Position numbers and translations under genes: made by a program
In this document: piece by piece, positions 1-61,700 of the stretch
Layout: every line of letters begins with the position of its first letter
How positions within the stretch are numbered: the stretch's first letter is position 1
The notes under the pieces: model-generated
Seen by the model: the letters and a program-made list of their open reading frames with translations, nothing else
Databases searched by the model: none
Told to the model about the DNA's origin: nothing
Virus record (IMG/VR): IMGVR_UViG_2660238384_000003
Coordinates: 62,001 to 123,700 of that record
From: an uncultured virus (IMG/VR IMGVR_UViG_2660238384_000003)
Taxonomy: Duplodnaviria > Heunggongvirae > Uroviricota > Caudoviricetes
DNA: 61,700 nt
Reading direction: 5' to 3' (one strand)

Positions 1-98
1 CCGGGAACGCCATTTCCGGCCGGGCCGGTACTGACTAACCGTTACCTCGAAACCCAACTTGCACCCGGTCCGTATCAATGGACCCGGGAGGTATCTCT

Positions 99-449
99 AT
101 GCGCAACCCCCAGCAGCACCAAGACGTCCCCCGCTTCATCGACTTGAATATGGTCAAGTTGAGAACGGGGATGGGTACCACGTTCATCTACGACCATATG
201 AAGAAAGGGGACTTCCCCAAAGGGCGCAAGTTTGGCCGTGCCACTCGCTGGGCAGAGGTTGAAATCGACCAGTACTGCAACGGAACCTGGACGCCGCAGG
301 CGCCAACAAACGAAGCGGGAGCCCGGAGTGATCACTCCGGGCAGCCTGCTCCAACCGAACCAAGTAACCACGGCAGTGCTGCACGTAGCGCACTCGAGAC
401 AGTCTCCAACCATGGCCAGTTAGTGGTTCATCGAACTCAAGGCGCTTAA
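99..449 (+). CDS. AlpA-family excisionase/regulator of the left-hand island
   Basis: RFIDLNMVKLRTGMGTTFIYDHMKKGDFPKGRKFGRATRWAEVEI is an AlpA winged HTH; GGAGGT SD precedes ATG at 99 (ORF track starts at 78). Confidence 0.85.
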   Translation: MRNPQQHQDVPRFIDLNMVKLRTGMGTTFIYDHMKKGDFPKGRKFGRATRWAEVEIDQYCNGTWTPQAPTNEAGARSDHSGQPAPTEPSNHGSAARSALETVSNHGQLVVHRTQGA

Positions 450-514
450 TCACTTGGCTAACGGCGTTTAGGTTCATCATCTTCGTTGGGTCTATTCGAC
501 CCACGAACGCTAAC
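388..514 (-). pseudogene. Degenerate fragment of a P4-type integrase catalytic region
   Basis: GRIDPTKMMNLNAVSQVIKRLEFDEPLTGHG aligns with GRNDPTKMMSENTINQAIKRLGFDGLLTGHG of the integrase at ~2935..3066. Confidence 0.8.
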
Positions 515-678
515 TAGTGCTCCCCCCTCCGCAGAAACCGCCTGACTTACTTAATCGTTAGGCGCGACAGAGCCACGATCTACGGCGGCCCGTCCTCCCC
601 GTCCCTGCGCACCTTTCCAGGCAGTTGTTTCACCCTTCCGAGTCGCCACTAACTCTGCCACCGGGTCGAAAGTCTACC

Positions 679-1221
679 TTAAGGGTTCCGCCCTTCGAAC
701 GTCTCGTAGGTCAAATCAACCATACTTTTATATCGATCTGTAACAGAATCCGAAAGACGCATATAAAGATCAATAGCTTTAGAGTTTACTACAACAATAC
801 GCCGCTCACGATCTGCCTCAGGCATTTTGTTACTAATTTCTGAGTCAAGAGTTGCCGAGTCACGCAGATCAGCTATCTTTTCTACGGCAAAATTCATAAT
901 TTTAGGCTCTGCTGTCCAATGCGTTAGCTTCCGGCATTTTCGCTCAAGCAAGGAAACTTTATGCTCAACAAAATTACATTTCAAATCAACAGAACACGCA
1001 AATAACCGTGCAGCCAAATCTGTATTATCGTCTTCGCATCTCCCCCAAAAGTCGGAAACATCACTCACGATCTCTTGAAGCATCTTCTCTATCGCTGCAA
1101 CTATAGCATTCGCCTCAGATTGTCTAGCAAGCGATCGTGAATTATGATAAACAAAAATCCAACCAACGATTCCAACAATTACTGAAACGACCGCGGCCCA
1201 GTTAAAATCACCGCCCACCAT
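679..1221 (-). CDS. Membrane protein (N-terminal TM helix plus helical domain), last gene of island cargo operon
   Basis: 180 aa; WAAVVSVIVGIVGWIFVY hydrophobic helix; AT-rich; overlaps the upstream gene end. Confidence 0.75.
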   Translation of the reverse strand: MVGGDFNWAAVVSVIVGIVGWIFVYHNSRSLARQSEANAIVAAIEKMLQEIVSDVSDFWGRCEDDNTDLAARLFACSVDLKCNFVEHKVSLLERKCRKLTHWTAEPKIMNFAVEKIADLRDSATLDSEISNKMPEADRERRIVVVNSKAIDLYMRLSDSVTDRYKSMVDLTYETFEGRNP

Positions 1222-1564
1222 TATTTTCAGGCCTCGCCTCGCGAATGTACTTATCTATATTATTCAAGACACTTTTATAACGACTTTTATAACCGACCCG
1301 CTTCCTTACTTCTTCTGGAGTGAAGCCCTCATATTTAATTAGACCCCCAAATACCTCATCCAGAAAAGACGACCCACTCCCCAGCACCCCAGTTAAGTCA
1401 ACTTCAACGTAATCATACTCTTCTAAGGCTTTGAGCAAGAACTCCCTTCTGAATCGAACACCATTAAACTCCGGATTATCAACTTCGGAGCGACCATAAG
1501 GCATATCAGTAAAATCTTTTGCTACATCGATTATCTTAATCAAACCTTTATTCATTTCAATCAC
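1208..1564 (-). CDS. STAS-like (DUF4325-type) protein
   Basis: VEVDLTGVLGSGSSFLDEVFGGL is the STAS-like D-x-x-G-V...SSFLDE-x-FG motif; start could be ATG at 1555. Confidence 0.8.
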   Translation of the reverse strand: MIEMNKGLIKIIDVAKDFTDMPYGRSEVDNPEFNGVRFRREFLLKALEEYDYVEVDLTGVLGSGSSFLDEVFGGLIKYEGFTPEEVRKRVGYKSRYKSVLNNIDKYIREARPENNGGR

Positions 1565-2661
1565 CCTGGGACCTTAAGCTTGATATTCCATTGAATCAAG
1601 GTTCCATGAAATTCAAACGGAAGCGGCCTAGCCTCCTCCTTCTGCCCCTTTGTTTGGTATTGATACCAACCACTACCACTATAGATCATTAGCGTTCCCA
1701 TTGGATTCGCTTCGACAAAATCTTTTGCTTCGGATAGACCTTTTCCGCGCCCGCTAGTATTGAAGCGAGACTTCCCATAGTCAACAGCGGCCTTAATACT
1801 TGCAGCATCGCGAAATGCTCTTACGGGAAATGACGGACTCTTTTTCAGCAGCTTTTTCAAGGCACTATAAGTATCTCTCATCATATCAACCATATTTGGC
1901 TTAATGGACAAGGTTTTTGGAATACCCACACCCATGTCATAAACACCTATAAAAAGCTGATCCTCAATTAGACGAACAACAATCCACCAATTCTGCAAAT
2001 GAGCAGGGAGATCCAGTTCGAATTCTTTAGCATACCCATGTTGCCAAACATTCCCAACAGATTCCGTAATCGCAGCGAAAGCCAATCCGCCCTGTTCATC
2101 CTCTTTAGAACTTTCAAATATATCTTTCACATATGAAATAACAGACCGGAGCTCCGTTTGCTCTGCCCCACCCTCTTTATCCTCGGATGAAGCAGTACAG
2201 ATAGGAACCCCGGGAACCTTCGCATCCTTAAAGTTAGGACGTCGCTCTCGCATCAAGTCCCAAAAGCCTAAAATCTGAAATTTTTTTGCTATATTAAGAT
2301 TACAACAAGCAGTTGATTTAATAATTTTTGAATTTCCATGAAGCTTTTGCAACTGCTCTATATTTGCATACAAGACAAGTAGTGCTGCAACTTTTACAGC
2401 GCGCACAGATTTAAAGTCAAGAAGAACCAACCCACTAGAGCAAGCTTGTCTGATACTGTTTATAAAGGTCCAAAATTCATCATAGCCCGGACCAAAAAAA
2501 TTAAGCTCTTCCGGCGCAACAACTACAATTCGAGAGCCGATCCGTGATTGGAGTTTCAGCTTTCTTTGAGGATCATATCTACGTGGATTCCTAGCGATCA
2601 ACAATGCACGCCTAGTAGCATTCCTTTGCCGAATAAAATCAGAATCCCTTAACTTTTTCAT
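1561..2661 (-). CDS. STAS-like plus HATPase (anti-sigma-factor kinase-like) ATP-binding protein
   Basis: N box ITESVGNVWQHGY, G1 box VYDMGVGIP, G2 box RGKGL, terminal GTLI; N-terminal VLLDFKSVRAVKVAALLVL; no HisKA helix seen. Confidence 0.8.
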   Translation of the reverse strand: MKKLRDSDFIRQRNATRRALLIARNPRRYDPQRKLKLQSRIGSRIVVVAPEELNFFGPGYDEFWTFINSIRQACSSGLVLLDFKSVRAVKVAALLVLYANIEQLQKLHGNSKIIKSTACCNLNIAKKFQILGFWDLMRERRPNFKDAKVPGVPICTASSEDKEGGAEQTELRSVISYVKDIFESSKEDEQGGLAFAAITESVGNVWQHGYAKEFELDLPAHLQNWWIVVRLIEDQLFIGVYDMGVGIPKTLSIKPNMVDMMRDTYSALKKLLKKSPSFPVRAFRDAASIKAAVDYGKSRFNTSGRGKGLSEAKDFVEANPMGTLMIYSGSGWYQYQTKGQKEEARPLPFEFHGTLIQWNIKLKVPG

Positions 2662-2768
2662 CGCAAACAGTCGCTCGTAGAACCAAAATACGAAAGATCA
2701 TACATGAGCGAAGTAGAGGATTCACAGGGCAAGTCTCTTTTTTTACCGTGATGCTCACAGGTCACATG

Positions 2769-4001
2769 TCAGCCCTCAGCCAGCTCCCGCTGATCCAGAA
2801 AATCAGCCCAGGCCTGCATCATTTCCCTTCGCTTTTCCACATGTGCAGCATGGTTATAAGCCGCCCTGGCCTTACTCGGATCCGCATGTGACAGTTGCCC
2901 CTCAATCAACGTCGTGTCGTAGCCCATTTCATGCAGCGCAGTGGAGAAAGTCCCTCGCAACCCATGACCAGTCAGCAGCCCATCGAACCCAAGGCGCTTG
3001 ATCGCCTGGTTGATGGTGTTCTCGCTCATCATCTTCGTCGGATCATTTCGACCTGCGAACGCGAACGGGTATTTTCCCGTCTTCTGCAGCAACCGCCTGA
3101 CCTCCTCAATCGCTTGCCGCGACAGCGGCACGATGTACGGAGGTACCTCTTCCCCGTCCTTGCGCACCTTGCCGCGCAATTGCTTCACCCTTCCGGGCGG
3201 GACAGTCCATATCCCCTTTTCTAGATCGAAGTCTGCCGGCGCAGCCTTTCGAAGCTCGATCGTACGTACCGCGGTCAGAAGCATCAGACGAACGGCGATC
3301 CTTGTGATCTCGGACCCCTGGTAAGACCGCAGTCTCACAAGAAGGGCTGGAAGCTCTTCGCCATCATGCGCAAGAATCGGATTGTGCTCAGTCGGCGGCT
3401 GTTCTTTCGCCAGAATGTCCAGGTCCGAGGCAGGGTTGTCCTCTCGTAATCCGGCCGCGATCCCAACGCGGAAGATCTGGCGTAACCAACTCCGCGCCTT
3501 CTCCGCGACGTGCAGCGCTCCCCGGCGCTCGATGGCTCCGACAACCGCAGCCAGGTCACGACGGTGAATTTCGCGAAACTTCATATTCGCCAGGGCCGGG
3601 TATAGGTCATTGTCCAATACTCTGCGCGCCTGGTTTGCGCTGCCTTTCCGGCTATCGTCCGCCCAGCGCCCCTGTTTCAACTCCAGCCACTGTTCAGCCA
3701 CGTGTCGAAACGTCTCCTCGACGCTGACCGTCTTCCGGTCCGCTCGATGCTGCCCCCGCGGATCGATACCTTGGGCCACCAACGAACGCGCCTCGTCACG
3801 GCGCTGCCGGGCATCACGCAGGCTCAACTCGGGATACGTCCCAAACGACACTCGCTTCTGCTGGCCATTCAGCGAAAAGCGGAAGTGCCAGCTTTTGGTG
3901 CCCTTGTGAGAAACGAAGAGAGAGAGGCCGTCAATGTCGGCGAGGGTGTAGTCTTTAGCTTCTGCTTTTGCCTGGCGGACAGCAGTATCCGTGAGCGGCA
4001 T
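2769..4001 (-). CDS. P4-family tyrosine integrase of a tRNA-Leu genomic island
   Basis: MPLTDTAVRQAK..DGLSLFV..FGTYPELSL arm-binding domain; TAVRTIE, HGLR, LSH, AYN catalytic motifs. Confidence 0.95.
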   Translation of the reverse strand: MPLTDTAVRQAKAEAKDYTLADIDGLSLFVSHKGTKSWHFRFSLNGQQKRVSFGTYPELSLRDARQRRDEARSLVAQGIDPRGQHRADRKTVSVEETFRHVAEQWLELKQGRWADDSRKGSANQARRVLDNDLYPALANMKFREIHRRDLAAVVGAIERRGALHVAEKARSWLRQIFRVGIAAGLREDNPASDLDILAKEQPPTEHNPILAHDGEELPALLVRLRSYQGSEITRIAVRLMLLTAVRTIELRKAAPADFDLEKGIWTVPPGRVKQLRGKVRKDGEEVPPYIVPLSRQAIEEVRRLLQKTGKYPFAFAGRNDPTKMMSENTINQAIKRLGFDGLLTGHGLRGTFSTALHEMGYDTTLIEGQLSHADPSKARAAYNHAAHVEKRREMMQAWADFLDQRELAEG

Positions 4002-4050
4002 AGTACATTCCCGGAAAAACCAAATTCAGATGTACTAAGGAATGTACTAA
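4001..4050. repeat. Candidate arm-type sites of the island integrase
   Basis: ATGTACTAA direct repeats at 4030..4038 and 4042..4050, inverted TAGTACAT at 4001..4008. Confidence 0.55.
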
Positions 4051-4164
4051 AAAAACGCGGCTGGTGGCGAATTGTGGCGGAAGCCAACGGAAGAGACTAA
4101 TCGGCTGCAAGCCCCGGAATTACTGAGCTTGCGAAGGAACACGAAGGATCGCGAAAGAGAAGTA

Positions 4165-4220
4165 TGGTGCGGACGGAGAGACTCGAACTCTCACGCCTTG
4201 CGGCGCTGGAACCTAAATCC
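4165..4220 (-). repeat. Prophage att site: displaced 3' part of tRNA-Leu
   Basis: 56-bp exact direct repeat of 60225..60280. Confidence 0.95.
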
Positions 4221-4350
4221 TGTCTCGCACCTCAGAAGCGCTTATATTACAACAGTTTACGCCGACCGCAATCACTTAAACTGTGCCAATCGTGAAATTC
4301 CTTTTCACGTTTTCCATTTCCGTGCTTCACGTTTCCGTCACGGTCAATAT

Positions 4351-4614
4351 TCAGCGGTCCGACTCATAGGCCGCAACGCCGGTCCCTACCGCCCGCCATT
4401 CGTCCTGCGCCATCCGCGCATCACAGATGAATACCTCGACCTCCCCACCTTCTTTCGGCTCCGCAGGGCGGATCGCTGCATGCCGGAGAATCGTCTGCAT
4501 GTCTGGGACGTAGCTGCTCTCCGAGCCGTGGAACGACCAGATGCCATGTTTCCCAGCGCTGCCCACCTGGTGGTCGAGTTTCACCGACCAGCCCTTGAAT
4601 CGAATCACCAGCAT
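4351..4614 (-). CDS. Hypothetical phage protein after the spanins
   Basis: 87 aa MLVIRFKGWSVK..., GGAG SD upstream. Confidence 0.6.
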   Translation of the reverse strand: MLVIRFKGWSVKLDHQVGSAGKHGIWSFHGSESSYVPDMQTILRHAAIRPAEPKEGGEVEVFICDARMAQDEWRAVGTGVAAYESDR

Positions 4615-4649
4615 CACCAAGCTCCGTAGGAAAAGGCCGTAGTCTACTC

Positions 4650-4976
4650 CTACTGGCATGCCCTGTTGGCTGCAAGCAGTTGCGCCTCATACCCGATCCG
4701 CTGCCGCCGCTCGGCCAGCAGCGCGCGGACCTTGGTCTGTAGGTCGTCGCTCTTCTTCAGCCCAGCCGCTGCCCAGGCCGGCACCTCGACCGCGGGCGCT
4801 CGGCACGGCACCGCCACCGGAACTTCTACGCGCACCGTGCGCGGCTCGGCTTCCTGCCGGGCGGCGCATCCCGCCAGCGCGAACACCAACCCCAGCACCT
4901 GCACCACCTGCACCTTTCGGCTGCACCTGCCGGAAATCGCTGCACCTGCAGTCTTTCGCCACGCCTGCAGCTTCAT
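4650..4976 (-). CDS. Outer-membrane spanin (Rz1-like lipoprotein)
   Basis: Lipobox LVFALAGC, Pro-rich VEVPVAVPC, overlaps Rz stop. Confidence 0.8.
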   Translation of the reverse strand: MKLQAWRKTAGAAISGRCSRKVQVVQVLGLVFALAGCAARQEAEPRTVRVEVPVAVPCRAPAVEVPAWAAAGLKKSDDLQTKVRALLAERRQRIGYEAQLLAANRACQ

Positions 4977-5341
4977 AGCCCCAGCTCCTTGTCGATGACC
5001 GCCTCGGCGGCCGCACACTGCTCACCGGCGGTTCGCTGACTCAGCAGGCGTTGGGCTCCGGCATACTGCTCAGCGGCCTGCTGCCGTCCCTGTTCCAGCG
5101 CATGGGATGCCTCCCTGGCGCGCTGCTCGCCGGCCATGCGCAGCGCGGCGACCTGCCTGCCCTGCTCCACCACTGCGGATTCCAACTCTCCCCGGGCGGC
5201 GCGGCAGGTAGCCAGATACGCGCTCGCGGCATCGAGTTGCGGGCGGTAGTGCCGCGCTCCGATCCAGACACCGCCGGCGGCGCCGAGGCCGACCAGCACC
5301 AGGCAGGCCAGCGCGACCGATAAAGCGCGGGCGGAGATCAC
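4973..5341 (-). CDS. Inner-membrane spanin (Rz-like)
   Basis: N-terminal TM plus coiled coil, directly after endolysin. Confidence 0.8.
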   Translation of the reverse strand: MISARALSVALACLVLVGLGAAGGVWIGARHYRPQLDAASAYLATCRAARGELESAVVEQGRQVAALRMAGEQRAREASHALEQGRQQAAEQYAGAQRLLSQRTAGEQCAAAEAVIDKELGL

Positions 5342-5772
5342 GACAGCGGCTCCAGGAACAGGACACGTTCCGCCGCTCGGCGCTTAACCAGGCCCCCCAG
5401 TCGCTTTCCTCCGGCATTCACCCATCGCGAGAACTGGTCCGCTGCTCCCTGGTAGTCCCCCCTGTTCAGCAGCTTGAGCAGCGTGGACGACGCCAGATTG
5501 GCCGCGCCCAGGTTGTACACGAAGCTCATCAGGGCATCCCACTGGTTCTGGTTCAGTGGCACTTTCACCAGCTTGTCCATCTCGGGCTCGAAGCGCTGAA
5601 TGTCGTTCGACAGCATCCGCTCGGCCTGCTCGACGGTGATCGTCATGTAGCGGGTGACGCCCCGCGTGGTGCCGTAGCCAATGGTCCAAACGCCTACCGA
5701 GTCCTGATAAGCGGACAGGCGCAGGCCCTCGAACGACTTGATGAGGTCGATGCCTCGTTGGGAAGTACGCAT
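5338..5772 (-). CDS. Endolysin, GH24 lysozyme
   Basis: IKSFEGLRLSAYQDSVGVWTIGYG carries the E-x8-D-x5-T catalytic motif. Confidence 0.95.
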   Translation of the reverse strand: MRTSQRGIDLIKSFEGLRLSAYQDSVGVWTIGYGTTRGVTRYMTITVEQAERMLSNDIQRFEPEMDKLVKVPLNQNQWDALMSFVYNLGAANLASSTLLKLLNRGDYQGAADQFSRWVNAGGKRLGGLVKRRAAERVLFLEPLS

Positions 5773-5786
5773 TTACGGGTCTCCAA

Positions 5787-5816
5787 AAACGACGAAGCCC
5801 GCTCAGTGGCGGGCTT
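5787..5816 (-). terminator. Hairpin/terminator, exact 30-bp copy at 20698..20727
   Basis: AAGCCCGC tcagtg GCGGGCTT inverted repeat. Confidence 0.65.
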
Positions 5817-5840
5817 ATCTTCGTCGGGAATGTGTTCGGG

Positions 5841-6035
5841 TTAGCTACCGGTCAGGATCACCAACAGCACGGGAGACGACAGCCAGGCGGCGGCTCCACA
5901 GGCGAGGATCAGCAGGCTGACCCCGATGCAAAAGTTCAGGAAATGACTCGTTGGCATTTTGACCTCCAGCCAGTCTTTAACCTTCAGCAAGATTGGTCTA
6001 CGATTCACGTATGTTCTGCTCCTTGTCCTTCCCAA
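5841..6035 (-). CDS. Small membrane peptide
   Basis: Hydrophobic FLNFCIGVSLLILACGAAAWLSSPVLLVIL; start uncertain. Confidence 0.45.
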   Translation of the reverse strand: MGRTRSRTYVNRRPILLKVKDWLEVKMPTSHFLNFCIGVSLLILACGAAAWLSSPVLLVILTGS

Positions 6036-6045
6036 GGGGTGGAAA

Positions 6046-6090
6046 TAAAAACCCCCGGCACGCTGTGAACGTCCGGGGGTTTTGCTTTTC
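6046..6090. terminator. Bidirectional rho-independent terminator
   Basis: AAAACCCCCGG...CCGGGGGTTTT. Confidence 0.7.
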
Positions 6091-6101
6091 TGATTCTGTC
6101 T

Positions 6102-6452
6102 TTACTTTTCTGTAACCCTGCAAGCGATCTCGACCATCTCCCTGTTGAAGCGAGTCGAGTCGGCAAGAATCACGCCGCTGTCAAGCACGGCAAACCTAGT
6201 GAAGCCTGTGTATCCACCATAGCTGTTCTTCGCATTCACCTTGCCGCAGATGGAGTATTTATCTGGCGGGGCTGCAATCGAACGAACGCCAATCAATCCA
6301 CTGAACTTTGCGGAGTCCGGGTCTTTCAAGACCTCTCGAACGGACGCCATTGCATGCTCACGCTGCTGGTCGCTCAGCTCAAACGATACGGTTTTTGGCT
6401 TTGGGGTCTGCACCTTGGGAGCCGGGGGTGGTGGAGTCGCGCAGCCGCTCAA
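6102..6452 (-). pseudogene. 5'-truncated lipoprotein gene
   Basis: Starts at lipobox LSGC with no signal peptide; ICGKVNAKNSYGGYTGF motif. Confidence 0.6.
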
Positions 6453-6829
6453 TGCGGCTTCGGTCTGCCACAGACATCCCCGCCAATCAGTTGGATGCGG
6501 CCCGAAACTTCGTCGCCGCCTACAGCGTTCACGAAGGCGAATGGCTGCCGAAGCCTGAAAAACGCTGCGGCACCATGCTCAACGACCACCAGCTCTACGA
6601 CGTGTACTTCGTCTGCCACCACTTCCAGTACCTGTTCGAAATCTTCAAGCGCCACAGCCTCTACAGCCTCCTTAGGCAGCACGGCTCCCGCGCAGGCGTA
6701 GAGATGATCGACCACTTCAAGGATGGCTACATGGGAGTCTGGAAGCTCAGGAAGGACTTCGACGGCGAGTTTGACGCTGTACAGCGGCGGCTGGGGCTCA
6801 ACCGGTATTCTGAATTCCGCATTCGATGA
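6452..6829 (+). pseudogene. C-terminal remnant of a phage antirepressor-like gene
   Basis: RSATDIPANQLDAARNFVAAY..EGEWLPK resembles antirepressor C-terminal segments; DNA-binding N-terminus absent. Confidence 0.55.
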
Positions 6830-6878
6830 GGTTCTTGGCCCCGTTTCGGCGGGGCCTGGAATCATGCTTATCGTCAAT

Positions 6879-6908
6879 TTGCCAGAATGTACGGCTATGC
6901 CGTACAAT
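6879..6908 (+). promoter_or_regulatory. sigma70 promoter and palindromic operator of the TA operon
   Basis: TTGCCA-N18-TACAAT with TGTACGGC-tat-GCCGTACA overlapping the -10. Confidence 0.75.
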
Positions 6909-6914
6909 CAAAAA

Positions 6915-7235
6915 ATGCGAACAGTCATCGAAACAGAGATTTTCAAACGCTATGCAGACGACATCTGGAACGACCTCGAACGGGAGGAGTTCATTACGTG
7001 GATTGCAGCCAACCCCTTGGTCGGAGATGTGATCCCAGGATCGGGCGGGCTTCGCAAGGTGCGCTGGTCTCGCCCCGGCATGGGTAAGCGCGGCGGCGCG
7101 CGCGTGATCTACTACAACGCCGAAGAGGCGCAATCCATCTGGCTACTGATCGCATACACAAAATCAAAGTTCGATAACCTACCAGCATCCACCTTGAGCA
7201 AATTGAAAGAGGCTATGAATGGACAAGGAACTTGA
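6915..7235 (+). CDS. RelE/HigB-2-type toxin
   Basis: MRTVIETEIF...GDVIPGSGGLRKVRW...GKRGGARVIYY...IWLLIAYTK. Confidence 0.9.
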   Translation: MRTVIETEIFKRYADDIWNDLEREEFITWIAANPLVGDVIPGSGGLRKVRWSRPGMGKRGGARVIYYNAEEAQSIWLLIAYTKSKFDNLPASTLSKLKEAMNGQGT

Positions 7236-7500
7236 AACCTTCGAAGCCGACCTCCTCGCCTCGATTGACGAAATGAAGAAGGGGAAAGTCGCCCGTTCGA
7301 CGCATGTCGAACTTTCTCCGGTTGCCGAAGTTCGCGCAAAAGTTGGCATGCCACAGTCTGAGTTCGCCGAGCTTTTGGGCGTGAGCGTCCGCACGCTGCA
7401 AGACTGGGAGCAAGGACGCCGATCCCCGTCTGGAGCAGCGAAAACCTTAATTAAGGTTGCTGGCATGCACCCGGAGGCATTGCGGGAGTTGCGCGCTTGA
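7219..7500 (+). CDS. HigA-type XRE HTH antitoxin
   Basis: MPQSEFAELLGVSVRTLQDWEQGRRSPSGAA; overlaps the toxin stop. Confidence 0.9.
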   Translation: MDKELETFEADLLASIDEMKKGKVARSTHVELSPVAEVRAKVGMPQSEFAELLGVSVRTLQDWEQGRRSPSGAAKTLIKVAGMHPEALRELRA

Positions 7501-7546
7501 TGGTAACGGAGCGATAAATGGTTAGAAATATTCCAAAGGATACCCT

Positions 7547-7909
7547 ATGAAAGTAAAATTACTGCTGCACACATCAGCTATCTTTATCTGCTCTACCACC
7601 TTGGCGCTTGCGGATGAAATAGGGGGGGGAGATGATCAAAGCTCAATAGGCGCTTACTGGGATTGTTTGCGAGCTAACTACAGCAAAGTAGCCTTGCAGA
7701 GCAACGATATCGCTAACATTCAGGACAAAACCATTGATGCCTGCGATCCAGAACTGCGCAAGCACTTGGATGCTGTTTACCTGTCCGAGCTGAAGAAAAA
7801 CAATGATATTGTGTCGTCCGCCGACCCTGCGAAAATCACCAAGGATGCAGAGGTAAGCGAAGTAGAGCATGCCCGCTCACTCATAAAGACCTGGCACGCC
7901 GGAAAGTAG
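7547..7909 (+). CDS. Exported moron protein, unknown function
   Basis: Signal peptide ending LALA|DE, two mature Cys, AAGGA SD, opposite strand to late genes. Confidence 0.7.
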   Translation: MKVKLLLHTSAIFICSTTLALADEIGGGDDQSSIGAYWDCLRANYSKVALQSNDIANIQDKTIDACDPELRKHLDAVYLSELKKNNDIVSSADPAKITKDAEVSEVEHARSLIKTWHAGK

Positions 7910-7914
7910 GAGCA

Positions 7915-7933
7915 GGGCGGCATACACCGCCCA
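7915..7933. terminator. Hairpin between convergent moron and tailspike genes
   Basis: GGGCGG cataca CCGCCC. Confidence 0.55.
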
Positions 7934-7936
7934 ACT

Positions 7937-10120
7937 TCACACATTGTTAGGCTTGTTGTTTATTGTAGCCATGTTGTTCTCTACAACCCCATTCCAGCGA
8001 CCAGAGGCGGCAGTTTCAACAAAATTAACTGCCGCCTTGGCTAGTGATGTACCAAGAAGCATATTACCAATAATGCTTACCTGCGTATTTCCAGTTGCGG
8101 CGGAATTTCCAAGGCCAACTGAGGTTCCGCTTGACGCTCCGTTGTGGGTGTTTCCAAAGACATTTAGCGTCCGAATATAGTCGTCTGTTTGCGTCATAGC
8201 CAGGTCAAGTAGTCGAGCGCCACCTTTAAATGTGCAACCGCTGATCATCACGTCACCAATCTTTAGTCTGCGCGTGGTTGTGCTTGTTGCCCTAATGAAG
8301 TTAACTCCTGACGGAACATTCCCTGTAGAGCAATTGCTTATCGAGACAAAATCACAGGTCTGCCCAGGCTCATGATGTAGGTCAATACATGCAACGGCGG
8401 ATGACGAAACGTTGAAGAACTCAACGCTACGGATTGACATCTCGCGTGAAACACCTTCAATCCCGGCAACATCAAAAGTATCTACAACAACATCCTTAAC
8501 CGAAAACTGCCTATTCAGAACAGACGAACCTATATTTCTTACTACAATACCTCGAGAACATGAGTATATATATCCGCCAGAAATTTGGAGTTGACCTACA
8601 GTTTCCGTGGTTGAGCCAAAAATTCTCAATGCAGCCAGAGATCCAGATTTTCCATTTCGAATTTCGAAACCGTTGATTACCCCGACCAGGGAATTTGCTG
8701 CTGGAGGTCCTGGATGATAGCTTACCTCAATTCCCGCTATAGCATAGCCTCTCACAAAAATTTGATTAAGACTATACCCAATGCACCCCTGAATCATCAC
8801 TCCTATTTGACCGATATCATTACAGTTTGCATGGATGCCACTGCATGAGAAATCGTTGCATCTATCTAGCTTTACTCCAAAGCTCTTTCTAGACTGTAGT
8901 TGATTTGCCTCGAATCCGTTACACATAGCGAAGAAGATGGCAGCTTGATCTTCTACTCCATCTGTGCAAAAGGCTGTATCAACAGAGAAGTCAGAACCGT
9001 TCGCATTATAGAGCCCCTTCCATTTGAAGTTAGAAGCCCCAACCTCTCTGACGCTGTACTTAGTGCAACGGTTAAAGTAGATTACACCGGGGCCAACATA
9101 CGCTGCCGAGTTGTCACAGTAATATCCATATACGTTGTCTATATGGAAGTCTGTACAGTATTGCAAACCAATTGCTGCGGCAGGCCCATCGTTTACCAAG
9201 ATGGTCCCGCCTGTCACATTCAGTCCAGAGTAAACGTTATCCTCGGTGCCTTTCTGGCCTATGACAAATCCAATAAAGCTAGAGGTGGAAAAATCCGCTG
9301 TCGGCCTTGGCATATTGGCAGCATGAAAAGTTGCGCCACCTATCAGGCTCACATGATCAGCCCGAATATCAAGCATCATTACGCCACTGAAAGATGGCGA
9401 TGCGGTGAATGCACATTTGCGCAAAAGTAATGTAGTGCCATCGGCAGTGACTACTAAGTCACGACTTATATTGTAGTTTCTCGGATTTCCACTGAAATCA
9501 ACAATACCTCCAGAATTCAGTGCTGCTTGACACGCCGCCCAGTCGATACTGTCGGTTAGCGCAGTGGCGTGCGGATAAACCGCCTGTGCCTCGGCGAGCG
9601 TAGCGAACCGCTCTGACAACGGGTGATACGCCCCATCTGCGATAGCGCCGTAGTCCTTGACGTTCGCAGTATCGTTCAGGCGGTCGGCTACGGTGCGCTC
9701 GCGATAGCCAATCATCCCGGCGCCGGCGTCGGTCGCGAGCAGGCCCTGGAGCGTGCGGTCAACTTGCGCAACGAGCAGCGGCTCGTCGGCAGCCCAGTTC
9801 CCGGTCAGATTGACGGGGAACGATGCCGGGCGCTTGACGCTGTAGAGATTCCCGTCACGCTGGATCAGTTGGGTTGGGCGATCTACGGTCAGCGGGGAGC
9901 CGTCGACATATTCAAGGAAGCCTGGCTCGAATCCTTGAGCATCCAGCCAGTCATTGAACTGCTCTTCATACCCCTTCATCGTTGGGCGAAGAACGCCGAA
10001 ACGATCATTCCACGTGGTATTCACCCGGTCGTTCATCGCCGCGTCGAAGTTCTCGGCGTTGTCGTACAAGTCGCGCGGGTCTTTGGAGCCAAGCGGATTG
10101 CCGGTGGCGTAGGTCGTCAT
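7937..10120 (-). CDS. Tailspike/receptor-binding protein with beta-helix (pectate-lyase-like) domain
   Basis: Pseudomonas RBP N-terminus MTTYATGNPLGSKDPRDLYDNAENFD, VKDYGAIADG motif, then AT-rich G/N/I-rich beta-helix. Confidence 0.85.
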   Translation of the reverse strand: MTTYATGNPLGSKDPRDLYDNAENFDAAMNDRVNTTWNDRFGVLRPTMKGYEEQFNDWLDAQGFEPGFLEYVDGSPLTVDRPTQLIQRDGNLYSVKRPASFPVNLTGNWAADEPLLVAQVDRTLQGLLATDAGAGMIGYRERTVADRLNDTANVKDYGAIADGAYHPLSERFATLAEAQAVYPHATALTDSIDWAACQAALNSGGIVDFSGNPRNYNISRDLVVTADGTTLLLRKCAFTASPSFSGVMMLDIRADHVSLIGGATFHAANMPRPTADFSTSSFIGFVIGQKGTEDNVYSGLNVTGGTILVNDGPAAAIGLQYCTDFHIDNVYGYYCDNSAAYVGPGVIYFNRCTKYSVREVGASNFKWKGLYNANGSDFSVDTAFCTDGVEDQAAIFFAMCNGFEANQLQSRKSFGVKLDRCNDFSCSGIHANCNDIGQIGVMIQGCIGYSLNQIFVRGYAIAGIEVSYHPGPPAANSLVGVINGFEIRNGKSGSLAALRIFGSTTETVGQLQISGGYIYSCSRGIVVRNIGSSVLNRQFSVKDVVVDTFDVAGIEGVSREMSIRSVEFFNVSSSAVACIDLHHEPGQTCDFVSISNCSTGNVPSGVNFIRATSTTTRRLKIGDVMISGCTFKGGARLLDLAMTQTDDYIRTLNVFGNTHNGASSGTSVGLGNSAATGNTQVSIIGNMLLGTSLAKAAVNFVETAASGRWNGVVENNMATINNKPNNV

Positions 10121-10181
10121 GCAAATTCTCCGGGCGTGAAAAAGCCCGCTCTATTGGCGGGCTCTGGATTTGTGTGTGCGG

Positions 10182-12911
10182 TCAGTTGGGGGCGCTGGCG
10201 TTGTCGAAGGTGTAGACCCTGGGGTCGTAGTTCACCGCACGAACAGATGCCGCGGTATTGCCGTTTGGATCGATGGAACTGATCAGGGCCGGGTATGGAT
10301 TTCCCAGCAGCAGGTGCGGCGGCTCGATCTCCCAGGAAACATCAGGGACGAAGTCGATGCTGGGAATGCTCAGCCGGTAGTCGTCGATCCGAGATGCCGG
10401 GTATCCGCCGGAAACCGTTCCGTCTGGGCGCCGCAGGTACAGCGCTGGAGAGTTCAGCAGCGACCAGTCAAGCGGCTCGCTGGACTCGATCAGGACCGAG
10501 TTTCCCGAGATCACGAACGATTTCAGATATGCGCTCTGCGCCAGGCCAGGGCCGGGGACATCGCCGGCGAGGGCCACGTAATCCCAGAACTCGCTGTTCA
10601 GCGCGTCGAGGCCAGTTTCGAACGAATACTCGGTTCGCCGGTATCGCTGAGCCATCCGGCGGCGCATCCCGTAGCGCCAAGCGCGATCGCGGTTTGTGAC
10701 ACCAACAGCCGTGATCTTCTCGACCTTCCTGCCGACATCGCCGGGCAGGCGGCACTGCACGGTATCTTCGATCCAGCCGTTGGCGTTGACGAAATCCACG
10801 TCAACACCGTCGTAGTCGTCCTCCGAAGGAGCGCTGATGCTGATCCTCAGGGGCCCATCAATGTTCTGCGGCGAGTACATGTGCCCGAACGTTGTCCTGG
10901 GCTCGTCCCGGGCCGCAGAGATCACGCCGCGTTTGATGGTCTTCTCGGCATACCCAGCCGCAAGCACGTCGTCCATTATCTGCGCGACCGTGACCTTGCC
11001 GTCCTCGTAGATCATGTCGAACGTGTCGCCGCGGTCCTTCCAGATGGCGTCAAGCCGATCAAGTTCTTCTAGGTCGAGGTCGGCGTCTGTGTAGCCGCGC
11101 TCTTTGGCGATGTAGCAGAGGAACGGGACGATGTCTCGCGTTGCGATCTCGGGTGTCCATGCACCGTTCTGCCGAGTCGGTAGCATGCGAGTAGCTTCCA
11201 CCGAAACGCGGCTTTCGGTCTGCGCTGCGATACGGTCAGACGACCGATACCTGACGGCCATTGTCGTGACGCCGGCGTAGGACGATGGAGCCTGGAGGCG
11301 CGCGCGCATCCCGTACCACTGCGTGCGATCCCGGTATTCGGACGTAGAGTTGCCACCCTGGTTGACGAACACTTTTCGAATGCGAAATTCGGGTCGCATC
11401 ATGTACGGCAGCGAGATGCCGTCCGTGAATCCTTGCTGATCCAGTGAACTCCCTGCGTGGTTCTTGCTGACCGTCGTCCATGCGCCGCCGATGGCCATGT
11501 CTCGCCACTGAATGTCGTAATAGGTGCGGATCTGGTAGATCTGCCCTTCCCTGCCGACACCGCACAAGCCTTCCGGGCAAAACACGTCGATCTCGACGAA
11601 GTTCGTCTTCTCCGACACAGGGCATGCAGGGAATGGCCCGCGCCAGCCCCCTTCGAGGCTGGTCGGATCGATGGTGACTCGGGACGTAGACGAGTTGAGA
11701 GCGGTGAATCCTGGCCAGTCAACATCGACACCACCCGCACTGGTCAGCCGCTCGACTGTGAGTTGCTGCGCACTGTACGCCGTGATCCGATAGCGCAGTC
11801 CGCGCGGGCCGATTGCGGCGCTGCCGGAGCCGGTCTGCAATGCATTGGCCGGCGAACCATTGCTGTAGTTGAGCGTCATCGACGTGGAGGTGATGTCGTT
11901 CACCAGGTAAAGGCCGCCGTTGGTGCCGACAACCTCGATCTCGTCGCCGATACCCAGGCCTAGTTGAGCGATGTCACCAGTCACGACATCGCGGTCAGAA
12001 CCGCCGCCGTCGTTCACCGAATAGGGGTACATCGCTTCAACGCGCAGGATGGTGCCAGCAACCCAATCAGAGGGGAACGACCCAGCTCCGGCAGAAATGA
12101 TGATGTTCGTCCCGGAGAACGTGAACGTAGTTGCTGACGGATTCGGCGTGAGATTGGAACTCTCGGTCAGGTCAAGACCGGCGTTGCCGGTTGAACTCGC
12201 GCCAACCTCTTCGACCAGATGCCACCAGACCGATGCAGGGTGCCCGCTGACGTTCTGCCCTGGTTCGAAAATCTGGAAAGAGGCGTCAGCGCCCAGTGCT
12301 AGGAACGACGTGTCACCGATTTTCGCTGCCCCTTCGGCGATCTGGAATCGACCACGCCCAATGCACAACAGCATTTCGGTCCACTGCTCACGCGGGCCGG
12401 CGAAATACTTCCGGGGCGGCAGGATGTAGTCGGGATAAATCAGACGACGGCCAGCGACTTCGCGGATCGCATCTCCGAGCTTGACTTTGTTCCCGCGCGC
12501 GCTGGTTTCAGAGAGCGACGCGCCCTGCCCGGGGTTCGTCGGCATGCCGGGCAATTGAGGCATGAGCATCCGAAAAACGGATTGCGCACCTTTGAACAGC
12601 GCTGCCGTGATCGTGAACGGATCGGTCCCGCGCGGGAGCTTGTAGATCCGAACGATGTCGCCGCGGTCGATGATGCGCTCGGCCCACTCGCCGGGGTGGA
12701 CGAACTCCTCATGCGCCTTTTTCTGCTTGTCGGTCAGGTCACCGCAGAGCGCAACCTCGGCGGGGACGACACCGATGGAGAACGGGTGAACGTCGTGGCA
12801 GCGGTACCCAGGCGAATTCGCAGTCAGCCACGCATGGATCGTCATCCTGCGGCCGATCGGATGCCGCTCCAGCGGTTCTCCGTCAAGAAGTGATGGGTAG
12901 ATTTCGATCAC
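10182..12911 (-). CDS. Central tail tip/hub (host specificity J-like) protein
   Basis: ~909 aa from GTG at 12911; position after NlpC/P60. Confidence 0.85.
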   Translation of the reverse strand: MIEIYPSLLDGEPLERHPIGRRMTIHAWLTANSPGYRCHDVHPFSIGVVPAEVALCGDLTDKQKKAHEEFVHPGEWAERIIDRGDIVRIYKLPRGTDPFTITAALFKGAQSVFRMLMPQLPGMPTNPGQGASLSETSARGNKVKLGDAIREVAGRRLIYPDYILPPRKYFAGPREQWTEMLLCIGRGRFQIAEGAAKIGDTSFLALGADASFQIFEPGQNVSGHPASVWWHLVEEVGASSTGNAGLDLTESSNLTPNPSATTFTFSGTNIIISAGAGSFPSDWVAGTILRVEAMYPYSVNDGGGSDRDVVTGDIAQLGLGIGDEIEVVGTNGGLYLVNDITSTSMTLNYSNGSPANALQTGSGSAAIGPRGLRYRITAYSAQQLTVERLTSAGGVDVDWPGFTALNSSTSRVTIDPTSLEGGWRGPFPACPVSEKTNFVEIDVFCPEGLCGVGREGQIYQIRTYYDIQWRDMAIGGAWTTVSKNHAGSSLDQQGFTDGISLPYMMRPEFRIRKVFVNQGGNSTSEYRDRTQWYGMRARLQAPSSYAGVTTMAVRYRSSDRIAAQTESRVSVEATRMLPTRQNGAWTPEIATRDIVPFLCYIAKERGYTDADLDLEELDRLDAIWKDRGDTFDMIYEDGKVTVAQIMDDVLAAGYAEKTIKRGVISAARDEPRTTFGHMYSPQNIDGPLRISISAPSEDDYDGVDVDFVNANGWIEDTVQCRLPGDVGRKVEKITAVGVTNRDRAWRYGMRRRMAQRYRRTEYSFETGLDALNSEFWDYVALAGDVPGPGLAQSAYLKSFVISGNSVLIESSEPLDWSLLNSPALYLRRPDGTVSGGYPASRIDDYRLSIPSIDFVPDVSWEIEPPHLLLGNPYPALISSIDPNGNTAASVRAVNYDPRVYTFDNASAPN

Positions 12912-13290
12912 GGTAGAAGAGCACCTTGGAGTATTTGTCGGAGAACTTCTGGAGCGGTGTGAGCGACACCCCGCTCCCCGGATTGATTTCGAGAACCCGC
13001 AGGCGTCCATCTACCTCGACCAGCAGGCCTACGTGATCGAGCAGACGCCCTCTATAGGCCGCGGCGATGACCCCAGGCCCTGGCTCGCATTGCTCGAGCG
13101 CGCGCTGGATCTCCATATCGCACGCCCGCTGCATCGAAACCGGGGTGAGTCGCGTGACACCGCCAAAGTCGGTCAGCATCGGCAGTCCGAACAGCTCAAC
13201 CCGCGCTATGAGCGTCAGGCCCCAGCAATCAAGGCACGGCAGGGCCCGCCCGCCCTCGGTATAGATGGCGGTGAGGTATCTGTTCGGCAT
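12883..13290 (-). CDS. NlpC/P60 tail tip protein
   Basis: LDCWGL and HVG catalytic motifs. Confidence 0.85.
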   Translation of the reverse strand: MPNRYLTAIYTEGGRALPCLDCWGLTLIARVELFGLPMLTDFGGVTRLTPVSMQRACDMEIQRALEQCEPGPGVIAAAYRGRLLDHVGLLVEVDGRLRVLEINPGSGVSLTPLQKFSDKYSKVLFYRDRNLPITS

Positions 13291-13294
13291 GGGA

Positions 13295-13786
13295 TCAAGG
13301 CCAGTATTTGAGTCCGGGGAACTCGCTGACGTTGTAGATGTGGCGCAGCGCGGCGGTGTTGATGAGGTCGTAGTAGCCGGCCTCCACCTGGACAGTGAGA
13401 CTTTCGAAGTCGGCACCTTTCACGCGCATCCGATAGGGGCGCTCTGCCGGCGCAGTCAGGTCGCTTTCGAGGTAGATTCGCAGGACAAGCGTGACCGGCT
13501 CTCCGGCGTCGATGGCCTCGGCAATATACTGCTGAGCAAAGCCAGTCACGTTGTCGATCGCAAAGCCAACGTTCTGGTTCCCGCTGTTGTCCCGCTTAGG
13601 GATCGAAACGTCGATAGCGCCAGCGATGAATGTCAGTAGCCGTCCGTCTTCTGTCATGCAGGTCAGGTCTTTGAACCCCTGACAGATGAGGATCGGATCG
13701 GGCCTGGAGGGCCGAGTAATCTCGATCGTTGCAATCGGAAGATCCGGCCCATCCGATGCATAGAACCGCTCAAGAGCCGTCGCCAT
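13295..13786 (-). CDS. Tail tip protein (DUF1833-like)
   Basis: Synteny; LRIYLESDLTAP and FPGL motifs. Confidence 0.75.
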   Translation of the reverse strand: MATALERFYASDGPDLPIATIEITRPSRPDPILICQGFKDLTCMTEDGRLLTFIAGAIDVSIPKRDNSGNQNVGFAIDNVTGFAQQYIAEAIDAGEPVTLVLRIYLESDLTAPAERPYRMRVKGADFESLTVQVEAGYYDLINTAALRHIYNVSEFPGLKYWP

Positions 13787-14249
13787 GTCGAGGCCACTCC
13801 CTGTTCATTGCGATGTCGAAGATGTCAGCGAGGAGGATGTACTCGGGCAGAATCTCGGCCCACCCAGCATCGATGACGGGGCGCTCACGCAACTCCAGTG
13901 TGGCGGTGAAATCCCAGAGCGAGATACTGCCGCTGACCAGCTTTGGACCGTCATAGATGTCGGTGAATCTGGCGGCATACGCACGCAAACCATCAGGAGT
14001 CTCCGGCGTCTTTAGCGGGCATTCGAACCAGTGGTAACCATCCACTAGAACATCACGAAACCATGCCTCAAACAGCATTGCCTCGCTGTCGCTGAGCCTC
14101 CACCTGACGCTTGCCATAGTTGGAGTAGCGGTGAAGTGACGCCTCTGCCTCGCCCTCCCCGTCTGCATCTCCGTGCGGATTAGAGGGCTAACAGGGGTAA
14201 GCCCATAGCCCTCCCGCTGAGGCGGGCAGATATTTGGGTACTGCTTCAT
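13770..14249 (-). CDS. Distal tail protein
   Basis: RTEMQTGRARQRR motif directly after tape measure gene. Confidence 0.8.
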   Translation of the reverse strand: MKQYPNICPPQREGYGLTPVSPLIRTEMQTGRARQRRHFTATPTMASVRWRLSDSEAMLFEAWFRDVLVDGYHWFECPLKTPETPDGLRAYAARFTDIYDGPKLVSGSISLWDFTATLELRERPVIDAGWAEILPEYILLADIFDIAMNREWPRHGDGS

Positions 14250-16774
14250 GTCCCGCTCCTTCGAATTCCGAATGCCTGGGCAATCGCTCTGGATGCCGGG
14301 CCGTCGCCATTGATGTCAGCCACGAACACTTCCAGGAACTCTTGTCGCCCATCTCTCCGGCGCTCCACCTGGCCTGCACGGGCTTTGTTCTCCACGATGT
14401 TGACGGTGGTATTCCCGCTCTGTCCCTGGTTTGACCGAACTTCATCAAGCGTCCTGTCGAGCTTTGCGCTCGTCTCTGCCGTCGTTACCCGCTCCCCCTT
14501 CTGGAGCAGCCAGGTTCCAGTCTCCGGCACAGCATCGAGGCCATCGTGAGCCATGCCGGCTAAAGCGGATGCTGCGACGCCAGCAACCATCGGCGCGGTG
14601 ATGCCGGCGGCCGAGGCCGCAGCAGCCGGCGCAAGCACTGGTCCAACAATTGGAATTGCTGCCGTACTAGCAAATGCCGCCAGTTGAGCCTGGAAGGCAG
14701 TTGCTTGTGCGTTCGCGATGAGAGTAGAGGCGGCGCTAGCCTGAGCAGCCTTCCCGCTCACCAGTTGCACCGCCTGATAGACCAGCCATTGCGCGGCCAT
14801 CTGCGCAAGCGCGTTGATGATGCTTGTGGCCATCGTCTGCGCGATGTTCTTGAAAACGTCGGCAAGACTTTCGCCGTCCATGATCATCGACGCGATGCCG
14901 TCTCCTACAGCGGAGGTGAGACCGTCCAGCGTCTGCGCGGTGAAATCGGCAGCCTGCTGTTGATAATCCGTGGCCGTGTCGCGGTAGTTCTCCCAGGCAG
15001 ACGTGACACCATCCAGCCAGTTGCTCTGAGCCTCATCCTGAGCCGCGTAGTACTCATGCTGGATTTCCAGACGCTCGGCCAGAGCCTGGCGCAGGAGGTC
15101 AGTTTCTTGGTCGTAGAGTTCCTTACTGATTTCTGCGCTGTTGAACTGCTTCTGTAGATCGGCAAGCTGTTTGTTGTAGTCCTGCTGGATCTCCAGGTCT
15201 GCGCGCAGTCGCTCTCTCAGCTTGTCGCCGCTGCCAGATCCGGCCAGTTCAATCGCAAATCCTGCCCGTGCAGTTGCGTTCGATTCATTGAGCGCTGCAC
15301 GGAAAGCCTGAGCCTTCGCCGCATCCTCGTTCGCCTGCTTCAGTTGCTTCAGGCGGTCAAGCTCTTCTGCCAAGCCATTCAAGCGTTTCTGCTGCTCGGC
15401 ATTGATTCCAACCAGCTTGCCTGACTCAATCTCGAACTGAAGCTTTGCGACCTCCGTGGCGTCCTTGCGCTTGTCGACTTCAGTGTTGATCAGCGCAATC
15501 TCGCGCTCATATCCTGTCTCAGCATCATCAAAGCGCTTCTGGAGCGCCTTCGCCGCCTGCTCTGCAGCTTTCTGTGCAGCCTTCTCTTCGTTAGTCAGGG
15601 CAGTGAACGTTCCAGGTTTGCCGCCATTTTTCCTCAGTTTCTCAAGGAGATCCGCAAGCTCCTTGATTTTCCCGTTCGTTCCGCCGCTGCCAGCTTTATC
15701 GATGTCATTTAGGAACCCGGCGTACTTTTGAGCTACAGCATCAAGGTCCTCGCCTACTCCAGCTGCAGTCTGCTGGATGTTCTGGCGGTTCTTGTACAGC
15801 AGTTTCGCAAGCCCGACAGGACCTGCCGCAAAGTCAGTCCAGTCCGCATCCTTGAAGCCAGCCGCAGCCGTCGCAGCAGCGCCGCCGATGGCCTTGCCCA
15901 TGAGGTCGAACGCACCCACGGCTCCTACGGCGGCCTTCGCCATCCACTTGATGGTGTCGACAACGAACTCACCAACGACAACAGCAGCCTCACCCTCCTT
16001 ATTTACCCCGAGCAGGCCAACCGCCATGTCACTTAGGGCTGGCAGGAGCTGAGCCGCAATCTGGTTCTTTAGACCAGTGACGCTCTGCTCAATAAGCCAA
16101 GTGGCCGCCTGAAGCTCGCTAGCCGACTTAATCGTCTTCTCGTCGAGAATCGCACCAGCGGCCTGGGCAGCGTCACCAAAGGTCTTGAACCCCTCAGCGT
16201 TATTGCGAAGCAGCGGGAGCAGCGCAGTCGCATCGCTCGCAATGGCCTCAAGATAGAAGGTCATGTCCGACTGGCTGACCTTGGCCTTTTCCAGGCTTGA
16301 GACGTACAAGCCAAGGGCCTGGGGACCGCTCAGGTTCCGGAACTGGTCTGCGGTCACGCCAACTTTAGGCGCTACGTTCTCGAAGAAATCGGCAAGCGCA
16401 CCGCCGCCGGTATTGAGGAAGTCGCCTACCTTGTCGTTCACATCCTTGAAGATGTCAGCAAGCTTCTCTTGCTCAATGCCAACCAGCTTTGCGCCGGCCG
16501 CATATTTCTGAAACTCTGTCGTGCTCGCATTGGCAACGCTAGCAAGGTTTGCGATTTCATTGGCATTGCGGACGGTAGAGACAGTGAGAGCGGCAAGCGC
16601 GGTGATGCCTGCCGCAGTGGCAGCGCCAATCGCAGACCCCACCTTTGCCGCATTTTTCTCGACCTCTTTGCGCCACTTTTCCGACCGGCGCTCGGCGGCA
16701 TCCATACCGGCCACGAAGCCGCCAACCTTGGCGATGAGATCAAGCGTAAGCGTCCCTAGGCTGCGTGATGCCAT
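14246..16774 (-). CDS. Tail tape measure protein
   Basis: 842 aa Ala-rich helical protein, MASRSLGTLTLDLIAK start. Confidence 0.93.
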   Translation of the reverse strand: MASRSLGTLTLDLIAKVGGFVAGMDAAERRSEKWRKEVEKNAAKVGSAIGAATAAGITALAALTVSTVRNANEIANLASVANASTTEFQKYAAGAKLVGIEQEKLADIFKDVNDKVGDFLNTGGGALADFFENVAPKVGVTADQFRNLSGPQALGLYVSSLEKAKVSQSDMTFYLEAIASDATALLPLLRNNAEGFKTFGDAAQAAGAILDEKTIKSASELQAATWLIEQSVTGLKNQIAAQLLPALSDMAVGLLGVNKEGEAAVVVGEFVVDTIKWMAKAAVGAVGAFDLMGKAIGGAAATAAAGFKDADWTDFAAGPVGLAKLLYKNRQNIQQTAAGVGEDLDAVAQKYAGFLNDIDKAGSGGTNGKIKELADLLEKLRKNGGKPGTFTALTNEEKAAQKAAEQAAKALQKRFDDAETGYEREIALINTEVDKRKDATEVAKLQFEIESGKLVGINAEQQKRLNGLAEELDRLKQLKQANEDAAKAQAFRAALNESNATARAGFAIELAGSGSGDKLRERLRADLEIQQDYNKQLADLQKQFNSAEISKELYDQETDLLRQALAERLEIQHEYYAAQDEAQSNWLDGVTSAWENYRDTATDYQQQAADFTAQTLDGLTSAVGDGIASMIMDGESLADVFKNIAQTMATSIINALAQMAAQWLVYQAVQLVSGKAAQASAASTLIANAQATAFQAQLAAFASTAAIPIVGPVLAPAAAASAAGITAPMVAGVAASALAGMAHDGLDAVPETGTWLLQKGERVTTAETSAKLDRTLDEVRSNQGQSGNTTVNIVENKARAGQVERRRDGRQEFLEVFVADINGDGPASRAIAQAFGIRRSGT

Positions 16775-16823
16775 TACCGGGCTCCAATGAAAAAGCCCGG
16801 AATGATCCGGGCAAAACGAAGGA

Positions 16824-17129
16824 CTAGGCCCAGGTCTCGAGGGCCTGATCTAGACTGATTACGGGCTCTTCTTCATGCGGCATGAAGTCGTACAGCTTGT
16901 ACGTCTCCTTGCTATGCGTATTGGCATAGAGCGCAGCGAGCAGTGCTGCTCCGCGCTCTACCCTCATGCCTACATGGAGACTCCCCCGCTTGTTCCGAAA
17001 CTTGCACCAGCTCAGGAACTCCCGGTAGGTGAGGCGGGACTTAGCTTCTGCGATGGTTCTGCCGCCAATCCCGCACATCACCAGCTCATGCCAAACCTCA
17101 TCTAGTTCGCTGAGCTGGTCGTCTTTCCC
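16824..17129 (-). CDS. Tail assembly chaperone gpT-like extension (-1 frameshift frame)
   Basis: Open frame DDQLSELDEVWHELVMCGIGG.. entered via G GGA AAG at 17123..17129. Confidence 0.85.
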   Translation of the reverse strand, partial: GKDDQLSELDEVWHELVMCGIGGRTIAEAKSRLTYREFLSWCKFRNKRGSLHVGMRVERGAALLAALYANTHSKETYKLYDFMPHEEEPVISLDQALETWA

Positions 17130-17461
17130 AGGTTGTTCACCTCGGCGATAACGGTGAGCAGGGCGATGGTCAGGTTCCCATCCAGCGCGCCGCGACCGGG
17201 GTCGGCCTCGCCGGTGATATCTGCCGGCGTGAATACCGGCTTACCCTCTTCATCCACGATTGACGCAGCGATCCGACCCGCTACGCCATCCACCTTGCCA
17301 TTCATGGCCAGAAGGTCAGAAACAGCGGTGCTGTACGACAAGGGCCGGACATACACGGTTGCAGTCAGTTCCTTGTCGCCCTGCTTCCAGGTGATCTCTT
17401 TTTCGATAGGGGCACCGGTGAAGGCGCCAGCTTCTTTTAGGGAATCAATCGACAGATGCAT
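17102..17461 (-). CDS. Tail assembly chaperone gpG-like
   Basis: Between tail tube and tape measure; ends ..NLGKTTSSAN with lambda-type slippery GGGAAAG. Confidence 0.88.
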   Translation of the reverse strand: MHLSIDSLKEAGAFTGAPIEKEITWKQGDKELTATVYVRPLSYSTAVSDLLAMNGKVDGVAGRIAASIVDEEGKPVFTPADITGEADPGRGALDGNLTIALLTVIAEVNNLGKTTSSAN

Positions 17462-17470
17462 GACCACTCC

Positions 17471-17992
17471 TTAAGCGGTTTTGAGAACCCAGGCGGAACC
17501 GCCGGAGCGCTGAATGGTTGCGGTAGAGGTCACCACAGCGTTGGCTGCGAAATCGAACGGGAAGTCGCTCACATAGCCGCGGAAGACGAACCAGGTACGC
17601 GTCGGCGGCAGAACGAAGTCCCAATCACCGTTGCTGTCCTGTGCCTCGGTTGGTGCAACGCCGATACCGTCAGACCAGCCAACCGCGAAAGCGATGTCCT
17701 GATCGATCTGGTCGTCGGACTCGGACAGTTGGTAGAGGCGGATATGGGAACTGTTGCGCGGGTCAGCGTTGAGGGTCAGCGACGCCTGTCCCGGCGTGCG
17801 CAGTCCGCGCAGGTAGCGCCGAACAGTTTCGCTGAGGCATGTGGTTTCGATCTGGTCGGCAGGGTTGCCGCCAGGGTTGAAGGCGGTAGCGCACTCGACC
17901 TCGATGACTTCGTAGTTACCAGTCGGGCTGCCGCTAGAATCTCTGGACGGAACCAGGGCATAGATCTGGGTTCCTTGAGCCAAAATTGCCAT
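17471..17992 (-). CDS. Major tail tube protein
   Basis: [27 protein letters not shown]. Confidence 0.88.
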
Positions 17993-18066
17993 TGTGTTTC
18001 TCCTGTGGCGGGTTTCTTGAAGCACAAAAAAACCCGCTCAAGGCGGGTTGGTCGGTATTGGTTGGT

Positions 18067-18432
18067 CTATCGCTGGACTATCCAGTCGACGTCAAAGCTG
18101 ACTCGGTAGGTCTTGGTATCAGGGTCAACAGACTCCCCTCCCCAGCGGACTACATAAGCTGAAAGCTCAATTGCGTCCCTGATGGCCTTTGCTGCATCTC
18201 TGGCCTCCGCAGCGGTGGCTGAGAAAATGTCCACCTGGATGGTGAAACCATCGGCGTCAGGGCGACCCCATAGGTAGTTCTCTGGCGATCCCGATATGGT
18301 CTGCCATGTTGCGTACGGTTTAACGACGAGCTGGGGGGCCAGGCCAAACTGATACATCCTCAGCGGGGACGCGCCAAGGATCGCGGTAACAGCGAGGCTA
18401 CTTGAGCAGACCTTAAAGATTGGCGGGTACAT
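18067..18432 (-). CDS. Tail terminator (DUF3168-like)
   Basis: MYPPIF..PYATWQTISGSPENYL..IQVDIF. Confidence 0.85.
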   Translation of the reverse strand: MYPPIFKVCSSSLAVTAILGASPLRMYQFGLAPQLVVKPYATWQTISGSPENYLWGRPDADGFTIQVDIFSATAAEARDAAKAIRDAIELSAYVVRWGGESVDPDTKTYRVSFDVDWIVQR

Positions 18433-18434
18433 AC

Positions 18435-18929
18435 TCACCCCTGAGCAGCCTTCTTGGCTGCGCGCTTGATGGCCCTATCGATGCCTTTCTCGTATTCAGA
18501 TACGAAAGTGCTTGTGACTTCTGCGATGTTGTCTGCCAGAGCGCTTCGCATGAAAGGCTGAGCCCGCATGTCTTCTGTCCCGAACTCAAGAAGTCTCCAG
18601 TGCGGCGTCGGGGCATTCGCAGTCTTGTCCGAGCGCTCCCCTTTCTTGGGAAGAACGGCACCATGCAGAACGCCAATTCTGAACCCTAAGTCGCCCGTGC
18701 GTTTGAACAGACGGCCGTTCCAGCGCAACGCGATATTGTCGGAAATACTCCGGCCGGTTCCTGGATCGTCGATTTTTGCCGCGCCTTGTTTGGCCGCCTG
18801 CACTACGATCATTGCGGCCTTACGCAAAGCGGCGCGCCCGCCTCTCCGCTTCACGTCATCAGTAACGGAGTCCAGCTTGCCAAGCAAGGAATCCAAACCG
18901 GTGATGCTGAACTCAACGCCATCAGCCAT
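18435..18929 (-). CDS. HK97 gp10-like neck protein
   Basis: HWRLLEFGTEDMRAQPFMRSAL. Confidence 0.88.
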   Translation of the reverse strand: MADGVEFSITGLDSLLGKLDSVTDDVKRRGGRAALRKAAMIVVQAAKQGAAKIDDPGTGRSISDNIALRWNGRLFKRTGDLGFRIGVLHGAVLPKKGERSDKTANAPTPHWRLLEFGTEDMRAQPFMRSALADNIAEVTSTFVSEYEKGIDRAIKRAAKKAAQG

Positions 18930-19542
18930 GGAATCTCCGGAACGCAAAGCTGGTGATCCCCTCGCGCCCGAGATCGGATTCGCGCTCGTTGATCTCGACG
19001 CACCCGAAGTTCATCTTTGCAAACCAGCCGATTAGGCCGCGCACGCTCCAATAGTGCAGGTGTTCGCCTGGCTTGAAGTGCTTCGACTTCAGGCAATCGG
19101 CCTGGTCCTTGTAGACGGGCATGGAGACGAATACCCACTCGCTGACCTTGGCCACCAGCTCTTCTGGGTCTGGGATGTGCTCCAGGCTGTCCCAGCAGGT
19201 GATCGCTCGCAAGGGAAGCGCGTTGATATCGTAGAGCAGGCCACGCGAATCCAGCCAGGCGACGGCCTCGGGATTCACGTCGAAACCGGCCGATCCCTCG
19301 CACTCCAGTACGAACCGACCACCACCGATACCGATGTCCACCACGCCGCCGGCGAAGTGCTTGCGCACCAGCTCCACCCGGGCGCGGGTCAGCGCGGCGC
19401 CCATCGGGGTCGCATCGAGCACCTGATACTTCTCGAAATACGGCCCGCTATAGTCCATCGGAGGGCGCGGGTGAAAACCCATGCCAAGCTCTTCAGACCA
19501 GAGCAGGCAGTCGGTCAGCCCAGGCGGCAAAGCGTGCGTCAT
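18922..19542 (-). CDS. Class I SAM-dependent methyltransferase
   Basis: VVDIGIGGGRF (motif I), ITCWDSLEHIPDP; stop overlaps gp10 start. Confidence 0.88.
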   Translation of the reverse strand: MTHALPPGLTDCLLWSEELGMGFHPRPPMDYSGPYFEKYQVLDATPMGAALTRARVELVRKHFAGGVVDIGIGGGRFVLECEGSAGFDVNPEAVAWLDSRGLLYDINALPLRAITCWDSLEHIPDPEELVAKVSEWVFVSMPVYKDQADCLKSKHFKPGEHLHYWSVRGLIGWFAKMNFGCVEINERESDLGREGITSFAFRRFHG

Positions 19543-20320
19543 GATCGGCGATCCTTTTGTCACAAGTGTGCTGTTTCAGGGTGCAGCGGCAGAACCTGTC
19601 GGGGACCGCGAAGGTGATGCGGGAAAGGTCCATACATTTGTCAGTGATGTGTTCTGGCGAGTTGTATCCGCCCTGACCGCCGCAGATGATCCAGGCCGGC
19701 ACCTTGGCGGCGATGCTGCCTGGGACGATCCAGCCAATGCCGCCGATCACGGCATCTGCGTGCTGGAGCAGCGCGAGCAGTTGTTCAACCGGCAGTTCGC
19801 CCTTGTGGAACTGGATTTCTGCCGGCGGGAGTGGATCAAGCGCCCATTCCTTGCCCGGCTCTAGGTCTGCCACGGAAACCACTTTCCAGCCCCTGCGGCG
19901 CATCTCTGAGGCAGCGCTGGCGATGTACTCGGGCAGTGGGTTGCGCGTGTCTGCGCGCCACTCAGCGCGAACCGTGGCTGGGCGAACCAGCACATAGCGC
20001 CCATCGACTGGCGGAGGACCAAAGTCCGGCAGGTCGAACTTGCCGGGTTCGCAACGGAACGCCTTGCGCAGCCCCTGAATGATCGGGTCTCGGCCGTAGG
20101 CGATGCGCATTTGGCCGCCGCCGACAGGGCGGTGCCAGTCGTGCTCGCGCTGGATGTTCTTGGCCTGGGTTCTCAACTGCGTCGCCGGGCGAACGCACTT
20201 CACGTCGAGGTCGAGGTAAAGCTCTGGCCAGGGTGTTTCGAGGAATGCGCCGGGGTACTTCCTCAGGAATGCCCTGGAATAGATCGAGTCGCCGAGGCCG
20301 AGCATTCCACGGATCAGCAT
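19493..20320 (-). CDS. GT9-like (heptosyltransferase-fold, GT-B) glycosyltransferase
   Basis: N-terminal GLGD; LLALLQHADAVIG..AAKVPAWIICGG; C-terminal CRC..C. Confidence 0.8.
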   Translation of the reverse strand: MLIRGMLGLGDSIYSRAFLRKYPGAFLETPWPELYLDLDVKCVRPATQLRTQAKNIQREHDWHRPVGGGQMRIAYGRDPIIQGLRKAFRCEPGKFDLPDFGPPPVDGRYVLVRPATVRAEWRADTRNPLPEYIASAASEMRRRGWKVVSVADLEPGKEWALDPLPPAEIQFHKGELPVEQLLALLQHADAVIGGIGWIVPGSIAAKVPAWIICGGQGGYNSPEHITDKCMDLSRITFAVPDRFCRCTLKQHTCDKRIADHDARFAAWADRLPALV

Positions 20321-20323
20321 GGA

Positions 20324-20683
20324 TCAGTCACCCAGTCTGCTACGCAGTTCGTAGCCCATCAGTGGCCAGATTTTGGAGATGGCATTCTGCCGGGAGATTT
20401 TCCGGCCGATCTCCGCGTCGAAGTTCGCCGGGCTCGCACAGGCCGACTCGCCGGTGACGGTGAAGCCGTTCTTCAGTACCAGTACGCAGAAGGTCAGCAG
20501 GCCGAGCGATCCATGTACGCCCGCAACCACGGCGTCAGGATTGCAGTCAGGCCTCTGATTCACACCATCAGCCGCAGTGAAGTAGTACTCGCCAGCGATA
20601 TTCGTCTCGATGTCTGCCGGCGTGATGCGTGGCGCAGTCAGGCCCTTGGCTTGGATTTCTTGTTCGATTGCTTGGTCGGTCAT
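20324..20683 (-). CDS. Gp49 family phage protein (N4 gp49/Sf6 gp66 type)
   Basis: LTFCVLVLKNGFTVTGESACASPANFDAEIGRKI..IWPLMGY. Confidence 0.85.
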   Translation of the reverse strand: MTDQAIEQEIQAKGLTAPRITPADIETNIAGEYYFTAADGVNQRPDCNPDAVVAGVHGSLGLLTFCVLVLKNGFTVTGESACASPANFDAEIGRKISRQNAISKIWPLMGYELRSRLGD

Positions 20684-20697
20684 TTCGTGATCTCCAG

Positions 20698-20727
20698 AAA
20701 CGACGAAGCCCGCTCAGTGGCGGGCTT
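20698..20727 (-). terminator. Hairpin/terminator after the Rha-like gene
   Basis: Identical to 5787..5816. Confidence 0.65.
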
Positions 20728-20744
20728 TCGTTCGTCGGGTTGGG

Positions 20745-21470
20745 TTAGGCGGCTTGCGGGTAGATCAGGCGGAGTTGGCCCGGCAGCCCGAATGCCTGCA
20801 TGCACCTGGCTTCGAAGTCCTTGCGGTCAATCGAGCTATCCGCGATCAGCGTGACCATGCGGATTTGCTGGTCGAGCCGATCACGGCCTCCATCGGTCAG
20901 CCACTGGTGCATCCTTTCGCTTTCACCGCGGCGAGCCTTTAGCTCGGCATGCACTTCCTTCGGCAGGATGGCGGCGTAAACCCAGCGGTCGGTGATCTGA
21001 CCAAAGATGGCCGGCGTTCCCTTGGTATGACCTTCGAAAACGGTTCCGGTGATCCTGGCCAGAGCACGGTAGTAGTCATCGCCGAAGCGCTTCTCCCATG
21101 GAGCAGGAGCCGTCAGCAGGATCATACCCATCACGCTGTCCAGGCCTGCCTGATTACGGACGTCGCGGAAAGCCTTCACCAACCGGAGCTTGAGGTCGAC
21201 CACCAGGTCGCTATTCCGGGAAAGGCTCAGGAGGAAGTACGCCTGATCTTCATTCAGCAATGCGAAACGCTCAGCCCTGCCGCCGCCTTGGGCTCGCCGG
21301 CCAACTTCCTTTTGAAACGGCAGTTGGCCAAGCTCCTCAAACTTCCGCTGATAGCGCGTGACAAGGGCAAAGCTGTGCTTGTGCTTGACCCCTAGCTGCT
21401 CGGCAATCACGCGGCTATCGACACGCGCCTCGCCAGCGGAATGAACAAGCTTAATAACGTTGTCGCTCAT
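20745..21470 (-). CDS. Rha-like N-terminal plus P63C-like domain regulatory protein
   Basis: VDSRVIAEQLGVKH..LNEDQAYFL..LKLRLVKAF (Rha); PWEKRFGDDYY..GQITDRWVY..HQWLT (P63C). Confidence 0.8.
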   Translation of the reverse strand: MSDNVIKLVHSAGEARVDSRVIAEQLGVKHKHSFALVTRYQRKFEELGQLPFQKEVGRRAQGGGRAERFALLNEDQAYFLLSLSRNSDLVVDLKLRLVKAFRDVRNQAGLDSVMGMILLTAPAPWEKRFGDDYYRALARITGTVFEGHTKGTPAIFGQITDRWVYAAILPKEVHAELKARRGESERMHQWLTDGGRDRLDQQIRMVTLIADSSIDRKDFEARCMQAFGLPGQLRLIYPQAA

Positions 21471-21500
21471 GTCGTTACCTCGCTCATCAGGCGAATAGAA

Positions 21501-21560
21501 ACGCAGCGGGGCGGACGGATGAGCGACATCCGCCGTTCGGCTGTACGGGCCTAGCTGCGT
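21501..21560 (-). ncRNA. C4/CI-like antisense structured RNA upstream of the Rha-like gene
   Basis: ACGCAGC/GCTGCGT closing stem; internal TGTCGCTCAT complementary to the start region ATGAGCGACA. Confidence 0.6.
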
Positions 21561-21586
21561 GTTGAGCGCCCTTGCGGGCCAAATAG

Positions 21587-21943
21587 TTACCGGCCGTCCG
21601 TCAATCCATCAGAACAACGCAGACGCCACTCACGGCGAGCGGTGACATCGGTCTCTGCGCTGGTGATGTTGTAGACTCGGCCATCCCAGAGGACCCGCCA
21701 GGTGTACAGTTCCAACCGTTCTACGGGGAACCACCGACAGTTGATCCTGGCAGTGGTCTCTGCCTGCGTAGCGTCGGCAGCGATCAACTCGCGACCCGGC
21801 CCAGTCAGAACCTCTGCGGGCAGGTCGGCGCGACCGGAGAACAGAACCGTCTCCCAGGTCGTCGTCTCTTCTCCCGTGTCAGGATCTTGTGTGTGGACCT
21901 GCCGCTGAAACTGAATGCGGTGACGCATTCGATAGGCCAGCAT
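21587..21943 (-). CDS. Head closure (head-tail adaptor) protein
   Basis: MRHRIQFQR..QDPDTGE..W..GRE..WDGRVYNI. Confidence 0.88.
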   Translation of the reverse strand: MLAYRMRHRIQFQRQVHTQDPDTGEETTTWETVLFSGRADLPAEVLTGPGRELIAADATQAETTARINCRWFPVERLELYTWRVLWDGRVYNITSAETDVTARREWRLRCSDGLTDGR

Positions 21944-22264
21944 TCAAACCCCCAGGCCGCATCGGTACGGCATCAGCTTCACTTCGGCCGCCTTGCGCAG
22001 CGTTGCGATCTCTTCGGGAGCAGCCTGATAGCTGGCCTGAAGCAAAAGAAGTACTCCGATGACCACGCTAGGCGGAATGCCTGGTTCGCTGCTGACTACC
22101 TCACTGCTCTCTTCGCATTTGCAAAGGCCATCAAGAGACTGGCGCCACATGAATTGGCAGGCCTCATCTTCCGCCCCGTCCAGCAGCAATTGGAGCTTGG
22201 CGTCATCCCAATCATGGATCACATCAAGGAAGGACTTTGCTGTATCAAGCGGGATCATGCTCAT
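21944..22264 (-). CDS. Head-tail connector (HK97 gp6-like)
   Basis: LDTAKSFLDV..DDAKLQLLLDGAE..IPPSVVIGVLLL..LMPYR. Confidence 0.85.
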   Translation of the reverse strand: MSMIPLDTAKSFLDVIHDWDDAKLQLLLDGAEDEACQFMWRQSLDGLCKCEESSEVVSSEPGIPPSVVIGVLLLLQASYQAAPEEIATLRKAAEVKLMPYRCGLGV

Positions 22265-22811
22265 TCAGCACTTCCTCCAGCGGGCGTCGAGCGAAGCAGG
22301 TCAGCGCTGTTTCGCGAGTGCAATTGATGATTTCGATTGTCGGGTTGTTGCGCTTCAGGCGCTCGAACTCGGACGGCCACTCCGCGATCTTGCCGGCGCT
22401 CCCTAGCCCCTTCGGGTGGTCGCCGTGCCAGTGCGATTGGCCATTGGTTTTCTGCATGTCATAGCCCAGCAGGATGATGCGTTTAGCACCCCTGGCGATG
22501 GCCAAGGAAACTGCGCCGCCGCCTGAGTTCCTGTAGTGCTCGATGCGCGCCGTCTTGATTCCGAAGGGGTTGGCGCTGAGCGTCAGAAGCTCGCCACAGA
22601 AGTTTGCTTTAGCCTCGGCGGCGTATTTCTCCCACCAGGCCTTATCCATTGCCCACAGTGCATCAGCCCAGGGGGTCAGTCGGAACGTTGTGTTCGTGCA
22701 GATGGCCGCCCTCTGCGGCGAGGAGTTCCGCCATTCTCTGACTCGCTCGCAGTCTTCTGCTGTGAGGCTGGGGCCACTTGCGAGGCAGACAGCGACTCGC
22801 CAGCCACAGGC
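22245..22811 (-). CDS. Maf/DUF115/GT42-like transferase domain, probably expressed as a -1 frameshift fusion to the upstream small protein
   Basis: AVCLASGPSL, NSGGGAVSLAIARGAKRIILLGYD, IINCT motifs; ORF-track TTG start at 22841 lacks an SD; C CCA AAG at 22811..22817. Confidence 0.7.
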   Translation of the reverse strand, partial: ACGWRVAVCLASGPSLTAEDCERVREWRNSSPQRAAICTNTTFRLTPWADALWAMDKAWWEKYAAEAKANFCGELLTLSANPFGIKTARIEHYRNSGGGAVSLAIARGAKRIILLGYDMQKTNGQSHWHGDHPKGLGSAGKIAEWPSEFERLKRNNPTIEIINCTRETALTCFARRPLEEVLNEHDPA

Positions 22812-22963
22812 TTTGGGATCTCTGATTCCACAATCTGGCAAAGACCGCGCGCCACCAACTGGCGCGCCAGGTGCTCGGATGCAAGGTATGCATCACCGCC
22901 AGCCTTTCTCACGCGACCGCCGTCCAGGTATGAGCGAATTGGCTTGATCATTACGTCAGGCAT
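22676..22963 (-). CDS. Small protein following the major capsid gene, with Ser/Thr/Arg-rich tail
   Basis: GAGGTG SD, ATG at 22963; A..L.ARGL motif then low-complexity tail. Confidence 0.75.
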   Translation of the reverse strand: MPDVMIKPIRSYLDGGRVRKAGGDAYLASEHLARQLVARGLCQIVESEIPKPVAGESLSASQVAPASQQKTASESENGGTPRRRGRPSARTQRSD

Positions 22964-22971
22964 AGTCACCT

Positions 22972-23003
22972 CAAAGAAAGAAGGGCCGGTCTCCCGGCCC
23001 CTT
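22972..23003 (-). terminator. Terminator after major capsid gene
   Basis: GGGCCGG gaga CCGGCCC TTCTTTCTTT on the minus strand. Confidence 0.75.
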
Positions 23004-23007
23004 CCAG

Positions 23008-24195
23008 TTAGCTGGCGGTCAGCGAACCAGTCACGAAAGCCTCGGGGCGATAGACCGCGAAGGCCAGCCGCTCCTCAGCGCGGATGGTGACCATGTTTTT
23101 CTCGAAGTCCTTGTCGTTCTCGGTGGAAACCAGAACCTCGATGTCCATGCGGTCGAAGATCTGGGCGCCGAGAGAGAACGCACCGGTCAGGAACTCGTCC
23201 TGAGTGATGGCCTGGGTTTCCACCACCGGCAGACGCCAGAGGGTCGGAGTGGTGCCGTTCTGCGGGCTGCCGATGATGTAGCGGTTCTCAGCGTCCTTGG
23301 TCAGCTCGATCAGCGCCCAGTCGATGGGGTTGAGCACGATACCGCTGGCCGGGAACTCGGCCAGTTGCGCCTGAAGGATCGCCAGGCGGATGCGGTCGAT
23401 TCGCTGTTCCGCGGTTACCACTACGCCACTCGGCGGCGCGTAGGCCTGCGCCTGCGGAATGATACCGTGCAGATTGGCACCGGTTCCGTTTCCGTAGAGC
23501 AGTTGACCTTCTTCGACCAGCATCAGGCCGTAACGAGCGCGCGCATCGATGTAGCTCTGCAAGGCCGATGCGTCGTCCAGGATCTGGCGACTTGCCTTGA
23601 ATAGGTGGGCGATGGTGCGAACCGGCGCGTTTTCCAGCTCGAAGCTGAGGTCGGAGTACGGCTTCTGGGTGTTTTCCGAAACAGGAGCGGCATTGTTGAC
23701 GAAGCCGGTCTCGCGGACGTACTCGACGGAGTTCGACTCAGTGGTGCCAGGCGCAACCAGGTCGCGGATGGTCAGTCGACGCTGCGGAGCGGCAACGACA
23801 CCGGGGCGACGATCAGGAGCAACCAGGGCGCCGCCGGAGCCGTCGATGGAGGTGATGGCCGAGCGCGGCATGGATACGCGATGCGAGCCGCGCAGGGAGC
23901 TGGTTACACCCTGCTCTTTCAGGCTCTCTGCGACCATTTGGCCAGCGGTCTTCGGTGCTTCCTCGCCGCTGTCACGCTTCTCGTTGGCCAGCATGGCTTG
24001 TTCCGCAGCGCTCAGTCGCGCTTGCAGTTCGCCCTGAGCAGTCAGCAGTTCGTCGACCTTGGCGCGGGTTTCCTTGTTCATCTCGCCGAAGTTGGCGATC
24101 TGAGTATTGACCTGTTCGGCCTGGGACTTGATCTGGTCCCCAACCTGCTTGAGGCTGGCGTTCAGTTCGCCGATTTGTTTTTCGAAGTCGCTCAT
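23008..24195 (-). CDS. Major capsid protein, HK97 family
   Basis: Coiled-coil delta domain; RRLTIRDL; NMVTIRAEERL..RPEAFV. Confidence 0.96.
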   Translation of the reverse strand: MSDFEKQIGELNASLKQVGDQIKSQAEQVNTQIANFGEMNKETRAKVDELLTAQGELQARLSAAEQAMLANEKRDSGEEAPKTAGQMVAESLKEQGVTSSLRGSHRVSMPRSAITSIDGSGGALVAPDRRPGVVAAPQRRLTIRDLVAPGTTESNSVEYVRETGFVNNAAPVSENTQKPYSDLSFELENAPVRTIAHLFKASRQILDDASALQSYIDARARYGLMLVEEGQLLYGNGTGANLHGIIPQAQAYAPPSGVVVTAEQRIDRIRLAILQAQLAEFPASGIVLNPIDWALIELTKDAENRYIIGSPQNGTTPTLWRLPVVETQAITQDEFLTGAFSLGAQIFDRMDIEVLVSTENDKDFEKNMVTIRAEERLAFAVYRPEAFVTGSLTAS

Positions 24196-25082
24196 TGCGA
24201 TTCTCCTTGGAGGAATTTGGTGATGTCTTGTGCTGCCCGTAGTGCAGCGGAGAGGTCAGGAGCGACAGCGCCAGGCATATCGGTCGGGGTGTCACCACCC
24301 CCGCCAGCAGCGCCAAGCATGCTGGTCTTGAAGTCGTTGATGAGTTCATTGCGCTGACTTCGCGGCATGCCGCTGCGAGCCAGAGCGGCATCCATCCGGC
24401 GCTTGGCCAAGATGGCTTCACTGCGGTTGCTGGGCGCACTGGATATCTCGTCGGATTCCAGGAAGGCATCTGCCCACCCCTTGTCGACGGCTTCGCGCCC
24501 GCCGATCCAGGTCTCGGCGTCCATCTGCTTCACAATGTCGTCGATATCGATGCCGGTGCGCTGCGCGTAGATGTCAGCCAGCGTCATGTCGAATGGCTCC
24601 AGCCAGTCGGCGATCTCGCGCAAGTCGTTCCGATTGCCCATGGCGATCAGCCAGGCGTTGTGGGTCATCAGGAAGGCGGCGCGGCCAATGCGGATTTCAT
24701 CCCCTGCCATGGCGATAAAGGAGGCGGCAGAAGCAGCCAATCCGATGATGTTCACCGTGACCTTGCCCTTGTGCTCGCGCAGCAGGTTGTAGATGGCCAG
24801 CCCCTCGAACACGTCGCCACCCGGACTATTGATATTCACGGTCACATCGACATCGCCGCCGATGGCGCGCAGCGCACCGGCAATGCGTTTCGCGGTTACG
24901 CCCTCGCCGGTCCACCAGTCGTAACCGATGGGTTCGTAGATGGTGATGGTGGTGTCGGGGTTATCGCCGGCCGCGGCGCGAAGCTCAGGACGCCATGCAT
25001 CCAGCGCTTTTGGCGCCAGGTCGCACTGGACGCCCGAGCGCGGGCGAGCCTCCGGCGCTGCCGGAAGATTTCGCAGAGTCAT
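24192..25082 (-). CDS. ClpP-type head maturation protease
   Basis: INSPGGDVFEG, GLAASAASFIAMAG, MTHNAW, AETW. Confidence 0.93.
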   Translation of the reverse strand: MTLRNLPAAPEARPRSGVQCDLAPKALDAWRPELRAAAGDNPDTTITIYEPIGYDWWTGEGVTAKRIAGALRAIGGDVDVTVNINSPGGDVFEGLAIYNLLREHKGKVTVNIIGLAASAASFIAMAGDEIRIGRAAFLMTHNAWLIAMGNRNDLREIADWLEPFDMTLADIYAQRTGIDIDDIVKQMDAETWIGGREAVDKGWADAFLESDEISSAPSNRSEAILAKRRMDAALARSGMPRSQRNELINDFKTSMLGAAGGGGDTPTDMPGAVAPDLSAALRAAQDITKFLQGESQ

Positions 25083-25107
25083 GGGTTACTCCTGTGTTTC
25101 TTCGAAT

Positions 25108-26475
25108 TCAGGCCCGGGAACTTTCAGTCCTGCGCCATGCTGGTTTACGAGTTGTCGCGCTTCGTCGGCGGTGATCATCTTCCCAACGCCGAGGTAGGCC
25201 TTTTGAACCGCCTCTACGGCGGAGAGCTTTCTTTCGTTGCCCCCCCAGTTGATCCAGGGGGACTAGGTTGGATTGCACAGTCAGGATGTCGCCGCCGGGA
25301 AGCTCTGGAAGGTTCTCTTTCCGGCGACCTTCGTTGCGGGTCATGAATCCGTTTTGCGCCATGGTGCTGTACCAGGCAGCGCGACCCGCGCTATCAGCTT
25401 TCAGGAATCCCTCAAGGGAAAACTCGGCGTAATAGCGAATCCGCTCGGGCGCAGTTAGCAGCCGCTTGTTGACGCACTGCTGAATCTGATTGGTGATCGA
25501 ACTGATCGAGAATGTCAGGAACGCGAGCATCTGCTGTTCAAGCCCGGTCCCCCAGTTGCTACCCTTGTCGGTCTGGCCAATCATCCAGGGCGGAACCCCG
25601 AACCATCTGCAAATCTCGATCACTCCATGCTCTCGCGTCTCCAGCAACTGAGCATCGACTGGGTTGATGCCGATAGTCTCAGGAGTAATCCCCTGCTCCA
25701 GAACCGGGGATCTTCCGGAGTTCATCGCGCCCGATACGGACTTCACATACTCCCTGAACTCCTCCCGCTGCGCAGGCTGGAGAATGCGGTCAACCTTGAA
25801 TGCGACCGTGGGGAGCAGTCCGTTCTTGAATGTGCCGTTGGCGGCATCCTCCGCCGACATGACCGAACCGAAGACATCGACGCCATACCGGATGGCAGAG
25901 AGACCGACTCTGCCATCCAGCGTAAACGCCGGGATGTGCAGCATGTTTGTGCGCTCGATCTCTCTACGGGCACCCTTCTTTGGCGTGTAGAAGTACTTCA
26001 GCCGACCGTTGTCATCACACTCCAGGTCGACCCTCGACGGAAGCAGGAAGTCCAGCGCAGCTGGCCTACCGGCAGCACGACGAATCTCCGCGTATGCGTT
26101 CCCCCAAAGCAACATCGATGCGACCATGGCTTGCCAGAACTGGAAGGCCGTCATGTCGTCATTGGGGCTGTTGTGGACAACATCGTAGAGCGGGAACGAC
26201 CGAGCATCGACTCTGCTCCCGTCCGCTTTCCGCTCGTACACTCCAAGCGGCAGCCCGGCGACAGAAGTAGAGATCAAGCGAACGCAAGCCCATACCGCGG
26301 ACAGCTTCATTGCCTTGTCAACAGTGACCTTCTTCCCGCTCGAGGACTCTAGCCCGAAGAACTGCGACCAGAACGCGCCATCTGTCAGGCGGATGGTCTT
26401 ATCCCCCCAACCGAACAATGAAGCCCTGGGCGCAGACGTAGCACTGCTCAGGACTTTTCCGAGACTCTTACTCAC
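25108..26475 (-). CDS. Portal protein, HK97 family (C-terminal frame depends on a G7 tract)
   Basis: SAVWACVRLIS, LLWGNAY, ICRWFGVPP, MTRNEGRRKENLP. Confidence 0.93.
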   Translation of the reverse strand: MSKSLGKVLSSATSAPRASLFGWGDKTIRLTDGAFWSQFFGLESSSGKKVTVDKAMKLSAVWACVRLISTSVAGLPLGVYERKADGSRVDARSFPLYDVVHNSPNDDMTAFQFWQAMVASMLLWGNAYAEIRRAAGRPAALDFLLPSRVDLECDDNGRLKYFYTPKKGARREIERTNMLHIPAFTLDGRVGLSAIRYGVDVFGSVMSAEDAANGTFKNGLLPTVAFKVDRILQPAQREEFREYVKSVSGAMNSGRSPVLEQGITPETIGINPVDAQLLETREHGVIEICRWFGVPPWMIGQTDKGSNWGTGLEQQMLAFLTFSISSITNQIQQCVNKRLLTAPERIRYYAEFSLEGFLKADSAGRAAWYSTMAQNGFMTRNEGRRKENLPELPGGDILTVQSNLVPLDQLGGQRKKALRRRGGSKGLPRRWEDDHRRRSATTRKPAWRRTESSRA

Positions 26476-26632
26476 TGGTCAGCCCCTTGCGAATGAACGC
26501 CGCGATAGCGAATGCTGACGCTGCACCGGAAATGAGCGCCCAGCCGAGCCCCAGCAGCACGAAGGTTCCGGCTACGAAAAGAGCCAGACCAAGGACGCCG
26601 AAGAAGAGGTAGAGGCCAGTTGCGATGTTCAT
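26468..26632 (-). CDS. Small two-TM protein between terL and portal
   Basis: 54 aa MNIATGLYLFFGVLGLALFVAGTFVLLGLGWALISG.. read by hand; overlaps both neighbours. Confidence 0.7.
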   Translation of the reverse strand: MNIATGLYLFFGVLGLALFVAGTFVLLGLGWALISGAASAFAIAAFIRKGLTSE

Positions 26633-28320
26633 GCGATGATCGGGTTCCGTATGGCGTTCATGAAGTCGTCGCCGTCATCAACGCCGGCAACCAGGGCGCG
26701 CCCCATAGCCATGATCAAGGTCACTGGACCATCGATCTTGCAGTTGGGATCGTTGTCGTTTTCCTTGCGGGGGTAGATGTTTTCCTTGGCGTCGATCTTT
26801 GCCGCCACGTTGCCCATCATCCAGGTCATGACTGGGTTCCCGTCATGCCAGAGCGCCCGCGCTATTACCCTTGCCTCCACTTCCTTCATCGGGTCGCTCA
26901 TGTTCTTCACTGTCTGGTTGAAGTCCACGACCGGGATGGATGTGTTGGAGAGTCGGGTAATCAGGTAGTTGGCCTGCCAGTCGTCGAAGGCAACATCTTG
27001 CAGGTCGATCTGTTTTGCCAGATCAAGGATGTCTGCCTCGATGAATGCGTAGTCCGTCATGCTCCCTGGCGTCAGGGTCAGATGACCCTCAAGCGCGAAG
27101 TTCTGATACTTCTCGTTTTCCTCAGCGGCGGCCTCTGGAGCGTAGAAGCGCGGAATGCAGTAGAACTGACCAGCTTTCTCGAACAGCATTACCAGGGCGG
27201 TCACGTCTTTCTTGCTGGCAAGGTCCAAAGCCATCCAGCAGCGGCAGCCGGCCATGTCCGCAAACGTGAAGTCGCGCTTCTGCCGCTGCCAGGCCAGCAT
27301 GTTCATCCAGACCGTCCTGGCCCCCACCCACTGGTTTAGGTGCTTGGTGCGGAAGGCGTTCTGCTTCGACGCCGAACGCTTGGCCTGCTGGAGCTGGGCC
27401 AGGAGGAAGTCAGGGAATACCGACACTCCGTAATTCGGATTGGCCTTGATCAGGCTGGCCGGGTCATCCCACGAATCATCCTCGTCGATCGTGTAGATGA
27501 TCCCGAAGATCGTCTCATCGATCGTCTGCCCCTCGAGAATGCGGATCACGTCCCTGCGCTTCTCGTAACATGGGCCGCCGAGATTCGACCCCGCCGTCGT
27601 AATTATCGACAGCAATGGCTGCTCCCGCGCACCCATGCCTGTCTGCATGGTGTCCACCAGGGCGTCCGTGTCGTGTTCGTGATACTCGTCCACCAGGGCT
27701 GCATGAGGGCTAGCGCCATCCCCAGGGTTGCCGATTACAGTCTCGAACTTCGACATGTCCTCCATGACGAACATGGGGCCAGGGTTCTTCTGGTTTCCAG
27801 AAAGCTCGATACCGAATCGGTTACGCAGGTTCTCCAGCTTGTGCGCCATCATCCACGCCGGACGGAAAACCTCGAAGGCCTGCTTCTCGGTGGTGGCGCC
27901 GGAGTAGACCTCGGCTCCCGACTCGCCATCTGCGGCGAACAAGTAAATCCCTCTCGCGGCAAGACGGGCCGACTTCCCGTTCTTCCTGGGAATCTCTTCG
28001 TAGGCCTCGCGGAACCTGCGCTTGCCGGTGTCCTTCTTCACCCATCCGAAGATGTTGGCCTCGATGAATACCTGCCAAGGCTCGAACACTAGCTTCGACT
28101 TCGAAGCGCTCCATTTGCCTTTGGTGTGAGGCATGAGCTGCATGAACTTGACAGCACGATCTGCCTTGGCCTCATCGAAAACGTATGGCCAATCGTCATC
28201 GCCCTGGCGGTCCAAGTCATTCAGGAAGCGCTGGCATGCAAGCTTCACATACCGGCACGCAACGATGCCCCCACCCACGACATCGCTAGCGTACTGTCGC
28301 GCAATGTCGCTGGGGGTCAT
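26629..28320 (-). CDS. terL: Terminase large subunit
   Basis: PRKNGKS Walker A, LVDEYH Walker B, ALDLA and KIDG nuclease motifs. Confidence 0.96.
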   Translation of the reverse strand: MTPSDIARQYASDVVGGGIVACRYVKLACQRFLNDLDRQGDDDWPYVFDEAKADRAVKFMQLMPHTKGKWSASKSKLVFEPWQVFIEANIFGWVKKDTGKRRFREAYEEIPRKNGKSARLAARGIYLFAADGESGAEVYSGATTEKQAFEVFRPAWMMAHKLENLRNRFGIELSGNQKNPGPMFVMEDMSKFETVIGNPGDGASPHAALVDEYHEHDTDALVDTMQTGMGAREQPLLSIITTAGSNLGGPCYEKRRDVIRILEGQTIDETIFGIIYTIDEDDSWDDPASLIKANPNYGVSVFPDFLLAQLQQAKRSASKQNAFRTKHLNQWVGARTVWMNMLAWQRQKRDFTFADMAGCRCWMALDLASKKDVTALVMLFEKAGQFYCIPRFYAPEAAAEENEKYQNFALEGHLTLTPGSMTDYAFIEADILDLAKQIDLQDVAFDDWQANYLITRLSNTSIPVVDFNQTVKNMSDPMKEVEARVIARALWHDGNPVMTWMMGNVAAKIDAKENIYPRKENDNDPNCKIDGPVTLIMAMGRALVAGVDDGDDFMNAIRNPIIA

Positions 28321-28321
28321 C

Positions 28322-28702
28322 TCAGAAATCCTCGAACTCGTCCTTCTCCTTCGGCTTTTCCAGGCCGAACTTCTGGCGGTCTGACGGCGTTAGTCCAAGC
28401 CGGGCCAGGTTTCCGATCAGATGGGTGTACTTGCCAACCGCGAACTCTGTCGGGTTGGCACGGTATTCAGCGAGCAGGTTCGCGGTGACCTCCAGGATGA
28501 TCCGGTCCGATCCCGTCAGAACGCCCTTGATCGACTGAGCGCACAACTCTTTCCATGCGAGACGAGCGGGGCCTTGCAGATGGATGGGCGCTTCGCCGAT
28601 ATCCCCCTCGCCCTTTGCTGGCTCCTGCCGGTAGCGCTGAGGGTTCTTCTTGTCCGCGCCCTTGAACTTTGCGACCTCGGCAGGCTGCTTGTGACGGGCC
28701 AT
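28322..28702 (-). CDS. terS: Terminase small subunit
   Basis: LGLTPSDR P27-type motif, upstream of terL. Confidence 0.88.
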   Translation of the reverse strand: MARHKQPAEVAKFKGADKKNPQRYRQEPAKGEGDIGEAPIHLQGPARLAWKELCAQSIKGVLTGSDRIILEVTANLLAEYRANPTEFAVGKYTHLIGNLARLGLTPSDRQKFGLEKPKEKDEFEDF

Positions 28703-28738
28703 TCGGGAACCTAAATTCTGTGGAAATGGAAAAAGACT

Positions 28739-28747
28739 TGGGGGCGC
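28739..28747 (-). other. Putative cos site GCGCCCCCA
   Basis: Between HNH and terS; matches the 9-nt 3' cohesive end of phage D3 as I recall it. Confidence 0.7.
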
Positions 28748-28914
28748 GGTGTCCTAACGAAAAGTTCTAAGGTTTTGACCCGCCCCACCTCTATAAATGA
28801 GAATTTTTTTCATTAAAATAGATTTTTCGGCAAAAACGCACGAAGACAGTGAAAGCCACTGCCTTCATTCGTAAATATCTCGAATCGTCGCGTCCACGCG
28901 CTGAGAGAACCCGA

Positions 28915-29228
28915 CTATTTCCTAGATGACGCCGACTCCATCGCCGTCTTCCTCGCATGACACGGGTAGCCAGCAATAGCCATCAGGTTGGAGTCATCGT
29001 CTGTGCCGCCCTGGCTCAGCGGGATGATGTGGTCCACCTCTGTGGCGATCCTCTTCATTCCCTTGCACTCTGAGCACTGGCACATGTAGCCATCTCGCTT
29101 GAGGATGCGCTCTCGCTTACGACGCCATGGCCTGCCACCACGTCCGTTCCCCATGCCTTGTCCTCTACCTCGTGCTTGGTCACTCCCTTGGCCTTGGGCT
29201 TGGTGTGACGCTGAGGGAGGTCAGGCAT
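28915..29228 (-). CDS. HNH endonuclease (packaging cofactor), one-base frameshift at 29149..29152
   Basis: CQCSEC..VDHIIPLSQGG..NL..CHARKT; N-terminus MPDLPQRH..AWG in the adjacent frame. Confidence 0.85.
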
Positions 29229-29466
29229 TGAGGCGCTCCCGATTCGGCGGAGTCCAACCTTGAAGCCTGGCTTGTGCTGGCCTGAGGAATGAGAGCTTGC
29301 CACCCTGCCATTCATCAGGATGGAGAGCCAGGAGGCCAGATCGCAGTAGGGGTTCCAGAATCTTTATCGCGCTCTCTACTTCTTCGCTGTATCCGGTTAC
29401 GTCATCGCGGGCCCAGGCACGACCGGGGTTGATCTCGACGCCAGCAGGAATTGGACGGTTCTTCAT
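29221..29466 (-). CDS. Hypothetical protein
   Basis: 81 aa, coupled to neighbours. Confidence 0.55.
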   Translation of the reverse strand: MKNRPIPAGVEINPGRAWARDDVTGYSEEVESAIKILEPLLRSGLLALHPDEWQGGKLSFLRPAQARLQGWTPPNRERLNA

Positions 29467-29714
29467 GTCGGCTTTCCTTCATCAGACATCCCGATGAGCT
29501 TCGCGACCATCAGGGCTTCGGCGAAATCATTTGCGTTGGCATCTCGCCAACGGGATAGCCCGCATACGTGGTAGATCAACTCCCGTCCAGGGAGCGGGCT
29601 TTCGGGCCGCTCGATCTTGTAGCGAACCTGGACAACCAGCTTGCCAAACCAGCCGCGGCGCACCCGGACAGAAGCTATCTGGGTCTCCCTGGCGGATCCC
29701 ATAAATGCCGACAT
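29463..29714 (-). CDS. Hypothetical protein
   Basis: 83 aa, RRGWFGKLVVQV..WRDA, coupled to neighbours. Confidence 0.6.
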   Translation of the reverse strand: MSAFMGSARETQIASVRVRRGWFGKLVVQVRYKIERPESPLPGRELIYHVCGLSRWRDANANDFAEALMVAKLIGMSDEGKPT

Positions 29715-29875
29715 CAGATCGGCTCTCCACTCAGGTAGCTGGTGGGCACGGCTTCAGGATCATCACCATCCTCGGCGAGGGCCTGGATCAGCAGATGCAA
29801 CAGTTGGTTGGTCTTTCGCTGTTCTTCGAGCAGGTTGCGTAGGATGACTCGAGCCTCTTCGCCGGTATCAGTCAT
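29714..29875 (-). CDS. Hypothetical protein
   Basis: 53 aa MTDTGEEARVIL..PTSYLSGEPI read by hand; GGAGG SD. Confidence 0.55.
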   Translation of the reverse strand: MTDTGEEARVILRNLLEEQRKTNQLLHLLIQALAEDGDDPEAVPTSYLSGEPI

Positions 29876-29992
29876 CACGCACCTCCGGTCGCTTTGGGTT
29901 ACTGGCCATAGCAGAGGCCGCCCGCTCTACGGCAACCCGCGCCCACTTCTTCGCCCATTCGCGCGTCTTGTTGCAGAAGGTGCATTCGGCCA

Positions 29993-30244
29993 TCAGATTT
30001 GTCCTTTCCCGCGTGTGCCGGCCACCAGGTCCCAGCTAAACGGCTCGATACACGGCTCTTTCGACTCCACTCCTTCCCCGCAAAGCCTCACACGCTCATT
30101 GTCGAGTGCAAACGTGACCGTGACCGCTGGCATGAGACCGTCGTTGCTGATGCTCAAGGAAAGCTGACCAGGAAGCGGTTCCCCGTTGGCGTCACACAAG
30201 ATCAGGCACGTGCCGGTGTTCTTCAGTAGAAGCGGAGCATCCAT
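29993..30244 (-). CDS. Hypothetical protein
   Basis: MDAPLLLKNTG..NGEPLPGQ, coupled to holin stop. Confidence 0.55.
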   Translation of the reverse strand: MDAPLLLKNTGTCLILCDANGEPLPGQLSLSISNDGLMPAVTVTFALDNERVRLCGEGVESKEPCIEPFSWDLVAGTRGKGQI

Positions 30245-30528
30245 CAGTACACCCTCAGAATGTGGGCCAGATTCCCCCGCGCACGACACACAAGGCCGAG
30301 CAGGATCGCCAGCACCAGGGTCAGCCAAGGGGAGACAGGATTCAGTCTGTAGCCGTGGAGTGCATCGAGCATCACGCTCAGGGCGAAGCACCCACTACCA
30401 ACGCACAGCAGGTAGGCGAGCCAGGAAACTCCCCGGCGATACCTCGCGCCCTGCCGGCGGTATGTCGCCAGCCTCATGCAAATGGCGCCGCAAATCATCG
30501 CAGCTACCAGAGTCCAAGGGTCAACCAT
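30244..30528 (-). CDS. Holin-family membrane protein
   Basis: Three TM segments, YRRQGARYR, ARGNLA. Confidence 0.8.
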   Translation of the reverse strand: MVDPWTLVAAMICGAICMRLATYRRQGARYRRGVSWLAYLLCVGSGCFALSVMLDALHGYRLNPVSPWLTLVLAILLGLVCRARGNLAHILRVY

Positions 30529-30889
30529 TACGACCTCCAAAGCGGTCCGCTATGAAGCGGAGCCAACCAGGCGTCTTCCCCCCCTGCACCCACTCCAACA
30601 AGCTGGTGCCCACTGCGACGCAGAACAATGCCCCACCAAAGGCGACCAGGCCCGATGTTCTTGCCCACTCCCGCCCGATGACTTCGCCGGCGACGTAGTA
30701 GCCAACGATCCAGGACGCAGCGAAGTAACCAAGGCGAGCCCAGGCCGAGATGTCCTTGGCATACACCACGAAGAAGATAGCCCCAGCAAAAGCCCCGATC
30801 ACTGCATTGGCATCAATGCCAGGGATCAACGCAGACGCACCAATACCGACCAGGCCGGCGACTGCTACCGCACCACTCGGCTCGGCCAT
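30521..30889 (-). CDS. Putative holin
   Basis: MAEPSG.., GIDANAVIGAFAGAIFFV, several TM segments. Confidence 0.8.
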   Translation of the reverse strand: MAEPSGAVAVAGLVGIGASALIPGIDANAVIGAFAGAIFFVVYAKDISAWARLGYFAASWIVGYYVAGEVIGREWARTSGLVAFGGALFCVAVGTSLLEWVQGGKTPGWLRFIADRFGGRNG

Positions 30890-31031
30890 ATTCAAGTACT
30901 CCAGATGCAGAAAAGCCCAGGTCATTGCCTGGGCCTTGTAGTGTGGCTCTCACGAAGAAAAGACCCGCTCATGGGCGGGTATGGCCCCGTGCTATCCTCG
31001 TGATTCCTACACCACGAAACAGGACGGACCC

Positions 31032-31331
31032 ATGGCAAACTTCATTGTCACGTTTCAAATCAAGGCTGATGACACCTACCAGTCTCGGTATAGTTCCTTC
31101 AAGAAGAAGATCAATGAGCTAACCAGCTACAAACACTGGGATGAAACGACTTCTTTCTACTGCTTCGAACTGGACTACACGGCGCAAAGGATTTGCTCTG
31201 AGCTGTACACCGGCAGCGAGTTCAACGCAACCAAAGACATAATGGTGGTCATCGATGTGTCCAATCGAGAGAAGGCCACGAAAGGTCCGATCCAGTATCC
31301 TGCACTGCTCGACGCCTACCTCGGTTTCTAG
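31032..31331 (+). CDS. Moron, small ferredoxin-like (Cas2/VapD-like pattern) protein
   Basis: 99 aa MANFIVTFQIK..; opposite strand; TGCTATCCT extended -10 and AGGA SD upstream. Confidence 0.65.
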   Translation: MANFIVTFQIKADDTYQSRYSSFKKKINELTSYKHWDETTSFYCFELDYTAQRICSELYTGSEFNATKDIMVVIDVSNREKATKGPIQYPALLDAYLGF

Positions 31332-31535
31332 TTAGGTCCGCCCAGCACCGAGGATCTGCGACTCGATCTCAGCTACACGATGCTCATATTGGGAAAGTGT
31401 CTCTCGGTTAAGTCGCAGGTCTTCAGCCAGCCTACGTTCTTGGGCAGCCGCCAAAGCATACAACCCCTCAACCTCAGCCAGCTTTGCTTCTTGAGCAATG
31501 ACAGACTCCACAGCTTGCCGGTATTCGCTTTTCAT
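31332..31535 (-). CDS. Small coiled-coil protein
   Basis: MKSEYRQAVESVIAQE.., GGAG SD. Confidence 0.55.
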   Translation of the reverse strand: MKSEYRQAVESVIAQEAKLAEVEGLYALAAAQERRLAEDLRLNRETLSQYEHRVAEIESQILGAGRT

Positions 31536-31611
31536 GTACTTCTCCGCGCGCAGGGTTAAGCCGCTCAGCACTTGAGTACGAGGGCCTTGCGTCGAATGGG
31601 ATGAATTGAAT

Positions 31612-31688
<77 letters not shown>

Positions 31689-31926
31689 AGAATAGGTGCC
31701 GGACTAGCCGGCGTCACGCCCGCAGAGCAAGGAGCCGGGGCTTTCGCCTTGATCACCAGTGGTGACCCTTGCTTTCTTCTGCCGCATGCGTGAATGCCGG
31801 GGTTCCACCGGCTCCCACTTCACTTTAACGCCTGCGTGTCCAAGGCGATCCCGGAGTATTAGGTCGCGGTAGGGCCGGGTCCCACCTTTGACCATCCTCG
31901 GCCGCGTAGTCGCAACCCAGAAGGAT

Positions 31927-32049
31927 TCAGATCAGTACTACTACCGCTCCAACCAGGAGCAGCAGGACCAGCGCGCCACCGCCGATACCCTTGAGCAGCC
32001 AAACATCTTTCGATTCGGCAGACATCCCCGGCAGATGCCAGGGCCTCAA
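31927..32049 (-). CDS. Small single-TM peptide (32-40 aa)
   Basis: (MRPWHLPG)MSAESKDVWLLKGIGGGALVLLLLVGAVVVLI; GAGGA 9 nt before TTG. Confidence 0.45.
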   Translation of the reverse strand: MRPWHLPGMSAESKDVWLLKGIGGGALVLLLLVGAVVVLI

Positions 32050-32091
32050 AGCCGCCAATCCTCAAACGCGCAAGATCAGCAGGATGGGAAA

Positions 32092-32120
32092 AGTTTGTTG
32101 CATTGTTGCGCTACTGTCAA
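32092..32120 (-). promoter_or_regulatory. Late promoter (pR'-like)
   Basis: TTGACA-N17-CAAACT overlapping the stop of the Q-like gene. Confidence 0.65.
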
Positions 32121-32698
32121 GCCACATCTGCAATCAAAATGCCTTCTCTTCGAAGAATATTCTCAGAATCATTAAGTGCCTCGTTGATCATTTCATCCAG
32201 GGTTCGCTCGACACCTTTCTTCCACCTCCAGTAGGTAGTCCTGTTCAACCCCTGGGAATCCCAAGAGTTGATGTCGTAGAACTGCTGAGGCAGGACGATC
32301 ATGTCACTGGAACGCTTTCCCTCGACTCCTTTCAACTGCGGGATAGCCCAGGCAGTTACGGCCTTCATCACGAATAATTGAGGCGCGTGGCTTGCAATAA
32401 CTGGCACCAGCGCACTGATGGCCTCGACCTTCTTGGCCTTGTGAGTGCTGTACTTCGCCACAAGCGCGTTCCAGTGCCTAGGCTTGAGCTGACTGTGCAG
32501 CCGGGCGTGCACCCAGCAATCAGCATCGATGCGCTTGATGCCTGACGTGTTCGAGCCCCTGATCAGACCAGCTAAACCCTCACTCTCGGCATACCCTGGC
32601 TGGTAGAGCTTCTGCCAGGCTTGCTTTGCAGTGTTGTCGATGGTTTCCGCCGCCAAGGCAGAGACGACTGCCGACCGAATGCTGGTGTAGATCATCAT
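32117..32698 (-). CDS. Late-gene antiterminator (Q-like), by position
   Basis: Last gene of the nin region, C-terminal HTH-like RTTYWRW, followed by promoter. Confidence 0.65.
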   Translation of the reverse strand: MMIYTSIRSAVVSALAAETIDNTAKQAWQKLYQPGYAESEGLAGLIRGSNTSGIKRIDADCWVHARLHSQLKPRHWNALVAKYSTHKAKKVEAISALVPVIASHAPQLFVMKAVTAWAIPQLKGVEGKRSSDMIVLPQQFYDINSWDSQGLNRTTYWRWKKGVERTLDEMINEALNDSENILRREGILIADVA

Positions 32699-33026
32699 TC
32701 GCCCCCTTGAGCGCTGAGCACGGCGTTTAAAACGTAAGATTGGTCTGTCTGTTCGCTGACTGTTTTGCTCCTGGAGTTGACCTGCGAGCGAGCATCACAT
32801 CCAGCACAGCACATGCCGAAACAGCCTCTCGGAGGCTCCAGATAATCGGGGTATTCGTTGGCGCGCTCACCATCCTCAGCACCTGGCGTGCTGACCATGT
32901 TCGACAGCAGCAGCGGGTGATAACCGTCGGTGAACCAGTTGCCCAGCCAGGCGGCAGCAATACCGATCGCATAACCGATGAGACCGCTCCCTATGCTGAA
33001 GAGAACGATGGTCAGAGTTTCTTTGG

Positions 33027-33030
<4 letters not shown>
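32695..33030 (-). CDS. Hypothetical membrane protein
   Basis: N-terminal TM; ATGA coupling at both ends. Confidence 0.5.
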
Positions 33031-33670
<640 letters not shown>

Positions 33671-34257
33671 TGAGGCTCCCCCGAAACCAAGGCTTTCCAG
33701 CAGTCGGTGAAAGCTTTGCTGAAGTCGCCGTAGAGCCTGGACGATTCCTGCCGGCAGGCCCGAACCCCTTCGCCGACTGCCTCGCATACGGCCACCACAA
33801 GCGGCACCCAGCCAAAGGCGATCATGATCATCAGGACAATGAGCGCTCTTGGCCGAACAGGAACTCTCCGCATGGCGCGGAAGAACAAGCTGCGGCTCAT
33901 AGCTCTTCTCCCGCGAAGTAGCCGAGCCACAGAGTGGCGGTCCCCATGAGCAGAACAATCCATCCGTTCACCGGAGTGGAGGTTTGCGTGTAGGCAATCA
34001 ATGCAGCGACCAGCAAGCTTCCGATGGACAGTCGAGCAACCTTCGATCCGCTCATGCCTCAACCTCCTTCGTCTCCCTATCCCAGTAAGAGGGAAGCCCG
34101 CGAGCAAGAACCTCGTCGGTAAGGATCCGATCATGGGCAATCAGAGCCACGGCCTTCGCAGCCAGCTTCTTGCGCATGATGAAGGCGTACTCATTCAGCT
34201 TCCGCCAGTTCCACTCATGGCGATCCAAAACCCAAAGAGCAACGCCAATGCTAGGAC

Positions 34258-34566
34258 TCATACGATTTCCTCCTTCGCCTTCCGCTGCTCGGGATGGAAG
34301 TCCCTGCGCAGGGGCATGAGTCTGAATTCGCTACAGATCCCAAAACTCGCGCGATCGAATACGCCCTCACTCCTGGGGATTGCTAGACAAGCGCTTCCAT
34401 CCTCGGCTTCAACCGTCCAGCGGATAGGGCCTGGAAAGTAGAAGCGACCTCCGAAGCTCACTCCGCCATTGCCGTGGCATTCAACGAGCCGAACGACTTT
34501 CCCAATGTTCTGCTCAGCATAGGAACTGATGATCATCGCCAAGTCTCCGGCCTTGAACTTGCTCAT
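34258..34566 (-). CDS. Hypothetical nin-region protein
   Basis: MSKFKAGDLA..LMPLR; coupled to upstream gene. Confidence 0.6.
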   Translation of the reverse strand: MSKFKAGDLAMIISSYAEQNIGKVVRLVECHGNGGVSFGGRFYFPGPIRWTVEAEDGSACLAIPRSEGVFDRASFGICSEFRLMPLRRDFHPEQRKAKEEIV

Positions 34567-35150
34567 GCGAAAGTCCCCATTTGATCAGCCGCCGCCATGG
34601 CGTCAGCCTCGGTTTCGAAGTGAGAGGAAAGGACCAGCCTCCAGCAGGCGGCAAACACGTCGCGGTAAAGCGGCTCAAAAGCTGTGTCGTCCATGCTCGC
34701 CCAACTGATCGACTTGGCTTCCTTGCGAACGCCGTCAGGCGTGTGGATCAGGTGGAAGTGGCCGGCCTCGATGGTGATCCACTCGCGGAACGCCTCGCGG
34801 CTCTTCTCGACTGCCGGGAAGCGGCCCGCTCGATCAGCCTCAAGCTTGGCGATGTACGCGGCGACGGCGTTCTGCAATTGGCCAGGACGCCCATTCAGAT
34901 CCTCGAAGTATTTGGCCAGCCCGCGGATGCCACGCATCTCCTGGCGCGGAACCAGGCCGCCTTTCGGCTCCCAGTACTCCCACGCCAAATCCAGCATGGC
35001 GAAGAACTTGCCGTGGAACTTGGCATTACGCATCCGGGTGAATTTCCCGTGGACGACCTGGCCGGCCTTCCACTTCTGAACGGTTTCGCGATCTGCCTCG
35101 GTTGCCGGGACCAGGCCCTGGGCTGTGCGGATGAGAGCGAGTTCAGCCAC
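34563..35150 (-). CDS. DUF1367-family protein
   Basis: RNAKFHGKFFAML..YWEP..AFREWITIEAGH..AKSISWASMD. Confidence 0.85.
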   Translation of the reverse strand: MAELALIRTAQGLVPATEADRETVQKWKAGQVVHGKFTRMRNAKFHGKFFAMLDLAWEYWEPKGGLVPRQEMRGIRGLAKYFEDLNGRPGQLQNAVAAYIAKLEADRAGRFPAVEKSREAFREWITIEAGHFHLIHTPDGVRKEAKSISWASMDDTAFEPLYRDVFAACWRLVLSSHFETEADAMAAADQMGTFA

Positions 35151-35418
35151 GGCTTTCCCTCCGTTGACAGTTCTTGCAACGTTGCCAGCTACCAGCCGAG
35201 AACATCGGCGCCTTGTCGGTAGTAACCGCATCCGCACCACAGAGAGCTACCCAGTACTTCTCGCGCCCATGCGGACCGATGGTGTCGGCAAAGACAAGCT
35301 CGAAGTGGTGGGCCTTGTTTCCGCAGAACGGCGCCTTGCCCCACCCTTTCTTCCCCGGGAGCGGACCGTCCGCAACCTGAGCGTCAGGCTCGTCGAGGAG
35401 TTCGAAGAAGTCAGTCAC
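35143..35418 (-). CDS. Hypothetical Cys/His protein
   Basis: KAHHF..ALCG..RCKNC. Confidence 0.55.
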   Translation of the reverse strand: MTDFFELLDEPDAQVADGPLPGKKGWGKAPFCGNKAHHFELVFADTIGPHGREKYWVALCGADAVTTDKAPMFSAGSWQRCKNCQRRESRG

Positions 35419-35661
35419 GGGGCGCCCTCCCCTGGAACCAGGCCCTATGGGGAGTGATACCGGGGATCATCTCCGCACGGCGACGAAGAACATCGGCGCG
35501 TTCGTGAGGAACACCAGTCCTGTCCGAAACCCCATTGCGATAACCATGCATGTAGGCTGCCGTGGACCGTTCGGCGCGCAGGCCATCCTTGCCGGCCATG
35601 TAGCCCTGGACCATTTCCCAATCGGCGTCCGAGTACATCTCTGGCTTGCGATAGTTCCGCA

Positions 35662-35862
35662 TCACTCGACCTCCTCCTGATTGGATTCGGAAACTCCAGA
35701 ACCACAAGGAACTGGCGGCCAATGGCCCTTGTCCTCGAGCAGCTCCACACACAGAGCAACACATGCATCACAGATAAGCGCCGACGGGCCTTTGATGAGC
35801 GCCTTTAGGTCGTGCTCGGACTCTCCGCAGAACGAGCAATAGTGCGTTTTCCCATCCATCAC
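35662..35862 (-). CDS. ClpX-type C4 zinc finger protein
   Basis: YCSFCGESE..LIKGPSALICDACV. Confidence 0.85.
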   Translation of the reverse strand: MMDGKTHYCSFCGESEHDLKALIKGPSALICDACVALCVELLEDKGHWPPVPCGSGVSESNQEEVE

Positions 35863-36059
35863 ACAGCCCTCCGCTCAGCCAGTTCCGCGCAGTCCCGGCA
35901 CTTCCGAACCCCAGGAACGATCGAGCGCCGCGCTACCGGAATCTCCTCGCCGCAGTCTTCACATTCGTACAGGCTCTCGCCGACGTACTTGACTCGGGAG
36001 TACAGTCGTTCAGCGAGTTCTCGCTCGGCGTAGTCGTTGGCGATGTCTACGATATCCAT
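35859..36059 (-). CDS. TraR/DksA C4 zinc finger protein
   Basis: DIVDIAND..CEDCGEEIPVARR..CRDC. Confidence 0.9.
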   Translation of the reverse strand: MDIVDIANDYAERELAERLYSRVKYVGESLYECEDCGEEIPVARRSIVPGVRKCRDCAELAERRAV

Positions 36060-36060
36060 G

Positions 36061-36693
36061 TCACTCGCCCTCCCCTTGCAGGCTCTTCAGCAGTGCCTTG
36101 AGCTGGCGATAGCTTTCCATCGACTTAGCGTTCGATTCGCGTTCCTGCTCGATTGCCAGCGCGACGTCCTCGATTCGATCAGACAGGCACTTCATGTGCT
36201 CGGCCATGCCAACGATCTCGGTTGCCAGTTCGCCCAGCATCTCCAGCGGGGAGGCAGAGCGCTTCGGCTCGGACTGGGTTTCGATCTTCTTCGCGGGCTC
36301 GCCCATCTTCGGCTCCTGAGGCTTGGTCTTTTTCTCGACTTGGATTCGTTGGTAGTGGTCAGTACCAGTGCGGCGGATCAGTCCGGAATCGACCAGATCG
36401 CGCAGACAGCCCTGGACAATCCGAACGTCCGGCGTGCTCCCGGTCATGTTGCGGAGCGCGGTGAGCACCTGGAACGAACGCCAGGGCTCAGAGATCGGTA
36501 CGCACTCATAGACCTTCTTCGCGATGCCGGTCTGTCCCTGCATGAGGGACTCCTGTTTTGCGGGCGTCACTGCTCGATCCTCCCTTCGGGCCAGATGCTC
36601 TTCACGACCGCGAGCGGGTCGCAGTCCTCCATCAGAATCATCGTGAAGCGCTTGTTGCCTGCGATTACGGTCCAGGAGCGTTTCATTGGGCAC
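36061..36693 (-). CDS. Hypothetical winged-helix plus coiled-coil protein
   Basis: ORF track; true start probably VTPAKQ near 36570. Confidence 0.6.
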   Translation of the reverse strand: MPNETLLDRNRRQQALHDDSDGGLRPARGREEHLARREDRAVTPAKQESLMQGQTGIAKKVYECVPISEPWRSFQVLTALRNMTGSTPDVRIVQGCLRDLVDSGLIRRTGTDHYQRIQVEKKTKPQEPKMGEPAKKIETQSEPKRSASPLEMLGELATEIVGMAEHMKCLSDRIEDVALAIEQERESNAKSMESYRQLKALLKSLQGEGE

Positions 36694-38083
36694 CTCGCGG
36701 CTTGAAGTCGGCGACCATTGATCGCGCGGAAGGACGCTGCGGACGAACCGCCTGCTCCTGCTGCTCTTCCCGGTCCTGGGCGCAACTGACGAAGCGCGCG
36801 AACTCGCCCTGGAACTGCAACAGGCAGAAGCCCGGCTTTGCGTGGCGACACTTCACGACATCAAGCTCGGTGATACCGTTCTGTCCACGCTCAGTGCTCA
36901 TATCCCGGTGAGCCATGATGATCACGTCGGCGTCTTGTTCGATCTCGCCGGAATCGCGCAGGTCGCTCATTTTGGGCTTGGCGTCGGCCCGGGTTTCGAT
37001 GCTCCGATTGAGCTGAGCAAGCGCGACAATTGGAATGCCAAGCTCTTTGGCGAGAGCCTTGAGCCCTCGGCTTATGGCGCCAAGTTCTTGGTTTCGGTTC
37101 TGATGACGGTGACTCGGATCGGAGGTGATAAGCCCGAGATAGTCGATAACGATCAGGCTCAGCGGCTTTGCTCGATGCTGGAATCGGGCGATGGAGCAGA
37201 TACGACTGAAAGTCAGTCCTCCCTTGTCGCAAATTCGCACATCACCCCTGGAGACTTGGTCCACTGCGGCAGTCATGCGTGCAATAGAGTCCTGGCACTC
37301 CAGCGCTTTGCCTGAGTCGATCGCCGCTTGTGAAACACCAGAAAGCGATGCGAGCGAACGCTTTGCAAGTTCGGCCTGAGACATCTCCAGCGAGAAGATC
37401 AACGCGGATCCCCGGTTGCGAACGGCAATTTCGTCAGCAATCCCCACCCCGAGAACCGTCTTACCCGTGCCAGGCCGACCAGCGATGATTGCCAGGTTGC
37501 CGGGACGCAATCCCTGGATAACGGCATCGAGGTCTGGCAGGTTGAACTTCAGTCCGACCGACTGAGTTCCCTTCCAGCGAACTTCCATTTCGTCGAAGAC
37601 TGGGAGCATTGCCTCGCGCAGCGTCACCACGTCAGGAGTCTCGTCCTGGGCGTTGAGATCAAGAACGATGCTCTGCGCTTCAGCCACCTGGTCCGGGATT
37701 TTCCCTCTCTGAAGGGCGATGTTCATGATCCGTTCGCCCGCTTCGTACAGCTCCCGAGCCTTTGCACGCTCGACGACAATCCTGGCGAAGTTTTCGGCGC
37801 TAGCTGTGCTTGCAACCTCGCGCCATAGATCGTTGGCGTATGCAAGCGTAAAGGCGCCACTTGGAAGCTCCGACCTAGCCTCCGCCAGAGAAAGCGGGTC
37901 AGGCACGATGGCCTTCGAATGACAGGCAAGGATCAGGCTGTAGATCACCGAGTTGTCGGCATGGCTGAAGTCGGTCGGGGAAAGGAAAGCCCCAACAACC
38001 TCGCACAGTTCCGGTTTCTTCATCAGCGCGCCAAGCACACTCTGCTCAGCTTCCATCGCTACCAGCGGACGCTCATGCGGCAT
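36683..38083 (-). CDS. DnaB-like replicative helicase
   Basis: AGRPGTGKT, FSLEM, IDYL, AQLNR, DLRDSGEIEQDAD. Confidence 0.95.
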   Translation of the reverse strand: MPHERPLVAMEAEQSVLGALMKKPELCEVVGAFLSPTDFSHADNSVIYSLILACHSKAIVPDPLSLAEARSELPSGAFTLAYANDLWREVASTASAENFARIVVERAKARELYEAGERIMNIALQRGKIPDQVAEAQSIVLDLNAQDETPDVVTLREAMLPVFDEMEVRWKGTQSVGLKFNLPDLDAVIQGLRPGNLAIIAGRPGTGKTVLGVGIADEIAVRNRGSALIFSLEMSQAELAKRSLASLSGVSQAAIDSGKALECQDSIARMTAAVDQVSRGDVRICDKGGLTFSRICSIARFQHRAKPLSLIVIDYLGLITSDPSHRHQNRNQELGAISRGLKALAKELGIPIVALAQLNRSIETRADAKPKMSDLRDSGEIEQDADVIIMAHRDMSTERGQNGITELDVVKCRHAKPGFCLLQFQGEFARFVSCAQDREEQQEQAVRPQRPSARSMVADFKPRGAQ

Positions 38084-38921
38084 CGTACTTGCCCTCCATG
38101 AAGCGCTGGATCTTGCTGGCGGTTGTCAGGAACTCGAAGTCTGCGCGCCACCCCCGGTTGTTGTTGCCCAGCATGAAGGGGCAATCCAGAACGTCGTTGA
38201 ACAGCCCTTCCCAAAACGACAGCCCACCGTCACGGACCGGGAACCCGCCATCGAGCTTGAGGTTGTACGCGGCGCGGATGTGCTTTCTGTGAGCCTCCGT
38301 CACCCCCATGCAGCGCTTGAGCTTTCCACCGAGGATCTGGTTGTACAGGTCGCGGATCTTCTCGTAAGGGATGCGATCAATCTGGAACAGCTGTGCGGTC
38401 TGGCCGGAGCCCGGCTCTTGCTCTGCTGCTTGCTGCGGATCGGAATGGGTAGAGGCGTCAGCGTCGACATGCTCTTCCTCTGGAATCAGAGAATCCGGAA
38501 TCAGAGAATCAGGCGATCTTGGCGATTGCTCAGCACAGCCTTGGTTGTGCCCAGGCACTTCCTTGGTCGTGCCTTGTTCTTTCGTTGGGTGTTCTGCACC
38601 AACGCCTGGGAGAGAACTGGCCTGCTCACGGACATGAGGCGTCTGATGCTTGGCAAAGTTAAGCACCTGAATCAGCTTGACCCCGGCAGCCTCATAGCGA
38701 TGGATGAACCCAGCCTTGGCCAGGTTATCCAGCATCAGGTCGGCGTCTACGTTGTCGTAGGGAAGCGCCTCGGCCTTGATCCGTTTCGGGCGATCCTCAA
38801 GGCGCCCTTCCCGATCAGCCAACATCCAGAGGTAGATGAACAGCAGGCGAGCGAGAGGATCTAGCTCTGCTAGGTCTTCGTTTGCCATGATTCCCGGTTT
38901 GATATTTCGAGCCCGCGCCAT
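38073..38921 (-). CDS. Phage replication initiator (O-like)
   Basis: MARARNIKPG..LWMLADREGRL; C-terminal WRADFEFL..EGKY. Confidence 0.85.
   Translation of the reverse strand: MARARNIKPGIMANEDLAELDPLARLLFIYLWMLADREGRLEDRPKRIKAEALPYDNVDADLMLDNLAKAGFIHRYEAAGVKLIQVLNFAKHQTPHVREQASSLPGVGAEHPTKEQGTTKEVPGHNQGCAEQSPRSPDSLIPDSLIPEEEHVDADASTHSDPQQAAEQEPGSGQTAQLFQIDRIPYEKIRDLYNQILGGKLKRCMGVTEAHRKHIRAAYNLKLDGGFPVRDGGLSFWEGLFNDVLDCPFMLGNNNRGWRADFEFLTTASKIQRFMEGKYDAA
38482..38510. repeat. Tandem GGAATCAGAGAATC repeats, candidate ori iterons
   Basis: 38482..38495 and 38497..38510 in the initiator linker region. Confidence 0.5.
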
Positions 38922-39319
38922 TACCAGTCCTCCCCGGTGTCTGCTAGAGCTATCTGGGGAACTGCGGTGGCAGTCTTTGCATTCCGCTCCTTGACCAGCT
39001 CGTATTGCATTTCGCCGTCCAGCCATTCAGTTTCGATATCGCAGTTGCTGAGCAGCCAGTTGTAGATAGCCACCGGCTCGCAATTAAAAAACTCACGGTT
39101 CGGAGAAACCCGAAAATCATCCAGGTCACGATGGAGTTCCCTCTCAGTCTGTAAGGCGTTATCCACCTCTACGTAGAACAGGATGAAGAAAGGCTCCGGG
39201 ACCGAAGTTGAGTTGGAGAGTTCAAAGCACCGCTGTGATGGCGCCCGATCAGTCTTTCCAACCTTGTAGATGCCAGGCATCGAAGGATTGGACAGGCAGT
39301 AGATGAACCCGTAGTTCAT
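38921..39319 (-). CDS. GIY-YIG/T5orf172-domain protein
   Basis: GFIYCLSNPSMPGIYKVGKT..E..LH..REFF. Confidence 0.85.
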   Translation of the reverse strand: MNYGFIYCLSNPSMPGIYKVGKTDRAPSQRCFELSNSTSVPEPFFILFYVEVDNALQTERELHRDLDDFRVSPNREFFNCEPVAIYNWLLSNCDIETEWLDGEMQYELVKERNAKTATAVPQIALADTGEDW

Positions 39320-39322
39320 GGG

Positions 39323-39514
39323 TTATGCTTCCTGTGTGTTGTGTTTTCCCACGCGTGATTCGGCTGCCACCGATCCACGCACCGACAAAGCCCTGTAGTA
39401 GTCGCTCAGGGCTTTGTTGTATCTGCGCCTCCACTCACTCGAACCCATGCCCGCCAGCTCTTCAGCGGCGTTAGCCATTGCGGCGTAGTCAGAGTTCGTG
39501 AGACGAGGGCGCAT
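39323..39514 (-). CDS. Hypothetical protein
   Basis: 63 aa in the early right operon. Confidence 0.5.
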   Translation of the reverse strand: MRPRLTNSDYAAMANAAEELAGMGSSEWRRRYNKALSDYYRALSVRGSVAAESRVGKHNTQEA

Positions 39515-39516
39515 GC

Positions 39517-40089
39517 TCAGACGCTCACCAGGCGAGGCTTGCGTCGCATCTGGTCAATCATCCGCAGAGCCTCTTCTGTCGCGGCGCGAGACTCAGAGAG
39601 TTCACGGTGAGCCTCTTGCAGCTCACCTTCATCAGCGCCATCAACCAGGCTCGCAATTGCCTGCTGTGCTTCACCGTTCTCTTTGATCAGGGATCGGAGC
39701 ATGCAGAGCACTTCCCGCTCGCCGCCCTCTCCATCGATCAGGCGAACCGATACCCCGACCGGAGTCAGCAGGTCGCCCAAAGCCTGAATCTTCAGATCGT
39801 TCGGGAGAGCGGCCAGGATCGAAGGCAGGAAATTTGCCGGAAGCAAGTTGTTGTCCTTCGTGGAGTCATCCAGCCAGCGGAACACCCGATCGGCATTCGC
39901 CTTCATCCTGTCCATCGCATCACGCGAGGGAGGGTCGAATACGATTCCGGTGGCGATATGAGCGTTGATGCGTTCGTGAGCCTCCACGATGTGCTGGACC
40001 ACGGTCTCGCGGCTCCAGCCTTCGCGGCGGCGCCACTGGTTCACCACGCCGAGCAGCGTGGAAATCAGGGTGTGCGATTCGCTTCGCAT
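39517..40089 (-). CDS. CII-position regulatory protein
   Basis: Directly after cro; helical. Confidence 0.55.
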   Translation of the reverse strand: MRSESHTLISTLLGVVNQWRRREGWSRETVVQHIVEAHERINAHIATGIVFDPPSRDAMDRMKANADRVFRWLDDSTKDNNLLPANFLPSILAALPNDLKIQALGDLLTPVGVSVRLIDGEGGEREVLCMLRSLIKENGEAQQAIASLVDGADEGELQEAHRELSESRAATEEALRMIDQMRRKPRLVSV

Positions 40090-40124
40090 GCTTTGTGGCC
40101 TCCCGGCCGGTAGATTGGATCGGG

Positions 40125-40325
40125 TTAGGCAACGGCCTTGGCGGAGTGAGATGGGAAGGCCTTAACCTCCTCAGCCGAGTAGGTTCCGTCTGCGTTTTCG
40201 GTGACATAGATGTCACGCCCGACCCGCAACGCCTTGTTCAGTGCGCCCTGGGTCAGTCCAAGCAGCGCAGCGGCCTTGGTCTGGCCCTTCTGGGCAGAAA
40301 ATTCTTTGAGAGGAATGCGGTGCAT
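40125..40325 (-). CDS. cro: Cro repressor
   Basis: GQTKAAALLGLTQGALNKA..GRDIYV..AEEVKAFPS is lambda Cro-like. Confidence 0.92.
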   Translation of the reverse strand: MHRIPLKEFSAQKGQTKAAALLGLTQGALNKALRVGRDIYVTENADGTYSAEEVKAFPSHSAKAVA

Positions 40326-40359
40326 AACCCAGGTCTCCATGGTTTATCCATGGACAAAG

Positions 40360-40427
40360 TATTGCCGGCGGTTATTTCAAAGTCAATGCCGGCGGCGATG
40401 GATACCTATCGCCTGCGGGAATACCCT
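40360..40427. promoter_or_regulatory. OR operators with PR and PRM
   Basis: 17-mers at 40360..40376, 40384..40400, 40407..40423; PR TTGACT-N17-AATACT (minus); PRM TGGATA-N17-TACCCT (plus). Confidence 0.8.
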
Positions 40428-40433
40428 TCGCAC

Positions 40434-41213
40434 ATGAGCGACAAGAAACGTGAAATCTCCCAGTGGGAGAAAGAGGAATGCGCCAAGCTGAAAGCTGCGC
40501 TGGAAGAATTCAACGCCGGGAAATCTCGGAAGGACAGCCTTACCCAGGGGAAAATCGCCGAGGCTCTCGACATGAGCCAGGGGTCCGTGAGCTCCTATCT
40601 CAACGGGTACAACGCGCTCAATGCGAGGTTTGCTTCGTACGTTGCCTCGCAAATCGGGATCCGTATCGAGTCATTCAGTGAACGGCTGGCAGCGGAAGTT
40701 GGGGAGATGGCCAAGGCTGTGCATGCAGAACCCGCAAAGGGGAATGTCATTTCTGCCGACTTTTCGAGGCAGAGGACAAAGAACGGGTTCATTGTCGTAC
40801 CCCAATACGATATCGCTGCCTCCATGGGGAAAGGCTTGGCGCGCCCAGAATTTGATGTCGTGATCGACTCGATTGTCGCAAGCGTCGACTATCTATCTCG
40901 CAACGTCAGATATTCAGCACCAGACAACCTCGCGCTAATCACGGGCTATGGCGACAGCATGCAGCCTACGTTTTCGGACGGAGACATCCTTCTAGTCGAT
41001 ACCGGCATCACTGAGATAAAGATAGATGCCGTCTACGTTATGGCCCTGAAGGATGAGCTTTACATCAAGCGGATGCAGCGAAGGGCAGATGGCACCTTTC
41101 TGATGATCTCAGACAACAACGCCTACCCACCAATCGAGGTATCCAGCGCCGAATTAAAAAGATTCCAGGTGCTCGCTAGGGTCCTGCTGGCCTGGAATGC
41201 GAAGAGACTGTGA
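40434..41213 (+). CDS. cI: CI repressor (HTH plus S24 autopeptidase)
   Basis: LTQGKIAEALDMSQGSVSSYLNG; GDSMQPT and YIKR catalytic Ser/Lys. Confidence 0.93.
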   Translation: MSDKKREISQWEKEECAKLKAALEEFNAGKSRKDSLTQGKIAEALDMSQGSVSSYLNGYNALNARFASYVASQIGIRIESFSERLAAEVGEMAKAVHAEPAKGNVISADFSRQRTKNGFIVVPQYDIAASMGKGLARPEFDVVIDSIVASVDYLSRNVRYSAPDNLALITGYGDSMQPTFSDGDILLVDTGITEIKIDAVYVMALKDELYIKRMQRRADGTFLMISDNNAYPPIEVSSAELKRFQVLARVLLAWNAKRL

Positions 41214-41242
41214 TGGACACTTGACGTTCAAGGAGAGAAACG

Positions 41243-41892
41243 ATGGTCGATTTGCACGATGAATTTGGGGAAAGCCGAATTTTCCACGAGAAGCGCATAG
41301 AGCGAAGGTCTGTCGATGCACTCGCAGGACTGGCCGCCGGGATCACTGCTGATGGGCATATCAATCAGCAGGAGGCCGAGTTCCTACAGGATTGGATTGC
41401 TACGAACCTGGTCCATCTTGACGATCCAGTGACCAACCTCCTCTACAGGAGGCTCTCAGACATGCTTTCCGATGGCGTGTTAGACGCTGACGAGTCCGCC
41501 GAACTGCTTGAGATTCTTAGAGGGTTTGGTGGCCTCTCTGCTTCCAAGCCGAAACCAAGCGACAATGCCTTTACTCCATCGAATGCTCTTCCGCTCAACA
41601 ATCCAGCGCCCAAGCTTGAATGGTCGGGCCATCTCTACGTTTTCACTGGCGTCATGGTCTACGGCCCCAGAAAGCATTGCGAAGAGATCGTCGTCAACCG
41701 CGGCGGGGAATAGCCTCAGGCATCAGCAAAAAGGTGCATTACCTGGTTGTCGGCGAGATAGGCAACGAGCAGTGGCTTCACAGCACCTACGGAACCAAGA
41801 TCAAGCGAGCTGTCGAGTTGCGTGAGGAAGGCCATCCCATCGCGATCATCAGCGAGAAGCACTGGCAAGCCTCGATGTTCAACCTGGTCTAG
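41243..41892 (+). CDS. TerB-like plus BRCT domain protein, one-base frameshift at 41705..41708
   Basis: GITADGHINQQE; YVFTG..R..NRGG then ISKKVHYLVVG..YGTKIKRA..IISEKHW in the next frame. Confidence 0.8.
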
Positions 41893-42099
41893 GTGAGGCG
41901 AGGCGTCATCGCATATGGACCGCAGGCTCACAAGCACCGCATCATAGGCAAGGTCATCTGGAGGGGGGGATCTCTAAAGGATGTTGCGGGAGTACCGGAG
42001 GATCATTGGGCAATAGCGGAGTCATTACGTTTTCGTTCCGGTCTGGGATCGTGGGGTACTGATAAACACTGAGCCAGATCGCAAGCAAAAGCCAAATAG

Positions 42100-43275
42100 A
42101 TGGATAGGGAAATGACAGAACTTGAGTTACCAGCCGTTGAGCGACCTGGTGAAGCGGACCTCGATGCGATGACCTTTGGTAGAGCTCTCCATGAGTGGGC
42201 TCGAAGGCATGGAGCATTGGCGTTTCGAGAAGTTGCGCCTGCAGCAGAGGTTATGCCGCTGGAGCGAATCTTCGATACAGATGCGGACTCGGCCAAGCGC
42301 ATATCTCAAGCTCTGCACCGATTGAAAATTACGGCGATCACTGCAGATGGGGAAAATGGAACGGTTTCTGTCCTCTGCAAGAATGCAATCTCGTCTCAGA
42401 TCGACAAGAAGCTGCCGAAGCGTGTTCACGAAATTGATATCACCTATACCGGGAAAACCACGGTAGAGGTAAATCCGCCAGCTATCCCATTTTCAGGCTC
42501 TGCGGGGTCACCCGTTTGGTTTTCGCATGGAGGGAGAATTGCCTGCGGCTCTTCTGTAACGTCCAGTCAAGTGTTTGACGCAGGTACGCTTGGCTTTCTA
42601 GCACGTCTAGCAGATGGTCGTCTTGTTGGCTTTTCGAATAACCACGTGACCGGTGAATGCAACCATACCCCGCCAGGTATGCACATTCTTAGTCCTTCCC
42701 CGCTCGATGCTACTCCATCCAGCCCACCGCCATTGGCCATAGGCTCTCATTTCGCCTTGGTTCCGCTTCACAGCGGAGATCCAAATCAGATCAGCCTTCA
42801 AGAAACTGACGCAGCGATTTTCTTGATCACCGAGCCAGATTGCGTCTCTTCGATGCAAGGGAACGGCTTCTATGACACTCCAGCTGAAACTATTCCCTTG
42901 CATGCGGGACTAAGAGTCAAGAAGGTTGGCAGAACGACAGGACTGAGAGTTGGCACGGTTTTGGGTGAGATGGTTGTCCCGTTCTTCATCCCTTACAAGT
43001 CCAGCAAATTCCAGTCTATAGTATATTTCTCTGGCGTCTGGGCGGTTGAGGGCGACGGCGGAAACACCTTCTCTGAAGGTGGTGACAGCGGATCTCTCGT
43101 TGTTACTGCCGATGGAACGAAAGCGGTCGGAGTGGTCTTCGCGGGAGGTGGTAATGTGTCATACATTCTCCCTATCGACAAAATCCTCGACCTTTTCACT
43201 ATGACGCTAGTGTCAGGACACAACTCGGAGCTAGCAAATGAACAGCCGTCAAGCAGCAGCGACGTTACTGCGTAG
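42100..43275 (+). CDS. Trypsin-like (S1, Nal1-type) serine protease with N-terminal prodomain
   Basis: GTLG, SNNHV (His), DAA (Asp), VKKVGRTTG, GGDSGS (Ser); no signal peptide. Confidence 0.88.
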   Translation: MDREMTELELPAVERPGEADLDAMTFGRALHEWARRHGALAFREVAPAAEVMPLERIFDTDADSAKRISQALHRLKITAITADGENGTVSVLCKNAISSQIDKKLPKRVHEIDITYTGKTTVEVNPPAIPFSGSAGSPVWFSHGGRIACGSSVTSSQVFDAGTLGFLARLADGRLVGFSNNHVTGECNHTPPGMHILSPSPLDATPSSPPPLAIGSHFALVPLHSGDPNQISLQETDAAIFLITEPDCVSSMQGNGFYDTPAETIPLHAGLRVKKVGRTTGLRVGTVLGEMVVPFFIPYKSSKFQSIVYFSGVWAVEGDGGNTFSEGGDSGSLVVTADGTKAVGVVFAGGGNVSYILPIDKILDLFTMTLVSGHNSELANEQPSSSSDVTA

Positions 43276-43450
43276 GCTGAACCTGCCTGAAGGAACAGCA
43301 AACGTGGTGGTTGATGATCAACACGACCCAGCTGAGCTGACAGTGCTCGTATTCTGCCCTCCAAAGCCGATGCTTGTAGTGGATGAGTGGGAGGGGCACC
43401 CGGTTCGTATACTGTTTACTGGCGCTCCGCCAATGGCCCATCTCCACTGA
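43238..43450 (+). CDS. Small acidic protein overlapping the protease end
   Basis: 70 aa, GGAG SD, followed by terminator. Confidence 0.7.
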   Translation: MNSRQAAATLLRRLNLPEGTANVVVDDQHDPAELTVLVFCPPKPMLVVDEWEGHPVRILFTGAPPMAHLH

Positions 43451-43454
43451 GATG

Positions 43455-43481
43455 AAGCCCCGCACCCGCGGGCTTTTCGTT
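43455..43481 (+). terminator. Rho-independent terminator
   Basis: AAGCCCCGC accc GCGGGCTTTTCGTT. Confidence 0.7.
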
Positions 43482-43666
43482 CCAAGCTGCCCTTCCCGCG
43501 GGATCAGCGCTGAACTGACGACAGCCATGCCCAGGCGCTGAACTCGCCCCAGCGCCACCCTTCCCGCCTAACACCGTATCCAGAGCCCGCCTAGCCAAAC
43601 TGTGGCTACCCTCTCCAGTCCCCTCCGAATAGAATCACCTGGCCATTACACATCGAGGAGTTTTCC

Positions 43667-44320
43667 GTGGCCCTGATTAAGTGCAAGGAATGCGGCGCCC
43701 AGGTGTCGAACAAAGCCAAAGCCTGCCCATCGTGCGGTGCAAAGGTACCCAAGAGCGTTGGCGTCATCGGTTGGCTGTTTGTGATATTCATCGTCCTGCC
43801 TATCGCCTGGCAGTTTGGAACGGGAATCGGCTCCTCCGGCGATGCGGCTCAGTCGCGACCATCCAGTTCGCAATCGGCAGCCACAAGCACTACTAAATCC
43901 CCTTGGGAGCGCCATGAATACAAGGACCCGATGAGTGATGAAGTAACCACAATGCTCACGCTCCAGTCGAAGACGTCAACCCTCTTCGATTTCCCATATC
44001 GGGTTGCAGGGGGTTCGTTCCTGAGCCTCACCTTCCGTAAGAAGGGCAAAGACCTGGACGCCTTCCTCAAGATCACCAAAGGGCAGATGCAGTGCGGTTA
44101 TCGAGACTGCGGGTTCGTTCTTCGGGTCGGTGAAGGCAAGGCGCAAAAGTGGACCGGGGTCCGCAGCTCCACCAACGACAGCGACCTCATGTTCGTTCGG
44201 GACGCTAAGCAATTGGAGTCCATCGTCAAATCGGGCAAGCCTTTCCGGATCGCCATAGAGTTCTTCCAGGCAGGACAGCGCGTTTTCGAGTTCGACCCAA
44301 CAGGCTACCCAGGCCTATAG
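43667..44320 (+). CDS. Zinc-ribbon plus TM plus periplasmic-domain protein
   Basis: CKEC..CPSC, TM VIGWLFVIFIVLPIAW, Ser-rich linker; GAGGAG SD. Confidence 0.8.
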   Translation: MALIKCKECGAQVSNKAKACPSCGAKVPKSVGVIGWLFVIFIVLPIAWQFGTGIGSSGDAAQSRPSSSQSAATSTTKSPWERHEYKDPMSDEVTTMLTLQSKTSTLFDFPYRVAGGSFLSLTFRKKGKDLDAFLKITKGQMQCGYRDCGFVLRVGEGKAQKWTGVRSSTNDSDLMFVRDAKQLESIVKSGKPFRIAIEFFQAGQRVFEFDPTGYPGL

Positions 44321-44337
44321 CAGACAGAGACGTTCCC

Positions 44338-44361
44338 AAGCCCGCCTAGCGCGGGCTTTTT
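44338..44361 (+). terminator. Terminator ending the immunity region
   Basis: AAGCCCGC cta GCGCGGGCTTTTT. Confidence 0.8.
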
Positions 44362-44379
44362 CATGGTCGCAAGAAAATA

Positions 44380-44475
44380 TATCTCCGGCGGTATTGACTT
44401 ATGTATATCCGGCGGCGATAGTTAATCCATAGCCGCAGCCAATACGCGGCCCAGGCCACCGAGCCGCGCTCTTTA
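44380..44475 (+). promoter_or_regulatory. OL operators, PL promoter and boxA
   Basis: 17-mers at 44380..44396, 44404..44420, 44428..44444; TTGACT-N17-GATAGT; CGCTCTTTA at 44467..44475. Confidence 0.8.
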
Positions 44476-44747
44476 AAAACCAGATGGACGCCGAGCTGGC
44501 CGATGCATAGCCAGCGGACCTATCGCGCAACGGTAGGCGGCAGCGGACAACATTCCGTGCCGGGCACAGGCCACTCAAGCGAGATTGAGGCCAGTAACGA
44601 TGGATAGCCGACCGAGGCACGCTTCCCGGGCAATCGTGAAAACCTCGCGGGTAAGCGACCGCAGCCTGTGCAAGAAGAAACACCCCGATTTCTCAGATGC
44701 CATTCGCAAGAGTGGCATCGAGGAAATCAGCCAAGAGGAACGGCTCA

Positions 44748-44959
44748 TGAACATCAGCGTTTTGAACTTTACGGCCTACAAGATCGACGTCGATCCAGCC
44801 AGCCGTACAACGATTGGAGTCTCGGCTTTCGATGCGGACGGCACTTCGGTGCTGGAGAACTTCGACATCGAGCAGATCGTTAACCACTTCGGCGCCGAGG
44901 AACTTCTCGATGAAATCGGGGAGCAGGTCGTCCGCCGCCACTTCAACATCGAGGGATGA
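44748..44959 (+). CDS. Early hypothetical protein
   Basis: MNISVLNF.., GAGGA SD; start position approximate. Confidence 0.6.
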
Positions 44960-44962
44960 GAG

Positions 44963-45226
44963 ATGGCCTCTACTTACGGCCGCAGCCCGGCAGAGATTGC
45001 CGAGGACATGGTCCTGACCATGGCCGCTCCAATCTTCAACATCAGCCGCGAGTTTGCTGCTCGCTATTGCGAGCGGCGCGTTGAACTCGAATCAGCAAAG
45101 CCCATTCGTGAGCAGGCTGCTGAGCTGCTGGATGGATGGGAAGGAACGAACGCGAACATCGCCGCAGCGATGCAGCTTTGGCCGCTCTGGTGCTACGCCA
45201 CCCGTGCGCACCGGTTCAACACCTAA
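44963..45226 (+). CDS. Early hypothetical protein
   Basis: 87 aa with SD. Confidence 0.6.
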   Translation: MASTYGRSPAEIAEDMVLTMAAPIFNISREFAARYCERRVELESAKPIREQAAELLDGWEGTNANIAAAMQLWPLWCYATRAHRFNT

Positions 45227-45401
45227 TCCGATCTCCTGCCCAGCCAGGGCGCATCGAACCTTGGAGTCATGAGGGGAGCGTATCGGCCGGAACGCGAACA
45301 CCGGTTAGCTGCCAGCGGATCGCGCCGCATCAGATACGACAGCTAGAGGCGCATAAGCCTCTCGGTACGCTCCCCCATGGCTCCGCATACAGGAGAAAGA
45401 G

Positions 45402-46208
45402 ATGAGCAACATCAAATACACGGACGACGGAAAGAAGGTTCTCGTCCTCGGCAAGCTCAACGCTGAGCAATCGATTGTTCAGGAAATATTCGTCAGCGAA
45501 GGGCAGGAAATCCCGAGCGGCGAGAACTTCGTCGTAAAGAGCCTGCATGACAAGCCGGTTGAATCATGGAAGGAAAAGCGCCTTCGTGAGCTGGAGCAGA
45601 ACTACGAGTCCGAGCGCAAGCGTTTGGAAGGCGAGATAGAGCGCATGCGCCAGAACCTGGGTGCAGCCAAGGAGAAGGCAAAGATTCAGGCTGACGCCAT
45701 CCTGCGATTTGTTAAGTGCGCTGATGAGAGCCAGCTTGAGACGCTGAAGCGCTTCATGGCTGGCGAGATCACCCATGTCTACATCGCAGGCTACTCGCCT
45801 GAAATCGTTGACTGGGCGGATAGCACTAAGCAGTACGACGTCGATTCATGGGGCGGCAGGATCAAGTACGAAGGCCTGAAGCTTATTTCAATCCTGGGCA
45901 AGTCAGATGGAGACCTGAGCTATCGGCTCAATCAATACAGAGACGGCAGTGGTAACTGGCAGGAAATCTATCCGGCCTGTAGCTATCAGGACGCACTAGC
46001 AATGGCGCAGAAGGATTGCGATGAGCTTTGCGCCAAATACCTTGCCGATGAGTATCGCGGCTTGGACCTCGACAGATGGGCAGGTATCGAAGGAATCGTT
46101 ATCCCATCTGCTGCACTCGAAAAGCGCGATGCGGAACGGCTAGCTCAGCGCAACAAGAAGATCGCCGAGTTGCGCGACCAACTTTCTAAGTTGGAAGCCA
46201 CCGCCTAA
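45402..46208 (+). CDS. Early hypothetical coiled-coil protein
   Basis: 268 aa, AGGAG SD. Confidence 0.75.
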   Translation: MSNIKYTDDGKKVLVLGKLNAEQSIVQEIFVSEGQEIPSGENFVVKSLHDKPVESWKEKRLRELEQNYESERKRLEGEIERMRQNLGAAKEKAKIQADAILRFVKCADESQLETLKRFMAGEITHVYIAGYSPEIVDWADSTKQYDVDSWGGRIKYEGLKLISILGKSDGDLSYRLNQYRDGSGNWQEIYPACSYQDALAMAQKDCDELCAKYLADEYRGLDLDRWAGIEGIVIPSAALEKRDAERLAQRNKKIAELRDQLSKLEATA

Positions 46209-46229
46209 CGCGCTCAATGGAGAACGACC

Positions 46230-46748
46230 ATGTTCAAGAACTCGAAAGGTCAGCTGGTAACGGCTGAAGAGGCTGCGGCAGATCTCAATGCCCAGTTGGA
46301 CGAAGCAGAAAAGGCTCTCCAACTGGAGAAGTACAAATCTCCGCTAGATGAGCGCGCAGCTTTTGAGGCGCACGAATCCAAGGAGCGCCGCCTATCCCCA
46401 GCGGATCAGCGGACTTGGTTCCGCCGCGGCGCTATCGCTGATTACGACTGCAAGGCTATCGACGATGCCTGGAAGGCGTGGCAAGCCCGAGCTGCCCTGC
46501 CAACTGAGCCGCTCTCGATCCAATTCGTCAACGCAGTAAAGCAGCTCTGCAAAGACTTCTCCGACCGCCAGGACCGCCCCTACATGGGGGACGTATACAG
46601 CGCCCTGGATGCGCTGCTGGTGAATGAGGGGATTCAGGTCGCGGAGGAGCCCTTCCCATCACCTCAGAAACAATCGAAGCCCTGCGGAGAGTGCCGCCTG
46701 CCAGAGGGTGAGCGCTGTGACATCTGCGGAGCGAAAGCCACCGCCTGA
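46230..46748 (+). CDS. Early hypothetical protein
   Basis: DERAAFEA..AWKAWQARA module, C-terminal CGEC..CDICG. Confidence 0.7.
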   Translation: MFKNSKGQLVTAEEAAADLNAQLDEAEKALQLEKYKSPLDERAAFEAHESKERRLSPADQRTWFRRGAIADYDCKAIDDAWKAWQARAALPTEPLSIQFVNAVKQLCKDFSDRQDRPYMGDVYSALDALLVNEGIQVAEEPFPSPQKQSKPCGECRLPEGERCDICGAKATA

Positions 46749-46773
46749 CCCACACCTAAGACAGGAGAACAGC

Positions 46774-47049
46774 ATGAGCAAGCACACGCCTGGGCCTTGG
46801 ATGGTTGACTATAGCGAATATCTCTCAGAGGGTGGCGGTCTGTGCGTGATGCACGGGAATGACTGCATCGCAGTGGTTGGTGACTTCAACCCTGAACAGC
46901 CAATCGATGCAAACGCCAAGCTGATAGCTGCGGCGCCGGAGCTACTGGAGGCTTTGAAGTGGGTTATTGAGCGAAACGACGCGGGTCAGTTCATTGATGG
47001 CGAGTGCATGAAATCGGCGCGCGCTGCAATCGCCAAGGCCACCGCCTAA
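46774..47049 (+). CDS. Early hypothetical protein
   Basis: MSKHTPGPW..ANAKLIAAAPELLEAL, a common phage family. Confidence 0.75.
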   Translation: MSKHTPGPWMVDYSEYLSEGGGLCVMHGNDCIAVVGDFNPEQPIDANAKLIAAAPELLEALKWVIERNDAGQFIDGECMKSARAAIAKATA

Positions 47050-47083
47050 CCGCGCCCTTGCGCATACACACACTGGAGGCGAG

Positions 47084-47272
47084 ATGAGCAATTGGAGAAA
47101 GACGGCAGACGGCAATTTTCCGATGGATACCGACCTGCTCGGCAAGTGGAAGAACGGCCACATTGAAGATGTACGCTTCCACGATGACGGCGAAGACTTC
47201 ACCTATCACTCGCTGTATGACGGCGAGTCGTTCGATGAAGATCCTGAGTTCTGGATGCCGATTCCAGACTGA
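47084..47272 (+). CDS. DUF551-like small protein
   Basis: MSNW...FWMPIP; GGAGG SD; start position as given by ORF track. Confidence 0.6.
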   Translation: MSNWRKTADGNFPMDTDLLGKWKNGHIEDVRFHDDGEDFTYHSLYDGESFDEDPEFWMPIPD

Positions 47273-47301
47273 CTTCCCCGGCAAGGACGCCACCCTTCAA
47301 T

Positions 47302-47429
47302 GGGGATGAGTCCCGCGCAGCGGGAGATGTACTAGGTACCTGCGGACGTCACTGCTTCGGCATACGAAATGAGTCGCTGAATGGGTCCGCGCCAAGTCAG
47401 CCGCCGGTGAGAGTCCGGCCATCCCCACC
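47302..47429 (+). ncRNA. tRNA-like structured ncRNA candidate
   Basis: GGGGATG/CATCCCC 7-bp stem stacked on GCCGG-TGAGAGT-CCGGC, then ACC; internal hairpins. Confidence 0.55.
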
Positions 47430-47441
47430 CTACCCCTCTTA

Positions 47442-47466
47442 GCCCGGCAAGTCCGGGCATTTTTTC
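47442..47466 (+). terminator. Rho-independent terminator
   Basis: GCCCGG caagt CCGGGC ATTTTTT. Confidence 0.8.
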
Positions 47467-47527
47467 GCCTGTATGACGGGAGCGATTCGGAACGCTGCCG
47501 CATACGCGCGGCAAAGAGGTCAGAGAG

Positions 47528-47770
47528 ATGAGCATTCAAACCAAAGCGGCGACGATCTATTTCGCCCCTACTGCTCGGAAAAGTTTCATCACGAAACGCG
47601 CGGCTATCAACGCCGAGGCCAGGGCGATCATCAATAAGCACTTCCCTATTGAGCGCGGCTGCTCCTGCGGCTGCGGCGATCCTGGCTGGCGGCTTGAAGA
47701 GGCCAACCCCGAGCGCTTCGCGCGCTACTACCGGCTGCTTACCGTAGCGCTCAAGAGGACCATGCCATGA
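47528..47770 (+). CDS. Early hypothetical protein
   Basis: 80 aa, GAGG SD. Confidence 0.6.
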   Translation: MSIQTKAATIYFAPTARKSFITKRAAINAEARAIINKHFPIERGCSCGCGDPGWRLEEANPERFARYYRLLTVALKRTMP

Positions 47771-47801
47771 CCGCAATCCGCCGCATGCACGCGAACGCGA
47801 G

Positions 47802-48233
47802 GTGAGAATGAACATAGCAGCACTAGCCAACCGCAAGCCTCCATCAGCAGAGGATCCGATGGAACTCTGGCTCGCCTCGGACGAGTACGCAAACTGGAAG
47901 CTCGATGCTGTGGAGTCGCTACTAGGCGACTGCGATGTTGACCTGCACAGCAAGGGATTCTGGAGCAGCAAGTTGAAGGCCGACCTGCTGCGCGAGGAAC
48001 TTCACAAGATGCTGATCGACTTGTTGCAGAACGACCGAGAGCGCCTGCTGGCTACTGTGGTCATGGCTGTAGCCGACCGCCGCCCCTGCGACGCCCTGGC
48101 GAACCTGCACAACTTCTTCCCGGAAGGCGATGCAGCCGAAGCGATCAAGGCGCTTGCCGAACCAATCGCAGCAGGCTACGCAGCAGAAGCCCTTGCACAG
48201 TATCAGGAACAGAACATGGAGGATGCAGCATGA
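47802..48233 (+). CDS. Early hypothetical protein
   Basis: 143 aa acidic helical, GAGGTG SD. Confidence 0.65.
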   Translation: MRMNIAALANRKPPSAEDPMELWLASDEYANWKLDAVESLLGDCDVDLHSKGFWSSKLKADLLREELHKMLIDLLQNDRERLLATVVMAVADRRPCDALANLHNFFPEGDAAEAIKALAEPIAAGYAAEALAQYQEQNMEDAA

Positions 48234-48685
48234 TCAGTGATGAACAGTTGGCGGAGTTGGAGCAGGCTGCAATCGAAATCAAAGGTTGGAATCTTGTAGA
48301 TGCTTTTCGGTATGCAGACCCATGCATTGAGGATGGCGAAGATGAGGAATGGTGCGTCGGTAGTATTGATGAGGATGGAAACCAGTACCCGGTCATGGAG
48401 GTTAACGCCCATCAGTACGACAGCCAGGATTCAGAGCTTTTGGCTCACTATTACGGCCTATGCAATCGAGAATCTATCCTTGGCCTGATCGCCCGCCTGC
48501 GCGCTGCTGAGGCTGATGCTAAGCGTTATCGGTGGCTTCGTTCGCAGCCGAATGACTGCTCCGCGCCTCGCATTGATATCTGCCATTGGCAACGAAATGG
48601 CGACGACTCAGTAAACGAGGGCGAAGGGCTGAGATTAGAAGAGGCAGATAAAGCCATCGACGCCGCCATGGAGCGCACGCAATGA
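48230..48685 (+). CDS. Early hypothetical protein (Ea22-like)
   Basis: ILGLIARLRAAEADAKRYRWLR..IDAAM. Confidence 0.65.
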   Translation: MISDEQLAELEQAAIEIKGWNLVDAFRYADPCIEDGEDEEWCVGSIDEDGNQYPVMEVNAHQYDSQDSELLAHYYGLCNRESILGLIARLRAAEADAKRYRWLRSQPNDCSAPRIDICHWQRNGDDSVNEGEGLRLEEADKAIDAAMERTQ

Positions 48686-49044
48686 CCATCACCATAGACC
48701 TGACCAAGGCCGCCCAAGTCCTGATCTTCGGCGGCTTTTTTGTGGGCAGCGTGTTCATGTTCGCCGTGGCGTTTGTTGAGGTGGCAGGGCTATGAACACC
48801 AGACGCACAGCAATCTGGCTAGGAAGCCTCTTTGGAGGCCTGCTGTACCTGTTCATCCTGGCAGCCGGCCCGATCTGGGGCGGCATCATCACCGCAGAAG
48901 CTACGCACCTGTCCGCAGCAGGCGGTGGGCGGCATGAAGAAAACACCCGCAGCAGCGGCTTCTAGCGCAACGCTATTCATCCCGCAGGGGTGACGCTGCC
49001 GAGTGGCGCCGTAAGCGCCTTCCCCCTTCTACCTGGAGATCAAG

Positions 49045-49257
49045 ATGGATCAGTCATCGTTCTGGATGGTCTGGAACCCTCAAGGAAACCAGCCTACCTA
49101 CCAGCACCCGACCCGAGACTCTGCGATTGCTGAGGCTGAGCGCCTCGCACGCAAATGCCCAGGACATCAGTTCTACGTCCTTGCAGCAACCGATCTACGC
49201 GTCTGCGACAACATGCAGCGCGTGTCCCTCTGGCCGGAACAAGAAATCCCCTTCTAA
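49045..49257 (+). CDS. Hypothetical protein
   Basis: [20 protein letters not shown]. Confidence 0.6.
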
Positions 49258-49269
49258 CTGGAGCGCAAG

Positions 49270-49458
49270 ATGCTGAAGAACCGATACCGAATCGTTAGCG
49301 ACGACTATGCCGGTTACGAAGTTCAGATCAAGAGATGGTGGTTCCCCTTCTGGATTCAATGCGGTCTCTGTAACACGCACCTGAGCGTTGATAGAGCAGA
49401 AGCATATGCCAGGGCCCATGCGGGCAAAAGGCTCGTAAAGGATCTTGGATTTCTCTAA
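49270..49458 (+). CDS. Hypothetical protein
   Basis: YRIV..YEVQIKRWWFPFW. Confidence 0.55.
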   Translation: MLKNRYRIVSDDYAGYEVQIKRWWFPFWIQCGLCNTHLSVDRAEAYARAHAGKRLVKDLGFL

Positions 49459-49500
49459 CCCCTCCCTTCACTGGCTGCGCATGCGCGGCGAGGATCACTC

Positions 49501-50565
49501 ATGTCCGCAGAAACCCAACTGGTCGAAGTGCCGGCCAAAGAAACCGCACTCCAAGTCTACTCAACCGCTAATGGCCTTGACCCGTTCCTGGCCAAGATTC
49601 GCGAAGAGATCGACGGCTTCGTGCCAGACGTCACTACCCGCAAGGGCAGAGAGGCCATCGCCTCCATCGCCTACAAGGTAGCCCGCTCGAAGACGGCGCT
49701 GGACAACGTAGGCAAGGAACTGGTCGCCGAGCTGAAGGAAGTACCGAAGAAGGTCGATGCCGAGCGTAAGCGCATGCGTGATCTTCTGGACCACTGGCAG
49801 GCGGAGGTACGCCAGCCGCTAACGGAGTGGGAGCAGCGCGAGGAAATGCGCAAGGCCAAACACCAGGCCGGCATCGATCAGATCAACCTGCGCCTGGAAT
49901 GCCGCGACCTAGATTCGACCGAGTTGAAAGCCAACATTGAATGGCTGGAAGGTCTCTCGATTGGCGAGGACTGGGAAGAGTTCGAAACCGAGGCCGCCCG
50001 CACCAAGGACAAGGCCCTGGCCGCGCTGCGCGAAGCCCTCGTTGCACGCGAGAAGTATGAAGCCGAGCAGGCCGAACTGGAGCGACTGCGCGCCGAAGCA
50101 GCAGCACGCGAGCAGAAAGAGCGCGAGGAGCGCATTGCCCGCGAAGCAGCAGAGCAGGCACGGCGTCAGGAAGAGGCCAAGGCCCAGGCAGAACGCGACG
50201 CCGCAGTACGCCGTGAAGCCGAAGCACAGGCCGCAGCAGAGCGCCGCGAACTTGAACTTAAGCTTGCCGCCGAGCGCGCCGAACGCGAAGCCATTGAAGC
50301 CAAGCAGCGCGCAGAACAAGCAGAGCGTGATGCGCAACGTCGCGCTGAAGAAGCCGCAGCGGCAGAACGCAAACGGCAGGCCGATGAGCAGGCCCGCATC
50401 GAACGCGAGGCTGCTGCACGCGAAGCCGACAAGGCGCACAAGAAAGCCATCAACAACGAGGCGTTGGCGGCTCTTATCGCCGGCGGCATGCCCGAGGAAT
50501 GCGCCAAGCAGGCGATCACCCTGATCGCTCAGCGCAAGGTTCCTCACATCACGATCAACTATTGA
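49501..50565 (+). CDS. Coiled-coil phage protein upstream of the recombination genes
   Basis: DVTTRKGREAIASIAYKVARSKT; E/R/A-rich helix. Confidence 0.85.
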   Translation: MSAETQLVEVPAKETALQVYSTANGLDPFLAKIREEIDGFVPDVTTRKGREAIASIAYKVARSKTALDNVGKELVAELKEVPKKVDAERKRMRDLLDHWQAEVRQPLTEWEQREEMRKAKHQAGIDQINLRLECRDLDSTELKANIEWLEGLSIGEDWEEFETEAARTKDKALAALREALVAREKYEAEQAELERLRAEAAAREQKEREERIAREAAEQARRQEEAKAQAERDAAVRREAEAQAAAERRELELKLAAERAEREAIEAKQRAEQAERDAQRRAEEAAAAERKRQADEQARIEREAAAREADKAHKKAINNEALAALIAGGMPEECAKQAITLIAQRKVPHITINY

Positions 50566-50572
50566 GGTTCAC

Positions 50573-51319
50573 ATGGGAACTGCACTAACACCGCTCCTGA
50601 CGAAGTTCGCCACGCGCTACGAGATGGGTACCACGCCTGAAGAAGTGGCGAACACGCTCAAGCAGACCTGTTTCAAGGGCCAGGTCAATGATTCGCAGAT
50701 GGTCGCCCTGCTGATCGTGGCAGACCAGTACAAGCTGAACCCCTTCACCAAGGAGTTGTACGCATTCCCCGACAAGAACAACGGCATCGTGCCGGTTGTT
50801 GGTGTGGATGGCTGGGCTCGGATCATCAACGAGAACCCACAGTTCGATGGCATGGAATTCTCAATGGACCAGCAGGGCACCGAATGCACCTGCAAGATCT
50901 ATCGGAAGGACCGCAGCCATGCCATCAGCGCGACTGAGTACATGGCCGAGTGCAAGCGGAACACCCAGCCTTGGCAGTCCCATCCGCGCCGGATGCTTCG
51001 CCACAAGGCAATGATCCAGTGCGCACGCCTCGCGTTCGGGTTCGCCGGCATATACGACCAGGACGAGGCCGAGCGGATCGTTGAACGAGACGTCACTCCC
51101 GCAGAACAGTACGAGGACGTCAGCGAGGCGGTCTGCCTGATCAAGGACTCCCCAACAATGGAAGACTTGCAGGCAGCATTCAGCAATGCCTGGAAAGCCT
51201 ACAAGACAAAGGGCGCGCGCGACCAGCTTACGGCGGCCAAGGACCAGCGGAAGAAAGAACTTCTGGAGGCACCTATCGACGTTGAATTCGAGGAGACCGG
51301 CGATGATCGAGCAGCGTAG
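50573..51319 (+). CDS. bet: Red beta single-strand annealing recombinase
   Basis: LNPFTKELYAFPDK..VVGVDGW..PWQSHPRRMLRHKAMIQCARLAFGF. Confidence 0.95.
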   Translation: MGTALTPLLTKFATRYEMGTTPEEVANTLKQTCFKGQVNDSQMVALLIVADQYKLNPFTKELYAFPDKNNGIVPVVGVDGWARIINENPQFDGMEFSMDQQGTECTCKIYRKDRSHAISATEYMAECKRNTQPWQSHPRRMLRHKAMIQCARLAFGFAGIYDQDEAERIVERDVTPAEQYEDVSEAVCLIKDSPTMEDLQAAFSNAWKAYKTKGARDQLTAAKDQRKKELLEAPIDVEFEETGDDRAA

Positions 51320-51929
51320 TGATGAATGGTTCGCACAGCGCCTGGGGCGGGTGACTGCCAGCAAGGTCAAGGATGTGATGGCAAAGGGGCGCAGTGGCGC
51401 CCCTTCTGCTACCCGCCAGAACTACATGATGCAGCTCCTGTGCGAGCGCTTGACCGGCAAGCGCGAGGAAGGATTCACCAGCGCCGCAATGCAGCGTGGT
51501 ACCGACCTGGAGCCGATTGCTCGCTCGGCCTACGAGTTCAATGCAGGCGTAATGACGATCGAAACAGGCCTGATCATCCATCCGCGAATCGATGGATTTG
51601 CCGCGTCGCCAGATGGCCTCGCGGGGGAGCATGGGCTCGTCGAGATTAAATGCCCGTCTACCGCAACCCACATCTACACGATGCAGTCGGGCAAGCACGA
51701 CCCACAGTACGAGTGGCAGATGCTCGCCCAAATGTCATGCAGCGGCCGCGAGTGGGTCGACTTTGTGAGCTTCGACGACCGTCTGCCTGATGAATTGCAG
51801 TACGTGTGCTTCCGCTATCACCGCGACGAGGCACGCATCCGCGAGATGGAGGCTGAGGTTATGGCGTTCCTGGAAGAGCTGGCAGAGCTTGAACATCAGA
51901 TGCGAGAGCGCATGAGGAAAGCAGCATGA
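51303..51929 (+). CDS. exo: Lambda exonuclease/YqaJ family
   Basis: QRSDEWFAQRLGRVTAS, ASPDGL, EIKCP, QMLAQM. Confidence 0.93.
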   Translation: MIEQRSDEWFAQRLGRVTASKVKDVMAKGRSGAPSATRQNYMMQLLCERLTGKREEGFTSAAMQRGTDLEPIARSAYEFNAGVMTIETGLIIHPRIDGFAASPDGLAGEHGLVEIKCPSTATHIYTMQSGKHDPQYEWQMLAQMSCSGREWVDFVSFDDRLPDELQYVCFRYHRDEARIREMEAEVMAFLEELAELEHQMRERMRKAA

Positions 51930-52261
51930 GAACCGTACTCAAAGCCACATGCGGCAAGCACTCCAAGGAAATCCCGCTTGAGCAGATCACCCACTTCATC
52001 GCCGAGGATAAGTACGTCATCGCGTACTACCGGGAAGGCTTTCTGGTTCTGAGCGATGCGCTCAAGACCCTGGAATCAGAGTTCTCCGCCGAGTTCATCC
52101 GCACCCACCGTAAGGCCCTGGTTCGCCGGTCTCTGATCAGCAGGTTCAAGCTCCGGCCAGACGACACCCAGGCCGGCGAAGTGCTGCTGCTCGGAACCGA
52201 GAACTGGATTCCCGTCAGCCGCAGTCACTCGGCACAGATCAAGTCGGCGATGGGTGCATGA
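51926..52261 (+). CDS. LytTR DNA-binding domain protein
   Basis: AEDKYV..LKTLE..FIRTHRKALV..IPVSR. Confidence 0.85.
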   Translation: MRTVLKATCGKHSKEIPLEQITHFIAEDKYVIAYYREGFLVLSDALKTLESEFSAEFIRTHRKALVRRSLISRFKLRPDDTQAGEVLLLGTENWIPVSRSHSAQIKSAMGA

Positions 52262-52790
52262 GGGCCATGTCATGTACATCAAGAAAGACGTCATCGAGGT
52301 CATCAAGTACGCGGCGATGATGGCGGCATGCTCTCGCCAGTCCTGGGGAATCTATCCCATGAACCAGGGCTACAAGGCCATGCCCTTCCGTGGCGACTAT
52401 CACCGCGTCGTCGAAGTCTGCCATCCCTGACCGAACAGGAATAACCCCATGCACCAGCTAACAGCGAATCACCTCCCTGGCGGTGTGACGGTCACCGGCT
52501 GGCCCGAAGAAAGCCAGCTCATGACCCCAGACGACATTCTGCTATTCGCGAGATCGGTGAGGCAGATAGCGATCAACCAAGCCCAGGGCGCCGAGGGTGT
52601 TCTGGTCTACCCGGAGGTGGGTGATGGAAGTCAAGGCGAAGACCAAGCGTGACTCCGGCCTGCGCACGGCGGTGCTCCTTCTGAAGCGAGCAAACCGCTA
52701 CGTCGGGGTCCACAACAGCATTGGCGCCATGGTCCTCAGCACAGAGATTGTCGAATTCATCGCCGCTATTGAGCGGCAGGAGAAGGGATT

Positions 52791-54623
52791 GTGAGCAACG
52801 AATTGACCGATGTGCGCTGCTCTTGCGGCGACGAGTACCCAGCCGACAGCTACGACGCAGGGTTCATTGCCGGCTCCGGCATGTGCCAGAACTGTGACGC
52901 TGCACTACCCCCGAAAGATATTTGCACCTGCCCTTCCGGCAACGGCTCCCTCCGCCATCCCTGTCCGGCACATCCTGCGGTAGAGCAGGCAGGCGGGGAT
53001 GAGCGCGACTTCCAGGCAGAGGGCGCACAGGAGGTTCCATCGCCAGTCTCACAAGAGTATGACCGACATTTGATCAGTCTTTTGCGTAAAGGTGAGGCAC
53101 TTCCTGGCCACCAGGAGGAGGCCGCTGACGAGATCGAGCGCCTGCGCGATTGGAATGATCACCTGAACAACACCGTTCTACCCAACATACTCAATCCAAC
53201 TTTCCTGATGCTCATGAAGGGCGGCGAGAGGCTGCTTGACCTGTGCACGAAGGACGGCGAATTCATTGGCGTATCGCTGAATGACATGAAGGACGTGTTT
53301 GATTGGATGGTCACGCACGCTCGAATTGCACCTGATCAAGCCGCCCTGGCGCAACCCTCCCATGCGCCGGAACTCGCCGAGCGCGGTACGCAGCACCGCT
53401 TCAGCACCACCGAACAGACCTGCCGGCACGACTTCGCGGGTGTGTGGTGGAACGACAACGGCGAGACAAAAACCGGCCGCGAGTGCCGGCACTGCGGGTT
53501 CTTCGTGGCAGACGTGACCAAGGCGCAGGCCGAGCAGGCAGAGGCGGAGCGGCCGGAGGTGGTGGCGTGGCGTTACGGCTTCAGCGGCGGAATCGTCAGC
53601 GACAAGGCATGTCTCGATGAATGGAAATCCGGCGGCGAATATCAATCGCTGATGACAGTCGCCCAGCATGAGCGCATCGTCGGGGAGCTGCGGGCGGTGA
53701 TAGCCCAGCTCCGCCAGCACAAGAACGATTACATGGATTCCGGCCAGGAAACGTACCGGGCATTACAGAACGAAATCAGAGAACGGGAAGCGGAAATTGC
53801 TCGTCTTGATGGTCTGGTTTCGGGCCGCACGGCGGAGCGCGACGCCGCCCTGGCCGAAGTCAATCGCCTGCGAGAATCCAAGGGCGATCCCTCTGGCAGC
53901 TTCGACAGGTGTATGAGGATGATGTACGAGCGCGACGAGAATGCGAAACGCCTCGACGCCGCCCTGGCCAGGGTGGCGGAGCTGGAGAAGCAGGAGCCGG
54001 TGGCGACCATTGCGAAGGTGCCGGGCGAAGACTGGAACGGCCTTCATTTCTATCGCGACCTGCAAGGCATGCAGCCGGGCACGAAGCTCTACGCCGCCCC
54101 TGTAGCCCAGGCTCAGCAACTCCACGACCTGGACAAGCAGTGCCGCGATGACGTAGCGCGTGCGCTCGGCTTGCGCCCGTCCCAGGAGCGCGGTTTCGCA
54201 TGGTCCTACCTGCTGGCCTCGATCAAGTCATGCGTGAAGGCGGCCGAGGATACCGCCCAGGCTCAGCACAGCGTGCCGGATGTGTGCGACGGCAAGGAAC
54301 AGAACGCTTTCGAGGATTGGGCGAGCAAGGAAGGCATGAACATGGAGCGCCATCCACTGCACTGGCTGTTTCTTGACGCCAAGACCTATAGCGCACGACA
54401 AGGCTGGAAAGCCGCGCTTAAGTATGCCCGCAACATGCTCGCCGCCGCGCCCGTTTGCCGTCTGAGCCGAAGCGCACTTACCGAAGCGCAGATGCGCCGG
54501 CTCTACGAGAACAGCACCGAGACCGAAAACGAGCGGCTCGGGTTCGAAGCCTTCGCACGACTGATCCGCCGGGCCGAGGCCGTCCACCAGATCACTGCCG
54601 CGCCCGGCAAGGAGGGGGTGTGA
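52791..54623 (+). CDS. Large mosaic hypothetical protein
   Basis: 610 aa; several small modules separated by repeated linkers. Confidence 0.8.
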   Translation: MSNELTDVRCSCGDEYPADSYDAGFIAGSGMCQNCDAALPPKDICTCPSGNGSLRHPCPAHPAVEQAGGDERDFQAEGAQEVPSPVSQEYDRHLISLLRKGEALPGHQEEAADEIERLRDWNDHLNNTVLPNILNPTFLMLMKGGERLLDLCTKDGEFIGVSLNDMKDVFDWMVTHARIAPDQAALAQPSHAPELAERGTQHRFSTTEQTCRHDFAGVWWNDNGETKTGRECRHCGFFVADVTKAQAEQAEAERPEVVAWRYGFSGGIVSDKACLDEWKSGGEYQSLMTVAQHERIVGELRAVIAQLRQHKNDYMDSGQETYRALQNEIREREAEIARLDGLVSGRTAERDAALAEVNRLRESKGDPSGSFDRCMRMMYERDENAKRLDAALARVAELEKQEPVATIAKVPGEDWNGLHFYRDLQGMQPGTKLYAAPVAQAQQLHDLDKQCRDDVARALGLRPSQERGFAWSYLLASIKSCVKAAEDTAQAQHSVPDVCDGKEQNAFEDWASKEGMNMERHPLHWLFLDAKTYSARQGWKAALKYARNMLAAAPVCRLSRSALTEAQMRRLYENSTETENERLGFEAFARLIRRAEAVHQITAAPGKEGV

Positions 54624-54901
54624 TGGCCGTTTACGTCGACGACATGAACGCAACCTTTGGCCGCATGAAGATGTGCCACATGCTCGCGGACACAACCGAG
54701 GAACTGCTCGCAATGGCGGACAAGATCGGAGTTCATCGCAAGTGGCTTCAGCATGCTGGGACCATCAAAGAGCACTTCGATATCTGTCTTTCGAAGAAGT
54801 CAGCAGCCCTCGCAGCCGGGGCCGTAGCTATCACATATCCCGACGGCGTAGCAGAGATCATGAGGCAGCGCCGAGAGCGACAGCAAGGAGGTAGGTCATG
54901 A
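54623..54901 (+). CDS. DUF4031-family protein
   Basis: MAVYVDD..MCHMLADT.EEL.AMA.KIG..WLQ..HFDI. Confidence 0.85.
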   Translation: MAVYVDDMNATFGRMKMCHMLADTTEELLAMADKIGVHRKWLQHAGTIKEHFDICLSKKSAALAAGAVAITYPDGVAEIMRQRRERQQGGRS

Positions 54902-55365
54902 GTGAGGTGAAGCGGTTCGACCACGTGAACCATGCTCACGTTGATGACTGTGAGCACATTGAGAACCCCGAAGGAGCGTGGGTGAAGGCCTCCGACTACG
55001 ACGCCCTCGCCGCCAAACTAGCCATGGCTGAGGACGCAGCGGCAAAGGGAGATGCTGCCCGCCAGCAGTGCGGCGGCATGGAGATGGAGATCCAGGAGCT
55101 GCGCGAGAACGCGGCCAAGCTCGCCGCATTCGCGCAGGAGATCATCAGCGGAGCACTGGAGGGCGGCAGCTTCGATGGGGCAGACATCCAAGAAAGTGCT
55201 GAACGCCATGGGCTGATCGCCAAGCATGTGATGAACGAGCCGTGCCGAGGCCCGGAAGAGTACTGCGCCTGCGCCTGGTCTACCTCGTTCCCGACTGAAT
55301 GCTACCGGATAACGGCAGAGCTTCGCGCCCTGCTCAACCAGGACAAGGAGAACGGCAATGGCTGA
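54898..55365 (+). CDS. Hypothetical protein
   Basis: 155 aa, ATGA-coupled. Confidence 0.65.
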   Translation: MSEVKRFDHVNHAHVDDCEHIENPEGAWVKASDYDALAAKLAMAEDAAAKGDAARQQCGGMEMEIQELRENAAKLAAFAQEIISGALEGGSFDGADIQESAERHGLIAKHVMNEPCRGPEEYCACAWSTSFPTECYRITAELRALLNQDKENGNG

Positions 55366-55597
55366 CGCCTGGAAGATCACAGGTAGCCGCACATGGTGCG
55401 ACAAGGTTGTGGAACTGGAAGAGCATGCGGATCGATCGATTCGTTCGCGTGATGACGGATCGTTCAAAGTGCCGCTCTATGCCGTTCCTGATGGCCATGT
55501 GGTGGTTCCGAGGGAGTTGCTGGAGCGCTTGTACAGCAGCGATACCGCAACGGCGCTGATGGCAGCAGCAGAACTCAGAGCCATCCTCTACCCCTAA
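55358..55597 (+). CDS. Hypothetical protein
   Basis: 79 aa, coupled. Confidence 0.55.
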   Translation: MADAWKITGSRTWCDKVVELEEHADRSIRSRDDGSFKVPLYAVPDGHVVVPRELLERLYSSDTATALMAAAELRAILYP

Positions 55598-56031
55598 CCA
55601 TTCCCCCTGACCGCCACCCTCGGCCAGGCTGAAACCCGCATTCCTGCTGGGTTTCAGCACAAAAACTGGCCGATTTTGGGCCAGGAGCCCGCCACCCCAA
55701 ACCAACGAATCCGACCCCGGAGGACCAACCGTGGACAACGAAAACGAAACCCTGGTCGCGCTGCTGGTCATCGCGCTGATCGTCTTCGGCATCTTCCGGA
55801 TAGTCGGGGACTTCCAGAACCTCTACGAGCAGACAGAACTGAAAGGACGGGAGTTGAGCAGATGGAGCAAGAGTTGAAGCCGTGCCCCTATTGCCGAGGC
55901 TATGACCTAGAGCGGCGCTGGTGTCACGTTTGCAATGGCCGTGGCGTCGTCGATGTCAAGGCTCAACAGCGAGAGCGCGCAGAGATTGTAAAGGCGCTGC
56001 GCGAAGCCGGAATTGAAGCGAGGGACTGACC

Positions 56032-56307
56032 GTGCCTGACATGAGAGAAGAGTTTGAAGCGTGGGCTTCCAGTCATTTCGTAGACGTAGGAAGCGGCAAT
56101 CCGCTCAAGAAAGGACCTAACGGTCACTATGGCTTCTATGTCGTGGCAACGGCATGGAAAGCCTGGCAAGCCAGCCGCGCGGCTCTGAAGGTGGAGTTGC
56201 CGTTCCCCATCATCGTCGATGAGGGCACCGAATTCGCGCTCCATGCCTACGACAAGGACGAGACAGACAAAGCCCTCCAGCAAGCCGGAATCGAGGTGGC
56301 GAAATGA
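56032..56307 (+). CDS. Hypothetical protein
   Basis: MREEFEAW..AWKAWQASRAA module. Confidence 0.6.
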   Translation: MPDMREEFEAWASSHFVDVGSGNPLKKGPNGHYGFYVVATAWKAWQASRAALKVELPFPIIVDEGTEFALHAYDKDETDKALQQAGIEVAK

Positions 56308-56552
56308 GCGACTATCGAGTTTGGTGCCCTGACTACGGCCAGGAAGAAGAAGACGCGATGCACATCCGCGATTCGTACGACCACGCCGCCGCAGCATGTG
56401 ACTGGGCCGAGCAATATGAGCGGAGAAATGCTGACTACAGCATCGCCGATGGCGGATGCGTGACGGTAATAGTCCATCGCCTCGGAGGGGATACGCAAAC
56501 CTTCGCGGTATCCGGATATGCGCGTCCAACATATTCCGCAACCGCTATCTAG
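56304..56552 (+). CDS. Hypothetical protein
   Basis: 82 aa, ATGA-coupled. Confidence 0.6.
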   Translation: MSDYRVWCPDYGQEEEDAMHIRDSYDHAAAACDWAEQYERRNADYSIADGGCVTVIVHRLGGDTQTFAVSGYARPTYSATAI

Positions 56553-56560
56553 GAGCAACC

Positions 56561-56857
56561 ATGAGCCGACTGACCGCTGAGAAGGCGCGCGACATTGCGC
56601 GCGCACAAGATCCCGCATTCGCCGTCGACACCATCCTGGCAGGCATCGCAAAAGCAGCCGCCGAAGGCAAGTACGTGTACACCACACGTGACTATGGGTT
56701 CGGCACCAATACCTACTGCAACGAATGCGATTACCCGAAGCTCTGTATCGCGATCCTGAAGGAACTGCGCGGGCTCGGTTACGTCTGCGCCGTGCGAGCC
56801 GAAGAGCGCCAGTTCGTTGACCTGTGGCTTGAAGTGAAATGGGGAGAAAAGACATGA
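56561..56857 (+). CDS. Hypothetical protein
   Basis: MSRLTAEKAR.., AGGAG SD. Confidence 0.6.
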   Translation: MSRLTAEKARDIARAQDPAFAVDTILAGIAKAAAEGKYVYTTRDYGFGTNTYCNECDYPKLCIAILKELRGLGYVCAVRAEERQFVDLWLEVKWGEKT

Positions 56858-57348
56858 CCGACCACGCAGAGCTGCGGAGGCTGTCTGAGGTGGCAACGCC
56901 TGGGGAATGGCGAACCGGGGACGGCGACGATTCGCTTCCTGACTGCGTTTTGTCCGGCGAATTCGTTGTCTGCGAGCACGCAGGTGGAGACGTGGATTAC
57001 ATCGCAGCCGCCAACCCCAAGACCGTCCTCGCCCTGCTGGACGAGATCGACGGGCTGAACGACGAGTTATCCGCATGCACCGAGCATCCGGGCGGATGTG
57101 GGTATTGGCGCGAGGCCGCCAAGCGTAGAGCCGAAGAGCGCGACCGGCTGAGGGCGCAGAACGATGCGCTGCGGGGAGCGCTACATGCCGTTCAAGCCGA
57201 GGTCGACGGGAATCTCCGACCACTTACCCGCGATCTCGTGAACATGGTCAGCGGCTTGAATAACGGCACTCACCCGAATGACATCTACGAACACTGCGAC
57301 GAGATCGAAAGGATCATCGGAGCAGCCCTGGAAGGAGCCAAGCCATGA
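56854..57348 (+). CDS. Ead/Ea22-like protein
   Basis: ATPGEW..YIAAANPKTVLALLDEID. Confidence 0.8.
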   Translation: MTDHAELRRLSEVATPGEWRTGDGDDSLPDCVLSGEFVVCEHAGGDVDYIAAANPKTVLALLDEIDGLNDELSACTEHPGGCGYWREAAKRRAEERDRLRAQNDALRGALHAVQAEVDGNLRPLTRDLVNMVSGLNNGTHPNDIYEHCDEIERIIGAALEGAKP

Positions 57349-57881
57349 CCGATATCAACAAACTGAAGGAATTGGCGGTGCGTGCTCTTCCATTTGCACC
57401 AGGGGAATGGTTCGTGGAGAACGGAATCGACCAAGTGCGCGATTGCGCGAACGATTTCGTTTGTGAGACGGGCGAGGATGAGCCAATCAAGGCATCCTTC
57501 ATCGCCGTCGCCAATCCACAAGCCATTCTCAAGCTGATTGCCGAGGTTGAGCTGCTGAGCGCTCGGCTCAAGGCGGAGAACTGCGCCCACAAGGACACGC
57601 AGAAACACTGCGAGTGGTTGGTGCAGGGCTTGAAGGAGTGCGCAAGCGCCCTGCCTGGCACCTACTACATGGACCCTCCAGACGGCGGCAATGTCAGCAT
57701 TCCAGAGCAGATTCGGCGTATGGCGAAGGACGCCGCGCGCTACCGGTGGCTGCGAGAGCGAGACCTCGAAACGATCAGACAAGGCGGCGTATTCGCCGGG
57801 ATGACCCCTGAGAACATCGTACTCAACCAGGAAGACCTGGACGCTGAAATCGACGCAGCCCTAGAAGGAGCAACGCAATGA
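57345..57881 (+). CDS. Ead/Ea22-like protein
   Basis: FIAVANPQAILKLIAEVE..DAARYRWLR. Confidence 0.75.
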   Translation: MTDINKLKELAVRALPFAPGEWFVENGIDQVRDCANDFVCETGEDEPIKASFIAVANPQAILKLIAEVELLSARLKAENCAHKDTQKHCEWLVQGLKECASALPGTYYMDPPDGGNVSIPEQIRRMAKDAARYRWLRERDLETIRQGGVFAGMTPENIVLNQEDLDAEIDAALEGATQ

Positions 57882-58276
57882 ACGACCGCGAGCTACTCGA
57901 ACTGGCGGCGCGGGCGGCTGGAATTCCTGATGCATTGTATTTGGACTGTGTGGCACAGGATATGTACCACCCGAGAGACGGAGAAGCAGGCATTGAAGTA
58001 AACCATCGGGACACGCGATGGAGTTGTTTGGCTATTGACGGCGTATGGAACCCGCGTGATGACGATGGCGACGCGCTGAGGCTGGCTGTGCGTCTGAACA
58101 TGGATATCCGCTACGAAAGCTATGACTCAGGTGTCGCCGTCATAGTGGGCGGCGCTTGGGATGGCGCGCCGGAAGCGGTACACGAAATATTCGAACGTGA
58201 CGGCCCGCGTGCAACTCGGCGAGCAATCGTCCGCGCCGCCGCCGAGATCGGCAAGTCTATGGGAGGTTGGGAGTGA
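57878..58276 (+). CDS. Hypothetical protein
   Basis: ELLELAARAAG..WNPRDDDGDALRLAV..ATRRAIVRAAAEIG. Confidence 0.7.
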   Translation: MNDRELLELAARAAGIPDALYLDCVAQDMYHPRDGEAGIEVNHRDTRWSCLAIDGVWNPRDDDGDALRLAVRLNMDIRYESYDSGVAVIVGGAWDGAPEAVHEIFERDGPRATRRAIVRAAAEIGKSMGGWE

Positions 58277-58728
58277 GCGACGCACCCATTGAACCCCATG
58301 AATACCTCTACGGCGTAAAGGTCGTCCAGATCGAGGACTTGCGGGTGGCACGAGGGCTTACCCGACGCCCCGTTTCATCCTGCCGTCACAGGAAAATGGT
58401 CTACGACGAAAAGGAGCGCCGCATCTGGTGCAGCGATTGTGAAACTGAGGTCGAGCCATTTGATGCCTTCATGCACCTGGTACAGGTATTCGACGGCGGC
58501 TTGAAGGACTTGAACAGGCGCCGCCGAGAGTTGCATGAGGCAGAGCAGTTTGCAATCCGCAGCCGTGCGGCCAAGGTGATCGACGAAGCGTGGCGCAGCA
58601 CGAAGATGGCTCCGCTTTGCCCACACTGCAATGAGGCGCTTCTCCCGGAAGACGTTGTAAAGGGAGTTGCCACGGCGTCCAAGCAACTGATCATCGCTCG
58701 CCGCAACAAGCAGAAACGACCGAAGTAA
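58273..58728 (+). CDS. Hypothetical zinc-binding protein
   Basis: CRH..WCSDC..CPHC. Confidence 0.7.
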   Translation: MSDAPIEPHEYLYGVKVVQIEDLRVARGLTRRPVSSCRHRKMVYDEKERRIWCSDCETEVEPFDAFMHLVQVFDGGLKDLNRRRRELHEAEQFAIRSRAAKVIDEAWRSTKMAPLCPHCNEALLPEDVVKGVATASKQLIIARRNKQKRPK

Positions 58729-58905
58729 CCCAGCCGGGCCCACTAGGGCCTCTTCCTGACGCCCGCCCGGCTGGGCTCCAAATCCTACCAGAAGGCCTGA
58801 CCGAGCAGTTAACCCCCATATTGCCCTATGCGGGCGCCCTGCCCGGCCAAGCCTCCACGAATTCTACCCGCCAACCCGATGCCGTTGATCGGCCAAGGTC
58901 TCGCT

Positions 58906-59220
58906 ATGTCTTTGATTTCAGTTGAGGCGGCCGCCGGCATTCTCGGCGTGAGCCGCAGGACCGCGTACCGCTACGCGGACGAAAAGCTGATCCCGGTGGT
59001 CAGGTTCAAAAAGACCATCCGGGTACACAAGGAAAAGCTCGAACAGATGCTTGAAGAGGAAGCCGCTGCTAGCATGCGCGACGCGGTCGGCGTACCGGAG
59101 GAAGTATGCCGTACAAGAGAAACGACTCCGCCTACTGGTGGATCTCTTTCAAATCAGCAACAGGAAAGCTTGTTAGACGCTCTTCTGGAACTGCCGACTA
59201 CTCGGCGGCGAAAGCACTAG
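58906..59220 (+). CDS. xis: Excisionase (HTH)
   Basis: ISVEAAAGILGVSRRTAYRY..IPVVRF; overlaps the start of int. Confidence 0.8.
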   Translation: MSLISVEAAAGILGVSRRTAYRYADEKLIPVVRFKKTIRVHKEKLEQMLEEEAAASMRDAVGVPEEVCRTRETTPPTGGSLSNQQQESLLDALLELPTTRRRKH

Positions 59221-60215
59221 AGCAACAGGAGCGCGCGAAAGCGTGGAAGGAAAAGGAGATGGGCGTTAATCCGCCCAGGACCTTTGAGGAGGTGATCATT
59301 CCGTACCTGCAGCACGCTCGCCAGCATCAGCGCAGCTACGAAACGACCGTGCACCGCATAAAGCCGCTGCGCGAGTATTTTGCCGGACGCGTGGTCAACG
59401 ATCTAGGGGGCCAGGACATCCGGGGATACGGAGCGCATCGGTTGGATGCCGGCGCATCCCCGGCAACCATCAACCGAGAACTCGCCGCACTGTCCGCGGC
59501 GATCAACCACTGCAACACGGAACTGGAGTGGGCCCTTCCTAACCCGGTGAAGGGACGGAAGATGCGCGAGGCCGAGGGGCGTGATCGTTGGCTGACCAGA
59601 GCAGAGGTCGAGGCCCTGTGCCGCGCCGCGCGCGTCCAGAAGTTTGGCCCGATGCTCGAGGACTTCATCCGCCTAGCGGTGAACACCGGATGCCGGCGGG
59701 AGGAAATGCTTGGCCTGGAGTGGCGCAGAGTGGATTTCGCCAATCGACTGATCTACTTGGAGGCATCCCACACGAAGGCAGGCAAGCGCCGGAGCATCCC
59801 GATCAACGAAGGGGCGATGGCAGCACTAAAGCGACGAATGGCATTCAGGTCCGAGACCAGCCCGGAATGCCCCTGGGTCTTTGCGCGCGCTAACGGTGAT
59901 CGAGTGGTATCGCTTTCGGCCGGCTTCAAGCAGGCCTGCCAGGCAGCGAAGATTGCGGACTTTACGATTCACGACCTGCGCCACACCTGCGCGGCATGGC
60001 TGGTAAGCGCCGGCGTTCCGTTGGCGGATGTACGGGATCTGCTCGGACACTCGACAGTCGCGATGACTGAGCGATATGCCCACCTTGCTCCGGCTAGGGT
60101 AAGGGATGCGGTTGGGGTTCTTGATCAAGTCCGTGAAAGTCGCATTTCACGTTCTGTTCACGTTGATAATCCAGCGCATCTACATGGAGGGTCGCTGAAG
60201 CTCGTAAACACTTGA
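59106..60215 (+). CDS. int: Prophage tyrosine integrase
   Basis: NTGCRREE, TKAGK, HDLRH, LLGH..TERY; ends 9 bp before att. Confidence 0.96.
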   Translation: MPYKRNDSAYWWISFKSATGKLVRRSSGTADYSAAKALEQQERAKAWKEKEMGVNPPRTFEEVIIPYLQHARQHQRSYETTVHRIKPLREYFAGRVVNDLGGQDIRGYGAHRLDAGASPATINRELAALSAAINHCNTELEWALPNPVKGRKMREAEGRDRWLTRAEVEALCRAARVQKFGPMLEDFIRLAVNTGCRREEMLGLEWRRVDFANRLIYLEASHTKAGKRRSIPINEGAMAALKRRMAFRSETSPECPWVFARANGDRVVSLSAGFKQACQAAKIADFTIHDLRHTCAAWLVSAGVPLADVRDLLGHSTVAMTERYAHLAPARVRDAVGVLDQVRESRISRSVHVDNPAHLHGGSLKLVNT

Positions 60216-60224
60216 TTTAGAAGG

Positions 60225-60309
60225 TGGTGCGGACGGAGAGACTCGAACTCTCACGCCTTGCGGCGCTGGAACCTAAATCCAGTGTGTCTACCAATTCCAC
60301 CACGTCCGC
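60225..60309 (-). tRNA. tRNA-Leu(TAG), integration target
   Basis: 85-nt cloverleaf with long variable arm, loop TTTAGGT, CCA. Confidence 0.97.
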
Positions 60310-60363
60310 GGGACACTGCTTGGAAATGAAAACGCCAGGCCCCGGGCCTGGCGCTTCGGAATA

Positions 60364-60440
60364 TGGGGTGGACGATGGGAATCGAACCCACGACACCAGG
60401 AGCCACAATCCTGTGCTCTACCAACTGAGCTACGCCCACC
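60364..60440 (-). tRNA. tRNA-His(GTG)
   Basis: Cloverleaf, loop TTGTGGC, G-1, CCA. Confidence 0.97.
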
Positions 60441-60490
60441 ATATTACGACTTGCGGTAAAACATCGCCTGCTTCTTGCCGATTCGCCGAA

Positions 60491-60567
60491 TGGCGCACCC
60501 GGCAGGACTCGAACCTGCGACCATCCGCTTAGAAGGCGGATGCTCTATCCAGCTGAGCTACGGGCGC
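60491..60567 (-). tRNA. tRNA-Arg(TCT)
   Basis: Cloverleaf, loop CTTCTAA, CCA. Confidence 0.97.
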
Positions 60568-60684
60568 TTTATTCATCTGCATTCAATGCTGAGCGCAAAC
60601 TTTAAGCTCTGGCAATCACAAAGTCAGCAACCGACTTGCTTTACCTCTTACCCTGCGTCCGGCTGTGCTCGGCAAGCGGGGCGC

Positions 60685-60713
60685 ATGTTATACAGGGGGC
60701 GAAAGGCCGTCAA
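60685..60713 (-). promoter_or_regulatory. Promoter of the tRNA operon
   Basis: TTGACG-N17-TAACAT, GC-rich discriminator, upstream A/T tract. Confidence 0.65.
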
Positions 60714-60845
60714 CGGGTTTTTTAAAAAAATTCAGCTATATAAAGGAGTTACGGCAAATCCACGGGTCGCCTCCTTTGCCCCGGGCGGCGTCCATGCGAA
60801 AATGCGCGTCCTTTTTCCACCCGATTCGATGGTTACCCTTCCGAC

Positions 60846-61700
60846 ATGACCGCACAACTGATCGACGGCAAAGCGATCGCCGCCAACCTTCGCCAGCAGA
60901 TAGCCCAACGCGTGACCGAGCGCCGCCAGCAAGGCCTGCGCGTTCCCGGCCTGGCGGTGATCCTGGTCGGCACCGATCCGGCCTCTCAGGTCTATGTGGC
61001 GCACAAGCGCAAGGACTGCGAGGAAGTCGGCTTTCTCTCCCAGGCCTACGATCTTCCCGCCGAAACCAGCCAGGACGACCTGCTGGCCCTGATCGACCGC
61101 CTGAACGACGACACCGCCATCGACGGCATCCTGGTCCAGCTACCCCTGCCCGCCCACCTGGACGCCTCCCTGCTGCTGGAGCGTATCCACCCGGACAAGG
61201 ACGTGGACGGTTTCCATCCCTACAACATCGGCCGCCTGGCCCAGCGCATGCCCCTCCTGCGCCCCTGCACCCCGAAAGGCATCATGACCCTGCTCGCCAG
61301 CACCGGCGCCGACCTGTACGGCATGGATGCGGTCGTGGTCGGCGCCTCGAACATCGTCGGCCGACCCATGGCTCTGGAGTTGCTGCTGGGTGGCTGCACC
61401 GTCACAGTGACCCACCGCTTCACCCGCGACCTGGCCGACCATGTGTCGCGCGCCGACCTGGTGGTGGTCGCTGCCGGCAAGCCGGGACTGGTCAAGGGCG
61501 AGTGGATCAAGGAAGGCGCCATCGTCATCGACGTCGGCATCAACCGCCAGGCCGACGGCCGACTGGTCGGCGACGTGGAATACGAAGTGGCAGCGCAACG
61601 CGCCAGCTGGATCACCCCGGTGCCGGGCGGCGTCGGGCCGATGACCCGCGCCTGCCTGCTGGAAAATACCCTGCACGCCGCCGAACACCTGCACGACTGA
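60846..61700 (+). CDS. folD: Methylenetetrahydrofolate dehydrogenase/cyclohydrolase
   Basis: [33 protein letters not shown]. Confidence 0.98.

Follow-up and report, generated by a model that had tools for sequence, protein, structure and literature searches.

A hypervariable structured-RNA cassette within a tRNA-like clamp in the early left operon of Pseudomonas prophages

Introduction

A short segment of a Pseudomonas prophage resembles the acceptor and T-arm half of a tRNA, encloses a domain that no tRNA has in that place, and runs directly into a strong terminator. What kind of element is this, and what could the phage gain from it? The segment lies in a window of 61,700 nucleotides (the whole stretch of DNA analysed here) that represents a lambdoid prophage of a P. 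aeruginosa-type temperate phage. A first-pass annotation, made from the letters of the window, had described a noncoding RNA that mimics a tRNA and had suggested two roles for it, as a decoy for tRNA-targeting defences or as a scaffold for an antisense domain. Here we report that the element is a real, strand-specific structured-RNA cassette. The annotation missed the chief point about it: the middle of the element is swappable between phages, and exact tRNA-like geometry is found in some types only. A literature search found no description of the element, and its family is not in Rfam.

Results

Genomic setting

The genes on the plus strand run from a CI-like repressor through small genes of unknown function to the element, and from there to Bet- and Exo-like genes and an integrase; the replication and virion genes are on the minus strand. 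The landmarks are as follows.

40095 to 41213, plus strand: CI-like repressor with an S24 peptidase domain
50573 to 51929, plus strand: Bet- and Exo-like genes, downstream of the element
59106 to 60215, plus strand: integrase, adjoining a host tRNA cluster, downstream of the element

Given this layout, "early left operon" is a fair label, and the earlier placement of the element in that operon holds, with repressor, Bet/Exo and integrase all on its strand. We found no sigma-70-like promoter near the element, the nearest on its strand being at 44394–44422. The operon carries on downstream past the terminator.

Anatomy of the element

The element and its flanks comprise these parts.

47273 to 47301, plus strand: conserved 5' leader (CTTCCCCGGCAAGGACGCCACCCTTCAAT), read in the sequence
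47302 to 47308, plus strand: 5' strand of the outer stem (the "clamp"), GGGGAUG, seen in the sequence and the MFE fold, and kept in all 39 distinct family sequences
47311 to 47325, plus strand: hairpin 1, UCCCGC-GCA-GCGGGA, two bases (AG) after the clamp, seen in the sequence and the MFE fold
47326 to 47402, plus strand: central payload domain, from the MFE fold, its inner pairing uncertain
47403 to 47419, plus strand: T-arm-like hairpin GCCGG-UGAGAGU-CCGGC, seen in the sequence and the MFE fold
47420 to 47426, plus strand: 3' strand of the clamp, CAUCCCC, seen in the sequence, the MFE fold and the family
47427 to 47429, plus strand: A-C-C in the position of the discriminator, C74 and C75, abutting the clamp; seen in the sequence and part of the family's conserved 3' flank
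47430 to 47441, plus strand: C-rich unpaired linker (CUACCCCUCUUA), read in the sequence
47442 to 47465, plus strand: intrinsic terminator GCCCGG-CAAGU-CCGGGC, then A and U6, from the terminator listing and kept in 103 viral stretches

The leader begins directly after the stop codon (47270–47272) of the upstream ORF and ends in AAU, so that a U occupies position −1 (47301) before the outer stem; this U47301 could also pair with A47427. All seven pairs of the clamp (GGGGATG/CATCCCC) are Watson-Crick, and its first base, G47302, would be the +1 position for RNase P. In the T-arm-like hairpin, GCCGG (47403–47407) and CCGGC (47415–47419) enclose the loop TGAGAGT (47408–47414), and no base separates the hairpin from the 3' strand of the clamp. 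The base after ACC is C, not A, and the encoded 3' end reads ACCC, not ACCA. The terminator hairpin (47442–47458) has six G-C pairs and a loop of 5 nt, is followed by T6 at 47460–47465, and ranks first in the terminator list. The top-half geometry that had been claimed (a 7-bp stem, a 5-bp stem with a 7-nt loop, and ACC), the hairpin in the D-arm position 2 nt after the stem, and the strong terminator were thus all read correctly.

The description of the larger middle domain stood in part. The unconstrained MFE fold of 47302–47429 (−54.3 kcal/mol) contains the outer stem, hairpin 1, the 3' hairpin and the claimed helix between GCGGAC (47342–47347) and GUCCGC (47385–47390); the C-UUCG-G hairpin, drawn from the enclosed CTTCGG (47355–47360), is missing from it. 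The fold of the window element by itself just marginally beats chance (z = −1.95, with 5 of 200 shuffles equally stable), so the case for more-than-chance structure comes from its relatives.

Two candidate features were rejected. One was a small ORF from an ATG that overlaps the clamp, which by eye is short and without a Shine-Dalgarno sequence. The other was a likeness of the clamp to a CRISPR repeat, dropped because the polarity of the stem strands does not fit.

Relation to tRNA and to RNase P substrates

ARAGORN predicts four tRNAs in the window and none at 47302–47429. An Rfam search, one of the checks that the first-pass annotation had proposed, was run and gave no match to the element, either at the gathering score on the window or at E up to 10 on 47200–47560. 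At the latter setting the tRNA model does not match, and the weak matches returned fall on the terminator (for example Yfr1, E 0.083). Relatives behave in the same way, with no Rfam match to the element at the gathering score in 18 of them and no ARAGORN gene in 12.

Compared with tRNA (RF00005, gathering score 29 bits) and with the tRNA-like domain of tmRNA, the element shares the 7-bp stem stacked on a 5-bp stem with a 7-nt loop, the 2-nt linker to the next hairpin, and the discriminator followed by CC. It differs in lacking a D-loop, the D position being taken up by a hairpin of 6 bp and a loop of 3 nt, and in having a domain of about 72 nt in place of the anticodon arm; its T-like loop, UGAGAGU, is not of the canonical UUCGAAU type. 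The element is 128 nt long, has no tag reading frame, and is not detected as tmRNA by ARAGORN or Rfam. The claim that it is neither a canonical tRNA nor a tmRNA is therefore upheld by both programs.

According to the review PMC11143913, a hairpin that joins the acceptor stem to the T stem and its loop serves as a model substrate of RNase P; the 12-bp stack works as a measuring device, the −1 residue and the G+1/C72 pair are contacted, and residues 73–75 pair with GGU of the P15 loop. The review also lists phage M3 RNA and C4 RNA among natural RNase P substrates. Measured against these determinants (PMC11143913), the window element has by sequence 7+5 stacked pairs, U−1, G+1-C72 and A-C-C.

A fixed frame around an exchanged middle

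A search of phage records matched the element to 60 named Pseudomonas phage records. Just two of them (phi1 and P7869) cover at least 80% of the query, through the middle; the others, JBD44, Ab31 and PAJU2 among them, align in two or three segments, with conserved flanks and a different sequence between them. In three phage loci that we inspected, the conserved parts are a leader of about 30 nt, the stem strands, ACC, the C-rich linker, the terminator and the leader of the next gene, and the sequence between the stem strands is unrelated. The leader starts exactly at the stop codon of the upstream gene, whatever that gene is, and is kept although the ends of the upstream ORFs differ among relatives. 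The conserved flanks amount to about 39 nt on the 5' side and more than 60 nt on the 3' side.

Scanning viral contigs with a pattern for the leader, which demands the 5' stem strand, gave 87 stretches. With the three named phages and the window added, the complete element is present in 90 of 91 sources, the remaining one being cut by a contig end; this leader set holds 39 distinct sequences in 18 k-mer clusters. Because the leader scan already demanded the 5' stem strand, we also scanned viral contigs for the terminator only, without demanding the outer stem. Among the 103 stretches found, both clamp strands lie within 700 nt upstream in 95, and in a further three the 5' strand differs by one base (still a G-U pair in one, a mismatch in two). 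The remainder consists of two that are cut, one that is interrupted by an insertion with inverted ends, and two without the slot, of which L238 is a clean deletion and L232 simply lacks it. Since the L238 phage does without the element, the element is dispensable. Wherever the 5' strand could be read in this terminator set (98 loci), AAU precedes the stem. Some contigs turned up in both scans, which makes the counts non-additive; combined, the two scans yield 55 distinct elements of 55–176 nt in 19 k-mer clusters.

In the 95 loci with both clamp strands the U, the GGGGAUG/CAUCCCC clamp and ACC are the same, and the middle falls into at least 19 unrelated clusters, each payload type being conserved across many contigs. 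Throughout, the element sits about 14 nt ahead of the same strong terminator. The window's own type has eight distinct sequences, one of them a deletion derivative, and its payload is confined to this context (14 of 14 viral matches); a metagenome scan with it gave two matches, both of them chance. Some phages have a tandem pair of clamped units separated by a small ORF, and in the second copies the leader is reduced to ...AAAT before the stem. In many phages a second RNA or a small ORF is inserted in the linker ("slot 2"); searched against Pfam and PHROGs, the slot-2 ORFs match just DUF7167 or families of unknown function. The locus behaves as a slot that keeps one clamp and takes up many structured payloads unrelated to one another. 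Its product looks like an accessory RNA that changes fast, and not like a tRNA.

The exact tRNA geometry (a 5-bp stem with a 7-nt U-G-A-R-A-N-Y loop) occurs in 3 of the 18 clusters, and the others have stems of 4–7 bp, loops of 3–9 nt or an extended hairpin, which makes it a property of some types and not of the family. In those three clusters the 7-nt loop occurs in seven variants, with U1, G2, A3, R4 and A5 constant and positions 6–7 variable; judging from the general T-loop motif, this is presumably the variation that a T-loop fold would tolerate. Slot 2 of one relative, L017, holds a tRNA-like cloverleaf after the clamp that scores 29.9 bits against the Rfam tRNA model (threshold 29), with no ARAGORN call. 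This cloverleaf has a canonical T arm and ends in ACCA, its anticodon loop reads CCCUUAA, and its D region is enlarged by an insertion of about 45 nt. Genes of tRNA type thus do live in the locus.

Evidence for RNA structure across the family

The clamp, an outer stem of 6–7 bp, is kept in the unconstrained MFE folds of all 39 distinct sequences of the leader set. In 23 of these, spread over 11 of the 18 clusters, a simple hairpin of 4–6 bp lies 0–1 nt from the 3' strand of the clamp, with stems such as GCCGG/CCGGC, GCCUG/CAGGC, GCCUGG/CCAGGC and GCCG/CGGC and loops of 3–9 nt; in five more a longer branched helix abuts the clamp. The simplest type (65 nt) is a plain extended hairpin. Folding z-scores of 18 type representatives range from −0.77 to −5.43, with 12 unmatched by any of 200 shuffles, and the operon strand folds better than its complement in 17 of 19 representatives. 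The L028 type covaries at pairs 51/80 (UA in four, CG in four) and 54/77 (UA in four, GC in three), and in the most common type the hairpin CGC-UACG-GCG has changed to CUC-UACG-GAG, a compensatory replacement. The clamp, being invariant, has no covariation of its own.

Covariation inside the window's own type is too thin to count. Its eight sequences are 97% identical, and in them the structure drawn by the first-pass annotation is 97.7% paired. The covariation check proposed along with that structure yielded one compensatory pair, C-G to A-U in hairpin 1 (L050), and 225 of 500 shuffles do as well. For five predicted pairs in the central domain at least one variant has bases that do not match; in the GCGGAC/GUCCGC helix, four of the eight sequences leave pair 45/85 unpaired, and two variants read UUAG for UUCG. 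We regard hairpin 1, the clamp and the 3' hairpin of the window element as credible, and the inner fold of the payload as a prediction of the folding model. The conservation of clamp and ACC could just reflect conserved recombination flanks. The evidence from the relatives supports the earlier call of a structured noncoding element on the operon strand.

Transcripts

Contigs from three RNA libraries and one raw-read run were sampled. Contigs from two of the libraries, belonging to two studies, span the locus in related prophages with other payloads, 45 and 67 letters replacing the window's middle, at mean depths of 136 and 79; one of them reads through the terminator. The contig from the third library is short and sits on the downstream gene, and the raw-read run placed zero reads on the locus. 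Such contigs show no RNA ends and could stem from DNA, and so prove neither transcription nor processing.

Search for targets and partners

Perfect complements to the payloads within 4 kb on either side, searched for all 39 sequences, are 8–12 nt long, as in the sense-strand control, and across all 123.7 kb of the contig the longest perfect complement to the window's payload reaches 12 nt, no more than the median of shuffles; these searches scored perfect matches alone and are compatible with short kissing contacts. The copy in P. nitroreducens, compared by BLAST on both strands with its 7.1-Mb host genome, has no match elsewhere better than E 0.33. Nor is any payload type tied to particular neighbours: the four largest types have no type-specific linked 21-mers within 4 kb on either side, and the two small types that do show such 21-mers are both near-clonal. 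Payloads thus assort freely with respect to what lies beside them, the repressor among these in loci where it is in range. The idea of a scaffold for an antisense domain with a phage target is therefore not supported, either by complement length or by type-specific linkage.

The model of C4 RNA (RF01695) has no match at E up to 10 on 47200–47560, nor in 18 relatives at the gathering score. Loops complementary to operon sites, as C4-type RNAs have, were likewise not found, the complements being no longer than in the controls.

Likeness of the flanks to a dispersed repeat

The 19 bases that take in the 3' strand of the clamp and the linker occur in 35 stretches of species-representative genomes, where about four would be expected by chance from the 19-base length and the size of the collection. 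One of these is the phage element of P. nitroreducens, and 30 belong to a dispersed palindromic repeat, mostly of Betaproteobacteria. The repeat consists of GGGGATGGG, a variable centre and CCCATCCCC, the 19 bases being followed by a CCCCTT-N-AAGGGG hairpin. Three Oxalobacteraceae genomes have 8, 12 and 29 copies with centres of 16–40 nt, against 0 in reversed-pattern controls, and Rfam has no family for the repeat. The leader of the phage element aligns to the left arm of the repeat (CTTCCCC..CAAGG...TGGGGATG) with a score of 14.5, against a maximum of 13.0 in 200 shuffles.

The Oxalobacteraceae repeat and the phage element share a GGGGATG...CATCCCC core round a variable centre, the same 19 bases after the stem, and a leader that corresponds to the left arm. 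They differ in that the repeat is a long hairpin present in 8–29 copies per genome, with short centres and flanking CCCCTT-N-AAGGGG hairpins, whereas the phage element is single-copy, has payloads of up to 176 nt, has lost the pairing of the outer arms and ends in a terminator. The many copies that would mark a MITE or dispersed repeat were not seen, the 123.7-kb contig having one copy of the element. In the P. nitroreducens genome the prophage copy is the sole BLAST match and the core of the repeat has 0 matches; the repeat is absent from that genome outside the prophage, and from the window's contig.

A repeat of this kind may therefore be the ancestor of the clamp and its flanks. On that view the resemblance to an acceptor, ACC included, could be a legacy of the repeat and not the outcome of selection for RNase P. 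The likeness lowers our confidence in the RNase P processing step and lends support to a cis-acting or relic reading of the element.

Discussion

Proposed function and alternatives

Our preferred reading, which we hold tentatively and at somewhat less than even confidence, is of a clamp of the RNase P type to which an exchangeable payload owes its release and its stability, the payload RNA then acting in trans. The structured cassette would be transcribed along with the prophage early left operon. Its invariant clamp (a 7-bp stem, usually with a short hairpin on the 3' strand, U before and A-C-C after) would imitate the acceptor/T-arm half of a pre-tRNA, and RNase P would cut before G47302. 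The 3' end would form by trimming back to ACC(C), or at the terminator 14 nt downstream, and the product would be a stable RNA of about 128 nt, or of about 165 nt if the terminator is included. The clamp would then serve as a scaffold for processing and stability, and the middle (47309–47402) as an exchangeable payload, with unrelated folds in sister phages. The payload would bind a factor of the host or of a rival phage, an accessory function of the arms-race type; with no antisense target or linked partner nearby and with free reassortment of payloads, action in trans is the most likely mode. A more ambitious version is a natural "tRNA-scaffold display", in which the clamp frees any of at least 19 unrelated aptamer-like payloads, swapped by recombination in the flanks, each neutralising a different host-defence or rival-phage factor. 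We think this version unlikely.

The alternative that we take most seriously, while still considering it rather unlikely, is a cis-acting mRNA module derived from a palindromic repeat. The clamp fold and terminator would act on the polycistronic mRNA, by protecting a 3' end, by an intercistronic cut or by tuning read-through into bet, exo and int, and the diversity of payloads would be turnover of the apical part of a hairpin rather than a set of trans effectors. Such a module would account for the constant spacing of about 14 nt to a terminator beyond which the operon continues, for the 65-nt type that is just an extended hairpin, and for the failure to find a trans target; it also accords with the exact 19-mer shared by the 3' flank and the dispersed repeat (30 of 35 species-genome matches) and with the alignment of the leader to the left arm above all 200 shuffles. 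It sits badly with multibranch payloads of 100–176 nt, z-scores down to −5.4 and internal compensatory changes, which exceed what a stabilising hairpin needs, with payload types that reassort independently of both neighbouring genes, and with the lack of the repeat in the window's contig and in P. nitroreducens outside the prophage. The locus might also have no function at the RNA level, its flanks being recombination linkers or a decayed mobile-repeat insertion and its middle neutral filler swapped by homologous recombination. Conserved flanks of about 39 nt (5') and more than 60 nt (3') round a replaced middle, their resemblance to the repeat, and the loss of the slot from L238 and its absence in L232 would all follow. 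Neutral filler should not, on the other hand, fold with a strand bias (17 of 19), reach strong z-scores in unrelated payloads, carry compensatory changes or be conserved type by type across many contigs, and we give this explanation a low probability.

The decoy suggested earlier would have the acceptor/T-arm mimic soak up toxins that attack tRNA ends, or the payload mimic a targeted RNA. In favour of a decoy, the family conserves the acceptor-like clamp together with ACC, variation in the T-loop-like loop keeps U1, R4 and A5, the neighbouring slot of L017 holds the tRNA-like gene with anticodon-loop CCCUUAA, and the locus shows the hypervariability that is common in counter-defence loci. Yet the window RNA has no mimic of an anticodon stem-loop and does not match the tRNA model even when E is allowed up to 10, the T-like loop is missing from most types, the window encodes no tRNA-repair or related enzyme, and 19 different payloads would be of no use to a decoy of the acceptor alone; the proposal is in our judgement quite improbable. 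Least probable of all, and very much so, is an antisense regulator of the C4/CI type, in which the processed RNA pairs with sites in its own operon and controls downstream expression or immunity, as in P1/P7 and P4. The general logic is shared, in that a regulatory operon of a phage contains a small structured RNA with ends of the RNase P type and a terminator close behind it, but there is no C4 match at E up to 10, the complements found within 4 kb (8–12 nt, 39 sequences) and contig-wide (12 nt) equal those of the controls, and the four largest types have no type-specific linked k-mers.

Comparison with known systems

For decades phages have been known to make small RNAs matured by RNase P (C4, CI and M3), but there are few of them and each is one fixed molecule. 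C4 RNA of P1/P7 and CI RNA of P4 (RF01695) are small structured RNAs of regulatory operons, freed from a longer transcript. The element is like them in its size and setting, its stem-closed ends, its tRNA-like 3' context and its lack of a promoter of its own; it differs in that unrelated folds are exchanged, where in C4 and CI a few loop bases are tuned, and in having no covariance-model match and no operon targets. M3 RNA, from the lambdoid phage phi80, and the two stable RNAs called species 1 and 2 that the T4 tRNA cluster encodes are also phage-encoded small stable RNAs without an assigned function, matured by the tRNA-processing machinery, a comparison made by description and not by sequence. 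We know of no report of M3 or of T4 species 1 and 2 as a hypervariable cassette with an invariant clamp. The engineered "tRNA scaffold", a laboratory design for the expression of recombinant RNA in bacteria, likewise places a foreign RNA where the anticodon arm would be, for release and protection by tRNA-processing enzymes; it uses a complete tRNA body, whereas the phage element imitates the acceptor/T half only and its processing is putative.

Should these RNAs prove to be processed and to act in trans, they would form a new reservoir of RNA-based accessory or counter-defence functions and a natural precedent for tRNA-scaffolded RNA expression; under the display version the locus would be an RNA counterpart of protein anti-defence islands. 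An element that is a cis-acting relic of a palindromic repeat would be ordinary. The slot is present in P. aeruginosa phages in wide laboratory use (JBD44, Ab31, PAJU2 and phi1). For JBD44, the methods section of PMC11898732 describes a small-RNA-seq time course of infection, and because these data exist the question is directly testable.

Contents of the linker between clamp and terminator

The C-rich linker that separates the clamp (the outer stem GGGGAUG/CAUCCCC, which frames an exchangeable payload, slot 1) from the terminator offers a second place for cargo, slot 2, which in other phages holds an RNA or a small ORF. These features are:

L003, L005, L035, L080, L228, L232 and L238 (retrieved stretches), with the clamp's linker on one side and the terminator on the other: second structured RNA, ~190 nt in length and closed by a long outer stem of its own
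L017 (viral contig), 3738-3873, - strand: tRNA-like gene, following the clamped RNA
L030, 3694-3885, - strand, L054, 4108-4332, + strand, and their counterparts: small acidic ORFs, low in G+C

The ~190-nt RNA belongs to Ab31-type phages, and in some cases slot 1 is absent. The tRNA-like gene has a canonical T arm, the end ACCA and the anticodon loop CCCUUAA, and its D region holds an insertion of ~45 nt. It scores 29.9 bits against the Rfam tRNA family (threshold 29) and received no call from ARAGORN. The small acidic ORFs, present in some phages, lie either in slot 2 or between two clamped RNAs; one is a member of DUF7167 (phrog_7018), and the other matched no family in Pfam or PHROGs.

On one viral contig (represented by both L016 and L158), the linker is split by an insertion with the inverted ends CAATGTCATCAAC and GTTGATGACATTG. 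The insert is probably an insertion sequence that transposed into this C-rich tract.

A hypervariable payload hairpin

The 130-140-nt payload type found in L028, L073, L013, L036 and relatives has a hypervariable inner hairpin, in which the stem changes are compensatory. Its loops are rich in CUCC/UCCUCC, a complement of Shine-Dalgarno-like sequences; a target to go with them was not identified.

Other elements of the operon

Beyond the terminator, and at other points along this operon in two relatives, we identified:

Window 47467-47527: stretch from the terminator to the start of the next gene, conserved across phages
L064, 2445-2524: Proteo-phage-1 (Rfam, 45.8 bits)
L079, 7961-8016: DUF3800-VI (Rfam, 45.2 bits)

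Within the conserved stretch, a small hairpin (AGCG-N8-CGCU) lies a short way upstream of the ribosome-binding site. Given the two Rfam matches, the early regions contain further structured RNAs.

A dispersed repeat in Betaproteobacteria

A palindromic repeat is dispersed in the genomes of Oxalobacteraceae and other Betaproteobacteria (contigs L092-L125), with 8-29 copies per genome in three Oxalobacteraceae (G002-G004). Its variable centre of 16-40 nt lies between GGGGATGGG and CCCATCCCC, with CCCCTT-N-AAGGGG hairpins outside. The repeat shares an exact 19-mer with the flanks of the phage element and has a similar left arm; it matched no Rfam family.

Integrase and tRNA genes around the prophage

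Three further genes were noted in the window and in the 123.7-kb record:

Window 2769-4001, - strand: second integrase gene, at the window's opposite end
Window 31613-31688, - strand: tRNA-Gly gene, among the late genes
Record 561-636: copy of tRNA-His, close to where the record begins

The tRNA-His copy mirrors the tRNA-Leu/His/Arg cluster that adjoins the prophage integrase. This could point to elements in tandem or to duplication of the attachment site.
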